Shown here: one piece after another, positions 1 through 6,095 of the stretch
Layout: each line of letters opens with the position of its first letter
Position numbering within the stretch: the first letter of the stretch is position 1
Virus record (IMG/VR): IMGVR_UViG_2703718800_000011
DNA from: a virus
Lineage: Duplodnaviria > Heunggongvirae > Uroviricota > Caudoviricetes
Strand: one strand, 5' to 3'
Length of the DNA stretch: 6,095 nucleotides
Translations under genes and position numbers: made by a program
The notes under the pieces: model-generated
What the model saw: the letters and a program-made list of their open reading frames with translations, nothing else
What the model was told of the DNA's origin: nothing
Database searches by the model: none

Positions 1-347
1 GCGGCACGCAGACGGCGGTACATCAGGGCACGGGACATCTCCAGAATCAGCGCCGTAGTTTCACCGGTCGGCTTATCCCCCAGTTCAGCCATCATGGCTT
101 TTGTCTGCTCGCGCAAATCACGCAGATTGCGGGCAATCAGCTCATTACGGGAGGCTTCCCGGCTGATGGCCGCCGGTGAAAGCTGCTGCTCTTCCGGCAG
201 GCCTGCCTCGCGGATCAGACGGTTGATTTCCTCGCGGATCTGGACCTGCGTCAGACGTTTTTCACGCAGCATTTCCAGCAGCGGCTTACGGATGCTGTCG
301 GGGAGCAAATCCACCTTGCGCACGCGGCCACGCGTCGGCTTGTCCAT
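1..347 (-). CDS. Small terminase subunit, Mu gp27-like (DUF3486-type); N-terminal 115 codons, C-terminus beyond window start
   Basis: Absent from the ORF track because it runs off the edge. Minus-strand ATG at 347..345 sits 2 nt after the TAA of the upstream gene and is preceded by an SD-like AAGGGGGT. Frame is open to position 1. Translation begins MDKPTRGRVRKVDLLPDSIRKPLLEMLREKRLTQVQIREEINRLIREAGLPEE, which I recognise from memory as the conserved N-terminus of Mu gp27-type small terminases. Position downstream of the lysis genes agrees. Confidence 0.65.
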   Translation of the reverse strand, partial: MDKPTRGRVRKVDLLPDSIRKPLLEMLREKRLTQVQIREEINRLIREAGLPEEQQLSPAAISREASRNELIARNLRDLREQTKAMMAELGDKPTGETTALILEMSRALMYRRLRA

Positions 348-349
348 CG

Positions 350-640
350 TTACCCCCTTGCGCGTGGTTTCTTCACACCCGGAACACTGGCGCGGCCTTC
401 CGCCACATCCTGCCCCCGGCCGGTCAGCTCTGCGATGAAATAACCGTTAATCAGAACGCGTTTGCGCACCAGTCCCTGTTCGGCAAGCCAGGCAATGTGG
501 GTGTGAACGGTGTCGCGGGACACGCGGTGACCGTAATCATCCAGACAGTCCTGGAGCACGGATTCACCCAGTTCACCGTTGTAATCTGCCAGCGACCGCA
601 GAATGACCAGACGCTGATCTTCAGTAATGAAATCACTCAT
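350..640 (-). CDS. Hypothetical phage late protein in the Mu gp26 position
   Basis: 96 aa ORF (MSDFITEDQRLVILRSLADYNGELGESVLQDCLDDYGHRVSRDTVHTHIAWLAEQGLV...). ATG at 640 is preceded by AAGGAAAAAAA and overlaps the upstream stop as ATGA. Helix-rich, possibly winged-helix-like; function not recognised. Confidence 0.55.
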   Translation of the reverse strand: MSDFITEDQRLVILRSLADYNGELGESVLQDCLDDYGHRVSRDTVHTHIAWLAEQGLVRKRVLINGYFIAELTGRGQDVAEGRASVPGVKKPRARG

Positions 641-945
641 TGCGTTTTTTTCCTTACAGCCTGCTCCAGCAGCAGTTCGTTCTGATAGGAGACAGAGCGG
701 AGCGTGGCGTTCGTGGTTTTCAGTTCACCCCGCAGGGTCACGATTTCCACATTCAGACGGTTGACCTCGGCTTCTGTCGGCAGTGACGACAGGCGGGTTT
801 CCACCTTCTCAACGCGGTCGGAGAGTTTTTCAAAGGCCTCGCGGGGGACAAACGTTTTGCGCATCAGCGCCATGAATATCCCGCCAGCGGTTGCCGTCGC
901 CGAAAGGATCGGCACAACATAATCTTTAACGATGCTGACCCACAT
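637..945 (-). CDS. Membrane-anchored coiled-coil protein in the Mu gp25 position (possible lysis accessory or releasin-like protein)
   Basis: 102 aa. N-terminal hydrophobic segment VVPILSATATAGGIFMALM is followed by a charged, heptad-like region (EKLSDRVEKVETRLSSLPTEAEVNRLNVEIVTLRGELK). Strong SD GGAGG 6 nt upstream of ATG 945. Functional call is by position only. Confidence 0.55.
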   Translation of the reverse strand: MWVSIVKDYVVPILSATATAGGIFMALMRKTFVPREAFEKLSDRVEKVETRLSSLPTEAEVNRLNVEIVTLRGELKTTNATLRSVSYQNELLLEQAVRKKTQ

Positions 946-1153
946 GACGGGCCTCCATGATGTTCTGGCAGTTCACACAACGGATGGCATCCGGCACAGC
1001 AACAAGACGTGCGGCGGGGATCTCTCCGCCACAGTCTGCGCAGACACGTCTGCCCGGAGCATCCATTGCCCGGCACTTACGTGTCAGCCGGTTACAAAGG
1101 GCGCGTTCTGATCCCCGCTCCATCACAGCCTGAGCACGATCTGAATCATCCAT
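926..1153 (-). CDS. TraR/DksA-family C4 zinc-finger protein
   Basis: 75 aa with CADCGGEIPAARLVAVPDAIRCVNCQ, i.e. CxxC-(17 aa)-CxxC with the conserved IP..R and C..CQ spacing typical of phage and plasmid TraR-like proteins. SD AAGGAAAAG lies upstream of ATG 1153. Confidence 0.7.
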   Translation of the reverse strand: MDDSDRAQAVMERGSERALCNRLTRKCRAMDAPGRRVCADCGGEIPAARLVAVPDAIRCVNCQNIMEARHVGQHR

Positions 1154-1162
1154 AGCTTTTCC

Positions 1163-1534
1163 TTACTTCGTCTTTCCTGCCGGAACAGCAGGCGTTCCGG
1201 CCATATCAGTAAATTCATGTTGTCGCCGCGCCTCCAGACGACGAATACTGGCCTTGTCCACGTTGCAGTTCTTGATCACCGCCAGCAGTTGCAGGTTGTA
1301 AGTGACCGATGCCCCAAACGTGAACGGCTCCGGCGCAGGAGGCACCAGGCAGTCAGCCAGCCATTCAGCGGGGATCGGCACCGGCTTCACAGGCACGTAT
1401 TTCACAGACGGCCCGGCGCACCCGATCAGCCACATCATCAGGAACAGGGGCAGAGGCCGCAGGCACTGCTGCCAGCGACCGGCGGACAACGCTCTGCTGC
1501 CCCTCGCTGTGCTGAATGTTCTGTTGTTTTTCAT
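1163..1534 (-). CDS. Putative o-spanin (Rz1-like outer-membrane lipoprotein), overlapped architecture
   Basis: In a different frame from the i-spanin, beginning inside it and extending past its stop. Contains a hydrophobic stretch ending in the lipobox-like LIGC, followed by a proline-rich mature region (VPVKPVPIPAEW...VPPAPEP). Start chosen at ATG 1534 (MKNNRT...); the true start is uncertain and the whole call is weaker than the endolysin. Confidence 0.45.
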   Translation of the reverse strand: MKNNRTFSTARGSRALSAGRWQQCLRPLPLFLMMWLIGCAGPSVKYVPVKPVPIPAEWLADCLVPPAPEPFTFGASVTYNLQLLAVIKNCNVDKASIRRLEARRQHEFTDMAGTPAVPAGKTK

Positions 1535-1754
1535 TCGTGGCCGCCTCACTGATTTGTGAAATGAGTTGCAGGGTGCGTTGCTGGTTTGCCAGCACCAGAC
1601 GGGCTTCGTCCCGTTCGCGCACAAGCACATGATTATTGTCCTCAAGGCGCTGCGTCTTCTGGTGCATTCCCCATACCACGGCAGCCAGCACGCTCATCAC
1701 CCCCAGCGCCGCCATACAGCCTCCGGCAATCAGGGCCGGTAAGGGATTATTCAC
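1365..1754 (-). CDS. Putative i-spanin (Rz-like inner-membrane spanin component); start uncertain
   Basis: Hydrophobic segment LPALIAGGCMAALGVMSVLAAVVWGM followed by a long charged, coiled-coil-like region (HQKTQRLEDNNHVLVRERDEARLVLANQQRTLQLISQISEAATNEKQQ). Track ORF starts at 1886, but that overlaps the endolysin 3' end. Candidate starts: GTG 1754 (overlaps the stop of an 18-codon upstream ORF as GTGA), ATG 1715 (GGAGG 4 nt upstream, but leaves a short TMD), ATG 1865. Confidence 0.5.
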   Translation of the reverse strand: MNNPLPALIAGGCMAALGVMSVLAAVVWGMHQKTQRLEDNNHVLVRERDEARLVLANQQRTLQLISQISEAATNEKQQNIQHSEGQQSVVRRSLAAVPAASAPVPDDVADRVRRAVCEIRACEAGADPR

Positions 1755-1827
1755 CGCAGCCACAGCACACCCCGCAGCAGCACAACGGCACACAGCAGCG
1801 CAATCATGAGCGGTCGCCAGAAGCGGT

Positions 1828-2328
1828 TCAGACTTTCGGCAAATCGTAGCGACATAACCATTCATCCGCCGAACGGCGGGCCTCAAGACCGGGGAGTTTC
1901 ACCCCCTTCGAATAAATCCAGCGGATGTACTGCTTACAGGACGCGGGCATCTGCCCGGCATTGATCAGGCGCAGAAGCGTGGAGTTGCGGAAGTTCGTTT
2001 CACCAGCCCAGAAGATCCACGAAGCCAGCGCCACCGTCTGACCACGGGTAAGCGGCACCTGAACACGCCGATCAATGGCCGCAAAGGCCCATTTCATGTC
2101 CTTTTCCAGTAGTTCCAGGCATTCTTCATCCGTCAGGGTCATACCCGGTTTCACATCCGGGCCGGTATGGCCGTAACAGATGGTTGGTGTACCGGTGGGA
2201 TCGATATACGTGGAGTTTTCTTTCCCTTCCCAGTAACCGGTGTAATGCGTGGTAATGGTGAACGTCCCGGCACCGGCCATAACAAGGGCAATCAGCTTTT
2301 TACGCAGTGGTGCGGGGAGTTTTGGCAT
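1828..2328 (-). CDS. SAR (signal-anchor-release) endolysin, phage lysozyme family (GH24, T4/P21-type)
   Basis: 166 aa. Weakly hydrophobic Gly/Ala-rich N-terminus LIALVMAGAGTFTITT typical of SAR domains. E...D...T catalytic arrangement in WEGKENSTYIDPTGTPTICYGHTG, then the GETNFRNSTLLRLINAG and GLEARR motifs that I recall from P21 R-type lysozymes. Confidence 0.85.
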   Translation of the reverse strand: MPKLPAPLRKKLIALVMAGAGTFTITTHYTGYWEGKENSTYIDPTGTPTICYGHTGPDVKPGMTLTDEECLELLEKDMKWAFAAIDRRVQVPLTRGQTVALASWIFWAGETNFRNSTLLRLINAGQMPASCKQYIRWIYSKGVKLPGLEARRSADEWLCRYDLPKV

Positions 2329-2330
2329 TG

Positions 2331-2366
2331 TTACGCTGTCTCATGATGTTCTCTGAGTCAGCGTAA
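2331..2366. promoter_or_regulatory. 36 bp imperfect palindrome abutting the endolysin start codon
   Basis: Plus strand TTACGCTG-t-CTCA-tgatgttctc-TGAG-t-CAGCGTAA: 12 complementary bp in two blocks around a 10 nt centre. It lies in the 71 bp gap between the Mor/C-like stop (2400) and the endolysin ATG (2328). Could be an operator for a dimeric regulator or an mRNA hairpin covering the endolysin ribosome-binding region. Confidence 0.3.
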
Positions 2367-2399
2367 CGGTGAAGGAAAGGCGGCAGGCTTTGCGGAATA

Positions 2400-2822
2400 T
2401 CAGAAAAGTGGCGGTTGCGTTCTTGCCAGATGCAGACGGCGCTGTTCGCGTATGACGGTATAAATCTGGGTTTCTGACATCCTGTAATGGCGGCGCAGGG
2501 TTTCAATTTTTTCGCCCTGGCTCCAGCGGGAAAAAATCTCATTATTGCGCAGTTCGGTGAAAAGGGATTCACCGACCGGGAGATAATAACCACGCCCGCC
2601 CATGTACCCGGCCTGTGCGGCCGCAACTTTACGGGCAAGCATTCCTGCCTGAGCAGGTTCAATCCCCTGACGGTGCAGTTCAGCACTGATCACATCAACC
2701 AGGTCCCGCAGCGTGCCGGGCCAGTTCTTTTTCAGCTCATCATCAGGAATGTCATCCAGACGGTCAATCAGCGCGTGCAGCTGTTCGCTGTCACCAAACA
2801 TGCTCATCTGTGTTTCAGCCAT
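2400..2822 (-). CDS. Mor/C-family transcriptional activator (Mu middle/late activator homolog)
   Basis: 140 aa. N-terminal acidic region with MFGDSEQLHALIDRLDD; C-terminal GGRGYYLPVGESLFTELRNNEIFSRWSQGEKIETLRRHYRMSETQIYTVIREQRRLHLARTQPPLF matches my recollection of the Mor family (GG..YIP, RN..I...F.G, HTH, and the Mu Mor C-terminus ...RRMRRLKYRQYQPSLL). GGAGG SD 5 nt upstream of ATG 2822; located immediately upstream of the endolysin. Confidence 0.75.
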   Translation of the reverse strand: MAETQMSMFGDSEQLHALIDRLDDIPDDELKKNWPGTLRDLVDVISAELHRQGIEPAQAGMLARKVAAAQAGYMGGRGYYLPVGESLFTELRNNEIFSRWSQGEKIETLRRHYRMSETQIYTVIREQRRLHLARTQPPLF

Positions 2823-2854
2823 ACCCGCCTCCGGTCATCATTACACAGGGCAAG

Positions 2855-2888
2855 TTTAAAATAAAAATCCCGCGCTGTGGCGGGATTT
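2855..2888 (-). terminator. Intrinsic terminator hairpin, copy 1 (strong for minus-strand transcripts)
   Basis: AAATCCCGC-gctgtg-GCGGGATTT at 2865..2888: perfect 9 bp stem, 6 nt loop. On the minus-strand RNA the stem is followed by UUUUUAUUUU. Sits 43 nt upstream of the Mor/C-like ATG. Confidence 0.6.
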
Positions 2889-2930
2889 AGAGGCGCTGTA
2901 AATCATAACCCGAAATGAGCTGTGTATTTA

Positions 2931-2959
2931 TTGATCATTTTCCGGTGTAACTATATGAT
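2931..2959 (+). promoter_or_regulatory. Candidate sigma70-type promoter for the plus-strand cargo gene
   Basis: TTGATC (2931..2936), 17 nt spacer, TATGAT (2954..2959) on the plus strand in an AT-rich tract, about 200 nt upstream of ATG 3163. Pattern match only. Confidence 0.3.
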
Positions 2960-3162
2960 AAAGATCGTTTTTATTTTTAAAAATACAAACCCTGAAGGAG
3001 TTTTTCTTATCAAAAAGCTTGTGCATATTGCGGGTTATTGTTGTTTCATCAACATGAAAACCAATTATCCCAACTCTTAAAGCACACCAGGCTTGCTCCA
3101 GTGCAAAAACAAATAATTTCAGTCTGCCTGACAGCGTTCCACCGGAATAAAGGAAGATATCC

Positions 3163-3585
3163 ATGAAACAACCTCCATCTTTGCTTTTATCGTGCCCACC
3201 AGAACTGGCCCATGAACTCAATGATCTGGCGAAAGAGTATAAACTTACAAATCATAATATAGAAGCAGCAACACTTAGTGCTGCCGGAAGCGATATTGTA
3301 TTGATCGTTCTGGCCGCAGCTTCATGCGATGGGTTCTGGCAGGCATTAGCCAGTATGTTTCAGACGTGGTTACATCGTAAACCAACAAAACAAACACCCC
3401 CGGAAAAGAAAGTTATTCGTAGCGTCATTGTTCGTAGCTGGGAACACTATCAGGAGACAACTAAACAAACTGAATTTTATAACTTTGATGCTGATGAGCT
3501 GGCTAAATTGATAGCGTTATATGAAAAACCAGATGAAACAATTGGTTGCATAATCCCGTCAGAAACGGAAATTCAGGAAAAATAA
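3163..3585 (+). CDS. Hypothetical protein encoded by an opposite-strand, AT-rich moron cassette; one predicted hydrophobic helix; family not recognised
   Basis: 140 aa. The only convincing plus-strand ORF in the window. ATG 3163 is preceded by AAGGAAG with a 6 nt spacer. Stop TAA (3583..3585) runs directly into terminator copy 2. Composition is visibly more AT-rich than the flanking phage genes. Hydrophobic segment SDIVLIVLAAASCDGFWQALASMF; C-terminal half charged and acidic. Confidence 0.6.
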   Translation: MKQPPSLLLSCPPELAHELNDLAKEYKLTNHNIEAATLSAAGSDIVLIVLAAASCDGFWQALASMFQTWLHRKPTKQTPPEKKVIRSVIVRSWEHYQETTKQTEFYNFDADELAKLIALYEKPDETIGCIIPSETEIQEK

Positions 3586-3608
3586 AATCCCGCACTGTGG
3601 CGGGATTT
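3575..3608 (-). terminator. Intrinsic terminator hairpin, copy 2 (terminates the minus-strand early operon after the GemA-like gene; also follows the plus-strand cargo gene)
   Basis: AAATCCCGC-actgtg-GCGGGATTT at 3585..3608: 9 bp stem, 6 nt loop. On the minus-strand RNA it is followed by UUUUAUUUUU. Begins 4 nt after the GemA-like stop (3612). Near-identical to copy 1 over about 31 bp. Confidence 0.65.
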
Positions 3609-3611
3609 GGG

Positions 3612-4121
3612 TTAACAGGGGAATGATTTTTCATACAGCCTGCAAACGCGCTCATAACTCATCACTGCACGCTCCGACATATCCAGGGCTGCCAGCATTT
3701 TGCGGCGGTGCCAGCGTTTGAGACGCTCCAGCACATCAGAGGCCAGCTCGGGGTGTTGCTCCAGCCACTGCCAGTTAGCCACACCTTCGCCGCCGTTCTG
3801 CGCGGCCGTCTGCGATTGCACCCAGCGGTTAAGGGCCGTTTCCGCACCATCAGAAATAAAGCCCTGCCGGTGCATCACTTTCCAGATGGCGCGAATTTTG
3901 GCGGTCACCGTACCCGGCTTTAAGGCCCGGTTAACCGGTTTCTGACGCACTTTAAAACCGCGTTTTTTGAAAACATCCAGTACGCGGGATAACTCATCCG
4001 GTGACATATCCCGGCAACTGGCTTTACCGGTGGCTGCCAGCAGTGCGGATGTATAGGTTTCATCATCCAGAGCAAGCTCGCGTTTTGCCACATGAATGGC
4101 AGATATCAGTTTTCCTCTCAT
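3612..4121 (-). CDS. GemA-like protein (Mu gp16 family, DUF1018-type)
   Basis: 169 aa. N-terminus MRGKLISAIHVAKRELALDDETYTSALLAATGKASCRDMSPDELSRVLDVFKKRGF fits my recollection of the gp16/GemA signature (LI..IH.AK..L.LDD..YR.LL...TGK.S..DM...EL..VL). Start overlaps the upstream stop as ATGA. Confidence 0.7.
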   Translation of the reverse strand: MRGKLISAIHVAKRELALDDETYTSALLAATGKASCRDMSPDELSRVLDVFKKRGFKVRQKPVNRALKPGTVTAKIRAIWKVMHRQGFISDGAETALNRWVQSQTAAQNGGEGVANWQWLEQHPELASDVLERLKRWHRRKMLAALDMSERAVMSYERVCRLYEKSFPC

Positions 4122-4429
4122 ACCGTATTTACCTTTTTACGGACATGGAAAGCCTTTTCTGGCTCATTCCACCGGATATGATGCGTTGGCGGAATAATCA
4201 TTATGTGCCAGCCATCTCTGGTTGTTATTCGGCAGAAAAACTCACCGCTGTATAACACAATGGCCTGCTGAATAAGCGCATCCGCAGCCAGCTCAAGCAG
4301 ATATCTTTTATCAAAAAGGCTGATAATTTTCCGGCATAACCACCGGGTGATAACAAATGCGCCGAAAAACGATGTGATATATAAACACCAGAACAGCAGA
4401 GAAATATTGTCCGTTATTTGCTCATCCAT
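4118..4429 (-). CDS. Small membrane protein, unknown function
   Basis: 103 aa with one clear transmembrane segment ISLLFWCLYITSFFGAFVITRWLC. GGGAGA SD 6 nt upstream of ATG 4429. Sequence looks more AT-rich than its neighbours. Translationally coupled at both ends. Confidence 0.55.
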   Translation of the reverse strand: MDEQITDNISLLFWCLYITSFFGAFVITRWLCRKIISLFDKRYLLELAADALIQQAIVLYSGEFFCRITTRDGWHIMIIPPTHHIRWNEPEKAFHVRKKVNTV

Positions 4430-4754
4430 TGTGTATCTCCCGTAATTCCGGTAAAGCCGAAATATGGCACCAGTGCGTCACCTGTCCATCCTCATCTTCA
4501 AGGCAGGCTCCGGTTTCTTCATCAACAAAAAAACCTTCATACCCGATATGGCCGATGCGCAGCTCCTGTCGGTGACCGTACTGAACAATCAGTACAACAG
4601 CCTCCATATCAGGCGGGAAAGCATCATTCAGTGAATGCCAGGGATAACCGCGCAAATCCCCGAAATAAACCCCGGTCAGGGTTCCGCCACAGACCGGCAT
4701 CCCGGCGGCACATACCAGAGGTTCGTCTGATTCAACAAATAAGGTCGTTATCAT
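4422..4754 (-). CDS. Hypothetical acidic protein, unknown function
   Basis: 110 aa (MITTLFVESDEPLVCAAGMPVCGG...FVDEETGACLEDEDGQVTHWCH...). GGGAG SD 8 nt upstream of ATG 4754. ATGA overlap with the upstream gene and 8 nt overlap with the downstream one. Confidence 0.5.
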   Translation of the reverse strand: MITTLFVESDEPLVCAAGMPVCGGTLTGVYFGDLRGYPWHSLNDAFPPDMEAVVLIVQYGHRQELRIGHIGYEGFFVDEETGACLEDEDGQVTHWCHISALPELREIHNG

Positions 4755-5302
4755 GGCGTTAACTCCCGTAATACAGCGTCCCCGGCAGTCCGGCGATGGT
4801 GATAAATAAAATTCACCGTACTCTCGGATAATTCAAATTTCTCGCCTATTTCCCGGAAGGTAAGACGTCGTGGTGATTCAGCATCCCGTAATTCACGAAT
4901 AAGATGAACATCATCGTCAGGTATACGGGTGAAGGGCAGCAATTCTCCGTATTTTTTCATGCTTACGCCAATATATCGCGCCCGATTGTGGACAGAATCC
5001 CGGTCTCGCCCCAGATATTCTCCTATTTGCTTACCGGTCATCGTTCTGGCATTTTTTCGGATAAATTTATCTTCATCATGTTTAAATCTTGGACGTTTGC
5101 ATTTGAGCAACTCCGGGTAAGTACCGCGTAATAAAACAATCCGGTTATGTACACCCCAGAAACTTCTTTTTACCCTGACAGCAATATCCTTAACCGGGGT
5201 GGATGAATAAAGCGCAATCAGCAGCGCATCTTCTTCAGGTGTCCACGGACGGACATGAGCGGGGGCGCGACCTTTTCGCCCCATGGGTTGTAAAATCATC
5301 AT
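4751..5302 (-). CDS. Putative DNA-binding protein with repeated helix-turn-helix-like segments
   Basis: 183 aa. AGGGGGTGA SD upstream of ATG 5302. Contains WTPEEDALLIALY (SANT/Myb-like signature) plus two further HTH-like stretches, MTGKQIGEYLGRDRDSVHNRARYIGV and LTFREIGEKFELSESTVNFIYHHRR. Family not recognised. Confidence 0.55.
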   Translation of the reverse strand: MMILQPMGRKGRAPAHVRPWTPEEDALLIALYSSTPVKDIAVRVKRSFWGVHNRIVLLRGTYPELLKCKRPRFKHDEDKFIRKNARTMTGKQIGEYLGRDRDSVHNRARYIGVSMKKYGELLPFTRIPDDDVHLIRELRDAESPRRLTFREIGEKFELSESTVNFIYHHRRTAGDAVLRELTP

Positions 5303-5305
5303 ACA

Positions 5306-5536
5306 TCACCCCCTGACTCGCTTTTCAGCAGCATAAAACTCATCAGACAGAATTTCGGTCATTTTCTGATTTGCGGGTTTTACGCCGCACTCAAGGTAAA
5401 TCACATCGTCAACGCAGAACCACTTCACAGGGCCAAACATGATTGCCGAGAAATCAATACCCAGCCAGAACAACAGTGCATCGGTTCTGGCATACGTGAC
5501 GGGCGAATATTCACGCCACAGAAAGGTTTTCGCCAT
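5306..5536 (-). CDS. Hypothetical small protein
   Basis: 76 aa (MAKTFLWREYSPVTYARTDALLFWLGIDFSAIMFGPVKWFCVDDVIYLECGVKPANQKMTEILSDEFYAAEKRVRG). Stop lies 4 nt before the next start. Its 5' part overlaps the 104-aa ORF in another frame; weak SD. Confidence 0.45.
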   Translation of the reverse strand: MAKTFLWREYSPVTYARTDALLFWLGIDFSAIMFGPVKWFCVDDVIYLECGVKPANQKMTEILSDEFYAAEKRVRG

Positions 5537-5739
5537 AAGTCGCGATGAAAAGGATATTTGTCATCCATAAAGCGCAGCCCCTTAAAACAAAAGCCACTGA
5601 TACTGAATTCAAATACCGACCGGCACGCAACATTCAGCACGGCCTCAAGGCGTTTCGCCTCATCTTTTACCGTCTGGCAGTCCTGCTGGTATTTTTGCCA
5701 CGCAGCCAGCGCGGCAGGGTTTGATGTTTTAAAGAACAT
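5425..5739 (-). CDS. Hypothetical small protein; 3' extent doubtful
   Basis: 104 aa ORF whose ATG overlaps the upstream stop as TAATG. The N-terminal part (MFFKTSNPAALAAWQKYQQDCQTVKDEAKRLEAVLNVA) looks protein-like; the C-terminal part is Cys/Trp-rich and overlaps the 76-aa ORF, so the real gene may be shorter or frameshifted. Confidence 0.3.
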   Translation of the reverse strand: MFFKTSNPAALAAWQKYQQDCQTVKDEAKRLEAVLNVACRSVFEFSISGFCFKGLRFMDDKYPFHRDLWRKPFCGVNIRPSRMPEPMHCCSGWVLISRQSCLAL

Positions 5740-6095
5740 TACTCTACCTCCGCAGAAATCGCGGCAGGCGCAGCCGTCCGGTCAACAATCAGGTAACGCA
5801 GAACATGTTCGGTGATATTCCAGCCGCTTAAACCGCAGATAATGACGCCCAGGCGAATGTCGATATACGCCATCACAAACTGGGGCACGCCTTCTTTCAT
5901 GGCCTGCTCATCAACTTCAGCCACCACATAAACGGTTTCACAGGTCAGAACGCCCTGAGCAAATTCCCACGCCATCGACGGAATATCATGCCCCTCAATC
6001 CACGGCAGGGATTTTCTGAAGCTGCACCACTGAACATCATCAGCCGCACCTTCCTGGCTGCATTTGCGACGAACCGGCTGCACCGGGCGGGGACG
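5739..6095 (-). CDS. Hypothetical early-region protein; N-terminus probably beyond the window end
   Basis: Frame is open from the window edge (6095) to the stop at 5739. The track's start at 6083 is a GTG, and the first in-frame ATG is further in (MAWEFAQGVLTCETVYVVAEVDEQAMKEGVPQFVMAYIDIRLGVIICGLSGW...), so the true start is unresolved. No family recognised. Confidence 0.45.
   Translation of the reverse strand, partial: RPRPVQPVRRKCSQEGAADDVQWCSFRKSLPWIEGHDIPSMAWEFAQGVLTCETVYVVAEVDEQAMKEGVPQFVMAYIDIRLGVIICGLSGWNITEHVLRYLIVDRTAAPAAISAEVE

Follow-up and report, generated by a model that had tools for sequence, protein, structure and literature searches.

A Mu-like Escherichia coli prophage lysis cassette with a SAR-type endolysin, a putative DUF2730 releasin and an unannotated membrane-peptide gene

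The locus studied here raises the question of how a phage whose lysis cassette carries a SAR-type endolysin and no obvious canonical holin might bring about lysis of its host. Within the window, by which we mean the whole 6,095-nucleotide stretch of DNA that was analyzed, positions 637-2328 are, with a probability that we would put at about three in four, the lysis cassette of a Mu-like transposable Escherichia coli prophage, in the form of a late operon of the releasin type that is largely ordinary. An earlier note on this DNA had stated that Mu lyses its host by means of a SAR endolysin and the releasin gp25, and this agrees with the work of Chamblee et al. (2022, mBio, PMC9239132), in which Mu gp22 is a SAR endolysin operating with no holin, and gp25, a membrane-tethered cytoplasmic protein of the DUF2730 family, is needed for gp22 release and also releases three unrelated heterologous SAR endolysins. 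Taken alone, the main finding contributes little, being one more catalogued example of releasin lysis as known from Mu; what is new relative to Mu is a conserved, unannotated gene for a 36-residue membrane peptide.

Gene order of the cassette and its prophage

The cassette lies on the minus strand and encodes a lysozyme of the SAR type, an i-spanin and an o-spanin from overlapped genes, a zinc-finger protein of the TraR/DksA type and a DUF2730 protein of 102 aa, with every ORF that the earlier note had listed found on the strand and at the position given to it. The gene order is identical to that of Mu 22-23-23.1-24-25 and, with a C-type late activator gene upstream and gp26 and gp27 homologues downstream, the syntenic block C-22-23-23.1-24-25-26-27 is complete. 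What we establish here is which genes these are and in what order they stand, what motifs they carry and to which families they belong, and that multi-TMD ORFs are absent. For comparison we used the complete 39.4-kb copy of the prophage in E. coli STEC2018-607, which is 99.9% identical to the window. The prophage carries a Mu transposase, a MuB-like ATPase, GemA, a Mor/C-family gene, and Mu-type portal and head genes. Relatives are found in approximately 230 complete E. coli genomes, the lineage being common in STEC, including O157:H7, whose genomes harbor roughly 94%-identical copies of the window with the same cassette; these O157 copies lack a 720-bp AT-rich cargo that sits here between GemA and the C-type activator gene. 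The lysis-cassette genes are all intact, and they are conserved across the approximately 230 genomes. Elsewhere in the STEC2018-607 prophage there is an internal stop in a gp436-family gene and the tail-fibre region is truncated, and in the window itself an early gene is frameshifted by a deletion of 82 nt.

Directly upstream of the lysis operon, at 2400-2822 (minus strand), is a late transcription activator gene of the Mor/C family (PF08765, E 1e-30), in the same position relative to lys as Mu C; its product is 40% identical to Mu C (E 7e-38) and merely 28% identical to Mu Mor (E 1e-16). By positional analogy with Mu Plys, the intergenic region at 2329-2399 (minus strand) is predicted to hold a C-dependent, Plys-like late promoter. 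When this region was aligned to Plys, only a weak shared stretch containing CCGCA emerged, and no match to the sigma-70 consensus was seen in it, as expected of an activator-dependent promoter. At its downstream boundary the cassette gives way to a gene for a gp26-like winged-helix protein (350-640, minus strand; PHROG 436, E 8e-40), which has the length and position of Mu gp26, and then to a gp27-like small terminase gene (approximately 1-347), labeled by PGAP as 'phage protein Gp27 family protein'.

The spanins that had been proposed to follow the endolysin are supported by family matches and by a conserved lipobox. The i-spanin gene (1365-1763, minus strand) encodes 132 aa from GTG 1763, matches PHROG 214 'Rz-like spanin' (E 5e-31), and has a TMD with a peak KD19 of 2.22. 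GTG 1763 is the best-supported start, since relatives of the 82% tier have an ATG aligned to it, whereas ATG 1865, farther upstream, lacks conservation; it agrees with the PGAP start in STEC2018-607, whereas the PGAP start in O157:H7 differs. In a different frame, and overlapping the 3' part of the i-spanin gene by 170 nt, the o-spanin gene (1163-1534, minus strand) encodes the 123-aa precursor of the outer-membrane lipoprotein subunit (PF23793 LysC, E 2e-16; PHROG 3001, E 3e-42). Its lipobox is L-I-G-C, with Cys39, and all tiers keep both ATG 1534 and the lipobox, the latter as L-[IT]-[GA]-C; the 80-aa o-spanin called by PGAP (1163-1405) begins past the lipobox. On these matches, the two genes belong to the two-component spanins. 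The TraR-like protein reported in the earlier note is a TraR/DksA-type C4 zinc-finger protein (926-1153, minus strand; PF01258, E 2e-12; PHROG 54, E 3e-19) that occupies the Mu gp24 position. Its similarity to Mu gp24 is weak and limited to the Cys4 ribbon (E 0.018), with Mu gp24 itself falling below Pfam thresholds, and a TraR protein is found in the equivalent slot of Shewanella and Klebsiella Mu-like phages.

The holin question, the endolysin and the DUF2730 protein

The suggestion that the cassette has no classical multi-TMD holin holds for the window and, beyond it, for the 99.9%-identical relative: a scan with Kyte-Doolittle windows revealed no ORF having two or more TMDs, either in the window or across the entire 39.4 kb of the STEC2018-607 prophage, and no canonical holin gene turned up elsewhere in that prophage. 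No holin-family match was obtained among the small proteins tested, PGAP names no holin, and the 36-aa ORF discussed below and a DUF1378 cargo protein have one TMD each with no holin-family match. A canonical holin or pinholin is a small, late-expressed membrane protein, usually with two to four TMDs and a match to a known holin family, that triggers lethally upon membrane depolarization; no protein with such TMDs and such a match was found in the prophage. At relaxed thresholds multi-TMD candidates do appear, all of them antisense to real genes or in the frames of the spanins. In DUF2730-bearing phages with non-SAR endolysins, unlike in this cassette, multi-TMD genes adjoin the endolysin gene.

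The endolysin gene (1828-2328, minus strand) encodes a 166-aa GH24 muramidase (PF00959, E 6e-37) homologous to Mu gp22. The alignment with the Mu enzyme that the earlier note had called for gave 39% identity, with the catalytic motif E34-X8-D43-X5-T49 in register with Mu E37/D46/T52. Based on N-terminal composition, residues 1-27 (nt 2248-2328, minus strand) would be the SAR domain: MPKLPAPLRKK, with four basic residues, is followed by the uncharged 16-residue stretch LIALVMAGAGTFTITT, 56% of which is A/G/S/T and whose KD19 peak of merely 1.16 lies under the level of an ordinary TMD. A weakly hydrophobic, A/G/S/T-rich stretch after basic residues is the SAR signature, and the SAR-type N-terminus claimed for this protein is thus borne out; the pattern is kept in relatives and the R9-K10-K11 cluster is conserved in all tiers. 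The definitive SAR criterion is a membrane-tethered enzyme that can be released by pinholin or depolarization (PMC9239132), and cleavage by signal peptidase after A18-G19-A20 may be an alternative to tethering. The Mu SAR helix is richer in Gly, with five residues in our count (PMC9239132 gives six Gly in a seven-position stretch) compared to two here. In Mu, the dependence of gp22 on gp25 maps to K6 and K7, K9 being irrelevant (PMC9239132). In this endolysin, the positions aligned with K6 and K7 are A6 and P7, and the basic residues are instead R9, K10 and K11, next to the hydrophobic stretch and where Mu has K9; because of this substitution, the endolysin sequence does not reveal whether its release depends on the DUF2730 protein.

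The 102-aa protein (637-945, minus strand) had been proposed as the counterpart of gp25, and it belongs to DUF2730 (PF10805, E 7e-20; PHROG 736, E 9e-32) and to no unrelated structural or regulatory family. Its PF10805 match is full-length, at 71.4 bits against a gathering cutoff of 24.9, with residues 6-97 covering profile positions 3-101 of 102. Against the gp25 'releasin' CDS of Mu (AF083977), tblastn aligned 91% of the query at 34.4% identity (E 1e-9), and a pairwise MAFFT alignment gave 35%. The N-terminal TMD described in the earlier note is seen as an uncharged, TMD-like stretch at residues 9-28 (KD19 1.80), preceded by eight residues of net charge 0 and followed by a 74-aa C-terminal domain. 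At the junction, R29-K30 aligns to R-R of Mu, and R-K or R-R is found in the 82% tier; by the positive-inside rule, such a dibasic pair places the C-terminus in the cytoplasm and indicates an N-out/C-in topology. AF2 modeled the protein, with low confidence (pLDDT 63), as wholly helical, the helices covering residues 2-28, 35-52 and 58-101. The cytoplasmic domain carries a net charge of +3 and lacks His, compared to -1 and two His in that of Mu gp25, and Tyr replaces the His of the conserved S-H-Q motif that is present in the five other members aligned. Counting the micro-ORF, the gene is the fifth after lys, and hence within five genes of it; the exact protein is found on at least 1000 contigs, where it is already named 'DUF2730 family protein'. 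Type I DUF2730 proteins are set apart from types II and III by direct similarity to gp25 (PMC9239132), and the protein studied here falls with type I by its full-length match, gp25 similarity, TMD, dibasic junction and position, and by its occurrence together with a SAR muramidase of the gp22 type within a transposable prophage. A releasin is defined as being required for release and activation of its cognate SAR endolysin while being non-lethal alone (PMC9239132). Among DUF2730 members, function has been shown for Mu gp25 alone, and by homology to it the 102-aa protein is a putative releasin.

By homology with Mu, then, the cassette would be expressed late, its endolysin would behave as a SAR protein, and release of the enzyme would depend on the DUF2730 protein. 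In such a scheme, the C-type activator encoded upstream would switch on the late promoter, and the GH24 muramidase would be exported by Sec and held inactive and tethered to the inner membrane by its weakly hydrophobic SAR helix, with the basic cytoplasmic stub (K3, R9, K10, K11) helping to retain it there. The DUF2730 protein, spanning the membrane once with its N-terminus out and its C-terminus in, would then act as the releasin and promote escape of the SAR helix from the bilayer, upon which the enzyme would refold and degrade the murein. Disruption of the outer membrane by the overlapped i-/o-spanin pair would follow, and a canonical holin would take no part in the process.

A micro-ORF between endolysin and i-spanin, and other readings of the locus

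Although the ORFs inventoried in the earlier note all stand, a single-TMD ORF at 1751-1861 (minus strand) had been overlooked. It encodes 36 aa (34 aa from ATG 1855), MVMSLRFAESLNRFWRPLMIALLCAVVLLRGVLWLR, and lies between the endolysin and i-spanin genes, overlapping the former by 34 nt and the latter by 13 nt, which suggests co-translation. The predicted product has a short basic N-terminus and a single hydrophobic helix of 13-19 residues (peak KD19 2.33) that contains a conserved Arg; beyond this, there is hardly any soluble domain. In 27 unique relatives the frame stays open, with no gap in it. Over the 64 nt outside the overlaps, comparison with the 92-97% tier gave 50 synonymous and 20 non-synonymous codon changes in the micro-ORF frame, compared to 13/59 and 5/64 in the other two frames, with a pN/pS of 0.32 versus 1.14 and 1.75. 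In random-placement simulations against the 82% tier, p was 0.004-0.03 for the micro-ORF frame and 0.24-0.77 for the i-spanin frame. These substitution patterns favor the micro-ORF frame and carry signatures of purifying selection. Three divergence tiers have the ORF, the most distant of them at 49% endolysin identity, where loci L060 and L061 have a homologous 37-aa ORF in the same slot (BLASTP 45% identity, E 1e-7), and a local HMM matches every locus of the lineage and nothing else. No match was found in Pfam, PHROG or PADLOC, and among 1.84 billion representatives the sole relative was a 34-aa protein of the 82% tier. The PGAP annotation does not include the micro-ORF, and its product had been called only sporadically, as 'Uncharacterised protein [Shigella sonnei]'.

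The gene belongs to the operon in this sub-lineage, and among the possible roles of its product a modulatory one in lysis seems the likeliest. Going further, it is possible, and we propose it tentatively, that the peptide is an unrecognized component of SAR-endolysin lysis control in a Mu-like sub-clade, for example as a minimal pinholin-like depolarizer, or by cooperating with or counteracting the DUF2730 releasin. Mu-type lysis of the 'holin-less' kind would in that case exist in at least two architectures. A more radical reading, which we consider unlikely, would make the peptide itself the membrane timing element, pinholin-like or regulating SAR release, in a lineage that would then not be truly holin-less and where the DUF2730 protein would be auxiliary or redundant. 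The coding constraint on the ORF and its depth of conservation fit with such a role, and the slot it fills is held by multi-TMD holin-like genes in other DUF2730 phages; yet the peptide matches no holin family, its one helix has an Arg within it and next to nothing outside it, and the pN/pS against the 82% tier is just 0.84 over 20 codons. In Shewanella, lysis by LambdaSo needs Lcc6, a small protein with one TMD, at its SAR-endolysin/pinholin step (bioRxiv 10.1101/2024.01.23.576932), but Mu and the Mu-proximal loci L063, L104 and L113, from which the micro-ORF is absent, lyse, or are built, without any such peptide, and depolarization in Mu delays lysis instead of triggering it (PMC9239132). 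Since the peptide might influence the timing of lysis, this lineage may be called 'holin-less' only provisionally.

The releasin-type reading could also fail at the DUF2730 protein, if this had a different role late in infection, for instance in connection with the gp26/gp27 packaging genes that its gene abuts, and the endolysin escaped from the membrane spontaneously on accumulation, as other SAR endolysins slowly do. We regard this as quite unlikely. DUF2730 genes do occur alongside cytoplasmic, non-SAR endolysins and the general role of the family is unsettled (PMC9239132); the protein described here, however, shows type I similarity to gp25 and accompanies a SAR muramidase of the gp22 type, the very combination whose function was demonstrated in Mu. 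The K6/K7 determinant of gp25 dependence is not positionally conserved, the cytoplasmic charge is unlike that of gp25, and there are just five invariant non-Met positions across the six members of the DUF2730 alignment. On the other hand, the conserved endolysin stub bears four basic residues, and residues of this kind have been reported to keep SAR domains locked in the bilayer (PMC9239132), and the release by gp25 of three unrelated SAR endolysins suggests that precise residue matching may not be needed.

That the cassette is a decaying, non-working remnant, and that any host lysis would need the holins of co-resident lambdoid prophages, is very improbable in spite of the lesions noted above in the tail-fibre, gp436-family and early genes, as the cassette itself is intact and conserved, its micro-ORF has signatures of purifying selection, and Sp18 of E. 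coli O157:H7 Sakai, a Mu-like prophage predicted to be intact, has its DNA packaged (Asadulghani et al. 2009, PMC2669165), even though the O157 relatives of the window are only presumed to be Sp18 and its packaging supports functionality only indirectly.

Comparison with Mu and other lysis systems

The value of this cassette is comparative, as it offers a natural gp22/gp25-type pair that is 35-39% identical to that of Mu and has its SAR-stub basic cluster shifted. Should the pair be functional, it would be a ready-made test of which residues matter for release, and its non-anionic, His-free DUF2730 domain would argue against models in which the releasin works as a Ser/His protease or through an acidic microenvironment. 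The 36-aa peptide, in turn, is a cheap and testable candidate for an additional lysis-timing factor, and an example of how micro-ORFs in phage lysis cassettes escape annotation.

With Mu (AF083977) the cassette shares the order of C, GH24 SAR muramidase, overlapped spanins, Cys4 zinc-ribbon protein, DUF2730 protein, gp26-like wHTH protein and gp27, as well as the E-X8-D-X5-T endolysin motif, the N-terminal TMD and dibasic junction of the DUF2730 protein, and the lack of a multi-TMD holin. In spite of these commonalities, the two also differ. Mu gene 23 begins inside the end of gene 22, whereas here the 36-aa gene is interposed between lys and the i-spanin gene; the o-spanin, unlike that of Mu, belongs to the Pfam family of P2 LysC; and only one gene of the Mor/C family is present in the prophage, which has nothing equivalent to genes 18-20. 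In phage P2, the slot between the endolysin and i-spanin genes is occupied by the timing gene lysA. Lcc6 is larger than the 36-aa peptide, as its TMD is followed by a 43-aa cytoplasmic tail, and it is encoded elsewhere in its phage. Mu gp20, a 39-aa single-TMD protein and the product of a middle gene, is a small membrane protein like the 36-aa peptide with no sequence similarity to it, and is dispensable for lysis (PMC9239132). Lcc6, Mu gp20 and P2 LysA are analogues only of the 36-aa ORF, in that they too are small membrane proteins whose genes lie within a lysis cassette or close to one.

Gene content of the cassette and of the prophage carrying it

All credible genes across 350-2822 lie on the minus strand. 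Going by Pfam and PHROG scans, first in transcription order is a Mor/C-family activator of the C type (2400-2822), followed by a GH24 lysozyme, the endolysin gene lys (1828-2328; PF00959, E 6e-37), an Rz-like i-spanin (1365-1763), an Rz1/LysC-like o-spanin (1163-1534; PF23793), a TraR/DksA zinc-finger protein (926-1153; PF01258), a 102-aa DUF2730 protein (637-945; PF10805 matched over its full length at E 7e-20 and 71 bits, the cutoff being 24.9) and a gp26-like winged-helix protein (350-640). What the cassette contains, how its genes are ordered, and which motifs and families they carry are matters of observation. The earlier note had placed spanins and a TraR-like protein after the endolysin, as is indeed the case; its inventory, however, overlooked a 36-codon ORF at 1751-1861. 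The TraR-like protein aligns to Mu gp24 over the Cys4 ribbon alone (E 0.018), and because of this its homology to gp24 is not established and was dropped.

At 99.9% identity, the window matches a Mu-like prophage of 39.4 kb in E. coli STEC2018-607, inserted in bcsA, and copies of approximately 94% identity occur in about 230 of 5426 complete genomes of E. coli, many O157:H7 among them. Identity with Sp18, a Mu-like prophage of O157 Sakai described as packaged and as predicted intact (PMC2669165), is presumed. A search of genome contigs with the endolysin returned a single locus, in Citrobacter braakii. The STEC2018-607 copy looks partly degraded, with an internal stop in a gp436-family gene and a tail-fibre region made of fragments (11500-11919 and 15117-15204 in L003 and 8816-10775 in L041, two loci of this prophage), and PGAP annotates a 'tRNA-OTHER' between its head-morphogenesis genes.

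The activator shares 40% identity with Mu C (E 7e-38) but just 28% with Mor. PGAP marks a single Mor/C-family gene in the prophage (window 2400-4121; L003 20000-33000), and GemA is directly followed by a terminator and then by the C-type gene, with neither a separate Mor nor counterparts of Mu genes 18-20; middle and late regulation must therefore differ from the Mor-then-C scheme of Mu. Upstream of lys, a sigma-70 scan found nothing relevant, and no C-binding site was called there, since the region aligns only weakly to Mu Plys.

What appears to be a site for variable cargo (a moron) lies between GemA and the activator, at 2858-3608. Copies of a 31-nt direct repeat, at 2858-2888 and 3578-3608 (90% identical) and holding a terminator-like hairpin and then a T-run, flank 720 bp of AT-rich DNA there (40-42% GC, the surroundings having 55-61%). 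This DNA contains a plus-strand 140-aa ORF (3163-3585) that has a single hydrophobic segment and hits nothing in Pfam, PHROG or PADLOC, and a minus-strand 78-aa ORF (2928-3164). Two relatives (L002 and L011) and the O157 copy have one repeat copy and no insert, and another relative (L025) carries a different insert of ~1.4 kb. In the early region, 'AA' at 5523-5524 corresponds to an 84-nt segment in the STEC2018-607 prophage (L003 25523-25606), a net deletion of 82 nt that frameshifts a gene, one 171-aa ORF in L003, and splits it into ORFs 5306-5536 and 5425-5739; L002 and L011 also stop aligning at this site, with a similar unmatched stretch in both.

Endolysin, spanins, DUF2730 protein and the search for a holin

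In Mu, gp22 is a SAR endolysin, the spanins are gp23/gp23.1 and no membrane protein shows holin behaviour (Chamblee et al. 2022; PMC9239132), so that the account of Mu lysis in the earlier note was correct. Release of gp22 requires gp25, a DUF2730 protein of N-out/C-in topology; gp22 residues K6 and K7 confer this dependence, and gp25 also makes the release of unrelated SAR endolysins faster (PMC9239132).

The endolysin begins with the basic MPKLPAPLRKK. Next come 16 uncharged residues, 56% of them Ala/Gly/Ser/Thr, whose peak Kyte-Doolittle hydropathy over 19 residues (KD19), 1.16, is well under that of ordinary TMDs. These features agree with the SAR description published for Mu gp22 and bear out the SAR-type N-terminus proposed earlier. 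The RKK cluster is kept in relatives; upon alignment, the catalytic triad E34-X8-D43-X5-T49 falls opposite E37/D46/T52 of Mu.

Spanin boundaries were refined using diverged relatives. The GTG at 1763 has an ATG as its aligned counterpart in the relatives grouped at 82% identity, giving an i-spanin of 1365-1763, while conservation of ATG 1534 and of a lipobox, L-[IT]-[GA]-C, gives an o-spanin of 1163-1534 with Cys39 as the lipobox cysteine. A longer i-spanin (ORF 1365-1886, or a start at ATG 1865) was rejected because that ATG is missing in 5 of 7 sequences of the 82% tier and because over 1764-1827 its frame has 5 synonymous against 64 non-synonymous codon changes and is no more conserved than chance would have it. 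RefSeq annotation is inconsistent here: the o-spanin appears as an 80-aa 'LysC' (window 1163-1405) with its start placed after the lipobox Cys, and the i-spanin as a 132-aa 'hypothetical protein' in one genome (window 1365-1763) and a 142-aa 'endopeptidase', for which PGAP picks another start, in a second genome (L045 1565-1993).

The 102-aa protein carries a TMD-like stretch at residues 9-28, as had been noticed before, and a C-terminal domain of 74 residues, which a single-sequence AF2 model of low confidence (pLDDT 63), used for secondary structure alone, renders as two helices. It is 34-35% identical to Mu gp25 (tblastn E 1e-9), with the junction R29-K30 opposite the RR of gp25, and its gene has the same neighbours as gp25, which is labelled 'releasin' in the Mu GenBank record. 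Similarity to gp25 itself establishes DUF2730 membership at the sequence level and makes this protein type I in the scheme of Chamblee et al. 2022, here partnered with a gp22-type SAR muramidase. In line with the earlier suggestion of a gp25 counterpart, we infer by homology that it acts as a releasin. The exact 102-aa sequence is present on at least 1000 contigs, where it is already labelled DUF2730.

The earlier note saw no classical multi-TMD holin ORF in the window, and this extends to the whole prophage, assembled from the 99.9% relative, in which all ORFs from 35 aa upwards, on either strand, were scanned by a hydropathy heuristic. No ORF of the 39.4 kb has two hydrophobic segments at KD19 >= 1.6; at a relaxed KD17 >= 1.3, all two-segment candidates are antisense to an annotated gene or are a spanin frame, and PGAP gives no gene of the prophage a holin name. 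Outside the lysis cassette, the only membrane proteins in the window are the cargo ORF and an early-region 103-aa protein (4118-4429; PHROG 17269) with one strong N-terminal TMD (KD19 2.09). At the far end of the prophage, a lambdoid-looking cargo block lies between a Gin-type recombinase and com/mom (L041 5250-8102; NZ_CP075697 2935249-2938101), comprising a 693-aa DUF6645 protein, which we take to be NanS-esterase-like, a single-TMD DUF1378 protein of 59 aa, and a DUF826 protein. In Stx phages, a block of this type lies before the S holin; no adjacent S-type holin was found here, the next ORFs having neither a family nor a TMD pair. With no holin from ORF scan, annotation or cargo block, and with a DUF2730 match rather than homology to an unrelated family, the two findings that the earlier note thought would speak against its reading did not materialize.

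A small conserved ORF between lys and the i-spanin gene

The ORF at 1751-1861 (minus strand) spans the gap between the lys stop (1828) and the i-spanin start (1763), overlapping lys by 34 nt and the i-spanin gene by 13 nt. Its product, MVMSLRFAESLNRFWRPLMIALLCAVVLLRGVLWLR, contains a strongly hydrophobic helix (KD19 2.33). The ORF stays open, with no indels, in 27 unique relatives, and in the 64 nt free of overlap variable sites are distributed 11/6/15 over codon positions 1/2/3. Compared with the 92-97% tier, this frame has 50 synonymous and 20 non-synonymous codon changes, against 13/59 and 5/64 in the other two, with a Nei-Gojobori pN/pS of 0.32 versus 1.14 and 1.75. Compared with the 82% tier, pN/pS over 20 codons is weak, at 0.84; in a random-placement simulation the product is nonetheless conserved beyond expectation (p 0.004-0.03), while the i-spanin frame over the same bases shows no constraint (p 0.24-0.77).

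An alignment-driven scan added two loci, L060 and L061, where the endolysin is only 49% identical and the cassette fully syntenic; the slot holds an ORF of 37 aa there, MVMSEWIARCAERHWRSGITGLLIMVIILRGILLCLA, 45% identical to the peptide (E 1e-7). Run against 19,653 translated segments, a small profile found the peptide in all of the lineage's loci and in no others. The Mu-closer loci L063, L104 and L113 are without the ORF. The profile also had no match in L062 (52% endolysin identity), whose cassette may be decayed or mis-assembled: the endolysin ORF (3001-3585), lengthened to 194 aa, runs over the start of the i-spanin, and the DUF2730 gene is split in two frames (4075-4496). Pfam, PHROG and PADLOC gave no match to the peptide, an exhaustive HMMER search (1.84 billion representatives) gave a single true relative besides a spurious, repetitive protein, and annotation is only sporadic, as 'Uncharacterised protein [Shigella sonnei]'. 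A relocated Mu gp20 was dismissed, BLASTP giving no alignment, as was a defence function for this peptide and the cargo proteins, PADLOC returning no hits. The ORF is very probably a translated gene (we would put this at roughly 85%). A lysis-related role is plausible by analogy, given where it lies, how it overlaps the genes on either side, and the Lcc6 precedent in LambdaSo.

Comparison with Mu and other lysis systems

If lysis proceeds as in Mu, C-dependent transcription would drive late expression of the operon, the SAR endolysin would be inserted via Sec and retained in the membrane by its basic stub, the DUF2730 protein would promote its release, and the spanins would then disrupt the outer membrane. 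Other arrangements exist among DUF2730-bearing phages with non-SAR endolysins, which have multi-TMD genes directly after the endolysin. In Pasteurella phage AFS-2018a this is ORF16, a 2-TMD (DUF2644) protein; in Klebsiella phage Kp4866-3 (L042 1070-1688), a gp18-like gene and a 4-TMD protein, likened by arrangement alone to Mu gp19, directly follow a GH108 endolysin. By analogy, such a pair may be the holin module of Mu-like phages with cytoplasmic endolysins; in Mu, gp19 is a dispensable middle gene.

By its sequence, the cassette is of a published kind, of which it is a new, untried member, and it is unlikely to surprise a specialist. Its differences from gp22 and gp25 could, however, matter for mechanism. 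The aligned counterparts of gp22 K6/K7 are A6/P7, the basic cluster R9, K10 and K11 adjoins the hydrophobic stretch, and the SAR helix has 2 Gly where gp22 has a Gly-rich run. The cytoplasmic domain of the DUF2730 protein has a net charge of +3 and no His, compared to -1 and two His in gp25, and only P56, G73, L91, L92 and E94, besides the initiator Met, are invariant across six family members. Should this protein work as a releasin, the comparisons would speak against two ideas raised in the Mu paper (PMC9239132), a conserved Ser/His catalytic centre and the need for an anionic domain. The conserved small ORF is the only element of the cassette that is new with respect to the databases and literature searched, and Mu has no equivalent of it, since gene 23 begins within the end of gene 22; a specialist might find this peptide worth testing and the diverged gp22/gp25 pair of use in studying the mechanism.

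Follow-up and report, generated by a model that had tools for sequence, protein, structure and literature searches.

A predicted late promoter within a conserved inverted repeat as a candidate translational gate for the endolysin gene of Mu-like prophages

The ribosome-binding site of gene e, a lysis gene of bacteriophage T4, is hidden in a hairpin of the early, long transcripts, and the late transcripts of the gene are well translated (PMC3014915, reviewing McPheeters et al. 1986). The 5' strand of the inhibitory hairpin is encoded by DNA in which the late promoters of gene e are located, and the T4 genes soc, 49 and I-TevI share this design (PMC3014915). In bacteriophage Mu, according to the annotation of its record, the ribosome-binding region of the toxic late gene mom lies in an mRNA stem-loop, which is opened when the Com protein binds the RNA. 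Davis, Simons and Kleckner are said to have described, in 1985, a 'fold-back inhibition' of transposase translation in read-through transcripts of IS10/Tn10. In that system the ribosome-binding region is paired with an upstream segment in transcripts that enter the element from elsewhere, and transcripts from the element's own promoter start inside the structure and escape. A literature search did not find such a gate mechanism in Mu-like phages, for which a promoter-in-hairpin gate is apparently undescribed.

The window analysed here, meaning the whole stretch of 6,095 nucleotides, is part of an E. coli Mu-like prophage (99.9 % identity to strain JNEC-KY203). Copies of the prophage at 90-94 % identity are found in 231 of 5426 complete E. 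coli genomes (about 4 %), with O157 strains among the carriers, and also within two Stx phage records. The palindrome immediately upstream of its endolysin gene, lys, had been read in an earlier note either as a binding site for a dimeric activator or repressor or as an mRNA structure occluding the ribosome-binding region. We propose, with a probability of about 0.58, that the palindrome places a promoter inside a hairpin and thereby gates the translation of the endolysin. Such a gate would most likely be a new instance of the mechanism already known from T4 gene e. Support computed here comes from the repeat itself, its conservation and covariation and the accessibility of the start region, and the promoter architecture is assigned by homology.

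As in gene e of T4, the gene concerned encodes a lysis enzyme, a longer, earlier RNA would be locked, the late promoter is predicted in the DNA coding for the 5' strand of the hairpin, and the arrangement is kept in related phages with different sequences. The promoter type differs, that of T4 being a gp55 late promoter (TATAAATA), whereas a sigma-70 promoter of the Mu type, dependent on a Mor/C activator and with a TAnnCT -10 hexamer and an upstream C-like box, is predicted here. Unlike T4, the element is a temperate transposable prophage, and the RNA made earlier would be the transcript of the late activator. For T4 the structure and an effect of about 100-fold have been demonstrated, whereas the gate proposed for lys is predicted from sequence and computed folding. 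The IS10/Tn10 system, the sequences of which are unrelated, serves insulation from external promoters and not temporal control in a phage. The mom gene depends on Com to open its hairpin, whereas in the proposed lys gate no protein would be needed, because the position of the promoter decides.

The relevant genes of the window are all located on the minus strand, as follows:

3612-4121, minus strand: gemA
2865-2888, minus strand: early-operon intrinsic terminator, lying just ahead of the activator gene (terminator scan)
2400-2822, minus strand: Mor/C-family activator gene, C orthologue (Pfam Mor, E = 1e-30)
1828-2328, minus strand: endolysin gene lys, with ATG at 2328-2326 (Pfam Phage_lysozyme, E = 6e-37)
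minus strand: spanin-like and TraR-like genes

The activator gene is the sole Mor/C gene of the 41-kb prophage, and the possession of a single such gene distinguishes this prophage family from Mu. It was called Mor/C-like in the earlier note, which stands as far as the family is concerned; within the family the predicted protein is nearer to C of Mu, with 40 % identity, than to Mor, with 28 %. The endolysin has 39 % identity with gp22, the SAR endolysin of Mu, and its start codon (2328-2326) is kept as ATG or GTG in all relatives. Inspection of the sequence before lys of the window revealed no good Shine-Dalgarno sequence. Throughout the E. coli group lys has an AUG without a recognisable Shine-Dalgarno sequence, and in the Salmonella and Citrobacter lineages a GGAG is present 6 nt ahead of a GUG. 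The intrinsic-terminator scan of the window group found no terminator between the activator gene and lys, so that the transcript of the activator gene should enter lys. The order of activator gene and lys is the same in Mu; there, however, C and lys are separated by an intrinsic terminator, and the ribosome-binding region of lys is not covered by a hairpin of this kind.

Two other features of this part of the window were observed. An ORF of 140 amino acids without a Pfam match (3163-3585, plus strand) lies antisense between gemA and the activator gene and is absent from close relatives. The insertion containing it is flanked by two copies of the early-operon terminator (about 3608-3584 and 2888-2865, minus strand), both of the sequence AAATCCCGCCACAG[C/T]GCGGGATTTT, and its location between the two copies suggests that the ORF is a moron gained via recombination at the terminator. 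Within the activator ORF there is a 15-nt inverted repeat (2506-2537, ATTTTTTCGCCCTGG/CCAGCGGGAAAAAAT) with 87 % complementarity and a gap of 2 nt.

On the plus strand, positions 2331-2366 upstream of lys read TTACGCTGtCTCA-TGATGTTCTC-TGAGtCAGCGTAA. The palindrome is real and as described in the earlier note, and the repeat search adds one pair to it (2330-2367). The repeat as noted stops 2 nt before the endolysin ATG in minus-strand terms, and the extended repeat stops 1 nt before it. Its parts are:

2330-2367, minus strand: inverted repeat / RNA hairpin (repeat search, folding, conservation)
2367-2354, minus strand: 5' arm of the hairpin, GTTACGCTGACTCA
2353-2344, minus strand: loop of the hairpin, GAGAACATCA
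2343-2330, minus strand: 3' arm of the hairpin, TGAGACAGCGTAAC

According to the repeat search, the arms are 14 nt each, separated by 10 nt and complementary at 13 of the 14 positions (93 %), the single unpaired position being the central t/t (A/A on the minus strand). The window holds one repeat of such quality (14-nt arms, at most 1 mismatch, loop of 3-20). In 1000 dinucleotide-preserving shuffles of the window, against which its rarity was tested, equal repeats occurred at a mean of 0.026, with 1.6 % of the shuffles containing at least one. Folding of the minus-strand RNA, which had been proposed as a check in the earlier note, gave a hairpin over the start region: the RNA of 2325-2372 folds at -20.1 kcal/mol, compared with -6.1 ± 1.9 kcal/mol for shuffles (z = -7.5), and none of 200 shuffles folded as stably. 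In the window group the antisense fold is slightly more stable than the sense fold. Because it is a near-perfect DNA palindrome, the repeat of the window alone cannot separate an RNA function from a DNA function.

Two readings of the palindrome were rejected. It is not an intrinsic terminator, as no T-run follows the stem on either strand and the terminator scan gives 2888-2865 only. Nor does it correspond to a known cis-regulatory RNA of Rfam, since the covariance-model search was without a match at the palindrome; the sole match in this search was a sub-threshold snoRNA located away from it. An out-of-frame upstream ORF of 14 codons (2300-2344, minus strand) overlaps the lys start, with its AUG (2344-2342) at the junction of loop and 3' arm and a GAGA located 5 nt upstream of the AUG. 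This ORF is invariant in the E. coli group and absent from the other lineages, for which reason it is probably incidental, although on the late mRNA its start could be a competitor of that of lys.

Upstream of lys, a late promoter is predicted which extends into the palindrome:

2386-2403, minus strand: conserved block CTGATATTCCGCAAAGCC, predicted C-like activator site at about -50 to -33 (conservation, recurrence, alignment with Mu)
2368-2385, minus strand: promoter spacer, T/C-rich, of fixed length and variable sequence
2360-2365, minus strand: predicted -10 hexamer TACGCT, inside the 5' arm (spacing, alignment with Mu)
2353-2354, minus strand: predicted late lys start, 6-7 nt past the hexamer, where 5' arm and loop meet (homology and spacing)

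The Mor-to-lys intergenic regions were gathered from relatives whose activators are from 100 % down to 46 % identical, which resulted in 22 distinct sequences. Most of the relatives were drawn from viral contigs and exact-protein look-ups, and a scan of genome contigs gave 3 loci. Where single relatives or their coordinates have to be told apart, locus handles (L followed by a number) are used. The block, which overlaps the stop codon of the activator gene, is common to all 22 distinct sequences in the form CTGA..TACCG[C/G]AA..CC. The hexamer is found 30 nt downstream of the start of CCGC in the 22 distinct relatives, and at 29 nt in L006 (Salmonella). The forms found in relatives are TACGCT, TATTCT, TACTCT, TAATCT, TATCCT and TACCTT, with the consensus TAnnCT, of which T1, A2, C5 and T6 are reported to be invariant across relatives. 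Inspection of the sequence from the block to the ATG gave no TAnnnT hexamer other than TACGCT. The block recurs, with a TATGCT hexamer at identical spacing, upstream of the protease gene I of the same prophage, where the arrangement is also kept in relatives. The block-plus-hexamer pattern fits only these two sites, lys and gene I, in 41 kb, and a third late promoter, the analogue of PP, was not found with this pattern in the 41-kb locus. The sigma-70 scan gave no canonical -35/-10 pair at the lys promoter, as is expected for an activator-dependent promoter. The conserved block was itself considered as a -10 and rejected, since there are relatives in which it has no A at position 2 or no T at position 6 (GAGTTA, GAACTA).

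Mu C binds a 16-bp dyad centred at -43.5 (PMC2582627), the consensus of which is given in PMC12867686. The GenBank record of Mu contains four S1-mapped late promoters annotated as in-register 67-bp features, and the Mu starts were rebuilt from these features together with the -43.5 statement in PMC2582627. In that register the late -10 hexamers of Mu are TAGACT, CAAACT, TATCCT and TAAGAT. The centre of the Pmom C box (TTAT-N6-ATAA) lies 43.5 nt before column 54, in agreement with the published position (PMC2582627). MAFFT aligns the block of the window with the right half of the Mu C box, CATAAyCCC, the hexamer TACGCT with the Mu late -10 hexamers, and CTCAGAGAA of the window with the Plys start region of Mu, ATCAGAGAA (TCA-GAGAA). 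Mu Plys thus resembles the predicted promoter in having its box at about -52 to -34, a TAnnCT -10 with no -35 and the start region TCAGAGAA, and differs from it in the activator box, which is CCGCAAA here and CATAA in Mu.

On account of the spacing, the recurrence of the block, the alignment with Mu and the centre of the C site at -43.5, the -10 is predicted at 2365-2360 and the activator site from about -50 to -33, with the start at about 2354/2353. The lys promoter appears to be of the Mu type, with a box near -43.5 common to the two late promoters and a -10 without a -35. Transcription of lys is predicted to be C-dependent from the nature of the activator gene (Pfam Mor, 40 % identity to Mu C).

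At the promoter of gene I, the PI analogue (L001 28420-28472), the -10 hexamer lies just 6 nt ahead of the ATG (TATGCT-GCCGGA-ATG), and a diverged lineage (L084/L089/L090, about 530-603) has equal spacing with another sequence, CACACT-GGCGGC-ATG. A leaderless gene I mRNA is predicted, because the hexamer is 6 nt from the ATG. Both PI-analogue lineages have an inverted repeat around the hexamer which abuts the ATG, with sequences that differ from the lys palindrome. Mu PI (L062 18026-18049) has a perfect 7-bp inverted repeat, CTGCTCA-N10-TGAGCAG, over its mapped start, and this repeat can be aligned with the core and loop of the window palindrome. The core of the late-promoter block at PI (GAAATCCCGCAAAA, L001 28420-28437) has the same sequence as the half-site AAATCCCGC in the stem of the terminator at 2865-2888 (minus strand), and because of this identity the C-like activator might bind the terminator ahead of its own gene. 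In Mu, Pm similarly overlaps the terminator t9.2.

When the palindrome is placed on the predicted promoter map, the 5' arm, together with the hexamer, occupies -14 to -1, the loop +1 to +10 and the 3' arm +11 to +24, with the AUG at +26. Since the 5' arm holds the predicted -10, the late lys transcript cannot contain the 5' arm, whereas read-through RNA would contain both arms, because it starts upstream and there is no terminator between the activator gene and lys. The hairpin is therefore expected only in read-through RNA and not in late transcripts of lys. The structure computed for the predicted late RNA, which begins at 2354, does not exceed that of shuffles (z = +0.87). Opening the region from -18 to +6 of lys has a computed cost of 15.1 kcal/mol in the read-through RNA and 4.6 kcal/mol in the late RNA. 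The former is the highest read-through value among 43 prophage genes, and the shift of 10.5 kcal/mol is likewise the largest among the 43, with 6.4 kcal/mol for the runner-up. The change in accessibility has the same sign in 15 of 15 relatives tested.

In the mechanism which we propose, RNA made before late activation would start upstream, span the C-like gene and continue into lys, so that the earlier, gated transcript would be the mRNA of the late activator itself. With both arms present, this long RNA would form a 13-bp hairpin (-20 kcal/mol) 1 nt from the AUG, with the whole ribosome-binding region buried, and the membrane-targeted (SAR) endolysin would not be produced early, its ribosome-binding region being hidden. 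As the C-like protein accumulates, it would activate the Plys-type late promoter, with a start at about 2354/2353, at the base of the loop. The new late transcripts would start past the 5' arm, have no hairpin but an open leader of 25 nt, and be translated. We infer the 5' ends and the read-through, as well as the consequences for translation and the advantage of not lysing too early. The term 'switch', operating between classes of transcript, suits the hairpin better than that of a constant brake. The suggestion in the earlier note that an mRNA structure occludes the ribosome-binding region is borne out in kind by the fold and by covariation, but not as a constant brake, the late mRNA being predicted without the 5' arm.

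Among the 13 distinct sequences of the E. coli group (33 loci), none of the 26 paired positions varies, and the dyad is conserved. The central mismatch varies between A and G and one loop position between T and C. In the adjacent spacer 9 of 18 positions are variable, and in the activator block 1 of 18. The stem of the Salmonella and Citrobacter lineages is GTTAYTC-T-CGGCA...TGCCG-GAGTRAC, which buries the GGAG Shine-Dalgarno sequence, and that of a more distant lineage is CTTATCC...GGATAAG. The G:C pair at -9 of the window stands where the GGAG lineages have a U:A pair belonging to GGAG.

Pairing was assessed from the duplex energy of the promoter core (-18 to -1) with the ribosome-binding region, compared with that obtained for shuffled ribosome-binding regions, in eleven representatives. 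The core pairing was better than that of the shuffles (p ≤ 0.02) in 7 of 11, namely the E. coli group, L006, L007, L010, L011, L046 and L047, marginal in L054 and L059 (p = 0.08-0.09) and not significant in L044 and L052. Explicit pair lists contain covarying pairs at -9 (G:C, U:A, C:G), -10 (C:G, U:A), -13 (U:A, C:G, A:U) and -14 (G:C, C:G). The intermediates of the compensatory changes are G·U pairs, five of which are included in the helix of L006 (Salmonella). Cognate duplexes of core and ribosome-binding region have a mean energy of -14.2 kcal/mol, compared with -9.2 kcal/mol when the two were swapped between lineages (P = 0.0002), and among 5040 permutations the identity arrangement alone reaches the observed value. 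The pairing in the sense strand was much stronger than that in the antisense strand in L006 (-13.9 and -5.4 kcal/mol, respectively), L011 (-14.2 and -5.9 kcal/mol) and L007 (-16.5 and -9.9 kcal/mol). Such an excess of sense-strand pairing, seen beyond the E. coli group, is what G·U pairs in RNA would give and not what is expected of a symmetric DNA/protein site.

No consensus helix emerged when RNAalifold was applied to 15 relatives in a plain MAFFT alignment, since the register of the 3' arm differs by 1-2 nt between lineages. In L011, L044 and L046 the lowest-energy fold is another helix, formed by the +1 region with the start codon. Since L011 and L044 carry both a terminator and some complementarity, terminator and hairpin are not strictly alternatives. 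The hairpin loop of L006 (about 3485-3510), GAACATCA, is the reverse complement of the window loop TGATGTTC (2344-2353), lies between conserved CTCA/TGAG arms and looks like an inversion of the palindrome spacer.

If the late start lay upstream, the hairpin would be present on every lys mRNA and would act as a constant translational brake or as a 5' stabiliser. The hairpin is stable and abuts the AUG, and its pairing with the ribosome-binding region is conserved, as such a role would predict. The sole TAnnnT hexamer downstream of the block sits in the 5' arm, however, the 30-nt spacing between block and hexamer is fixed and aligns with the mapped late promoters of Mu, and relatives have forms of the block (GAGTTA, GAACTA) that would make a poor -10. 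A hairpin of -20 kcal/mol covering a region with no Shine-Dalgarno sequence would also nearly abolish an essential lysis function, and we regard the constant brake as unlikely. We give about the same low weight to a DNA operator, in which a dimeric repressor of phage or host, bound to the palindrome (centre near +5), would block the late lys promoter until it is removed. A near-perfect DNA palindrome at -14 to +24 is in a typical operator position, Mu PI shares the core CTG(A)CTCA-N10-TGAG(A)CAG, and paired half-sites would also co-vary if the specificity of the protein changed. Half-sites of 14 nt and 38 bp overall are nevertheless large for one dimer, and no further copy is present in 41 kb of prophage. 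In relatives the complementarity needs G·U pairs and is much reduced when the opposite strand is read, a pattern not to be expected of a symmetric protein site. Between lineages the 3' arm keeps its register with the start codon and not with the promoter, and the L006 loop has been inverted without loss of the arms.

The alternative raised in the earlier note that the palindrome is the binding site of the Mor/C-type activator itself is highly improbable. In favour of it, the phage has a Mor/C-family activator and the dyad adjoins a late gene, but Mu C and Mor bind 16-bp dyads at -43.5 (PMC2582627), as against 38 bp here, and a start at the corresponding distance would fall about 40 nt inside lys; the position of the activator is held by the other conserved element (2403-2386). 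The half-sites are missing from the second late promoter, and in 41 kb only the two arms match at 0-1 mismatch, with 29 matches at up to 3 mismatches where 28.8 are expected. We also doubt that the palindrome is a 3'-end element of the activator mRNA, such as an exonuclease barrier or a processing site, or a functionless product of DNA-level events. The hairpin is located 33 nt past the activator stop codon, and the inverted loop of L006 speaks for DNA-level palindrome dynamics at this site. Yet the hairpin has no U-tract and so is not an intrinsic terminator, its abutment to the lys start is kept despite differing stems, and it covaries with the ribosome-binding region, with 0 of 26 paired positions varying as against 9 of 18 in the spacer. 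Similarly doubtful is that the repeat is a DNA-level element of Mu-family late promoters and not an RNA device only, either bound by an unknown factor or coupling promoter opening to replication by extrusion, which could occur under supercoiling or replication. Besides the lys promoter studied here, Mu PI has a repeat straddling -10/+1, and so do the PI analogues of two lineages, where the sequences are different; since a temporal gate is less sensible at PI promoters, this hints at a possible DNA-level role. Late transcription of Mu depends on replication and the sliding clamp (PMC12867686).

If the endolysin is gated as proposed, a compact natural device whose translation depends on the choice of promoter would be at hand, together with a concrete promoter model (activator box, spacer and TAnnCT) for the single-activator branch of the Mor/C family. 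The practical value would be modest, consisting of better annotation of late promoters and of lysis timing in Mu-like prophages. For the family, the gate would explain how it does without the terminator that Mu has between the late activator and lys. Mu-like prophages would then avoid early lysozyme as T4 does, via an unrelated type of promoter, and this would be a clear case of convergent regulatory design.

Follow-up and report, generated by a model that had tools for sequence, protein, structure and literature searches.

A candidate promoter of a C-type late activator gene that apparently overlaps the early-operon terminator in a Mu-like prophage without Mor

Mu-type regulatory regions and the Mor/C gene of the prophage

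In phage Mu, the promoter Pm carries a 5-6-5 dyad that spans positions -51 to -36 and is centred at -43.5, as well as a recognisable -10 hexamer, with no good -35 hexamer and no extended -10 (PMC4287176); the positions -57G and -54A have also been described for this promoter (PMC4390567). We rebuilt the Mu coordinates from PMC4390567, PMC4287176 and the GenBank annotation and set the +1 of Pm at L004:1725; a +1 at 1732 was rejected, as it fails on the dyad and on the statement that there is no TGn. With the +1 at L004:1725, the Mor site reads AGTAA-AGCCGG-TTAAT and a hairpin occupies approx. -48 to -28. In the Mu record, a predicted terminator after mor (9179-9200) is located inside the annotated Mor-dependent Pm (9163-9233). 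This terminator is known as t9.2 in the older literature. As for phages with a single Mor/C gene, the abstract on Haemophilus parasuis phage SuMu names gp16 (GemA), Mor and a peptidoglycan-recognition protein one after the other, with one Mor-family entry among the proteins named (PMC3447690).

The window analyzed here, i.e., a stretch of 6,095 nucleotides from the IMG/VR virus record IMGVR_UViG_2703718800_000011, was found to match, with 100% identity, a complete Mu-like prophage that E. coli STEC2018-607 carries in its cellulose synthase gene bcsA (L001 30958; host flanks at L112 2053-3573). As bcsA, encoding the catalytic subunit of cellulose synthase, is interrupted, this strain is probably unable to make cellulose. 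All phage genes in the window are on the minus strand, and the gene order is early region, gemA, Mor-family gene, lysozyme, spanins, TraR/DksA-like gene and head genes. The last gene of the early operon, gemA (3612-4121, minus strand), encodes a protein of the gp16 family (PF06252, 1.3e-29; RefSeq "gp16 family protein"). The next phage gene in this order (2400-2822, minus strand), which carries the Shine-Dalgarno sequence GGAGG at 2832..2828 (minus strand; GGAGG or GAGG in relatives), encodes a 140-aa C-type late transcription activator of the Mor/C family that matches PF08765 over the full model (1e-30) and phrog_532, "late transcriptional activator". The identity of this activator protein to Mu C is 40% (7e-38), as compared to 28% for Mu Mor (1e-16); it is equal in length to Mu C (140 aa) and is encoded, as is C in Mu, directly upstream of the lysozyme gene. 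Judged by sequence, the activator is a C orthologue and not Mor.

A preliminary description of this DNA had seen only one Mor/C-family gene and had raised the possibility of a second Mor/C-like activator upstream. Our searches bear out the single gene and found no second one, as Mu Mor, Mu C and the window protein, used as tblastn queries on the left 41.9 kb of the prophage, gave one significant match, the annotation of the right end contains no other Mor/C gene, and a Pfam domain search detected no Mor domain in the early ORFs. A marginal Mor match at L001 26271-26477 (E = 0.013) straddles two ORFs and was taken as spurious. Within the range of these searches, the phage is one with a C orthologue and without Mor, and the activator is the sole Mor/C gene of the prophage. 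As to the suggestion that the regulatory wiring may differ from that of Mu, Mor is missing here, but the overlap of a predicted terminator with a promoter already occurs in Mu. Prophages without Mor pose the question of what switches on the late activator gene, for which the relevant unit is the 80 bp at 2823-2900.

One early gene (4751-5302, minus strand) encodes a 183-aa protein that matches phrog_323, "transcriptional regulator" (5e-58), and gives weak Myb/SANT and sigma-70 region-4-like helix-turn-helix matches; relatives of this protein (approx. 50-98% identity) are present in 26 of the fetched loci, mostly from E. coli clades. The 183-aa protein represents a candidate for the missing Mor-like function.

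At the other end of the activator gene, a hairpin with 14-bp arms (2330-2367, minus strand; -21.5 kcal/mol, z = -4.4) stops 1 nt short of the lysozyme ATG (2328), for which a Shine-Dalgarno sequence is not visible. A hairpin of different sequence occupies the equivalent lysozyme position in the Salmonella relative L006. The hairpin before lysozyme may control lysozyme translation or transcription. Elsewhere in the prophage (L001 12818-12905), a "tRNA-OTHER" is annotated in RefSeq; it runs against the direction of the phage genes and is placed between those for head morphogenesis and virion morphogenesis.

The duplicated hairpin and the 720-bp cassette

Two nearly identical hairpins are found between gemA and the activator gene. 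Hairpin copy 1 (2888..2865, minus strand; AAATCCCGCCACAGCGCGGGATTT) forms the stem-loop AAATCCCGC-CACAGC-GCGGGATTT, in which 9 pairs, including 5 G-C pairs, enclose a loop of 6 nt, and is a perfect DNA palindrome; it is followed by the T-tract TTATTTTAAA (2864..2855, minus strand). The distance from the stem end at 2865 to the activator ATG at 2822 is 42 nt (43 nt had been given), and the previously described minus-direction terminator is confirmed here as a 9-bp stem with a T-tract just upstream of the activator gene. Hairpin copy 2 (3608..3585, minus strand), which differs from copy 1 by a single loop base, starts 3 nt past the gemA stop and is followed by the T-tract TATTTTTCCT at 3584..3575. 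Folding of the 24-nt RNAs yielded -12.9 kcal/mol for copy 1 (z = -4.0) and -12.6 kcal/mol for copy 2, with 0 of 200 shuffles as stable in either case; these values are comparable to those of the hairpins after Mu mor and C (-11.7 and -13.7 kcal/mol, respectively). Both copies consist of a G+C-rich stem-loop, directly followed by a U-tract, at the end of a gene on the same strand, i.e., the sequence criteria of an intrinsic terminator.

A consensus scan called 13 terminator-like sites, as compared to 6.1 ± 2.4 in shuffled sequences; a lone terminator-like site is therefore weak evidence, and the real evidence is conservation. The position of the copy 1 hairpin is kept in prophages of E. coli, Salmonella and Citrobacter as well as in IMG/VR contigs for which the host is not stated. 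Overall, by sequence features and conservation, the hairpin is a canonical intrinsic (Rho-independent) terminator, representing the early-operon terminator of the Mu-like prophage. An Rfam scan of 2300-4200 gave only matches below the gathering score.

Both hairpins are contained in a 31-nt direct repeat (2858-2888 and 3578-3608; 90% identical, spacing 720 bp). The low-GC cassette between the repeats (2889..3577), together with one repeat copy, forms a 720-bp unit, and its GC content is 34-44% as compared to 52-61% for the flanks. The region from gemA to the activator gene matched 232 E. coli records; among 5426 complete E. coli genomes, 231 contain such a related prophage of the E. coli and Shigella group. 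The cassette itself was present in 4 of these genomes (4/5426; 4/232 matching records) and was 100% identical in all 4, while in most other records among the matches listed the matched span was approx. 720-860 bp shorter. In two relatives without the insert that were read directly (L002 and L003), a single hairpin is located 3-4 nt past the gemA stop and approx. 42 nt before the activator ATG. As far as these comparisons go, the layout that is common, and also ancestral, has one hairpin with approx. 42 nt between it and the ATG. Copy 2 aligns with the single hairpin of the insert-free relatives and, by this alignment, is the early-operon terminator in its ancestral position, in agreement with the earlier proposal that copy 2 ends the early operon after the GemA-like gene. 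The two hairpins represent one ancestral terminator, duplicated when the cassette inserted and doubled 31 nt.

Copy 1 could be regarded as a duplication scar without a role in activator expression, at most a terminator for ORF-B of the cassette, in a prophage that is maybe regulatorily crippled. Consistent with a scar, copy 1 lies 39 nt beyond the ORF-B stop codon, the insert is rare (4/5426 genomes), and an internal stop makes one structural gene of the prophage a pseudogene. We nevertheless consider this explanation very unlikely, as the sequence from the hairpin to the activator ATG is identical to that of the insert-free L003, and as a homologous Salmonella cassette, at approx. 60% protein identity, implies that the arrangement is old and tolerated.

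The cassette contains two ORFs, i.e., ORF-A (140 aa; 3163-3585, plus strand), which converges on gemA and is 58% identical to a Salmonella prophage ORF at the same junction, and ORF-B (78 aa; 2928-3164, minus strand), which has the phage orientation, is a RefSeq CDS and is 61% identical to its Salmonella counterpart. ORF-A gave no Pfam, PHROG or PADLOC match, and neither cassette ORF has a recognisable function. A promoter-like site directed toward ORF-A, TTGATC-N17-TATGAT (2931..2959, plus strand), was identified by the scan with 9/12 matches. Read on the plus strand, i.e., in the direction of ORF-A, the hairpin that follows ORF-A has no T-tract. ORF-A and ORF-B point away from each other, and a single CATG (3162-3165) holds both start codons in back-to-back overlap, so that each promoter must be inside or beyond the other gene; in the homologous Salmonella cassette the two ORF starts are 13 nt apart. 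If transcription of ORF-A started from the site at 2931-2959, its leader of approx. 200 nt would be wholly antisense to ORF-B. This promoter-like site includes a GATC in the -35 hexamer and another GATC just past the -10, and a motif with GATC that is similar by eye is present in the related L007 cassette (2860-2930) and in the L043 insert. Dam methylation might affect the cassette promoter-like site.

Accessory cassettes inserted between conserved phage genes are known as morons. The cassette described here resembles a moron in that it has low GC content and is placed between genes that are adjacent in relatives, and its promoter-like site and the terminator at its flank may be further points of resemblance; it differs in that its two conserved ORFs have back-to-back overlapping starts and in that it is flanked by a duplicated phage terminator. 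Across relatives, the junction of gemA and the C-type gene was found to hold at least five unrelated kinds of cargo with sizes of 0.5-1.5 kb, and the junction is thus an insertion hotspot. It is a useful place to seek genes that are expressed in lysogens.

A promoter-like core next to the activator gene

Three routes of activator expression had been proposed in the preliminary description, i.e., read-through of the terminator, antitermination, and an unusual promoter overlapping the hairpin, on the argument that there is almost no room for a conventional promoter downstream of the hairpin. This argument is valid, as such a promoter cannot fit in 42 nt. Among the three routes, the overlapping promoter is favoured by the comparative data presented below, while nothing that we found points to antitermination. 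We estimate a probability of approx. 0.55 that the terminator ending the early operon after gemA is fused here with the promoter of the C-type activator, as judged from sequence comparisons.

The candidate promoter (all positions on the minus strand) would start with the -35-like hexamer GCCACA (2881..2876; 3/6 matches), which straddles the boundary of the 5' arm and the loop, with two bases in the arm and four in the loop. The 17-bp spacer (2875..2859) would comprise the last two loop bases, the 3' arm and most of the T-tract, which would thus double as the downstream part of the spacer. The candidate -10 hexamer, TAAACT (2858..2853), is located 6 nt after the stem and has 4/6 matches, including the A at position 2 and the T at position 6. 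With a predicted start at approx. 2846, the leader (2846..2823) would be 24 nt in length and would contain the GGAGG. The consensus scan did not call this promoter candidate in the window.

If the terminator and the promoter are fused in this way, incoming early transcripts would end at the hairpin, while the activator mRNA would start downstream of the hairpin and hence would not include it. The 720-bp two-gene cassette inserted at the terminator and duplicated 31 nt; copy 2, after gemA, would have retained the function of a terminator, and copy 1 that of a promoter. The promoter would be weak and would depend on a lytic-phase factor. As a constitutive promoter of a late activator would kill lysogens, some control is needed, and the promoter is probably either factor-dependent or confined to lytic growth.

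Approx. 80 loci whose products are related to the activator at 40-100% identity were collected from genomes and from IMG/VR, and the 48 distinct upstream regions that they represent were compared; in the profile search of genome contigs, the single-protein query gave 0 matches and the alignment query 3 loci. The palindrome A(A)ATCCCGC-N4-6-GCGGGAT is kept down to approx. 44-49% activator identity, and Pasteurellaceae phages (40-45% identity) have a weaker palindrome, ATTCCAC..GCGGAAT. In all clades, a -10-like hexamer was found at a fixed offset of 8 or 6 nt past the 3' arm (GCGGGAT or GCGGAAT). With the 8-nt offset, this hexamer is TAAACT in the window clade, TATAGT or TATATT in the Salmonella and Citrobacter clade, and TATCAT in Pasteurellaceae, while two further clades have TATACT or TATAAT with the 6-nt offset. 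The -35-like hexamer is poorly conserved in the clades with 6-nt spacing. In an alignment of 17 sequences, the invariant or near-invariant columns were the A of GGGAT, the T-tract, the TA of the hexamer (T at window position 2858 invariant, A at 2857 nearly invariant), one base within the Shine-Dalgarno region and, in the start codon, the T. A terminator alone would equally lead to a conserved T-tract.

In the independent insertion variants L007, L020, L043 and L046, the breakpoint took the gene-proximal 5' arm, so that, by sequence, no terminator is left there, and the block GCCACAG..GGGATTTTT..-10 is retained; in several independent insertion variants the retained block starts no more than 1-2 bases from the -35-like hexamer. 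In L050, L051, L057 and L087, the palindrome is lost, and the T-run and the -10 hexamer are kept. An intact hairpin was located 540-790 nt upstream in those loci in which the pattern search matched (L014, L024, L043-L051, L061 and L062), and L007 has an intact hairpin after gemA. In the sequences compared, the promoter-like core always stays beside the activator gene, and the terminator stays at the end of the upstream gene. Because the hexamer is conserved, including in variants without the 5' arm, a promoter of its own that overlaps the hairpin is the most likely source of activator mRNA. In one family of insertion variants (L044, L046, L048 and L050), GGAAAA replaces the lost 5' arm approx. 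34 nt before the -10 and could pair with TTTTCC of the T-tract, giving a different and weaker hairpin (-7 to -11 kcal/mol). The GGAAAA hairpin may be a chance structure or a rebuilt one.

Intrinsic terminators with a stability of approx. -13 kcal/mol rarely give complete termination. Leaky termination might therefore be the main route of expression, with a promoterless activator gene, transcription through the hairpin (approx. -13 kcal/mol), and the terminator as an attenuator that delays or limits activation of the late genes. This would fit the position of the activator gene, directly downstream of the hairpin in the same orientation, the lack of a Mor that could serve a Pm-like promoter, and the weak hexamers of the candidate promoter. 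On the other hand, transcripts would have to pass two terminators as well as 720 nt that include sequence antisense to ORF-A, a cassette gene with its own promoter-like site, and read-through is thus disfavoured as the main route; at least five kinds of cargo (0.5-1.5 kb) at the junction in relatives would each cut it further, and the -10-like hexamer is conserved at its fixed offset even where the hairpin is gone. Overall, we regard read-through as an unlikely main route in this prophage, although it could act as a trigger in insert-free relatives.

Two other candidate -10 elements were considered for the overlapping promoter. An extended -10, TGTAATGAT, was rejected, as the start that it specifies would remove the Shine-Dalgarno sequence. 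TGTAAT (2845..2840) would place the hairpin dyad at -43.5 with exact arithmetic, but is missing from L002, which represents the closest E. coli clade, and from all others; as TAAACT/TATAnT is conserved instead, TGTAAT was rejected as a conserved feature.

The candidate promoter resembles Mu Pm in that the early-operon terminator would be located inside the promoter of the next unit, upstream of a recognisable -10 hexamer and with a poor -35 hexamer (3/6 here), as read from the sequence. It differs from Pm in several respects. The Mu terminator follows mor, whereas here it follows gemA and there is no mor gene. Pm needs Mor on the -43.5 dyad, whereas no conserved dyad is found at -43.5 here; relative to a start at approx. 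2846, the region from -51 to -36 reads GTTAACCCCAAATCCC in insert-free relatives, with no dyad, and consists of unrelated sequence in the insertion variants. The hairpin, at approx. -48 to -28 in Mu, would be at approx. -42 to -19 here, i.e., approx. 6-9 bp closer to the -10. Finally, Pm drives gp18-20 and then C, whereas the promoter proposed here would drive the C orthologue directly. Between the candidate promoter of the window and Mu Pm, the sequence match is just a short CCTGTG. By these comparisons, the arrangement is apparently an ordinary variant of the known design of Mu, with a promoter that apparently overlaps the hairpin. This reading would explain, for Mu-like prophages, why a terminator is placed right before an essential regulator, and it would extend to the related E. 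coli and Shigella prophages found in the 231 complete genomes.

The palindrome as a putative protein-binding site

As the hairpin is a perfect palindrome in DNA, it may also bind the C-type activator, with auto-activation or auto-repression as the outcome, or an early regulator, in which case terminator, promoter and operator would be one 24-bp element. Such binding is compatible with the overlapping promoter, and we treat it as a tentative addition to it, rather unlikely but the least improbable of the further explanations considered here. [quoted passage not shown] One observation in favour of binding is that the palindrome arms share AATCCCGC with Plys (ATAATCCCGC). In our alignment, this Plys stretch lines up with the ATAAC/T-CCC that is conserved across the four annotated late promoters of Mu; the assignment of the C site follows our own register, which was derived from the 16-bp dyad centred at -43.5 (PMC2582627). 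In addition, the only other intergenic AAATCCCGC in the prophage is located 47 nt before the protease (I-like) gene and is conserved as CTGAARTCCCGCAAAACC. The inner 16 bp of the palindrome, CCCGC-CACAGC-GCGGG, follow the 5-6-5 scheme described for the Mor site, in which the spacer is G/C-rich (PMC4390567), and the 183-aa early regulator (phrog_323) represents a possible alternative binder.

Pasteurellaceae phages are also relevant here. In the Pasteurellaceae loci L012, L013 and L085, which we compare with SuMu and other Mu-like phages that have a single Mor/C gene, the upstream region of this gene carries the palindrome and, after 8 nt, TATCAT. They differ from the window in that the palindrome is weak and that another, stronger terminator-like hairpin is located approx. 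50-60 nt further upstream. That the weak palindrome keeps its 8-nt spacing to TATCAT despite this separate hairpin is consistent with a role in binding.

Several observations argue against binding. With the conserved -10, the centre of the dyad would be at approx. -30.5, as compared to -43.5 for the Mor and C sites, and the -43.5 register requires TGTAAT, a hexamer that even the closest E. coli clade lacks. In Mu, the dyad of the C site is imperfect; it is centred at -43.5, and in our alignment 23 bp separate its ATAAC arm from the -10. The putative site here is a perfect palindrome approx. 13 bp closer to the -10. The spacing from the box to the -10 is inconsistent (26 nt here, 18 or 31 nt at the protease gene and 23 in Mu), the com-mom upstream region has no box, and variants without one or both arms exist. 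Moreover, a palindrome in DNA and a hairpin in RNA predict identical symmetric substitutions. As a general box of late promoters, AAATCCCGC was rejected, since it is present before the protease gene, absent before com-mom and only loosely similar before lys; it represents a weak lead.

Taken to its full extent, the 24-bp palindrome would have three jobs, i.e., early terminator in RNA, -35 hexamer and spacer in DNA, and operator for the C-type activator or the 183-aa regulator; it would also be the recombination site at which cassettes are captured, in a widespread family of prophages without Mor. We consider this combination, which again is drawn from sequence, distinctly improbable, more so than read-through and less so than a mere duplication scar. 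If true, a two-step, self-latching switch would replace the three-step cascade of Mu (early, Mor, C).

In the region upstream of the protease gene (L001 12131-12305), which is outside the window, an invariant CCGGCTTATGCTGCCGG stem comes after the conserved box CTGAARTCCCGCAAAACC, and the ATG that follows has no Shine-Dalgarno sequence. If TATGCT represents the -10 hexamer in this region, the protease mRNA would be leaderless.

Follow-up and report, generated by a model that had tools for sequence, protein, structure and literature searches.

The 'moron' is reportedly a concept that Juhala and Hendrix developed for lambdoid phages, and a review of it, 'The moron comes of age', is cited in PMC4378225. 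How phages acquire morons and exchange them among each other is an old open question. In Pseudomonas Mu-like phages, accessory regions share no common flanking sequence, and the mechanism of their acquisition has been called mysterious (PMC4378225). For phage Mu, a Mor-binding dyad has been published at -51 to -36 of Pm (PMC4287176), and C binds a 16-bp dyad centred at -43.5 (PMC2582627). The locus described here has affinities with both systems. Judged by its position between phage neighbours, its foreign base composition and its promoter-like site, the extra DNA is a moron, which appears in the unusual frame of a duplicated early terminator.

We analysed a stretch of 6,095 nucleotides (hereafter the window), which matches a section of a Mu-like prophage in E. 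coli STEC2018-607 (NZ_CP075697) with 100% identity; this prophage adjoins the cellulose-synthesis (bcs) locus, which is disrupted. The phage genes of the window are all encoded on the minus strand. The last gene before the terminator is gemA (3612-4121, minus strand; Pfam GemA, E = 1.3e-29; RefSeq 'gp16 family protein'), while the first gene after the slot encodes a 140-aa activator of the Mor/C family (2400-2822, minus strand; WP_001536795; Pfam Mor, E = 1e-30), followed by a lysozyme gene (1828-2328, minus strand). The activator, which is closest to the Mu late activator C (40% identity over 97% of the length), was the sole Mor-family gene annotated within the prophage stretch examined. Similar to the early terminator/Pm region of Mu, a GC-rich hairpin followed by a T-run is found at the end of the early operon, ahead of the operon encoding the C-like protein. 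However, the hairpin sequence differs (that of Mu being AAAGCCGG/CCGGCTTT), gemA and C of Mu are separated by mor and three small open reading frames (ORFs), and the Mu hairpin is not duplicated. The distance from gemA to the Mor-family gene is 789 bp in the window, compared to 69-77 bp in three relatives (L002, L003 and L004) and in most viral contigs.

Two 31-bp direct repeats, read directly from the sequence, account for both ends of the additional DNA: the mor-side copy at 2858-2888 (AAAATAAAAATCCCGCGCTGTGGCGGGATTT) and the gemA-side copy at 3578-3608 (AAAAATAAAATCCCGCACTGTGGCGGGATTT), both oriented on the minus strand, spaced 720 bp apart and identical at 28 of 31 positions without gaps (repeat search, family D2). 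They differ in one loop base (G at 2874, A at 3594) and in the A-tract, where the T is shifted (A4-T-A5 versus A5-T-A4) such that one A fewer separates it from the stem. Each 24-nt core consists of a 9-bp stem with five G-C pairs and a 6-nt loop; allowing up to 3 mismatches, the core was found twice in the window and not at all in 200 of 200 dinucleotide-preserving shuffles. In the mor-side copy, the hairpin spans 2865-2888 and the T-tail 2864-2858, 42 nt upstream of the ATG of the Mor/C-family gene, while in the gemA-side copy the hairpin spans 3585-3608 and the T-tail 3584-3578, 3 nt past the gemA stop codon (3612-3614). Both copies were called as minus-strand terminators by the terminator scan (tails TTATTTTAAA and TATTTTTCCT), with U-rich tracts 3' of the stem on that strand (TTTTTATTTT on the mor side, TTTTATTTTT on the gemA side), and the 56-nt minus-strand RNAs were predicted to fold at -16.2 and -13.2 kcal/mol (z = -2.8 and -3.0). 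The plus strand offers no more than TTT after either stem, which does not make a U-rich tract, so that as predicted terminators both hairpins are essentially one-directional. The first-pass annotation had described two near-identical repeats of about 31 bp at these positions that differ by one loop base and one A of the A-tract; direct reading, repeat search and shuffles bear this out, and the minus-strand terminator hairpin with a 9-bp stem and 6-nt loop that it had proposed is likewise predicted by the terminator scan and the RNA folds. Over 41.9 kb of prophage and flank, the element is present in two copies and no more. A search of Rfam over 2700-3750 returned nothing above threshold, and hairpin-like dyads in the rest of the prophage, counted with 3 mismatches allowed, were uninformative (41 seen, 27 expected).

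Relatives without the insert (L002, L003, L004 and about 25 viral contigs) carry exactly one hairpin, which is separated by 3 nt from the preceding gemA stop codon and by about 42 nt from the following ATG of the activator gene, and the single copy of L003 and L004 is identical to the mor-side copy of the window. One copy per empty site was found in two flank haplotypes and also in a second, diverged lineage (L197 and L200). The copies bound the extra DNA as precisely as the first-pass annotation had stated, with the cargo lying exactly between the two, and its expectation of just one hairpin between the stop of gemA and the start of the Mor/C gene in relatives lacking the insert was confirmed in L002-L004 and the viral contigs. 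In E. coli, the insert was present in only 4 of the 232 records holding the region; this census of empty and filled sites combines 40 sampled rows of the 232 records with separate searches for cargos A and B, and other occupants of the slot may have been missed. A further variable region is located upstream of gemA and displays no duplicated terminator, which indicates that the pattern is specific to the gemA|mor boundary.

The DNA between the two copies of the window (cassette A; 2889-3577, plus strand) is a 689-bp AT-rich insert that is absent from L002-L004 and from most viral contigs, and its G+C content of 33-44% compares with 53-62% in the flanks. It contains a promoter-like block (2931-2966, plus strand) consisting of TTGATC-17 nt-TATGAT (2931-2959) followed by AAAGATC, with two GATC sites and 9 of 12 matches to the sigma-70 consensus in the promoter scan, and a single cargo ORF (3163-3585, plus strand) for a 140-aa orphan protein with one hydrophobic segment at residues 35-53 (hydropathy). 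The end of this ORF is embedded in the gemA-side copy: its stop codon sits in the A-tract, and its last codons and stop overlap the T-tail on the opposite strand. No family was found for the cargo A protein in Pfam, PADLOC or PHROG, searches of 5.8 billion proteins and 1.84 billion cluster representatives returned near-identical relatives only, and an AlphaFold2 single-sequence model was of low confidence (pLDDT 51). A eukaryotic SEA-repeat protein that appeared as a relative was discarded as a spurious summed HMMER score, the other matches being fragments of A itself. A minus-strand ORF annotated by RefSeq at 2928-3164 is probably spurious, as it has no family and no counterpart in cassette B (see below). 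Cassette A is 100% identical in 4 complete E. coli genomes, at one place in each; the exact protein occurs in 1046 blocks of an assembly index, and among the contigs listed every one encoding it has it at the gemA|mor site, with no other site seen.

Cassette A shares with morons its single ORF, its promoter-like site, an adjoining hairpin, a location between genes that are adjacent in related phages and a distinct base composition, and its orientation and position could allow expression from a repressed prophage. As for a terminator of the moron's own, the hairpin downstream of the cargo ORF has TTT only on the cargo strand. Unlike in morons, the flanking terminator appears to be the phage's own early terminator, which is found as a direct repeat on both sides; at least four different ORFs are housed in this one frame across two lineages, and an empty site consists of exactly one copy.

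These ORFs (A, B/B', C and D) are unrelated to each other and occupy the slot across two Mu-like lineages. In all cassettes, the ORF is antisense to the phage genes and always located between two copies of the element, and all five (A, B, B', C and D) are directed away from the activator gene. As read from these alignments, the gemA|mor boundary is a recurrent cargo slot, a result that goes beyond the first-pass annotation. One example is L041, whose gemA is 98.8% identical to that of the window and whose gemA-side loop variant (ACTGTG) is the same as that of the window's gemA-side copy, and which carries an unrelated 113-aa ORF (cassette B), likewise antisense and between two hairpins; cassette B was also found in E. 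coli M1 and M3. Cassettes A and B cannot be aligned save for a promoter block of about 60 bp (TTGATCA-N16-TATGATAAAGATC), the AG that follows the mor-side copy and the junction with the stop codon in the A-tract. The block common to A, B and B' reads TTGATC-N17-(T/C)ATGATAA(A/T)GATC; matches to this pattern in species-representative genomes were chance hits in unrelated taxa, and no GemA relatives were found in those genomes. A resemblance between proteins A and B was not significant (E = 0.03), and no family was found for cargos B and C in Pfam, PADLOC or PHROGs.

The second lineage (L193-L201) has a GemA protein about 62-64% identical to that of the window, is about 35% diverged and was not found in complete E. 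coli genomes. Downstream of gemA, the identical 24-nt hairpin is present. Among its nine loci, L197 and L200 are empty and have one copy, and the other seven are filled with cargo C (106 aa), cargo D (GTG start, about 143 aa) or cargo B', which shares 55% protein identity with B; C and D each have a signal peptide. In this lineage the gemA-side copy is intact, and the mor-side copy is partly decayed, its cargo-side arm being lost or changed. Cassettes B and B' are homologous over their whole length including the promoter block, with DNA identities of 60% in the ORF and 65% in the 5' region, compared to 66% in gemA and 68% in the activator gene. By this measure, cassette B is diverged about as much as the flanking phage genes, so that the two-copy duplication would be old, and it probably predates cargo A. 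The best reading of cargo A is that it took the place of an earlier B-type cassette within a frame that already existed. The four orphan proteins, each probably expressed from its own promoter, are candidates for lysogenic conversion or superinfection exclusion; the predicted hydrophobic segment in A and the predicted signal peptides in C and D fit the usual envelope-associated products of morons.

The history of exchange at the slot can be followed in the copies themselves. Compared to the window, L012 shows 3 substitutions across the entire cargo (2889-3577), whereas the adjacent flanks are only 72-85% identical. On the mor side, dense mismatches end at 2851, with the loop base at 2875 as a further difference; on the gemA side, they begin again at 3583/3594. 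The two copies of L012 differ by one loop base, and its gemA-side copy is the same as the mor-side copy of the window in all 31 nt. Since the divergence switches at both hairpin copies, the crossovers that moved the cassette or replaced the flanks appear to have occurred in the copies or immediately beside them. The mor-side loop variant tracks the mor-flank haplotype at empty and filled sites alike, the gemA-side variant tracks the gemA-flank haplotype, and cargo A occurs next to three gemA-flank haplotypes that each carry a different loop variant; in these comparisons, the loop variant of each copy travels with the phage flank and not with the cargo. The copies are also the only long identical stretch between backgrounds with diverged flanks. 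Because direct repeats permit a precise loss down to one copy, the empty site may be ancestral or derived, and the single-copy sites may in part represent deletions between the repeats.

Overall, we favour the interpretation, to which we assign a probability of roughly two in three, that the early terminator of an Sp18/Mu-like prophage is duplicated around a moron cargo slot. The 31-bp element would be the intrinsic terminator that closes the early operon after gemA and before the single Mor/C-family gene, and the slot would hold one self-promoted, AT-rich gene in opposite orientation between the gemA-side and the mor-side copy. A copy on each side would insulate both neighbours: the early transcript would still end after gemA despite the insert, and minus-strand transcription arising from the AT-rich insert would stop before the late-activator gene, untimely expression of which would switch on the lysis genes. 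Being the only DNA conserved across backgrounds, the copies could in addition provide short arms of homology for the exchange of cassettes among co-resident Mu-like genomes, for their loss by looping out to one copy, or for their re-acquisition. The duplication itself would be old, inherited by cargo A when it replaced a B-type cassette rather than made by its arrival. Three considerations speak against this interpretation. RecA-dependent exchange usually needs at least as much homology as the 13-31 bp available here, if not more; lytic growth might suffer from two consecutive terminators ahead of the activator gene; and the sharp edges of identity at a noncoding gap could also stem from the mosaic exchange of entire flanking modules, with the gene boundary simply as its end point. 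The clean empty, filled and alternatively filled states of the site make moron gain, loss and exchange experimentally tractable.

A recent insertion of cargo A into a single terminator, with a 31-bp target duplication as its product or with A bringing its own copy, would also account for part of these observations. As with target-site duplications of insertion sequences, extra DNA lies within a direct repeat of which one copy is present at the empty site and two are present at filled sites, exactly around the cargo, and the single loop-base difference between the copies of L012, together with the identity of its gemA-side copy to the mor-side copy of the window, agrees with such an event. However, the same two-copy frame also surrounds the unrelated cassette B in a near-identical background, the homologous cassette B' and cassettes C and D in the lineage that is about 35% diverged; moreover, A has the promoter block and junction of B, and the loop variants go with the flanks. 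A true insertion at this very position looks different: in L035, the IS4-family element inserted in the loop of the same hairpin encodes a 445-aa transposase, has inverted repeats at its ends and has duplicated 11 bp of its target, whereas no terminal inverted repeats were found at 2889/3577, the only ORF of cassette A has no transposase-like family, and its repeat of 31 bp appears to comprise the whole terminator. Cassette A is not a transposon, and a recent insertion as the source of the duplication is unlikely. From the first-pass annotation, which had the cargo arrive by recombination within or next to the terminator, the position of the crossovers is retained, supported by the breakpoints of L012; its proposal that the arrival of A created the duplication, or that A carried its own copy, is not supported as it stands, given the frame around B and B' and the loops that track the flanks. 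A likeness by chance of two generic terminators, or a dispersed REP/MITE-like host repeat, can practically be dismissed. The bare stem (loop-degenerate AAATCCCGC(C)...(G)GCGGGATTT) is a generic terminator solution in many unrelated organisms and matched at least 120 metagenome contigs, and the single metagenome scan was swamped by such terminators with the same stem (relevant matches: L084, L126 and L167). But none of the 200 shuffles yielded two matches, the stretch of 41.9 kb holds only the two copies, and the 31-mer occurs in just 252 of 5426 E. coli genomes, at a median of one place each and tracking the prophage. The search for further copies in host genomes that the first-pass annotation had called for thus shows that the 31-mer belongs to the prophage type and is not a dispersed host repeat, and the shuffles and the genome count together rule this explanation out.

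A different origin of the cassettes would be a site-specific system, in which the 9-6-9 palindrome is a recombinase core and circles with one site integrate at the phage site, through a tyrosine recombinase or a hairpin-specific enzyme as for dif/pdif modules and integron attC sites. Two 9-bp inverted arms around a 6-bp spacer have the layout of such a core, which is a match of form only; the boundaries are internal to the element, different cassette types of the second lineage come with different cargo-side arms of the mor-side copy, and the sequence is invariant without covariation while several unrelated cassettes are held in one orientation. Integron cassettes and dif/pdif modules are similar also in that they are promoter-proximal or single-gene units with short imperfect palindromes, with alternative cassettes at one site. 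On the other hand, except for the Mu-type transposase, no recombinase is annotated in the prophage stretch examined, and a dedicated one was not seen there; the cassettes were never seen in arrays or at another site. To our knowledge, the arms are also unlike the XerCD consensus. In the second lineage, the mor-side copies have decayed to lack one arm and so are not maintained as sites, and the bias in orientation is equally explained by selection against read-through. We regard a site-specific system as very improbable, and retain the duplicated early terminator around a cargo slot as the preferred explanation.

The palindrome may have an additional role as a dyad-symmetric site for the Mor/C-family activator at the activator's own promoter, a possibility that complements the duplicated terminator and that we advance tentatively, with a probability of roughly one in three. 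A copy would then be needed on the mor side for expression and on the gemA side for termination, such that only two-copy arrangements survive; binding of the activator to the element would explain why a copy stays with each neighbour. Across about 45 loci in two lineages with flanks 66-72% identical, the stems are invariant and show no compensatory changes, and this invariance without covariation suggests more than a purely structural signal, for which it would be unexpected. The arm AATCCCGC recurs in Mu Plys (10418) and, with one mismatch, in the Mu PI region, both regions containing AATCCCG(C/T). In the prophage, AATCCCGC is also present in the PI-equivalent gap upstream of the protease-gene equivalent, and the close variant ATTCCGC is found upstream of the lysozyme gene; in both cases AAA(A/G)CC comes next, and a TAnnCT hexamer lies 26 nt past CCGC. 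These matches are short, however, and AATCCCGC is found in coding DNA too.

The spacing to the putative promoter elements can be read in either direction. In the mor-gp18 gap of Mu, the only dyad is the terminator-like hairpin at 9176-9196, and adding 43.5 nt to its centre gives a start 18 nt before gp18, which matches the published geometry of the Mor dyad (PMC4287176) and is counted in favour of an activator site, although the equation of the Mu early terminator with the Pm dyad is our own deduction from coordinates. Similar to Mu Pm, the window allele has a candidate -10 hexamer at the equivalent spacing (TGTAAT, 2840-2845, minus strand), with which the mor-side dyad (centre at 2876.5) would come to lie at -43.5, the spacing used by Mor and C at their promoters. 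In the L002-type allele, by contrast, a -10-like hexamer is missing at this distance, and those of the second lineage are weak. Counted from an alternative hexamer that all alleles conserve (TAAACT/TATAGT), the dyad would lie at about -30, where its effect would be repression. If the palindrome does bind the activator, it would be a compact case of one sequence for termination, activation and recombination. An extension of this idea, in which the palindrome is at once early terminator, activator site and dedicated site for protein-mediated cassette exchange, strikes us as a long shot; if it were true, enterobacterial Mu-like phages would carry an integron-like single slot for lysogen-expressed genes. 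The half-site itself, a short motif of modest weight, is common to the regions upstream of the lysozyme and protease genes of the prophage.

Two sharply different alleles were found for the activator gene's leader and 5' half, with only 72-84% identity between window positions 2501-2860 and the corresponding sequences of L002, an empty-site relative, and L012, which holds cargo A on diverged flanks, whereas the 3' end of the gene was 98% identical in the same comparisons. On one side, this mosaic block ends exactly at the hairpin. The hairpin between gemA and the activator gene was also the site of a transposon insertion in another relative (L035), where an IS4-family element encoding a 445-aa transposase (L035:4520-5975) is inserted in the loop with an 11-bp target duplication (GCCACAGCGCG), splitting the terminator between the two genes. 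A second variable region was located directly upstream of gemA (window 4100-4800; counterparts L004:4107-4420 in an empty-site relative and gp15 of Mu, NC_000929 7896-8162), where identity to relatives falls to 50-60% and where both L004 and Mu have a small ORF in reversed orientation; no duplicated terminator was found at this region.

Within the cassettes, the promoter block of cassette A (window 2931-2966, plus strand) has equivalents in cassette B (L041) and in its second-lineage homologue B' (L196), and two GATC (Dam) sites are kept in all three, the first within the -35-like hexamer (TTGATC) and the second directly 3' of the -10-like hexamer (AAGATC or ATGATC). The retention of this pair suggests that cassette expression may be sensitive to methylation or replication. 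The 78-aa minus-strand ORF annotated by RefSeq in cassette A's 5' leader (window 2928-3164) is probably not a gene, because it matched no family and cassette B lacks a counterpart. The cargo A ORF was uncalled or interrupted in some assemblies, with the match split into overlapping segments (L187:838-1260; L126:1586-2009), which suggests that the cargo occasionally decays.

The gaps upstream of the lysozyme gene (window 2329-2399, minus strand) and of the head-protease gene (L001:12131-12305, minus strand, on the longer prophage stretch) share the motif (A/T)AT(C/T)CCGCAAA(A/G)CC, and in both a TAnnCT hexamer follows the CCGC at a distance of 26 nt; they are candidate activator-dependent late promoters of the window prophage. 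The second lineage has a related motif upstream of its lys gene. On the same prophage stretch, RefSeq annotates a 'tRNA-OTHER' (L001:12818-12905) between the virion-morphogenesis and head-morphogenesis genes, on the plus strand, opposite to that of the phage genes.

Follow-up and report, generated by a model that had tools for sequence, protein, structure and literature searches.

The window analyzed here, a 6,095-nucleotide stretch of DNA from a virus of the class Caudoviricetes, has a close match in the chromosome of E. coli STEC2018-607: positions 2300–4200 are 100% identical, and over the whole window four substitutions and an 82-nt deletion near position 5523 are the only differences. The matching region of STEC2018-607 is a complete Mu-like prophage, transposed into bcsA, with the gene order repressor, ner, transposase A and B and gam, followed by gemA, mor and lysis genes and then by head and tail genes. 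Within the window, the phage genes are without exception on the minus strand. Between gemA and mor lies a block (2889–3584) that contains an open reading frame (ORF) in the opposite orientation. The features of the locus are:

1828–2328, minus strand: lysozyme gene, one of the phage genes of the window.
2400–2822, minus strand: gene for a late or middle transcription activator of the Mor family (Pfam Mor, 1e-30; phrog_532, 6.9e-45), a flanking core gene.
2865–2888, minus strand: left hairpin copy, AAATCCCGC-6-GCGGGATTT, with its T-run on that strand and the mor ribosome-binding site immediately downstream.
2928–3164, minus strand: small ORF of 78 aa encoding a basic protein (pI 8.7) with a hydrophobic core, called by PGAP (RefSeq WP_024192020.1).
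2931–2959, plus strand: predicted sigma-70-type promoter for the 140-aa gene, TTGATC (2931–2936), a 17-nt spacer and TATGAT (2954–2959).
2933–2936 and 2963–2966: GATC (Dam) sites at or near the promoter.
2960–3162, plus strand: predicted 5′ UTR of ∼200 nt, placed by the positions of promoter and ATG and fully antisense to the 78-aa ORF.
3150–3156, plus strand: Shine-Dalgarno sequence AAGGAAG, 6 nt before the ATG of the 140-aa ORF; its AGGA core is conserved across five module copies.
3163–3585, plus strand: gene for an acidic ORFan protein of 140 aa (pI 5.2), the cargo gene of a preliminary description of this DNA.
3172–3176, minus strand: GGAGG Shine-Dalgarno sequence (CCTCC on the plus strand), 7 nt upstream of the 78-aa ORF.
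3585–3608, minus strand: right hairpin copy, which differs from the left one by a single loop base (G to A) and lies 3 nt past the stop codon of gemA.
3612–4121, minus strand: gene for a GemA / gp16 family protein (Pfam GemA, 1.3e-29; phrog_286, 1.2e-54), a flanking core gene.

The preliminary description had read the block as an AT-rich cargo insert with a promoter match, a Shine-Dalgarno sequence, a 140-aa ORF and bordering hairpins, and each of these is present where it had been placed. A windowed GC check also upholds the claim that the block is compositionally atypical: its GC content is 39.2% against 54.0% for the rest of the window, with a minimum of 36.7% (300-nt window). The early genes (4118–5302) are likewise somewhat GC-poor, at 43–51%, so the block is the extreme of the window rather than unique in it. 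An ORF as long as that of the 140-aa protein is expected in 0.8% of random sequences with the composition of the block (P = 0.008).

The limits of the block are defined by sites that lack it. In CV261, M18, DLI.5a, TOE17 and JKHS016, gemA and mor are separated by an empty spacer of 70–76 nt that contains one hairpin. The occupied site consists of this same spacer plus ∼720 bp inserted directly after the hairpin and closing with a second hairpin copy. The left copy is identical to the single hairpin of the empty sites, and no further copy exists within the 41.9 kb of the prophage region: the hairpin is unique to the gemA–mor site. The two hairpins represent the single gemA–mor terminator of the phage, duplicated in direct orientation. 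Recombination between the two copies would restore the empty site precisely; empty sites may be either ancestral or deletion products.

The origin of the hairpins also bears on their function. Both have folding energies between −13 and −15 kcal/mol (z-scores from −2.5 to −3.8), and both have their T-runs on the minus strand, which marks them as terminators or attenuators of phage early transcription and not as insulators of the cargo. The right copy should terminate minus-strand transcripts strongly but plus-strand ones weakly: the stop codon of the plus-strand 140-aa gene is followed by a stable hairpin, but by just 3 U beyond it. The idea that independent terminators insulate the cargo on both sides must accordingly be given up, since what had been taken for such insulation is the duplicated terminator of the phage, oriented against phage transcription.

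The slot exists in three states. Of the 231 complete E. coli genomes in which this prophage family was found, four have the module of the window (type A); in two more, the mouse isolates M1 and M3, a different module (type B) takes its place. The other records were sampled at even spread, and the gemA–mor spans of this sample fit an empty slot in every case (58/58). The block was correctly regarded as optional, being missing from ∼97% of related E. coli prophages. Apart from contigs with type A or type B, every close relative in IMG/VR is likewise empty; for two of these the gemA match is partial. Modules of both types lie between two hairpin copies, and all three slot states share the same junctions. 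More distant Salmonella prophages hold variants of type B (B2 and B3, with 54–61% protein identity) in the same position and orientation; across module copies the cargo strand is always opposite to that of gemA and mor. The module is present in Shiga-toxin-producing E. coli and in Shigella sonnei, and type B is found on >1000 Salmonella contigs. It is an accessory unit of Sp18-type Mu-like prophages of E. coli, Shigella and Salmonella. Scans of IMG/VR, GTDB genomes and JGI metagenomes with the promoter pattern recovered the known type A and type B modules together with chance matches in AT-rich genomes, and no further module type. The proposal that the slot is a variable hotspot thus holds in one respect, that other strains carry alternative cargo there, but not in the other: the slot is mostly empty rather than highly diverse.

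Comparisons between occupied sites show how the modules are distributed among phage backgrounds. Between the window and L012, a second type A locus, the module is 97.3% identical, the flanks 91–94% and the gene beyond gemA 65%. Between the window and M3, gemA is 99.8% identical, yet the modules are of different types. Both contrasts show the module to move between phage backgrounds as a unit, and on these sequence comparisons we regard the block as a real and optional insert, exchanged horizontally by recombination.

An opposite-strand insert is also found upstream of gemA in JKHS016 and L011, where it encodes a DUF2513 protein. No copy of the gemA–mor hairpin adjoins this insert at either locus, and a terminator scan of JKHS016 detected none there.

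The predicted promoter of the 140-aa gene gains its interest from conservation. A single match of the TTGATC-17-TATGAT type is not above chance (2 found, 2.4 expected); neither hexamers nor spacing, however, vary among the five diverged module copies (5/5), while the surrounding DNA cannot be aligned between types. Neighboring bases are also invariant, and the promoter region has 34 identical positions out of 44 between types A and B2. With an optional unit of atypical GC content that has its own conserved, predicted promoter and sits between two core genes, the comparison of the block to a moron is borne out. The predicted leader (2960–3162) has an ordinary fold (z = −1.08), and an Rfam search returned sub-threshold chance matches only; a riboswitch or sRNA in the leader was dropped as a candidate on these grounds.

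The leader is of greater interest for what lies on its other strand. The 78-aa ORF fills the entire predicted 5′ UTR of the plus-strand mRNA, and the ATGs of the two ORFs overlap by 2 nt (CATG). Every module copy has an open minus-strand frame at this place, 78 aa long in type A and 63–64 aa in types B, B2 and B3, and in all variants the start codons of the two ORFs abut or overlap (CATG in A, CATATG in B). The protein WP_024192020.1 is found on 352 contigs.

For type B the evidence for coding is strong. Between B2 and B3 the small ORF has 20.5 synonymous and 8.5 non-synonymous differences (dN/dS 0.07), and between B and B2 the ratio is 0.12; the corresponding value for the cargo ORF is 0.16. 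The signal is specific to the frame: four of the five other frames across the ORF contain stop codons and give ratios of ∼0.7 to 3.5, and the mirror antisense frame has a lowish ratio (0.23–0.51) but also contains stops. The type B small ORF (E. coli M1/M3 and Salmonella) is therefore, as judged from its pattern of substitution, a real gene under strong purifying selection.

For the ORF of the window the same conclusion is probable, not proven. Its length is not significant by itself, since an ORF of this size is expected in 33% of random blocks (P = 0.33), and the similarity between the small proteins of A and B is not significant (shuffle P = 0.13; hhalign E = 0.05). In its favor are its position, as in type B, the GGAGG Shine-Dalgarno sequence, its occurrence on 352 contigs and the changes between window and L012, three synonymous and one non-synonymous. 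We think it probable that the 78-aa ORF is a gene. As to the N-terminal resemblance of the A and B small proteins, it is partly forced by the conserved Shine-Dalgarno sequence on the other strand.

These data weigh directly on the simplest account of the block, which is also that of the preliminary description: a moron with a single gene, in which the 140-aa protein alone is functional (in superinfection exclusion, defense or lysogenic conversion, for example), the 200 nt before it are a plain leader and the 78-aa ORF is a chance frame. The promoter, Shine-Dalgarno sequence, ORF and hairpin match the moron pattern, and both the unremarkable length of the 78-aa ORF and the lack of significant similarity between the small proteins are what a chance frame would give. 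Such a frame does not explain why the type B equivalent is clearly coding (dN/dS 0.07–0.12) or why the overlap of start codons is kept in all variants, and in type A itself it has to contend with a strong GGAGG Shine-Dalgarno sequence, a PGAP annotation and three synonymous changes against one. We therefore consider this account rather unlikely. The description of the cargo as a single gene needs revision: the supposed leader contains a second ORF, on the phage strand, called by PGAP and with an equivalent in the sister type that is clearly under selection.

Selection on the ORFs bears equally on a different possibility, namely that the insert is a regulatory insulator: a second terminator and an opposing promoter would lower the read-through that reaches mor and make lysogeny tighter, the proteins being secondary. 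It is true that both hairpins are minus-strand terminators between gemA and mor and that the predicted plus-strand promoter opposes early transcription. Yet both type B ORFs are maintained under purifying selection, and ∼97% of related prophages function without the module; this explanation strikes us as highly improbable.

Public databases already list both proteins, each as a “hypothetical protein”, and our survey of the literature found no description of them or of the gemA–mor slot. Searches of Pfam, PHROGs and NCBIfam gave nothing significant for either protein of any module type (sub-threshold matches only, E≥0.02). PADLOC-DB 2.0 has no match at E≤1 to either protein of A, B, B2 or B3, sequence searches of the PDB returned no match for the proteins of the module, and tblastn against GenBank phages and PLSDB plasmids found none. 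Word-indexed searches, for which the queries were the cargo proteins of types A and B and a profile of type B, retrieved close relatives from E. coli and Salmonella only. With the 140-aa query, an exhaustive HMMER search across 1.84 billion cluster representatives yielded fragments of the protein itself and one other protein, P0007 (E = 1.2e-6), a eukaryote-type mucin with nine SEA repeats. This match is an additive artefact: seven near-identical repeats each contribute the same 29-bit match at 25% identity. The earlier statement that the 140-aa product belongs to no recognizable family was correct.

Structure prediction adds little. AlphaFold2 (AF2) models are poor (pLDDT 51.5 for type A and 44.1 for type B), and Foldseek comparison of the models with PDB and BFVD gave no match at E<0.1; the weak ferredoxin-like or ACT-like top matches are not interpretable from models of this quality. 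The hydrophobic segment that had been reported for the 140-aa protein exists (residues 35–53; KD19, the mean Kyte-Doolittle hydropathy over 19 residues, is 1.85), and the C-terminal half is acidic, if only mildly so (−4.1 vs −2.2). That the segment is a transmembrane helix is doubtful: the low-confidence AF2 model, of alpha/beta type, places a beta-strand at these residues, and in type B proteins no segment of transmembrane strength corresponds to it. On both grounds the 140-aa protein is more likely to be soluble than membrane-bound. Three features speak against a lipoprotein or signal peptide at its N-terminus (MKQPPSLLLSC), which we rejected: the position of the Cys (residue 11), too short a hydrophobic stretch and the lack of an equivalent in type B.

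The two products differ in charge. Cargo proteins have net charges of −3 to −6, and the small proteins of +1.7 (type A) and +6.6 to +7.6 (type B). The hydrophobic core of the small proteins, which are 63–78 aa long, reaches KD19 maxima of 1.53–1.88, a borderline transmembrane value, with charged residues inside. Between the A and B cargo proteins there is a distant similarity (A residues 27–72, B residues 20–67; shuffle P = 0.003; hhalign E = 0.028). This, together with the shared promoter block, indicates that the A and B modules share ancestry and have diverged very fast.

Together the anatomy of the module, its optionality and exchange, the coding selection in the sister type and the lack of any known family, all established above, are the ground on which an interpretation can be built. 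Our preferred reading, held with about as much doubt as conviction, is that the block is a moron-like and excludon-like module of two divergent, antagonistic genes that would act in opposite phases of the phage life cycle. We infer the pattern of transcription from the layout. The 140-aa gene has its own predicted sigma-70 promoter and reads in the direction of the prophage repressor gene, and it could be expressed in a repressed prophage; in the lysogen the acidic 140-aa protein would be made from an mRNA whose ∼200-nt leader is complementary to the small gene. No sigma-70-like promoter was found upstream of the small ORF, and no conserved candidate inside the 140-aa gene; the small gene would for this reason be transcribed by read-through alone, when the early operon reads through the gemA terminator toward mor. 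The mor ribosome-binding site lies directly after the hairpin, so these phages must allow read-through in order to express mor. After induction early transcripts would thus be antisense over the whole 140-aa gene, and the small protein would be made just before Mor. Overlapping divergent transcripts of this kind could make expression of the two genes mutually exclusive, in the manner of an excludon.

We infer further that the two products may form a functionally antagonistic pair in phage–host or phage–phage conflict. Two arrangements can be envisaged. In the first, an exclusion or defense factor of the lysogen phase would be paired with an early-lytic factor that provides self-immunity or acts as an off-switch; in the second, an early toxic protein for host takeover would be paired with an antidote of the lysogen phase. 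The fullest form of this idea is a prophage conflict switch: a mutually antisense ORFan pair, driven in lysogeny by its own promoter and in early lytic growth by read-through, that would combine an activity with its phase-specific off-switch in a mobile, terminator-bounded cassette. We offer it tentatively, as possible but on balance doubtful.

A sub-case of the two-gene reading is a lock resembling a toxin–antitoxin system. Here the small basic protein would be a membrane- or nucleic-acid-directed toxin of early lytic growth, silenced in the lysogen by the antisense leader (type I-like), by the acidic protein (type II-like) or by both. The proteins have some of the properties to be expected: the small ones are basic with a hydrophobic core (KD19 1.5–1.9), their partner is acidic, the leader is wholly antisense to the small ORF, and both partners diverge together between A and B. 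But a length of 63–78 aa with charged residues in the hydrophobic stretch is atypical for a type I toxin, and models of toxin–antitoxin and defense systems gave no match. Natural alleles are also informative. The exact 140-aa protein is found on 524 contigs of E. coli and Shigella; one variant of its gene has an in-frame deletion of 25 codons that keeps the frame, and natural knock-outs exist in the form of a frameshift on 27 contigs and one IS insertion. Strains with the frameshifted or IS-disrupted gene are viable, from which it follows that the 140-aa gene is dispensable and cannot be the essential antidote to a constitutively made toxin. These alleles argue against a strict addiction module, and a lock of this kind seems to us unlikely.

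Should the two-gene reading with its antagonistic pair be true, the locus would provide a very small and easily cloned prophage module that couples an accessory activity to phase by gene geometry, and two new protein families for the repertoire of phage conflict. Given carriage in Shiga-toxin E. coli, Shigella sonnei and Salmonella, any effect on phage susceptibility or induction would be of practical relevance. If there is no phenotype, the block is an ordinary ORFan moron, with the lesson that what looks like a long leader in an insert of this sort may conceal another gene. The module is in keeping with what one expects of prophage accessory genes; its layout, head-to-head with predicted transcripts antisense to each other, is unusual, compact and directly testable.

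Several known systems invite comparison. Morons of temperate phages are promoter–gene–terminator units inserted between core genes (Juhala et al. 2000; Cumby et al. 2012). The module resembles them as an optional insert between two conserved genes, with a GC content lower than that of the surrounding phage DNA, a predicted sigma-70 promoter of its own, a 3′ hairpin and an orientation opposite to the lytic operon. It differs from them in that it most likely comprises two divergent genes with overlapping start codons, and in that its “terminators” are a duplicated resident terminator of the phage, directed against phage transcription and not serving the cargo.

Antisense control of small genes is familiar from the sieB/esc locus of P22 with its sas antisense RNA and from the type I loci hok/sok and tisB/istR, where antisense picks the antagonistic product or silences a small hydrophobic protein. 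The proteins of the module gave no sequence or family match, and its small protein is longer and more charged than typical type I toxins.

Excludons are divergent neighbors with overlapping transcripts, whose expression is mutually exclusive through transcriptional interference and cleavage by RNase III (PMC12288877). As in an excludon, the long 5′ leader of one mRNA, here a predicted one, is fully antisense to the divergent neighbor: the predicted promoter (2931–2959) lies beyond the 3′ part of the small ORF, and the leader must cross that ORF if the promoter is used. Unlike in excludons, the overlap here is deduced from promoter position only, and for the second transcript the apparent source would be read-through of an operon, not a promoter of its own. 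To our knowledge, an excludon in a phage accessory module of this kind has no previous description.

A precedent among transposable phages is Fc02, a Mu-like phage of Pseudomonas, in which a forward-strand gene expressed in lysogeny overlaps a reverse-strand gene of the early operon, and both give superinfection exclusion (PMC9936078). The coding regions of Fc02 (olg1/olg2 and gene 10) overlap extensively and are next to the repressor/ner switch, whereas the ORFs described here abut head-to-head between gemA and mor, and we saw no sequence similarity between the two. What they have in common is the arrangement itself: a transposable phage in which a lysogeny gene and an early-lytic gene, designated as such here from predicted expression, lie on opposite strands.

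Natural variants of the 140-aa gene include one interrupted, one frameshifted and one internally shortened allele. At locus L063 (212-1385) an insertion sequence with a DDE_Tnp_1 transposase lies within the gene, of which only the last 45 codons remain. The variant P0011 (27 contigs) carries a frameshift at a CCCCCGGAAAAGAAAG run that reduces the product to 86 aa, while in P0002, at locus L062, 25 codons have been deleted in frame, leaving 115 aa.

In Salmonella modules of types B2 and B3 (loci L010 and L011, at about 2700-2730) the left-hand copy of the hairpin is degenerate: all that is left of it is the left arm and loop (AAATCCCGCGCTGTGGCGACAGA). With this copy degenerate, recombination between the hairpin copies would no longer be able to remove the module; the degeneration also suggests that the module is old in the Salmonella B2/B3 lineage.

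Some relatives carry a further insert near gemA, seen at the JKHS016 locus (L004) and at the Salmonella locus L011:

L004 2448-2858 and L011 3945-4355, opposite strand: DUF2513-domain protein insert, about 136 aa, just upstream of gemA

The gemA-mor hairpin does not bound the insert at either locus. Its site seems to be a further accessory slot in this Mu-like prophage family.

Judged from its sequence, the early region of the window's prophage copy is partly decayed, because an 82-nt loss relative to STEC2018-607 (2 nt in place of 84, at window 5522-5525) breaks up the early gene for a 171-aa Gp12-like protein (5306-5821 equivalent), leaving a pair of shorter ORFs that are out of frame with each other. 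The window also contains:

window 1163-1886 region: Rz-like ORF, downstream of the lysozyme gene
window 926-1153: TraR/DksA zinc-finger gene, next after the Rz-like and Rz1-like ORFs

The Rz1-like lipoprotein gene is embedded out-of-frame in the Rz-like ORF and is annotated lysC in relatives. An Rz/Rz1-like pair followed by a TraR/DksA gene is the ordinary layout in this group of Mu-like phages.

In STEC2018-607 (locus L001, NZ_CP075697.1) the Mu-like prophage interrupts bcsA (30958-32061), which encodes cellulose synthase. The annotation there is of a PilZ-domain pseudogene lacking its N-terminus, with bcsB, bcsZ and bcsC directly after; the lysogen is probably cellulose-negative. One RefSeq annotation, outside the window, falls between this prophage's genes for virion morphogenesis and head morphogenesis:

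L001 12818-12905, strand opposite the head genes: 'tRNA-OTHER'

Two GATC (Dam) sites coincide with elements of the predicted module promoter:

window 2933-2936: site 1, inside the -35 hexamer
window 2963-2966: site 2, at the predicted transcription start

Site 1 is invariant (5/5 module copies) and site 2 is present in four of the five. Given these two sites, expression from the predicted promoter may be methylation-sensitive, as certain promoters of transposons and phages are known to be.

Follow-up and report, generated by a model that had tools for sequence, protein, structure and literature searches.

What is encoded by the run of small, tightly packed genes at positions 4118-6095 of this DNA, the whole 6,095-nt stretch of which is called the window here? 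The first-pass annotation described the run as seven overlapping early genes of unknown function, corresponding to the Mu semi-essential early region. Our analysis indicates that the interval probably comes from a Mu-like transposable prophage of E. coli, in which it forms the early operon's promoter-distal part, known as the "semi-essential early region", and holds dispensable accessory genes. Prophages of this type are widespread in E. coli. The block is carried by 232 of 5426 complete E. coli genomes, and the exact proteins are already found, as hypothetical proteins, on 248-603 public contigs. The features of the interval and of its downstream flank are as follows.

3585..3608, minus strand: intrinsic-terminator-like hairpin and T-run (9-bp stem with 5 GC pairs, then TATTTTT)
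3612..4121, minus strand: GemA (gp16) homologue, last gene of the run (Pfam PF06252, 1.3e-29; 47% identical to Mu GemA)
4118..4429, minus strand: 103-aa protein; hydrophobic helix near the N-terminus (residues ~9-27), small C-terminal beta part (phrog_17269, 5e-33)
4422..4754, minus strand: 110-aa acidic protein, pI 4.4, net charge -14, predicted all-beta (phrog_6925, 9.5e-51)
4751..5302, minus strand: predicted 183-aa basic DNA-binding protein, pI 10.1, with three HTH repeats (phrog_323, PDB profile match)
5306..5739, minus strand: Mu gp12 homologue, disrupted (phrog_2314, tblastn, alignment with L002)
5739..6095, minus strand: Mu gp11 homologue, C-terminal 118 codons, cut by the window end (Pfam, PHROG, tblastn)

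Gene content and the disrupted gp12 homologue

The previously listed ORFs of 114, 104, 76, 183, 110 and 103 aa are all present on the minus strand (5739-6083, 5425-5739, 5306-5536, 4751-5302, 4422-4754 and 4118-4429, respectively). The title of the first-pass annotation gave seven genes where six ORFs were counted, and the true number is five because one gene accounts for both the 104-aa ORF (its N-terminal half) and the 76-aa ORF (its C-terminal half). The 114-aa ORF is also only part of a gene: within the window it lacks a genuine start, the frame runs open through base 6095, and the full-length protein of 177 aa is encoded by CDS 10704-11237 in L002, an identical prophage of E. coli STEC2018-607. 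The genes are real rather than chance ORFs, as indicated by their PHROG matches (E-values from 1e-28 to 1e-63), their dN/dS values of 0.01-0.43 (rough pairwise estimates against two relatives) and the annotation of the same CDSs by RefSeq. Moreover, the earlier statement that none of the translations matches a nameable family does not hold, since all five genes fall into PHROG families, the gp11 homologue belongs to PF25754, intact gp12 orthologues belong to PF26885 and the 183-aa protein resembles Myb-like/HTH DNA-binding proteins. The gp11 homologue covers positions 1-78 of the 78-position profile PF25754 Gp11_C (2e-41; 140.6 bits, cut-off 27 bits) and also matches phrog_1949 (8e-63).

The gp12 homologue is split into two ORFs because of an apparent 82-bp deletion at ~5524/5525, which showed as an 82-nt gap in the alignment with L002 and is private to the window among the related sequences examined. 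Both L002 and L012, another copy, are otherwise 99.9-100% identical to the window and encode an intact 171-aa gp12 homologue. The two ORFs match the same family, phrog_2314, at profile positions 2-71 (104 aa) and 100-169 (76 aa), and profile positions ~72-99 correspond to the deleted segment. The 104-aa ORF consists of 71 native residues and a frameshifted tail, and the 76-aa ORF is the native C-terminus starting at an internal ATG; identity to Mu_12 is 47% for the former and 63% for the latter. Intact gp12 orthologues carry PF26885 Phage_Mu_Gp12, and the present split copy does not encode the continuous protein of ~171-176 aa that would span the whole profile (PF26885/phrog_2314). As judged from the sequence, the gp12 homologue is inactivated in this copy by the 82-bp deletion. 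Translation of gp12 now stops 123 nt ahead of the start of the 183-aa gene, and the deletion may weaken translational coupling to that gene in this particular copy.

Both ORFs are open and overlap by 112 nt, as would be expected of two genuine overlapping genes or of one gene with a programmed frameshift. These readings are, however, extremely improbable and were rejected: every related sequence examined, including the two 99.9-100% identical copies, has a single uninterrupted gene of 171-173 aa, and the window differs from the near-identical copies by an 82-bp gap with a scrambled junction of 2-3 nt.

Likeness to the Mu early region

The assignment to the Mu semi-essential early region was borne out by synteny and by the homology of gp11, gp12 and GemA to Mu. 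In L002, the genes follow one another on one strand in the order ner-like, A, B, small genes, Gam, a 180-aa gene, gp11-like, gp12-like, 183, 110, 103 and GemA, with a Mor-family gene on the same strand. GemA lies directly downstream of the ORFs, as had been proposed. Identities to Mu are 61% for gp11, 47-63% for gp12 and 47% for GemA (tblastn). In Mu, gp11-gp15 lie between gam and gemA, and position, strand and the tight packing of small unassigned genes are the same in both phages. In contrast, the place of Mu gp13, gp14 and gp15 is taken here by unrelated genes for proteins of 183, 110 and 103 aa, an extra 180-aa gene lies before gp11 (outside the window), and gp12 is broken in the present copy. 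Indeed, tblastn found no Mu counterpart of the 183-, 110- and 103-aa genes (best E-values 0.066-4.1), and profile-profile comparison of the families in this position did not link the 110- and 103-aa proteins to Mu gp13, gp14 or gp15. We also checked whether all members are homologous to characterised Mu early proteins. They are not, as gp11 and gp12 of Mu are uncharacterised too. Literature searches returned no functional work on Mu gp11, Mu gp12 or the present proteins.

The junctions of the run are, in order, a 1-nt overlap, a 112-nt out-of-frame overlap, a 3-nt gap and overlaps of 4, 8 and 4 nt, the last being an ATGA overlap between the 103-aa gene and GemA; the overlaps of 1 to 8 nt described earlier are thus correct for four of the six junctions but not for the 112-nt overlap or the 3-nt gap. 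GGAG/GGGGG motifs lie upstream of gene starts. No terminator-like site was found on the minus strand within 4118-6095, and an Rfam scan of the window gave no match above chance. The hairpin at 3585..3608, which starts 4 nt past the GemA stop and is found at the same place in an O157 relative, likely marks the end of the transcription unit. The GC content of the block (46-52%) is continuous with that of GemA. A moron-like insertion with 40% GC and duplicated terminators occupies 2858-3608.

A close comparison is with the Mu-like prophages that occur in E. coli O157:H7 and in other STEC strains, which are 91-98% identical in nucleotide sequence gene by gene (~95% for the relatives in O157:H7); Sp18 of strain Sakai is the Mu-like O157 prophage described in the literature (PMC2669165). 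The O157 copies share the backbone of gp11, gp12, the 183-aa gene, homologues of the 110- and 103-aa genes, and GemA. Three additional small genes (116, 110 and 65 aa) separate the 110-aa homologue from the 103-aa homologue there, and the 720-bp insertion after GemA is absent.

Proteins encoded between gp12 and GemA

In related Mu-like phages, cassettes are exchanged in the slot that separates gp12 from GemA: 47 loci, taken from IMG/VR, showed 22 architectures and 31 protein families. A GemA-based scan of genome contigs found no loci. In the window the slot is occupied by the 183-, 110- and 103-aa genes, all three of which are under purifying selection.

The 183-aa protein matches phrog_323, annotated as "transcriptional regulator, D5-like", with an E-value of 5e-58. 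The first two of its three predicted HTH repeats resemble Myb/SANT R2R3, and the family profile matched the PDB structures of MYB3 (3zqc, 3.9e-7) and c-Myb R2R3 (1h88, 3.3e-6). Its Pfam HTH and Myb matches are below threshold (16.5 bits against the 24.4-bit cut-off for Myb PF00249), and its Salmonella homologues carry precomputed PF00249 matches. RefSeq names the protein as AsnC/Lrp family, which looks like a mislabel: an HTH_AsnC-type match is confined to 33 residues near the C-terminus (21.9 bits against a 27-bit cut-off), and Pfam found no AsnC ligand-binding domain. The P2-like Citrobacter phage Shae_phiSM has a full-length, 36% identical homologue in its early operon, among small genes between cox and a replication gene and adjoining an Ead/Ea22-like gene. 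Shae_phiSM is a different type of phage with other neighbours, and this homologue is the only gene in common.

The family of the 110-aa protein, which is probably soluble, is small, with only 13 proteins among 1.8 billion representative proteins in an exhaustive HMMER search with the family profile; one of the 13, a eukaryotic fibronectin-repeat protein, was rejected as spurious. The gene has a dN/dS of 0.01-0.10. The AF2 model is of low confidence (pLDDT 53) and was built on a shallow alignment of 12 sequences. Comparison with the DUF551 region of E. coli YfdS (hhalign probability 65%, E 6e-5) aligned the C-terminal 60 residues of the protein, including the ...VTHW...P-E ending, to that region, and a DUF551-like module at the C-terminus is possible. 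The protein itself has no DUF551 (PF04448) match in Pfam; the best DUF551 score in the family is 15.9 bits, in one distant relative, and all members tested are below the 22-bit cut-off. Weak matches to phrog_924 and phrog_7704 were seen as well. The DUF551 proteins of lambdoid and cryptic prophages (YfdS of E. coli; Ea22 variant 2 of Stx phages) are small early accessory proteins too. DUF551 is a portable domain that also occurs in a dATP/dGTP pyrophosphohydrolase (PMC10834534).

The 103-aa protein has only six relatives. A distant homologue likewise lies directly upstream of GemA in locus L052 (hhalign 84%). Its hydrophobicity peaks at residues 9-27 (Kyte-Doolittle maximum 2.09), and it is predicted to be membrane-anchored via this N-terminal helix. 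The low-confidence AF2 model (pLDDT 58, from a shallow alignment of 5 sequences) has a long N-terminal helix and four strands. Pfam, PHROG, NCBIfam and PADLOC assigned neither this protein nor the 110-aa protein to a functional family, and PDB sequence and profile searches with these two proteins, gp11 and gp12 gave nothing below E ~0.6. A weak PDB match to "gp84" (9zd7, E 1.4) was rejected, as it was gone when the family profile was used.

Proposed roles and significance

By analogy with Mu and from the layout, the block would be transcribed with A, B and gam as one message once the repressor is lifted, and its genes would be translated by termination-reinitiation coupling. The products would be dispensable accessory functions directed at the host and active in the opening minutes of lytic growth. 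The most likely role of the 183-aa protein, and of gp11, would be DNA binding or transcriptional retuning, the acidic 110-aa protein would most likely sequester a host protein, and the 103-aa protein would most likely act at the inner membrane.

Two other readings of the slot genes were weighed against this accessory role. That at least one of the 183-, 110- and 103-aa proteins inhibits host immunity (restriction, abortive infection or signalling-based defence) would fit their location in a fast-turnover early slot and the character of the 110-aa protein, which is small, very acidic and strongly constrained like many known inhibitors; moreover, this slot holds a PF04447 dATP/dGTP pyrophosphohydrolase in Salmonella relatives, and PMC10834534 describes a phage enzyme of this kind as an inhibitor of host restriction enzymes. 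However, acidic charge and variability are non-specific traits of phage early genes, and the proteins show no similarity to characterised proteins in Pfam, NCBIfam, PADLOC, PHROG annotations or the PDB. No known defence or anti-defence relative was found in the PDB, or by PADLOC apart from one homing-endonuclease match of the 183-aa protein (0.02). An anti-defence island is possible but unlikely. The genes might instead be morons expressed from the prophage for lysogenic conversion or superinfection exclusion, with the 103-aa protein as an exclusion factor. Like many exclusion proteins, it carries a single predicted membrane helix at its N-terminus, and the minus strand has two weak promoter-like sites, at 4488-4461 and 4228-4200. 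Such sites are, however, not above expectation (4 found in the block against 5.5 in shuffled sequence), the genes share 4-8 nt with their neighbours on the early strand and lack a terminator of their own, and their GC content equals that of the neighbours, in contrast to the downstream moron-like insertion. The moron reading is very unlikely.

On the accessory reading, the interval is what one would expect at the end of a Mu-type early operon. Its proteins already have entries in public databases and PHROG families, and partly in Pfam. The annotation is corrected in that a single broken gp12 had been listed as two "genes" and one further "gene" is a truncated gp11. It is quite improbable, yet conceivable, that the slot will prove to be an unrecognised exchange point for host-interaction or anti-defence cassettes in enterobacterial Mu-like phages, with the 110- and 103-aa proteins founding new inhibitor families. 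The interval between gp12 and GemA is compact and highly variable, and its proteins are almost entirely uncharacterised. Therefore, it is a reasonable place to screen for host-takeover or anti-defence functions in the Mu-like phages of E. coli and Salmonella.

Source prophage and gene content

The window is a portion of an E. coli Mu-like prophage. IMG/VR contig UViG_2703718870_000005 matches it at 100% in two blocks and shares its end point exactly, the chromosome of E. coli STEC2018-607 is 99.9-100% identical to it, and 'Mu-like phage' insertions annotated within two Stx-converting phages show ~94% identity. Of 5426 complete E. coli genomes, 232 contain the 4118-6095 block. Every gene of the block is carried by the minus strand, where the following ORFs were called:

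5739-6083, minus strand, 114-aa ORF
5425-5739, minus strand, 104-aa ORF
5306-5536, minus strand, 76-aa ORF
4751-5302, minus strand, 183-aa ORF
4422-4754, minus strand, 110-aa ORF
4118-4429, minus strand, 103-aa ORF

The six ORF lengths quoted in the first-pass annotation agree exactly with these calls, but its title announced seven genes against a list of six, and neither count holds, as the block contains five genes (one edge-cut, one broken and three intact). The tight overlaps of 1-8 nt that it described exist at four junctions but not throughout: reading along the strand, neighbours overlap by 1 nt, then out of frame by 112 nt, are 3 nt apart at the third junction, and overlap by 4, 8 and 4 nt at the rest. 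Judged from their sequences, the ORFs of the block are real genes, because they match PHROG families with E-values of 1e-28 to 1e-63, RefSeq has the same CDSs annotated, and dN/dS is 0.01-0.43 for every gene in rough pairwise comparisons with an O157:H7 copy and the Stx-phage-borne copy. In the same comparisons, the 110-aa gene was the most constrained (dN/dS 0.01-0.10, dS ~0.27). The RefSeq annotation of the block contains no CDS on the opposite strand, and purine-rich GGAG/GGGGG motifs precede three of the starts (5302, 4754 and 4429) by 7-12 nt.

The true start of the 114-aa ORF is absent from the window, its frame being still open at base 6095; it covers the last 118 codons of a gene that is 177 aa long in the identical annotated prophage. 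This edge-cut gene is a Mu gp11 homologue (Pfam PF25754 Gp11_C, 2e-41; 61% identity to Mu_11). The 104- and 76-aa ORFs are halves of a single gene: the first matches phrog_2314 at profile positions 2-71 and the second at 100-169, the window lacks 82 nt at ~5524/5525 when aligned with STEC2018-607, to which it is otherwise identical, with 2-3 bases altered at the junction, and an intact 171-aa gp12-type gene is present in all top RefSeq matches as well as in STEC2018-607 and UViG_2703718870_000005. The same gap and intact relatives rule out both two separate genes and a programmed frameshift. The broken gene is a Mu gp12 homologue, its halves being 47% and 63% identical to Mu_12, and intact gp12 orthologues contain PF26885 Phage_Mu_Gp12. 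The 82-bp deletion is either private to the window sequence or an assembly error. In this copy, the stop of the 104-aa fragment lies 123 nt ahead of the 183-aa gene start; because ribosomes on the fragment would halt there, translational coupling to the genes downstream of gp12 may be reduced. The curated Mu record assigns no function to gp11 or gp12, and no relative of either was found in the PDB.

Predicted products of the three intact genes

No counterpart of the 183-, 110- or 103-aa gene was found in the Mu genome, and profile-profile comparison with Mu gp13, gp14 and gp15 detected no distant kinship. The 183-aa protein is basic (pI 10.1), falls in phrog_323 ('transcriptional regulator, D5-like') and contains three HTH-type repeats. 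Across residues 19-111, the family profile matches solved Myb R2R3 domains (3zqc, 3.9e-7; 1h88, 3.3e-6), and the third repeat matches several HTH families, all below threshold. The RefSeq name 'AsnC family protein' given to its close relatives is not supported, as its sole basis is one of these sub-threshold matches (HTH, 33 residues, 21.9 bits vs a 27-bit cut-off), and the AsnC ligand-binding domain was not found in the protein. 'Myb-like/HTH DNA-binding protein' is a better description of the predicted product of 4751-5302. In addition, a P2-like Citrobacter phage encodes a full-length, 36% identical homologue among small early genes, adjoining an Ead/Ea22-like gene, and partial matches to the 183-aa protein fall in DNA-binding portions of mycobacteriophage genes that carry HNH endonuclease or methylase annotations.

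The 110-aa protein is highly acidic (pI 4.4, net charge -14), is predicted with low confidence to be all-beta (pLDDT 53), and is taxonomically narrow: a word-indexed search gave 18 clusters, of which every named one comes from E. coli or Salmonella, and 13 proteins emerged when 1.8 billion representatives were searched exhaustively with the family profile. Against PF04448 (cut-off 22 bits), a distant relative reaches 15.9 bits, relatives weakly match phrog_924 and phrog_7704, and hhalign pairs the protein with E. coli YfdS in its DUF551 region (65% probability, E 6e-5), with a common ...VTHW...P-E ending. These three weak, concordant signs provide a lead to a putative DUF551-like C-terminal module, not an assignment of membership. 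DUF551 has been described as portable and as occurring in prophage proteins of the early region, and was reported in an enzyme of the dATP/dGTP pyrophosphohydrolase kind (PMC10834534).

A hydrophobic N-terminal helix (residues ~9-27) is predicted for the 103-aa protein, along with a small C-terminal part of beta structure. Only six relatives were found, and a distant homologue in a more remote Mu-like phage is equally placed directly 5' of GemA.

Operon layout and the gp12-GemA slot

In the annotated identical prophage, one strand carries a ner-like gene, transposase A, B, six small genes and Gam, followed by the 180-, 177-, 171-, 183-, 110- and 103-aa genes, GemA, a Mor-family gene and then lysis genes. 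This order is the Mu early operon layout with its semi-essential distal part, which bears out the proposed correspondence to the Mu semi-essential early region. No terminator-like sites were seen on the minus strand inside 4118-6095, promoter-like sites are not enriched (4 observed vs 5.5 expected from shuffles), GC content is continuous at 46-52% through the block and GemA, and a good hairpin with a T-run, kept in relatives, follows the GemA stop (3608-3585, minus strand). The layout is compatible with one predicted early message whose genes are translationally coupled, as they are in Mu.

A 720-bp insertion of ~40% GC (2858-3608), missing from the O157 relative, separates the GemA stop from the Mor-family gene. 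It is bounded by a 31-nt direct repeat (2858-2888 and 3578-3608) duplicating the GemA terminator hairpin, and contains two ORFs for which no family matches were found:

3163-3585, plus strand, 140-aa ORF with one hydrophobic segment
2928-3164, minus strand, 78-aa ORF

The insertion looks moron-like and, compared with the 4118-6095 block, is the stronger candidate for a function expressed from the prophage. GemA and the lysozyme gene have only one Mor-family gene between them (2400-2822, minus strand); it is 40% identical to the Mu late activator C and 28% identical to Mor. Mu possesses both Mor and C with gp18-gp20 between them, whereas the window phage has this single gene there; its type may have one activator only, or an altered middle/late switch.

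We surveyed 80 IMG/VR loci encoding GemA relatives together with loci fetched earlier, calling GemA-strand ORFs and clustering their proteins. In the 47 loci anchored by gp12 or gp11, 31 protein families form 22 gene orders between anchor and GemA, and nearly all of these families lack a Pfam match, on which grounds the slot is a cassette-exchange zone of uncharacterised early genes. The 183-110-103 order, common to the window, STEC2018-607 and UViG_2703718870_000005, is the shortest E. coli variant; O157-type copies have three additional genes and other variants add two further small genes. The early regions of IMG/VR loci L029-L033 are hybrids: their 183- and 110-aa genes precede Mu-type gp13 and gp14 and then GemA, which demonstrates that each of the two gene sets recombines as a cassette of its own. 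Salmonella relatives hold a PF04447 dATP/dGTP pyrophosphohydrolase in the slot. In one Salmonella Mu-like prophage (L011), a 356-aa gene of this family (6326-7396 of that locus) directly follows the 110-aa homologue; the DUF551 reported in such an enzyme fits the weak DUF551-like signal of the 110-aa protein. A study of Pseudomonas Mu-like phages reports accessory-gene mosaicism, with which the slot turnover is in keeping (PMC4378225).

Interpretation of the block

The best-supported reading is the ordinary one, that a Mu-type early operon has its accessory, promoter-distal end at 4118-6095. Its genes would be expressed alongside A, B and Gam upon induction or infection; the 183-aa protein, and likewise gp11 with its Gp11_C domain, would bind DNA, the acidic 110-aa protein would bind and sequester a host protein, and the 103-aa protein would act at the inner membrane. 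All would be dispensable, aiding lytic development in particular hosts. An anti-defence role, mainly for the 110-aa protein, is possible, for which position, charge and variability form the whole basis. Morons expressed from the prophage are less likely, because the block is without signals of its own and has the same composition as its neighbours; the clear moron-like insertion just downstream differs in these features.

The block of the early operon is already known: the exact proteins occur on 248-603 public contigs, labelled 'hypothetical protein' or 'AsnC family protein', they fall in existing PHROG families, and this type of region has been familiar since the Mu genome was annotated. The remaining value lies in the corrected annotation and in recognising that uncharacterised early cassettes are pooled in the compact gp12-GemA slot.

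Follow-up and report, generated by a model that had tools for sequence, protein, structure and literature searches.

A small predicted membrane protein encoded directly upstream of gemA in the early region of Mu-like Escherichia coli prophages

An AT-rich 103-aa reading frame, wedged between two early genes in a 6,095-nt stretch of phage DNA (the window), raises the question of whether it represents foreign cargo or a settled part of the phage, and of what its small, apparently membrane-bound product might do. The first-pass annotation had placed this frame (the TM gene in the following) in the early operon of a Mu-like phage. Its surroundings confirm that placement, as Pfam recognizes Gp11_C, GemA and Mor in the window, and over its whole length the window shares 99.9% identity with a Mu-like prophage of E. 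coli STEC2018-607 (NZ_CP075697), where the TM gene is annotated as a CDS. The window thus belongs to a Mu-like prophage of E. coli (STEC); prophages matching it at 90–95% identity occur in ~230 of 5426 complete E. coli genomes, and O157:H7 or other STEC strains are numerous among these. All substantial genes of the window are located on the minus strand (Table 1). The gene order in NZ_CP075697 is repressor, Ner, transposase A, B, small early genes, Gam, gp10-like, gp11-like, gp12-like, HTH protein, 110-aa protein, 103-aa TM protein, GemA, an insert described below, Mor, and the lysis and late genes. The TM gene therefore closes the semi-essential early region at its 3' end, with gemA following directly; it is contiguous with and on the same strand as the genes around it, between the transposition/gam/gp11/gp12 genes and gemA-mor, as befits a member of a Mu-like early region. 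A holin or other lysis-cassette protein was rejected on the same positional grounds, with the lysozyme gene and the spanins situated downstream of mor and the TM gene upstream of gemA.

Table 1. Positions of the TM gene, its sequence elements and other features of the window
Feature	Position	Strand	Basis or remark
Gp11_C match	5739-6083	-	Pfam
110-aa early gene upstream of the TM gene, phrog_6925	4422..4754	-	PHROGs match, no assigned role
Shine-Dalgarno-like GGGAGA, 6 nt upstream of the TM-gene ATG, in the 3' end of the 110-aa gene	4436..4441	-	Read from the sequence
8-nt start/stop overlap ATGGATGA with the 110-aa gene	4422..4429	-	Read from the sequence; TM-gene ATG at 4429-4427 and stop of the 110-aa gene at 4424-4422, both within the overlap
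CDS of the 103-aa membrane protein	4118..4429	-	ATG start; ORF list; phrog_17269; WP_001536798.1 in the 99.9%-identical prophage
Fusion scar, first six codons (MDEQIT)	4412..4429	-	Nucleotide comparison with L002 (MDDQIV..., start of the zinc-ribbon gene) and L004 (MDNSSLL...)
Predicted TM-helix codons, residues 9-31 (ISLLFWCLYITSFFGAFVITRWL)	4337..4405	-	Hydropathy, alignments
Juxtamembrane basic cluster and predicted cytoplasmic helix, residues 32-59	4253..4336	-	AF2 and charge distribution
Predicted small four-stranded beta domain, residues 66-98, the allele-variable part	4136..4234	-	AF2, alignment
4-nt ATGA stop/start overlap with gemA	4118..4121	-	TGA at 4120-4118, gemA start at 4121-4119
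gemA (gp16 family), downstream gene	3612..4121	-	PF06252, E=1.3e-29
Insert ORF, 140 aa	3163-3585	+	No family match
Insert ORF, 78 aa	2928-3164	-	No family match
Mor match	2400-2822	-	Pfam
Phage lysozyme match	1828-2328	-	Pfam

Chance ORFs of similar length are numerous in the window, so that a spurious frame had to be considered. This reading deserves hardly any credence and was ruled out by comparative data. The protein matches phrog_17269 (PHROGs v4) with E=5e-33 and 114 bits, residues 7–102 aligning to profile positions 2–97 of 98; homologues at 22–89% identity occupy the matching genomic position; dN/dS is well below 1 (see below); and the frame is equipped with a Shine-Dalgarno-like element and with overlapping start and stop codons. 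With the ORF itself, the profile match, the conserved position and dN/dS in agreement, the earlier description of the frame as a genuine 103-aa gene holds.

The gene leaves no intergenic space on either side, as it overlaps the 110-aa gene by 8 nt and gemA by 4 nt. These overlaps are what can be seen of the translational coupling on both sides that had been claimed from the sequence; from them we infer that translation of the TM gene is probably coupled to that of the upstream gene, and translation of gemA to that of the TM gene. The ATGA overlap with gemA is also present in the other two E. coli alleles, A2 and B (see below). In the Salmonella branch of the family, an 88-aa gene is interposed between the TM gene and gemA, so that coupling to gemA is not universal. 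Promoter-like matches occurred at chance level (four found, 4.3 expected), and no minus-strand terminator was found in or beside the TM gene.

The family is narrow. A word-indexed search of 5.8 billion proteins yielded six clusters, and an exhaustive HMMER search of 1.84 billion representatives contributed a single new relative of full length, P0010, which represents the Salmonella branch; its other new hits were two partial copies of the E. coli protein and two false positives among repeat proteins. The Salmonella proteins, likewise from Mu-like prophages, comprise 95–101 aa and show 21–27% identity. In RefSeq, the same gene of E. coli Mu-like prophages is represented by WP_001536798, WP_000370521 and WP_000378480, each named 'hypothetical protein'. 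Searching with a profile of all 14 sequences brought in no member from outside E. coli and Salmonella, and every source name was again 'hypothetical protein'. One record among 50,697 phage records was matched by tblastn, and a genome-wide gemA-locus scan returned only four loci, none of the four with the TM gene. Searches of Pfam, NCBIfam and PADLOC gave no significant match for the protein or the family, so that no known defence or anti-defence family claims it; a profile search of PDB sequences gave nothing even at E<=10, and the literature, searched by accession, by PHROG id and by topic, yielded nothing on the TM protein. Family-wide, F21, G23, W30 and R33 (in or just after the membrane helix), K41, A49 and G73 are invariant, and A24, I36, S37, L44 and P81 are nearly invariant. 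Some database copies (P0002, P0003, P0005, P0007 and P0024) are truncated or frameshifted (52–70 aa, or a 99-aa frameshifted form), which points to sporadic decay of the gene in resident prophages or to errors in assembly.

The AT-richness for which the gene had been singled out is real but modest. Its GC content is 42.9%, compared to 54.7% in gemA, 51.1% in the 110-aa gene and 46.6% in the HTH gene; the windowed GC calculation puts it at the 2.4th percentile of 312-bp windows in 3612–6095 (mean 0.49, sd 0.039; ~1.6 sd below) and at the 10th percentile over the whole window. The weight that this deviation had been lent is not borne out by its distribution over codon positions. GC1/GC2/GC3 of the TM gene are 0.44/0.37/0.48, so most of the deviation falls on codon positions 1 and 2, and GC3 is that of the upstream accessory genes (0.49 in the 110-aa gene and 0.41 in the HTH gene, as compared to 0.58 in gemA). 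The residues F, I, Y, N, K, M and L account for 43% of the TM protein versus 27–30% in its two neighbours, and the gene is AT-rich because a protein rich in I, L, F and K shifts mainly codon positions 1 and 2. The E. coli alleles all have 40–43% GC; in the alleles other than that of the window, GC3 is 0.40–0.46, like that of the accessory genes upstream of each, and the adjacent gemA has 55–57% GC with a GC3 of 0.58–0.64. AT-richness of the TM gene is therefore a by-product of an I/L/F/K-rich protein and of a place in an AT-richer accessory segment, and there is no evidence of recent foreign origin. The step in composition falls where this accessory segment gives way to gemA and the later genes, and the hydrophobic, lysine-rich TM protein makes it steeper.

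A recently acquired foreign gene, or moron, would account for the low GC content, and both the distance from gemA in composition and the uniformly low GC of the E. coli alleles would agree with such an origin. It is nevertheless very improbable, and a moron or low-GC foreign island was rejected: the gene overlaps both neighbours, with no intergenic DNA; promoter hits are at chance and no terminator flanks the gene; GC3 of the TM alleles (0.40–0.48) fits that of the upstream accessory genes (0.39–0.49), the surplus AT being found in codon positions 1 and 2; and the gene is settled in the same slot of E. coli and Salmonella lineages.

The true AT-rich insert of the window is the segment 2889–3584 between gemA and mor, with 35–41% GC. 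Near-identical terminator-like hairpins on the minus strand bracket it at 2865–2888 and 3585–3608, each consisting of AAATCCCGCCACAG[C/T]GCGGGATTT followed by a T-run. The insert contains two ORFs (Table 1) and is missing from the O157 relatives, in which the gap between gemA and mor is only 69 bp; it looks like a moron with a duplicated terminator. A terminator-like hairpin and T-run separate gemA from mor in the window (2823–2900) as well as in a relative (L004 5826–5894), at a place where the two genes overlap in Mu; if this hairpin is functional, expression of mor would need read-through or a separate promoter. At the other end of the window, the gp12-like gene (PF26885 / phrog_2314; 171 aa in relatives; window 5306–5739) is split into overlapping ORFs of 104 and 76 aa. 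At the junction, 5523–5524, 84 bp of NZ_CP075697 are replaced by 'AA', a net change of -82 bp that shifts the frame.

The product of the TM gene had been described as a single-TMD protein, and hydropathy agrees. Kyte-Doolittle averages over 19 residues exceed 1.6 only in windows starting at residues 8–11, with a peak of 2.09 over residues 9–27 and no peak elsewhere. The protein thus has one hydrophobic segment of bilayer length; the acidic N-region and a hydrophobic stretch of ~22 residues are unlike a cleavable signal peptide. Before the helix, the N-tail MDEQITDN contains three acidic and zero basic residues (net charge -3), while the flank after it (residues 29–42) contains five basic residues and one acidic residue (net charge +4). 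Based on hydropathy and on these charges, interpreted by the positive-inside rule, we infer that the N-terminus is outside and that the C-terminal part of ~70 residues is cytoplasmic. A short acidic N-tail, a single helix and a positive cytoplasmic flank are also traits of Pf3 coat-type (Nout-Cin, signal-less) insertion. This analogy suggests a possible insertion route for the TM protein and concerns its biogenesis only, not its function.

AF2, run on the 14-sequence alignment, predicted a helix comprising residues 2–59 (pLDDT 56–85 per 10-residue block) and four short strands within residues 66–98, with a mean pLDDT of 70.9, i.e. at moderate confidence; an earlier model from four sequences had a pLDDT of 62.8 and was too weak to use. 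The region of the predicted beta domain holds the family motif RI.T.DG...I.PP. Comparison of the model with BFVD and PDB by Foldseek gave no significant neighbour (best E=0.2–0.4, TM-scores <0.3).

The slot between the HTH gene and gemA, in which the TM gene resides, is a mosaic. In the window it holds the 110-aa gene and the TM gene. The O157 prophages contain either genes for 103, 116, 110 and 65 aa (the last a zinc ribbon) followed by the TM gene, or genes for 61, 110 and 65 aa followed by the TM gene, and a metagenomic relative contains genes for 61, 124 and 65 aa and the TM gene. Salmonella prophages have a dATP/dGTP pyrophosphohydrolase-like gene, a 106-aa gene, the TM gene and the 88-aa gene, followed by gemA. 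An E. coli relative (L002) has no TM gene; between 4549 and 5270 it carries homologues of Mu E14/E15, a 79-aa ORF on the opposite strand and intergenic DNA ahead of gemA, and its GemA begins with a different N-terminus (MNRASLITL...). A Citrobacter relative (L012 2513–2968) has no TM gene either, and an opposite-strand 151-aa ORF lies in its slot. Mu itself also does without the gene, as its gp13, gp14 and Mu_54 proteins, translated for comparison, are unrelated to the TM protein. Mu gp13/E14, gp14/E15 and Mu_54 resemble the TM gene in map position, as they too are early-operon genes flanked by the gp11/gp12-like genes and by gemA, but they encode zinc-ribbon and soluble proteins that share no sequence similarity with the TM protein, and Mu has an intergenic semi-early promoter before gemA where the TM gene has its ATGA overlap. 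We conclude that the slot upstream of gemA is a hotspot of module exchange, and that the TM gene is accessory, being missing from Mu, L002 and the Citrobacter relative, which have other modules in the slot.

The allele found in the window has undergone a rearrangement of its own. It is five residues longer than the 98-aa alleles because, by nucleotide comparison, its MDEQIT codons were once the beginning of a Mu E14-like zinc-ribbon gene (MDDQIV in L002) and are now fused in frame with codon 2 of the TM gene. The deletion-fusion preserved the upstream Shine-Dalgarno element and the ATGGATGA overlap.

The TM gene is under purifying selection, which acts with extreme strength on the membrane helix and less strongly on the tail predicted to be cytoplasmic. 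Over the whole gene, dN/dS is 0.22 relative to an 88%-identical allele and 0.16–0.31 relative to the 50%-identical allele. In the first 29 aligned codons (N-tail and helix), the E. coli alleles show 10–12 synonymous versus 2–4 nonsynonymous differences (dS 0.9–1.7, dN 0.03–0.06, dN/dS 0.02–0.07), while in the other 69 codons dN is 0.58 and dN/dS 0.2–0.4; the contrast in synonymous and nonsynonymous changes between the TMD region and the rest has a Fisher p=2.6e-4. The A and B alleles of E. coli share the stretch LFWCLYITSFFGAFVITRW unchanged, with the exception of P0006 (Y for C). The helix sequence itself is strongly constrained in the E. coli alleles, which is unusual for a mere anchor. The helix sequence is different in Salmonella, where only F21, G23, W30 and R33 are retained throughout in or just after the helix and A24 nearly so; strong conservation of the TMD therefore holds for the E. 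coli alleles only. Part of the TMD likeness between alleles could result from a recombination breakpoint inside the gene, given a between-allele nucleotide identity of 70–93% in the TMD half and of 40–57% in the tail. However, the 10–12 synonymous differences in the TMD argue against a breakpoint as the whole explanation.

A strongly conserved helix with small-xxx-small positions (T19...G23, A24...T28), suited to helix packing, could also belong to a small membrane toxin that kills the host or inhibits its division; its helices would form oligomers, and by depolarising or disturbing the membrane or the divisome they would shut the host down early. By annotation, the semi-essential early regions of Mu-type phages do hold host-killing functions such as kil. 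We regard a toxin as unlikely, since a separate Kil homologue (PF26843) is encoded elsewhere in related prophages, and since a pure pore would leave both the conserved, predicted-structured cytoplasmic domain of ~70 residues and the allelic dimorphism unexplained. The gene is also intact in ~230 resident prophages, although this is neutral on toxicity if it is repressed there. Membership in the Mu Kil family was rejected separately, as the TM protein has no Pfam match to it and the Kil homologues of related prophages adjoin B, far from the slot.

Sequence comparisons indicate that the TM gene exists as two anciently diverged alleles, A and B (~50% identity), in otherwise nearly identical prophages. 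Between an O157 prophage and the metagenomic relative, the TM proteins are 49.5% identical and the flanking proteins 93–100% identical, with 98.5% for the 65-aa upstream protein and 97.6% for GemA. Divergence is confined to the TM gene, nucleotide identity being 40–57% inside it, 90% in its last few codons and 97–100% just inside gemA. Two O157:H7 prophages with a median window identity of 99–100% over 30 kb differ in four divergent regions, namely the TM gene, the repressor, the neighbouring cassette slot and a segment ending the head-morphogenesis gene. The last of these islands, which lies outside the window (L016 28.2–28.6 kb, compared to L017), takes in the head-morphogenesis (F-like) gene at its 3' end together with the spacer behind it; in one of the two O157 prophages, a 'tRNA-OTHER' is annotated there. 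Across the 5426 complete E. coli genomes, the window's own allele, A1, was counted 6 times, A2 158 times (~164 for A in total) and B ~65 times.

The allelic comparison also bears on whether the TM protein could be a membrane adaptor, tethering GemA, or replicating or transposing phage DNA, to the membrane. A precedent is phi29 p16.7, an early membrane protein that organises phage DNA replication and consists of an N-terminal TMD, a helix and a small C-terminal DNA-binding domain. In its predicted early expression and order of parts, the TM protein resembles p16.7, a likeness of architecture only; host, phage type and fold of the C-terminal domain are unrelated. An adaptor would be in keeping with the ATGA overlap with gemA in all three E. 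coli alleles and with a TMD, long helix and small beta domain with a basic C-tail in the AF2 model, the weak Foldseek neighbours of which are small SH3-like DNA-binding domains (Cren7, integrase CTD) at a non-significant E of ~1 or higher. Such a role is nonetheless quite unlikely: GemA barely differs between prophages in which the TM protein is half diverged, so that the two do not co-vary; an extra gene separates the TM gene from gemA in Salmonella; and Mu and relatives have gemA without the TM gene.

The TM alleles were also compared with those of the immunity repressor. The repressor allele that accompanies B in strain Wll001 recurs beside A2 in strain B1_2 and in the cattle strains 120 and 131, and some B prophages carry another repressor. 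Linkage of the TM allele to the immunity repressor allele was rejected, as repressor allele c-1 was found with both A2 and B; the TM gene therefore reassorts independently of immunity.

This independence is relevant to superinfection exclusion, the role named first in the first-pass annotation, in which an early membrane protein would block DNA entry of a second Mu-like or other phage. T4 Imm and HK97 gp15 are small phage inner-membrane exclusion proteins, and the TM protein resembles them in small size, membrane anchoring, accessory status and modular exchange, but differs in that its functional domain is predicted to be cytoplasmic and in that it is not independently transcribed. The predicted inner-membrane location, the predicted early expression and two alleles that are exchanged as a module of their own, as conflict genes typically are, would all suit exclusion. 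Against it, the variable domain is predicted to be cytoplasmic, which would leave only ~8 residues on the periplasmic side, the one reached by incoming phage components; lacking its own promoter, the gene is probably not expressed in lysogens; and its alleles are not linked to those of the immunity repressor. Known exclusion families (Imm, SieA, gp15-type) were rejected as relatives, with no homology detected in Pfam, the PHROGs functional families, NCBIfam or PADLOC. Taken together, exclusion in this form is improbable.

We favour, at about even chances, the broader reading of the TM protein as an accessory factor, tethered to the membrane and made early, that takes part in host takeover, in exclusion between phages or in counter-defence. 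Functions for taking over the host or countering nucleases (Kil, Gam) are known from the early accessory regions of transposable phages. As an accessory factor of this kind, the TM gene would be transcribed with the early lytic operon, its translation coupled to the upstream gene and its ribosomes handed on to gemA. The product would be a bitopic inner-membrane protein in N-out/C-in orientation, with an acidic periplasmic N-tail of ~8 residues and a TM helix of ~22 residues, followed by a basic juxtamembrane cluster, a cytoplasmic helix and a small beta domain of ~35 residues. As the helix is near-invariant and under selection, it probably makes a sequence-specific contact within the membrane, either with copies of itself via a T19/G23/A24/T28 face or with a conserved inner-membrane protein of the host. 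The cytoplasmic tail, with its two old and freely reassorting alleles, probably engages a variable partner. For basic Mu-type growth, the TM protein would be dispensable.

A more specific and tentative possibility, to which we lend limited weight, is that the accessory factor serves as a specificity module of a so far undescribed conflict system. In that case the invariant helix would dock on a conserved inner-membrane protein of the host, and the dimorphic domain would act on a variable target in the cytoplasm by neutralising or mimicking it; a membrane-associated defence against phages or the protein of a rival phage could be such a target. Balancing selection on such a module would produce two 50%-diverged alleles that reassort among otherwise identical prophages.

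As it stands, the TM protein is an ordinary ORFan membrane protein, and the compositional cue that led to it is mundane. The gene is present in Mu-like prophages of ~4% of complete E. coli genomes, many of them O157:H7/STEC, and in Salmonella, and it is annotated everywhere as a hypothetical protein. A membrane-anchored protein that combines an invariant helix with a dimorphic tail is a plausible candidate for a so far undescribed interaction between phage and host or between phages.

Follow-up and report, generated by a model that had tools for sequence, protein, structure and literature searches.

A putative D5-like protein with three HTH units from a Mu-like Escherichia coli prophage

Profile comparison identifies the 183-aa protein encoded on the minus strand at positions 4751-5302 of the window (the whole 6,095-nt stretch of DNA analysed here) as a member of the PHROG 323 family, a D5-like kind of protein that is already known, widespread and little characterised. 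This protein, referred to below as the three-HTH protein, probably binds duplex DNA and would thereby exert an accessory control over transcription or replication at the early stage of the lytic cycle.

Family membership and the gene

The three-HTH protein matches PHROG 323 ('transcriptional regulator, D5-like') with an E value of 5.3e-58 and a score of 198 bits, residues 2-182 lying on profile positions 80-256 of 319, and D5 of phage T5 (T5.118, YP_006946.1) matches the same profile at E 1.2e-71, covering positions 3-270. When the three-HTH family was compared directly with D5 by hhalign, family positions 18-169 aligned with D5 71-232 (97.2%, E 4.5e-11, 147 columns) and all three HTH units were collinear between the two proteins, although with only 27% identity over these columns this is a remote homology. 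D5 is a protein of 255 aa that is longer by approximately 70 residues at its N-terminus and has an Ala/Lys-rich tail, whereas the three-HTH protein has a 19-residue arm before its first unit; the D5 N-terminal region (~70 residues) is missing from it, the match starting at profile position 80. D5 comes from a virulent phage and the three-HTH protein from a Mu-like prophage, but both are encoded by early genes among replication genes, that of D5 sitting between the ligase gene and the helicase, primase and polymerase genes in the T5 record. That record labels D5 a DNA-binding protein on which DNA replication and late transcription depend, and which also takes part in a shut-off of expression. 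The primary reference for D5, listed in PMC12630848, is McCorquodale et al. (1979, J Virol 29:322).

Phage Mu itself encodes a two-unit member of PHROG 323, gp9 (E8, NP_050613.1, 99 aa; E 5e-29), which in a comparison that is pairwise only aligns with residues 66-168 of the three-HTH protein, i.e. units 2 and 3, with 30% identity and E 5e-10. The gp9 gene also belongs to the Mu early region, but lies upstream of gam, whereas the three-HTH gene instead follows gp12. A full-length homologue is absent from Mu; tblastn of the phage collection did not return Mu. We also compared the 97-aa ORF found upstream of gam in the source prophage, which is not a gp9 homologue, and found none at the Mu position. 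These comparisons link the uncharacterised Mu gp9 and the three-HTH protein to T5 D5; a search of the literature on the PHROG 323-type family, Mu early-region genes and Myb-like phage proteins found no functional study, and no DNA-binding experiment on the three-HTH protein or a close relative.

The ORF list of the window contains a 183-aa ORF with an ATG start that spans exactly 4751-5302, as a first-pass annotation of this DNA had reported without giving the strand. An identical CDS is present in the E. coli genome NZ_CP075697.1, where its product (WP_033804471.1) is annotated 'hypothetical protein'. Comparison with 11 alleles gave dN/dS values of 0.16-0.55, the top value of 0.55 coming from one allele with only seven differences, and values of 0.16-0.32 for the nine alleles that differ at 15 or more nucleotides. 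The gene is real and under purifying selection; we judge it real because its dN/dS is low and near-identical proteins are widespread. The encoded protein is basic (computed pI 10.1, net charge +12), with the positive charge located in the N-terminal arm, units 1 and 2 and the linkers, and with unit 3 net negative. The GC content of the gene is 0.43-0.50, compared with 0.55-0.62 for the core genes, as is to be expected of an accessory gene.

Repeated HTH units had been thought unusual for a small phage protein, which PHROG 323, BFVD and a cluster search do not bear out. The family profile retrieved 7987 proteins at E <= 1e-3 from 1.84 billion cluster representatives, 1410 of them at E <= 1e-10, and many of these matches are long proteins with 5-12 tandem units and Pfam Myb_DNA-binding. 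BFVD gave nine matches at E <= 1e-3; phage proteins of 100-180 aa that carry two or three of these units are numerous in it, and some of the lower-ranked matches are annotated as endonucleases. A single cluster of near-identical proteins at 95% identity has 1547 member sequences, and the region is found in 232 of 5426 complete E. coli genomes (~4%), including Shiga-toxin-producing strains; a scan of genome contigs returned only one locus. Three metagenomic or genomic proteins of 480-800 aa (P0127, P0130 and P0140) consist almost wholly of 6-12 tandem copies of the HTH unit, and in P0127 these are near-identical repeats of ~50 aa (WTPAEDALLREHG...LGIARQ).

Repeats and predicted fold

The first-pass annotation had noted three HTH-like repeats, one of them with a Myb/SANT-like WTPEEDALL motif. 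In the lone sequence the repeats are only suggestive and within chance, with Smith-Waterman comparison against 3000 shuffles giving p values of ~0.05 (R1/R2), 0.06 (R2/R3) and 0.20 (R1/R3). The family alignment, which comprises 119 sequences (the three-HTH protein and 118 full-length homologues), was then cut into slices that were compared by hhalign. R1 aligned with R2 at 98.7% probability (E 4e-16, 43 columns) and R2 with R3 at 94.5% (E 8e-8), and R1 with R3 gave a weak match (71.5%, E 4e-5) over only 19 columns of the HTH core. An AlphaFold2 model built from the family alignment (mean pLDDT 87.7) is all-alpha, with strands absent, and has helices at residues 22-32, 37-44 and 48-61 (bundle 1), 75-84, 90-97 and 101-110 (bundle 2) and 129-140, 149-156 and 160-169 (bundle 3), together with an extra helix near the C-terminus (172-181) and an N-terminal arm (1-19) modelled at low confidence (pLDDT 62-63). 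Both the family comparison and the model therefore uphold the three repeats, and the structure prediction that had been named as a check yields an HTH fold in the form of three three-helix bundles, the mutual arrangement of which is uncertain in the model (pTM 0.60). The WTPEEDALL motif was likewise confirmed and starts unit 1, at residues 20-28 (window 5219-5245, minus strand). The parts of the gene and protein are as follows, column entropy having been computed over 56 non-redundant family members.

4751-5302, minus strand: complete CDS of the three-HTH protein, 183 aa, with its TGA stop at 4751-4753 (ORF list, PHROG 323 match, dN/dS)
5246-5302, minus strand: N-terminal arm, residues 1-19 (MMILQPMGRKGRAPAHVRP) (pLDDT 62-63; entropy 0.87 bits; net charge +4)
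5117-5245, minus strand: unit 1, residues 20-62, predicted Myb/SANT-like three-helix HTH beginning WTPEEDALL (helices; sub-threshold Pfam Myb; alignment with c-Myb R2)
4970-5086, minus strand: unit 2, residues 73-111, predicted Myb-like three-helix HTH, FKHDEDKFIR...VHNRARYI (helices; R1/R2 hhalign; c-Myb R3 in register)
4922-4969, minus strand: linker between units 2 and 3, residues 112-127, with invariant K117 and G119 (119-sequence alignment; entropy 1.55 bits)
4793-4921, minus strand: unit 3, residues 128-170, predicted HTH nearer to sigma-70 region 4, AsnC-type and Tc3 (helices; sub-threshold Pfam; R2/R3 hhalign)
4754-4792, minus strand: C-terminal helix and tail, residues 171-183 (RTAGDAVLRELTP) (helix 172-181; entropy 0.79 bits over residues 170-183, the lowest of the family)

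Nothing in Pfam or NCBIfam matched the three-HTH protein above curated cut-offs, and its Pfam matches (Myb at 19-33, and HTH_AsnC-type, HTH_11 and Sigma70_r4 at 131-167) were all sub-threshold. A sequence search of PDB chains with the single protein found nothing below E 0.1, Myb being reached only by the family profile, and whole-chain Foldseek against the PDB likewise had no hit under this value. At the head of the Foldseek list stand sigma factors, which with E above 0.1 and a TM of ~0.2 are not meaningful.

Operon context and distribution

The window comes from a Mu-like E. coli prophage, of which it covers the early/middle region; the phage origin noted earlier holds. Compared with NZ_CP075697.1 (strain STEC2018-607), it carries four substitutions and one 82-nt net deletion. 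Every phage gene in it lies on the minus strand, in the order Gp11, Gp12-like, three-HTH, two small ORFs, GemA, an insert, Mor and lysozyme:

5739-6083, minus strand: Gp11 C-terminal domain (ORF list, domain matches)
5306-5739, minus strand: Mu Gp12-like gene, disrupted here (ORF list, PHROG)
4751-4754, minus strand: ATGA stop/start overlap between the TGA of the three-HTH gene and the ATG of the next ORF (sequence and ORF coordinates)
4422-4754, minus strand: small ORF, PHROG 6925 (ORF list, PHROG)
4118-4429, minus strand: small ORF, PHROG 17269 (ORF list, PHROG)
3612-4121, minus strand: GemA (ORF list, domain matches)
2400-2822, minus strand: Mor-family activator (ORF list, domain matches)
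1828-2328, minus strand: lysozyme (ORF list, domain matches)

The ATGA overlap indicates translational coupling in a single operon. The gap between the Gp12-like gene and the three-HTH gene is only 3 nt, and no promoter-like site was seen upstream of the three-HTH gene on its strand. As it is packed in an early operon without a promoter-like site of its own, the three-HTH gene should be expressed on induction and not in the lysogen.

At window positions 5523-5524, AA replaces an 84-nt segment of the closest genome, NZ_CP075697.1 (13124-13207 of its prophage locus, L002), which is kept in two other relatives. This net loss of 82 nt frameshifts the Gp12-like gene into ORFs at 5425-5739 and 5306-5536, in place of the 171-aa CDS that is intact elsewhere. 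Between GemA and the Mor-family gene, at 2850-3610, lies a low-GC insert (0.37-0.44 compared with 0.55-0.62) that looks like a moron cassette. It holds a 140-aa ORF on the plus strand (3163-3585), for which no match was found in Pfam, PHROGs, NCBIfam or PADLOC, and is flanked by hairpin terminators at 3585-3608 and 2865-2888 that are almost the same in sequence (AAATCCCGCCACAG[T/C]GCGGGATTT). A single Mor/C-family gene (2400-2822; L002 10001-10423) is found between GemA and lysozyme, where Mu has both mor and C and several small genes between. In NZ_CP075697.1 (L002 20858-21961 and 2718-2805) the Mu-like prophage interrupts the cellulose synthase gene, the PilZ-domain CDS beside bcsB is annotated without its N-terminus, and a 'tRNA-OTHER' is annotated within the prophage head-gene region.

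The distribution of the gene was examined in 80 IMG/VR loci, which were sorted by marker proteins; this sample is pattern-biased and redundant and its counts are descriptive only.

Mu-like, 43 loci: three-HTH gene directly after Gp12 in 42/43 (wherever the flank is present) and before GemA in 35/43 (where sampled)
P2-like, 30 loci: three-HTH gene upstream of that of the replication initiator gpA
Neither marker set, 7 loci: the one examined (L089) is lambdoid, with the gene just after the O and P replication genes

In several P2-like loci the three-HTH gene overlaps gpA by 4 nt. As it stands beside replication functions in Mu-like, P2-like and lambdoid prophages alike, the three-HTH gene travels as a self-contained module between early operons in temperate phages of three types. 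A gene for a Dam-type (D12 class) methyltransferase lies within ~700 nt of it in 26 of the 30 P2-like loci, and no such neighbour is present among the 43 Mu-like loci, the present window included. This adjacency may be functional, or the position upstream of gpA may merely be a common accessory slot. In two of the P2-like loci (L065 and L066) the order is reversed, with the methyltransferase and three-HTH genes still adjacent.

Predicted recognition helices and proposed role

Conservation in the family is highest at the C-terminal helix (0.79 bits), in the N-terminal arm (0.87 bits) and in the first helices. It is lowest in the three third helices, i.e. the predicted recognition helices, at 2.36-2.55 bits. 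Among the Mu-like alleles these helices make up 19% of the length but account for 41% of the amino-acid changes, and their dN/dS of 0.41-0.87, compared with 0.17-0.21 elsewhere, indicates that they evolve 3-5 times faster than the rest of the protein. Such fast evolution argues against a single conserved operator or target; it fits allele-specific targets, non-specific binding of the D5 kind or a fast-evolving protein interface. Fast-evolving predicted recognition helices on a conserved scaffold are the sole unusual aspect of this family.

We propose that the three-HTH protein is produced within the early lytic operon of the Mu-like prophage and that its three units would then sit side by side on duplex DNA, each inserting its third helix into the major groove. 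Extra contacts or self-association might come from the basic, conserved N-terminal arm, from the linker that joins units 2 and 3 and from the C-terminal helix, and the result would be a modulated transcription and/or replication, of the phage or the host, in early lytic growth, as described for D5. The DNA-binding reading rests on PHROG 323 membership, collinearity with D5, the Myb/GcrA fold and the basic pI of 10.1, and on these grounds the part of the first-pass annotation that suggested a DNA-binding protein or transcription factor still offers the best reading. In its favour are also the family-profile matches to c-Myb R2R3, given below, and to an archaeal CRISPR-repeat-binding protein with two tandem HTH (PDB 2lvs) at E 2e-4, although the latter is an archaeal, two-unit protein from an unrelated biological context, as well as the position of the gene in the operon and beside replication functions. 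Nothing was found in support of the partition or anti-defence roles that it had offered besides, and PADLOC, whose library covers defence systems and not anti-defence, gave no match. Several points count against this reading: the homology to D5 is remote, the Pfam and NCBIfam scores are sub-threshold, whole-chain Foldseek had no significant match, the arrangement of the units in the model is uncertain, eukaryotic SANT-type domains often bind proteins and not DNA, and the third helices are the most variable parts, as they would not be in a regulator with a conserved operator. If the D5-like reading is true, it supplies a working hypothesis for an accessory gene that is widespread in Mu-like, P2-like and lambdoid prophages, although no new kind of biology is opened.

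A possible, if rather doubtful, alternative is that the three-HTH protein acts as a Myb R2R3-type transcription factor with sequence specificity, by which each phage lineage would read its own phage or host operator by means of variant helices. Family profile positions 18-106 align in one stretch with c-Myb 60-150 (R2R3; whole-sequence E 3.3e-8), with units 1 and 2 in register, and the likeness to c-Myb/SANT (PF00249) includes an HTH fold of three helices, a first helix that opens with W-T-x-E-E-D, and the V-H-N-R in the third helix of units 1 and 2, which is HMM-aligned with the recognition helix of c-Myb. Specificity switching would also be expected to leave a conserved scaffold with variable third helices. 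However, the same family occurs in Mu-like, P2-like and lambdoid backbones without common regulatory DNA, and T5 D5 is reported in the older literature to bind duplex DNA without marked specificity. The protein also departs from Myb in several respects. It scores 16.5 bits with PF00249 against a gathering cut-off of 24.4 and 16.3 with PF13921 against 22.9, and some relatives of 42-50% identity carry precomputed PF00249 matches of unchecked significance. Canonical Myb repeats have three regularly spaced tryptophans each, of which the three-HTH family keeps only the invariant W20; the second and third Trp positions are aliphatic, and units 2 and 3 begin with F73 and I127/P128. In addition, the three-HTH protein has an extra, non-Myb-like third unit and a bacterial-virus setting.

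The best fold match is the DNA-binding domain of GcrA (PDB 5yiu), which raises the possibility of a GcrA-like methylation reader or cofactor that senses or directs DNA methylation and is tied to early expression or replication. GcrA combines a single such domain with a C-terminal domain that binds sigma-70, and reads N6-methyladenine sites. The three-HTH protein differs in having three HTH units and no sigma-70-binding domain, and the GcrA HMM (PF07750), which includes this C-terminal part, was not matched by it in Pfam. Besides the fold, the methyltransferase gene adjacent in most P2-like loci favours a methylation reader, but Mu-like loci, the present one included, are without this neighbour, and we consider this explanation unlikely. 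Equally speculative is its extension to a phage reader whose diversifying helices would follow a DNA or host target as it changes, linking Dam-type methylation to the early-to-replication switch in enterobacterial temperate phages.

The three-HTH protein might otherwise be a SANT-like adaptor that binds protein and not DNA, aimed at host RNA polymerase, a nucleoid protein or a defence factor, which we regard as quite improbable. Its strongly basic charge suits nucleic acid binding, D5 is annotated as a DNA-binding protein and the PADLOC defence models are unmatched. Homologous units moreover accompany a nuclease domain in gp103 of mycobacteriophage Thibault, annotated as an HNH endonuclease, the N-terminal two units of which match PHROG 323 (E 4e-32) and have 35% identity with residues 12-114 of the three-HTH protein; gp103 has a C-terminal HNH nuclease domain, whereas the three-HTH protein has no nuclease domain. 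That the same units form the N-terminus of an HNH endonuclease suggests that the HTH unit is a portable DNA-binding module. Thibault gp103 lies between gp102 and gp105 (gp102-gp105 = L014 2000-3801), both annotated 'DNA methylase', an arrangement that may represent a homing endonuclease splitting a methylase gene.

It is hardly credible that the three-HTH protein is a small alternative sigma-like factor, as the sub-threshold Sigma70_r4 match on unit 3 and the non-significant Foldseek list might hint, or the functionless DNA-targeting remnant of a homing endonuclease such as the HNH enzymes that bear the same units, given on the one hand a TIGR02937 score of 14.2 bits against 42.9, a Sigma70_r4 score of 19.3 against 24.1 and no region 2 match, and on the other the purifying selection on the gene and the family-specific termini conserved in hundreds of prophages. 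An AsnC/Lrp identity was also rejected. Near-identical (95%) proteins are named 'AsnC family protein' at NCBI, but PF13404 gives 21.9 bits against a cut-off of 27, no RAM (AsnC_trans_reg) domain is found in Pfam and the model is without beta strands, so that this misleading database name is a misnomer and is corrected here.

In comparison with the 72%-identical alleles (L048 and L057), dS is 0.04-0.07 in the N-terminal arm, first helix and C-terminal helix and ~0.5 elsewhere. The low dS of these parts, set against ~0.5 in the rest, suggests that the central part of the gene has been exchanged by recombination to give a mosaic allele.
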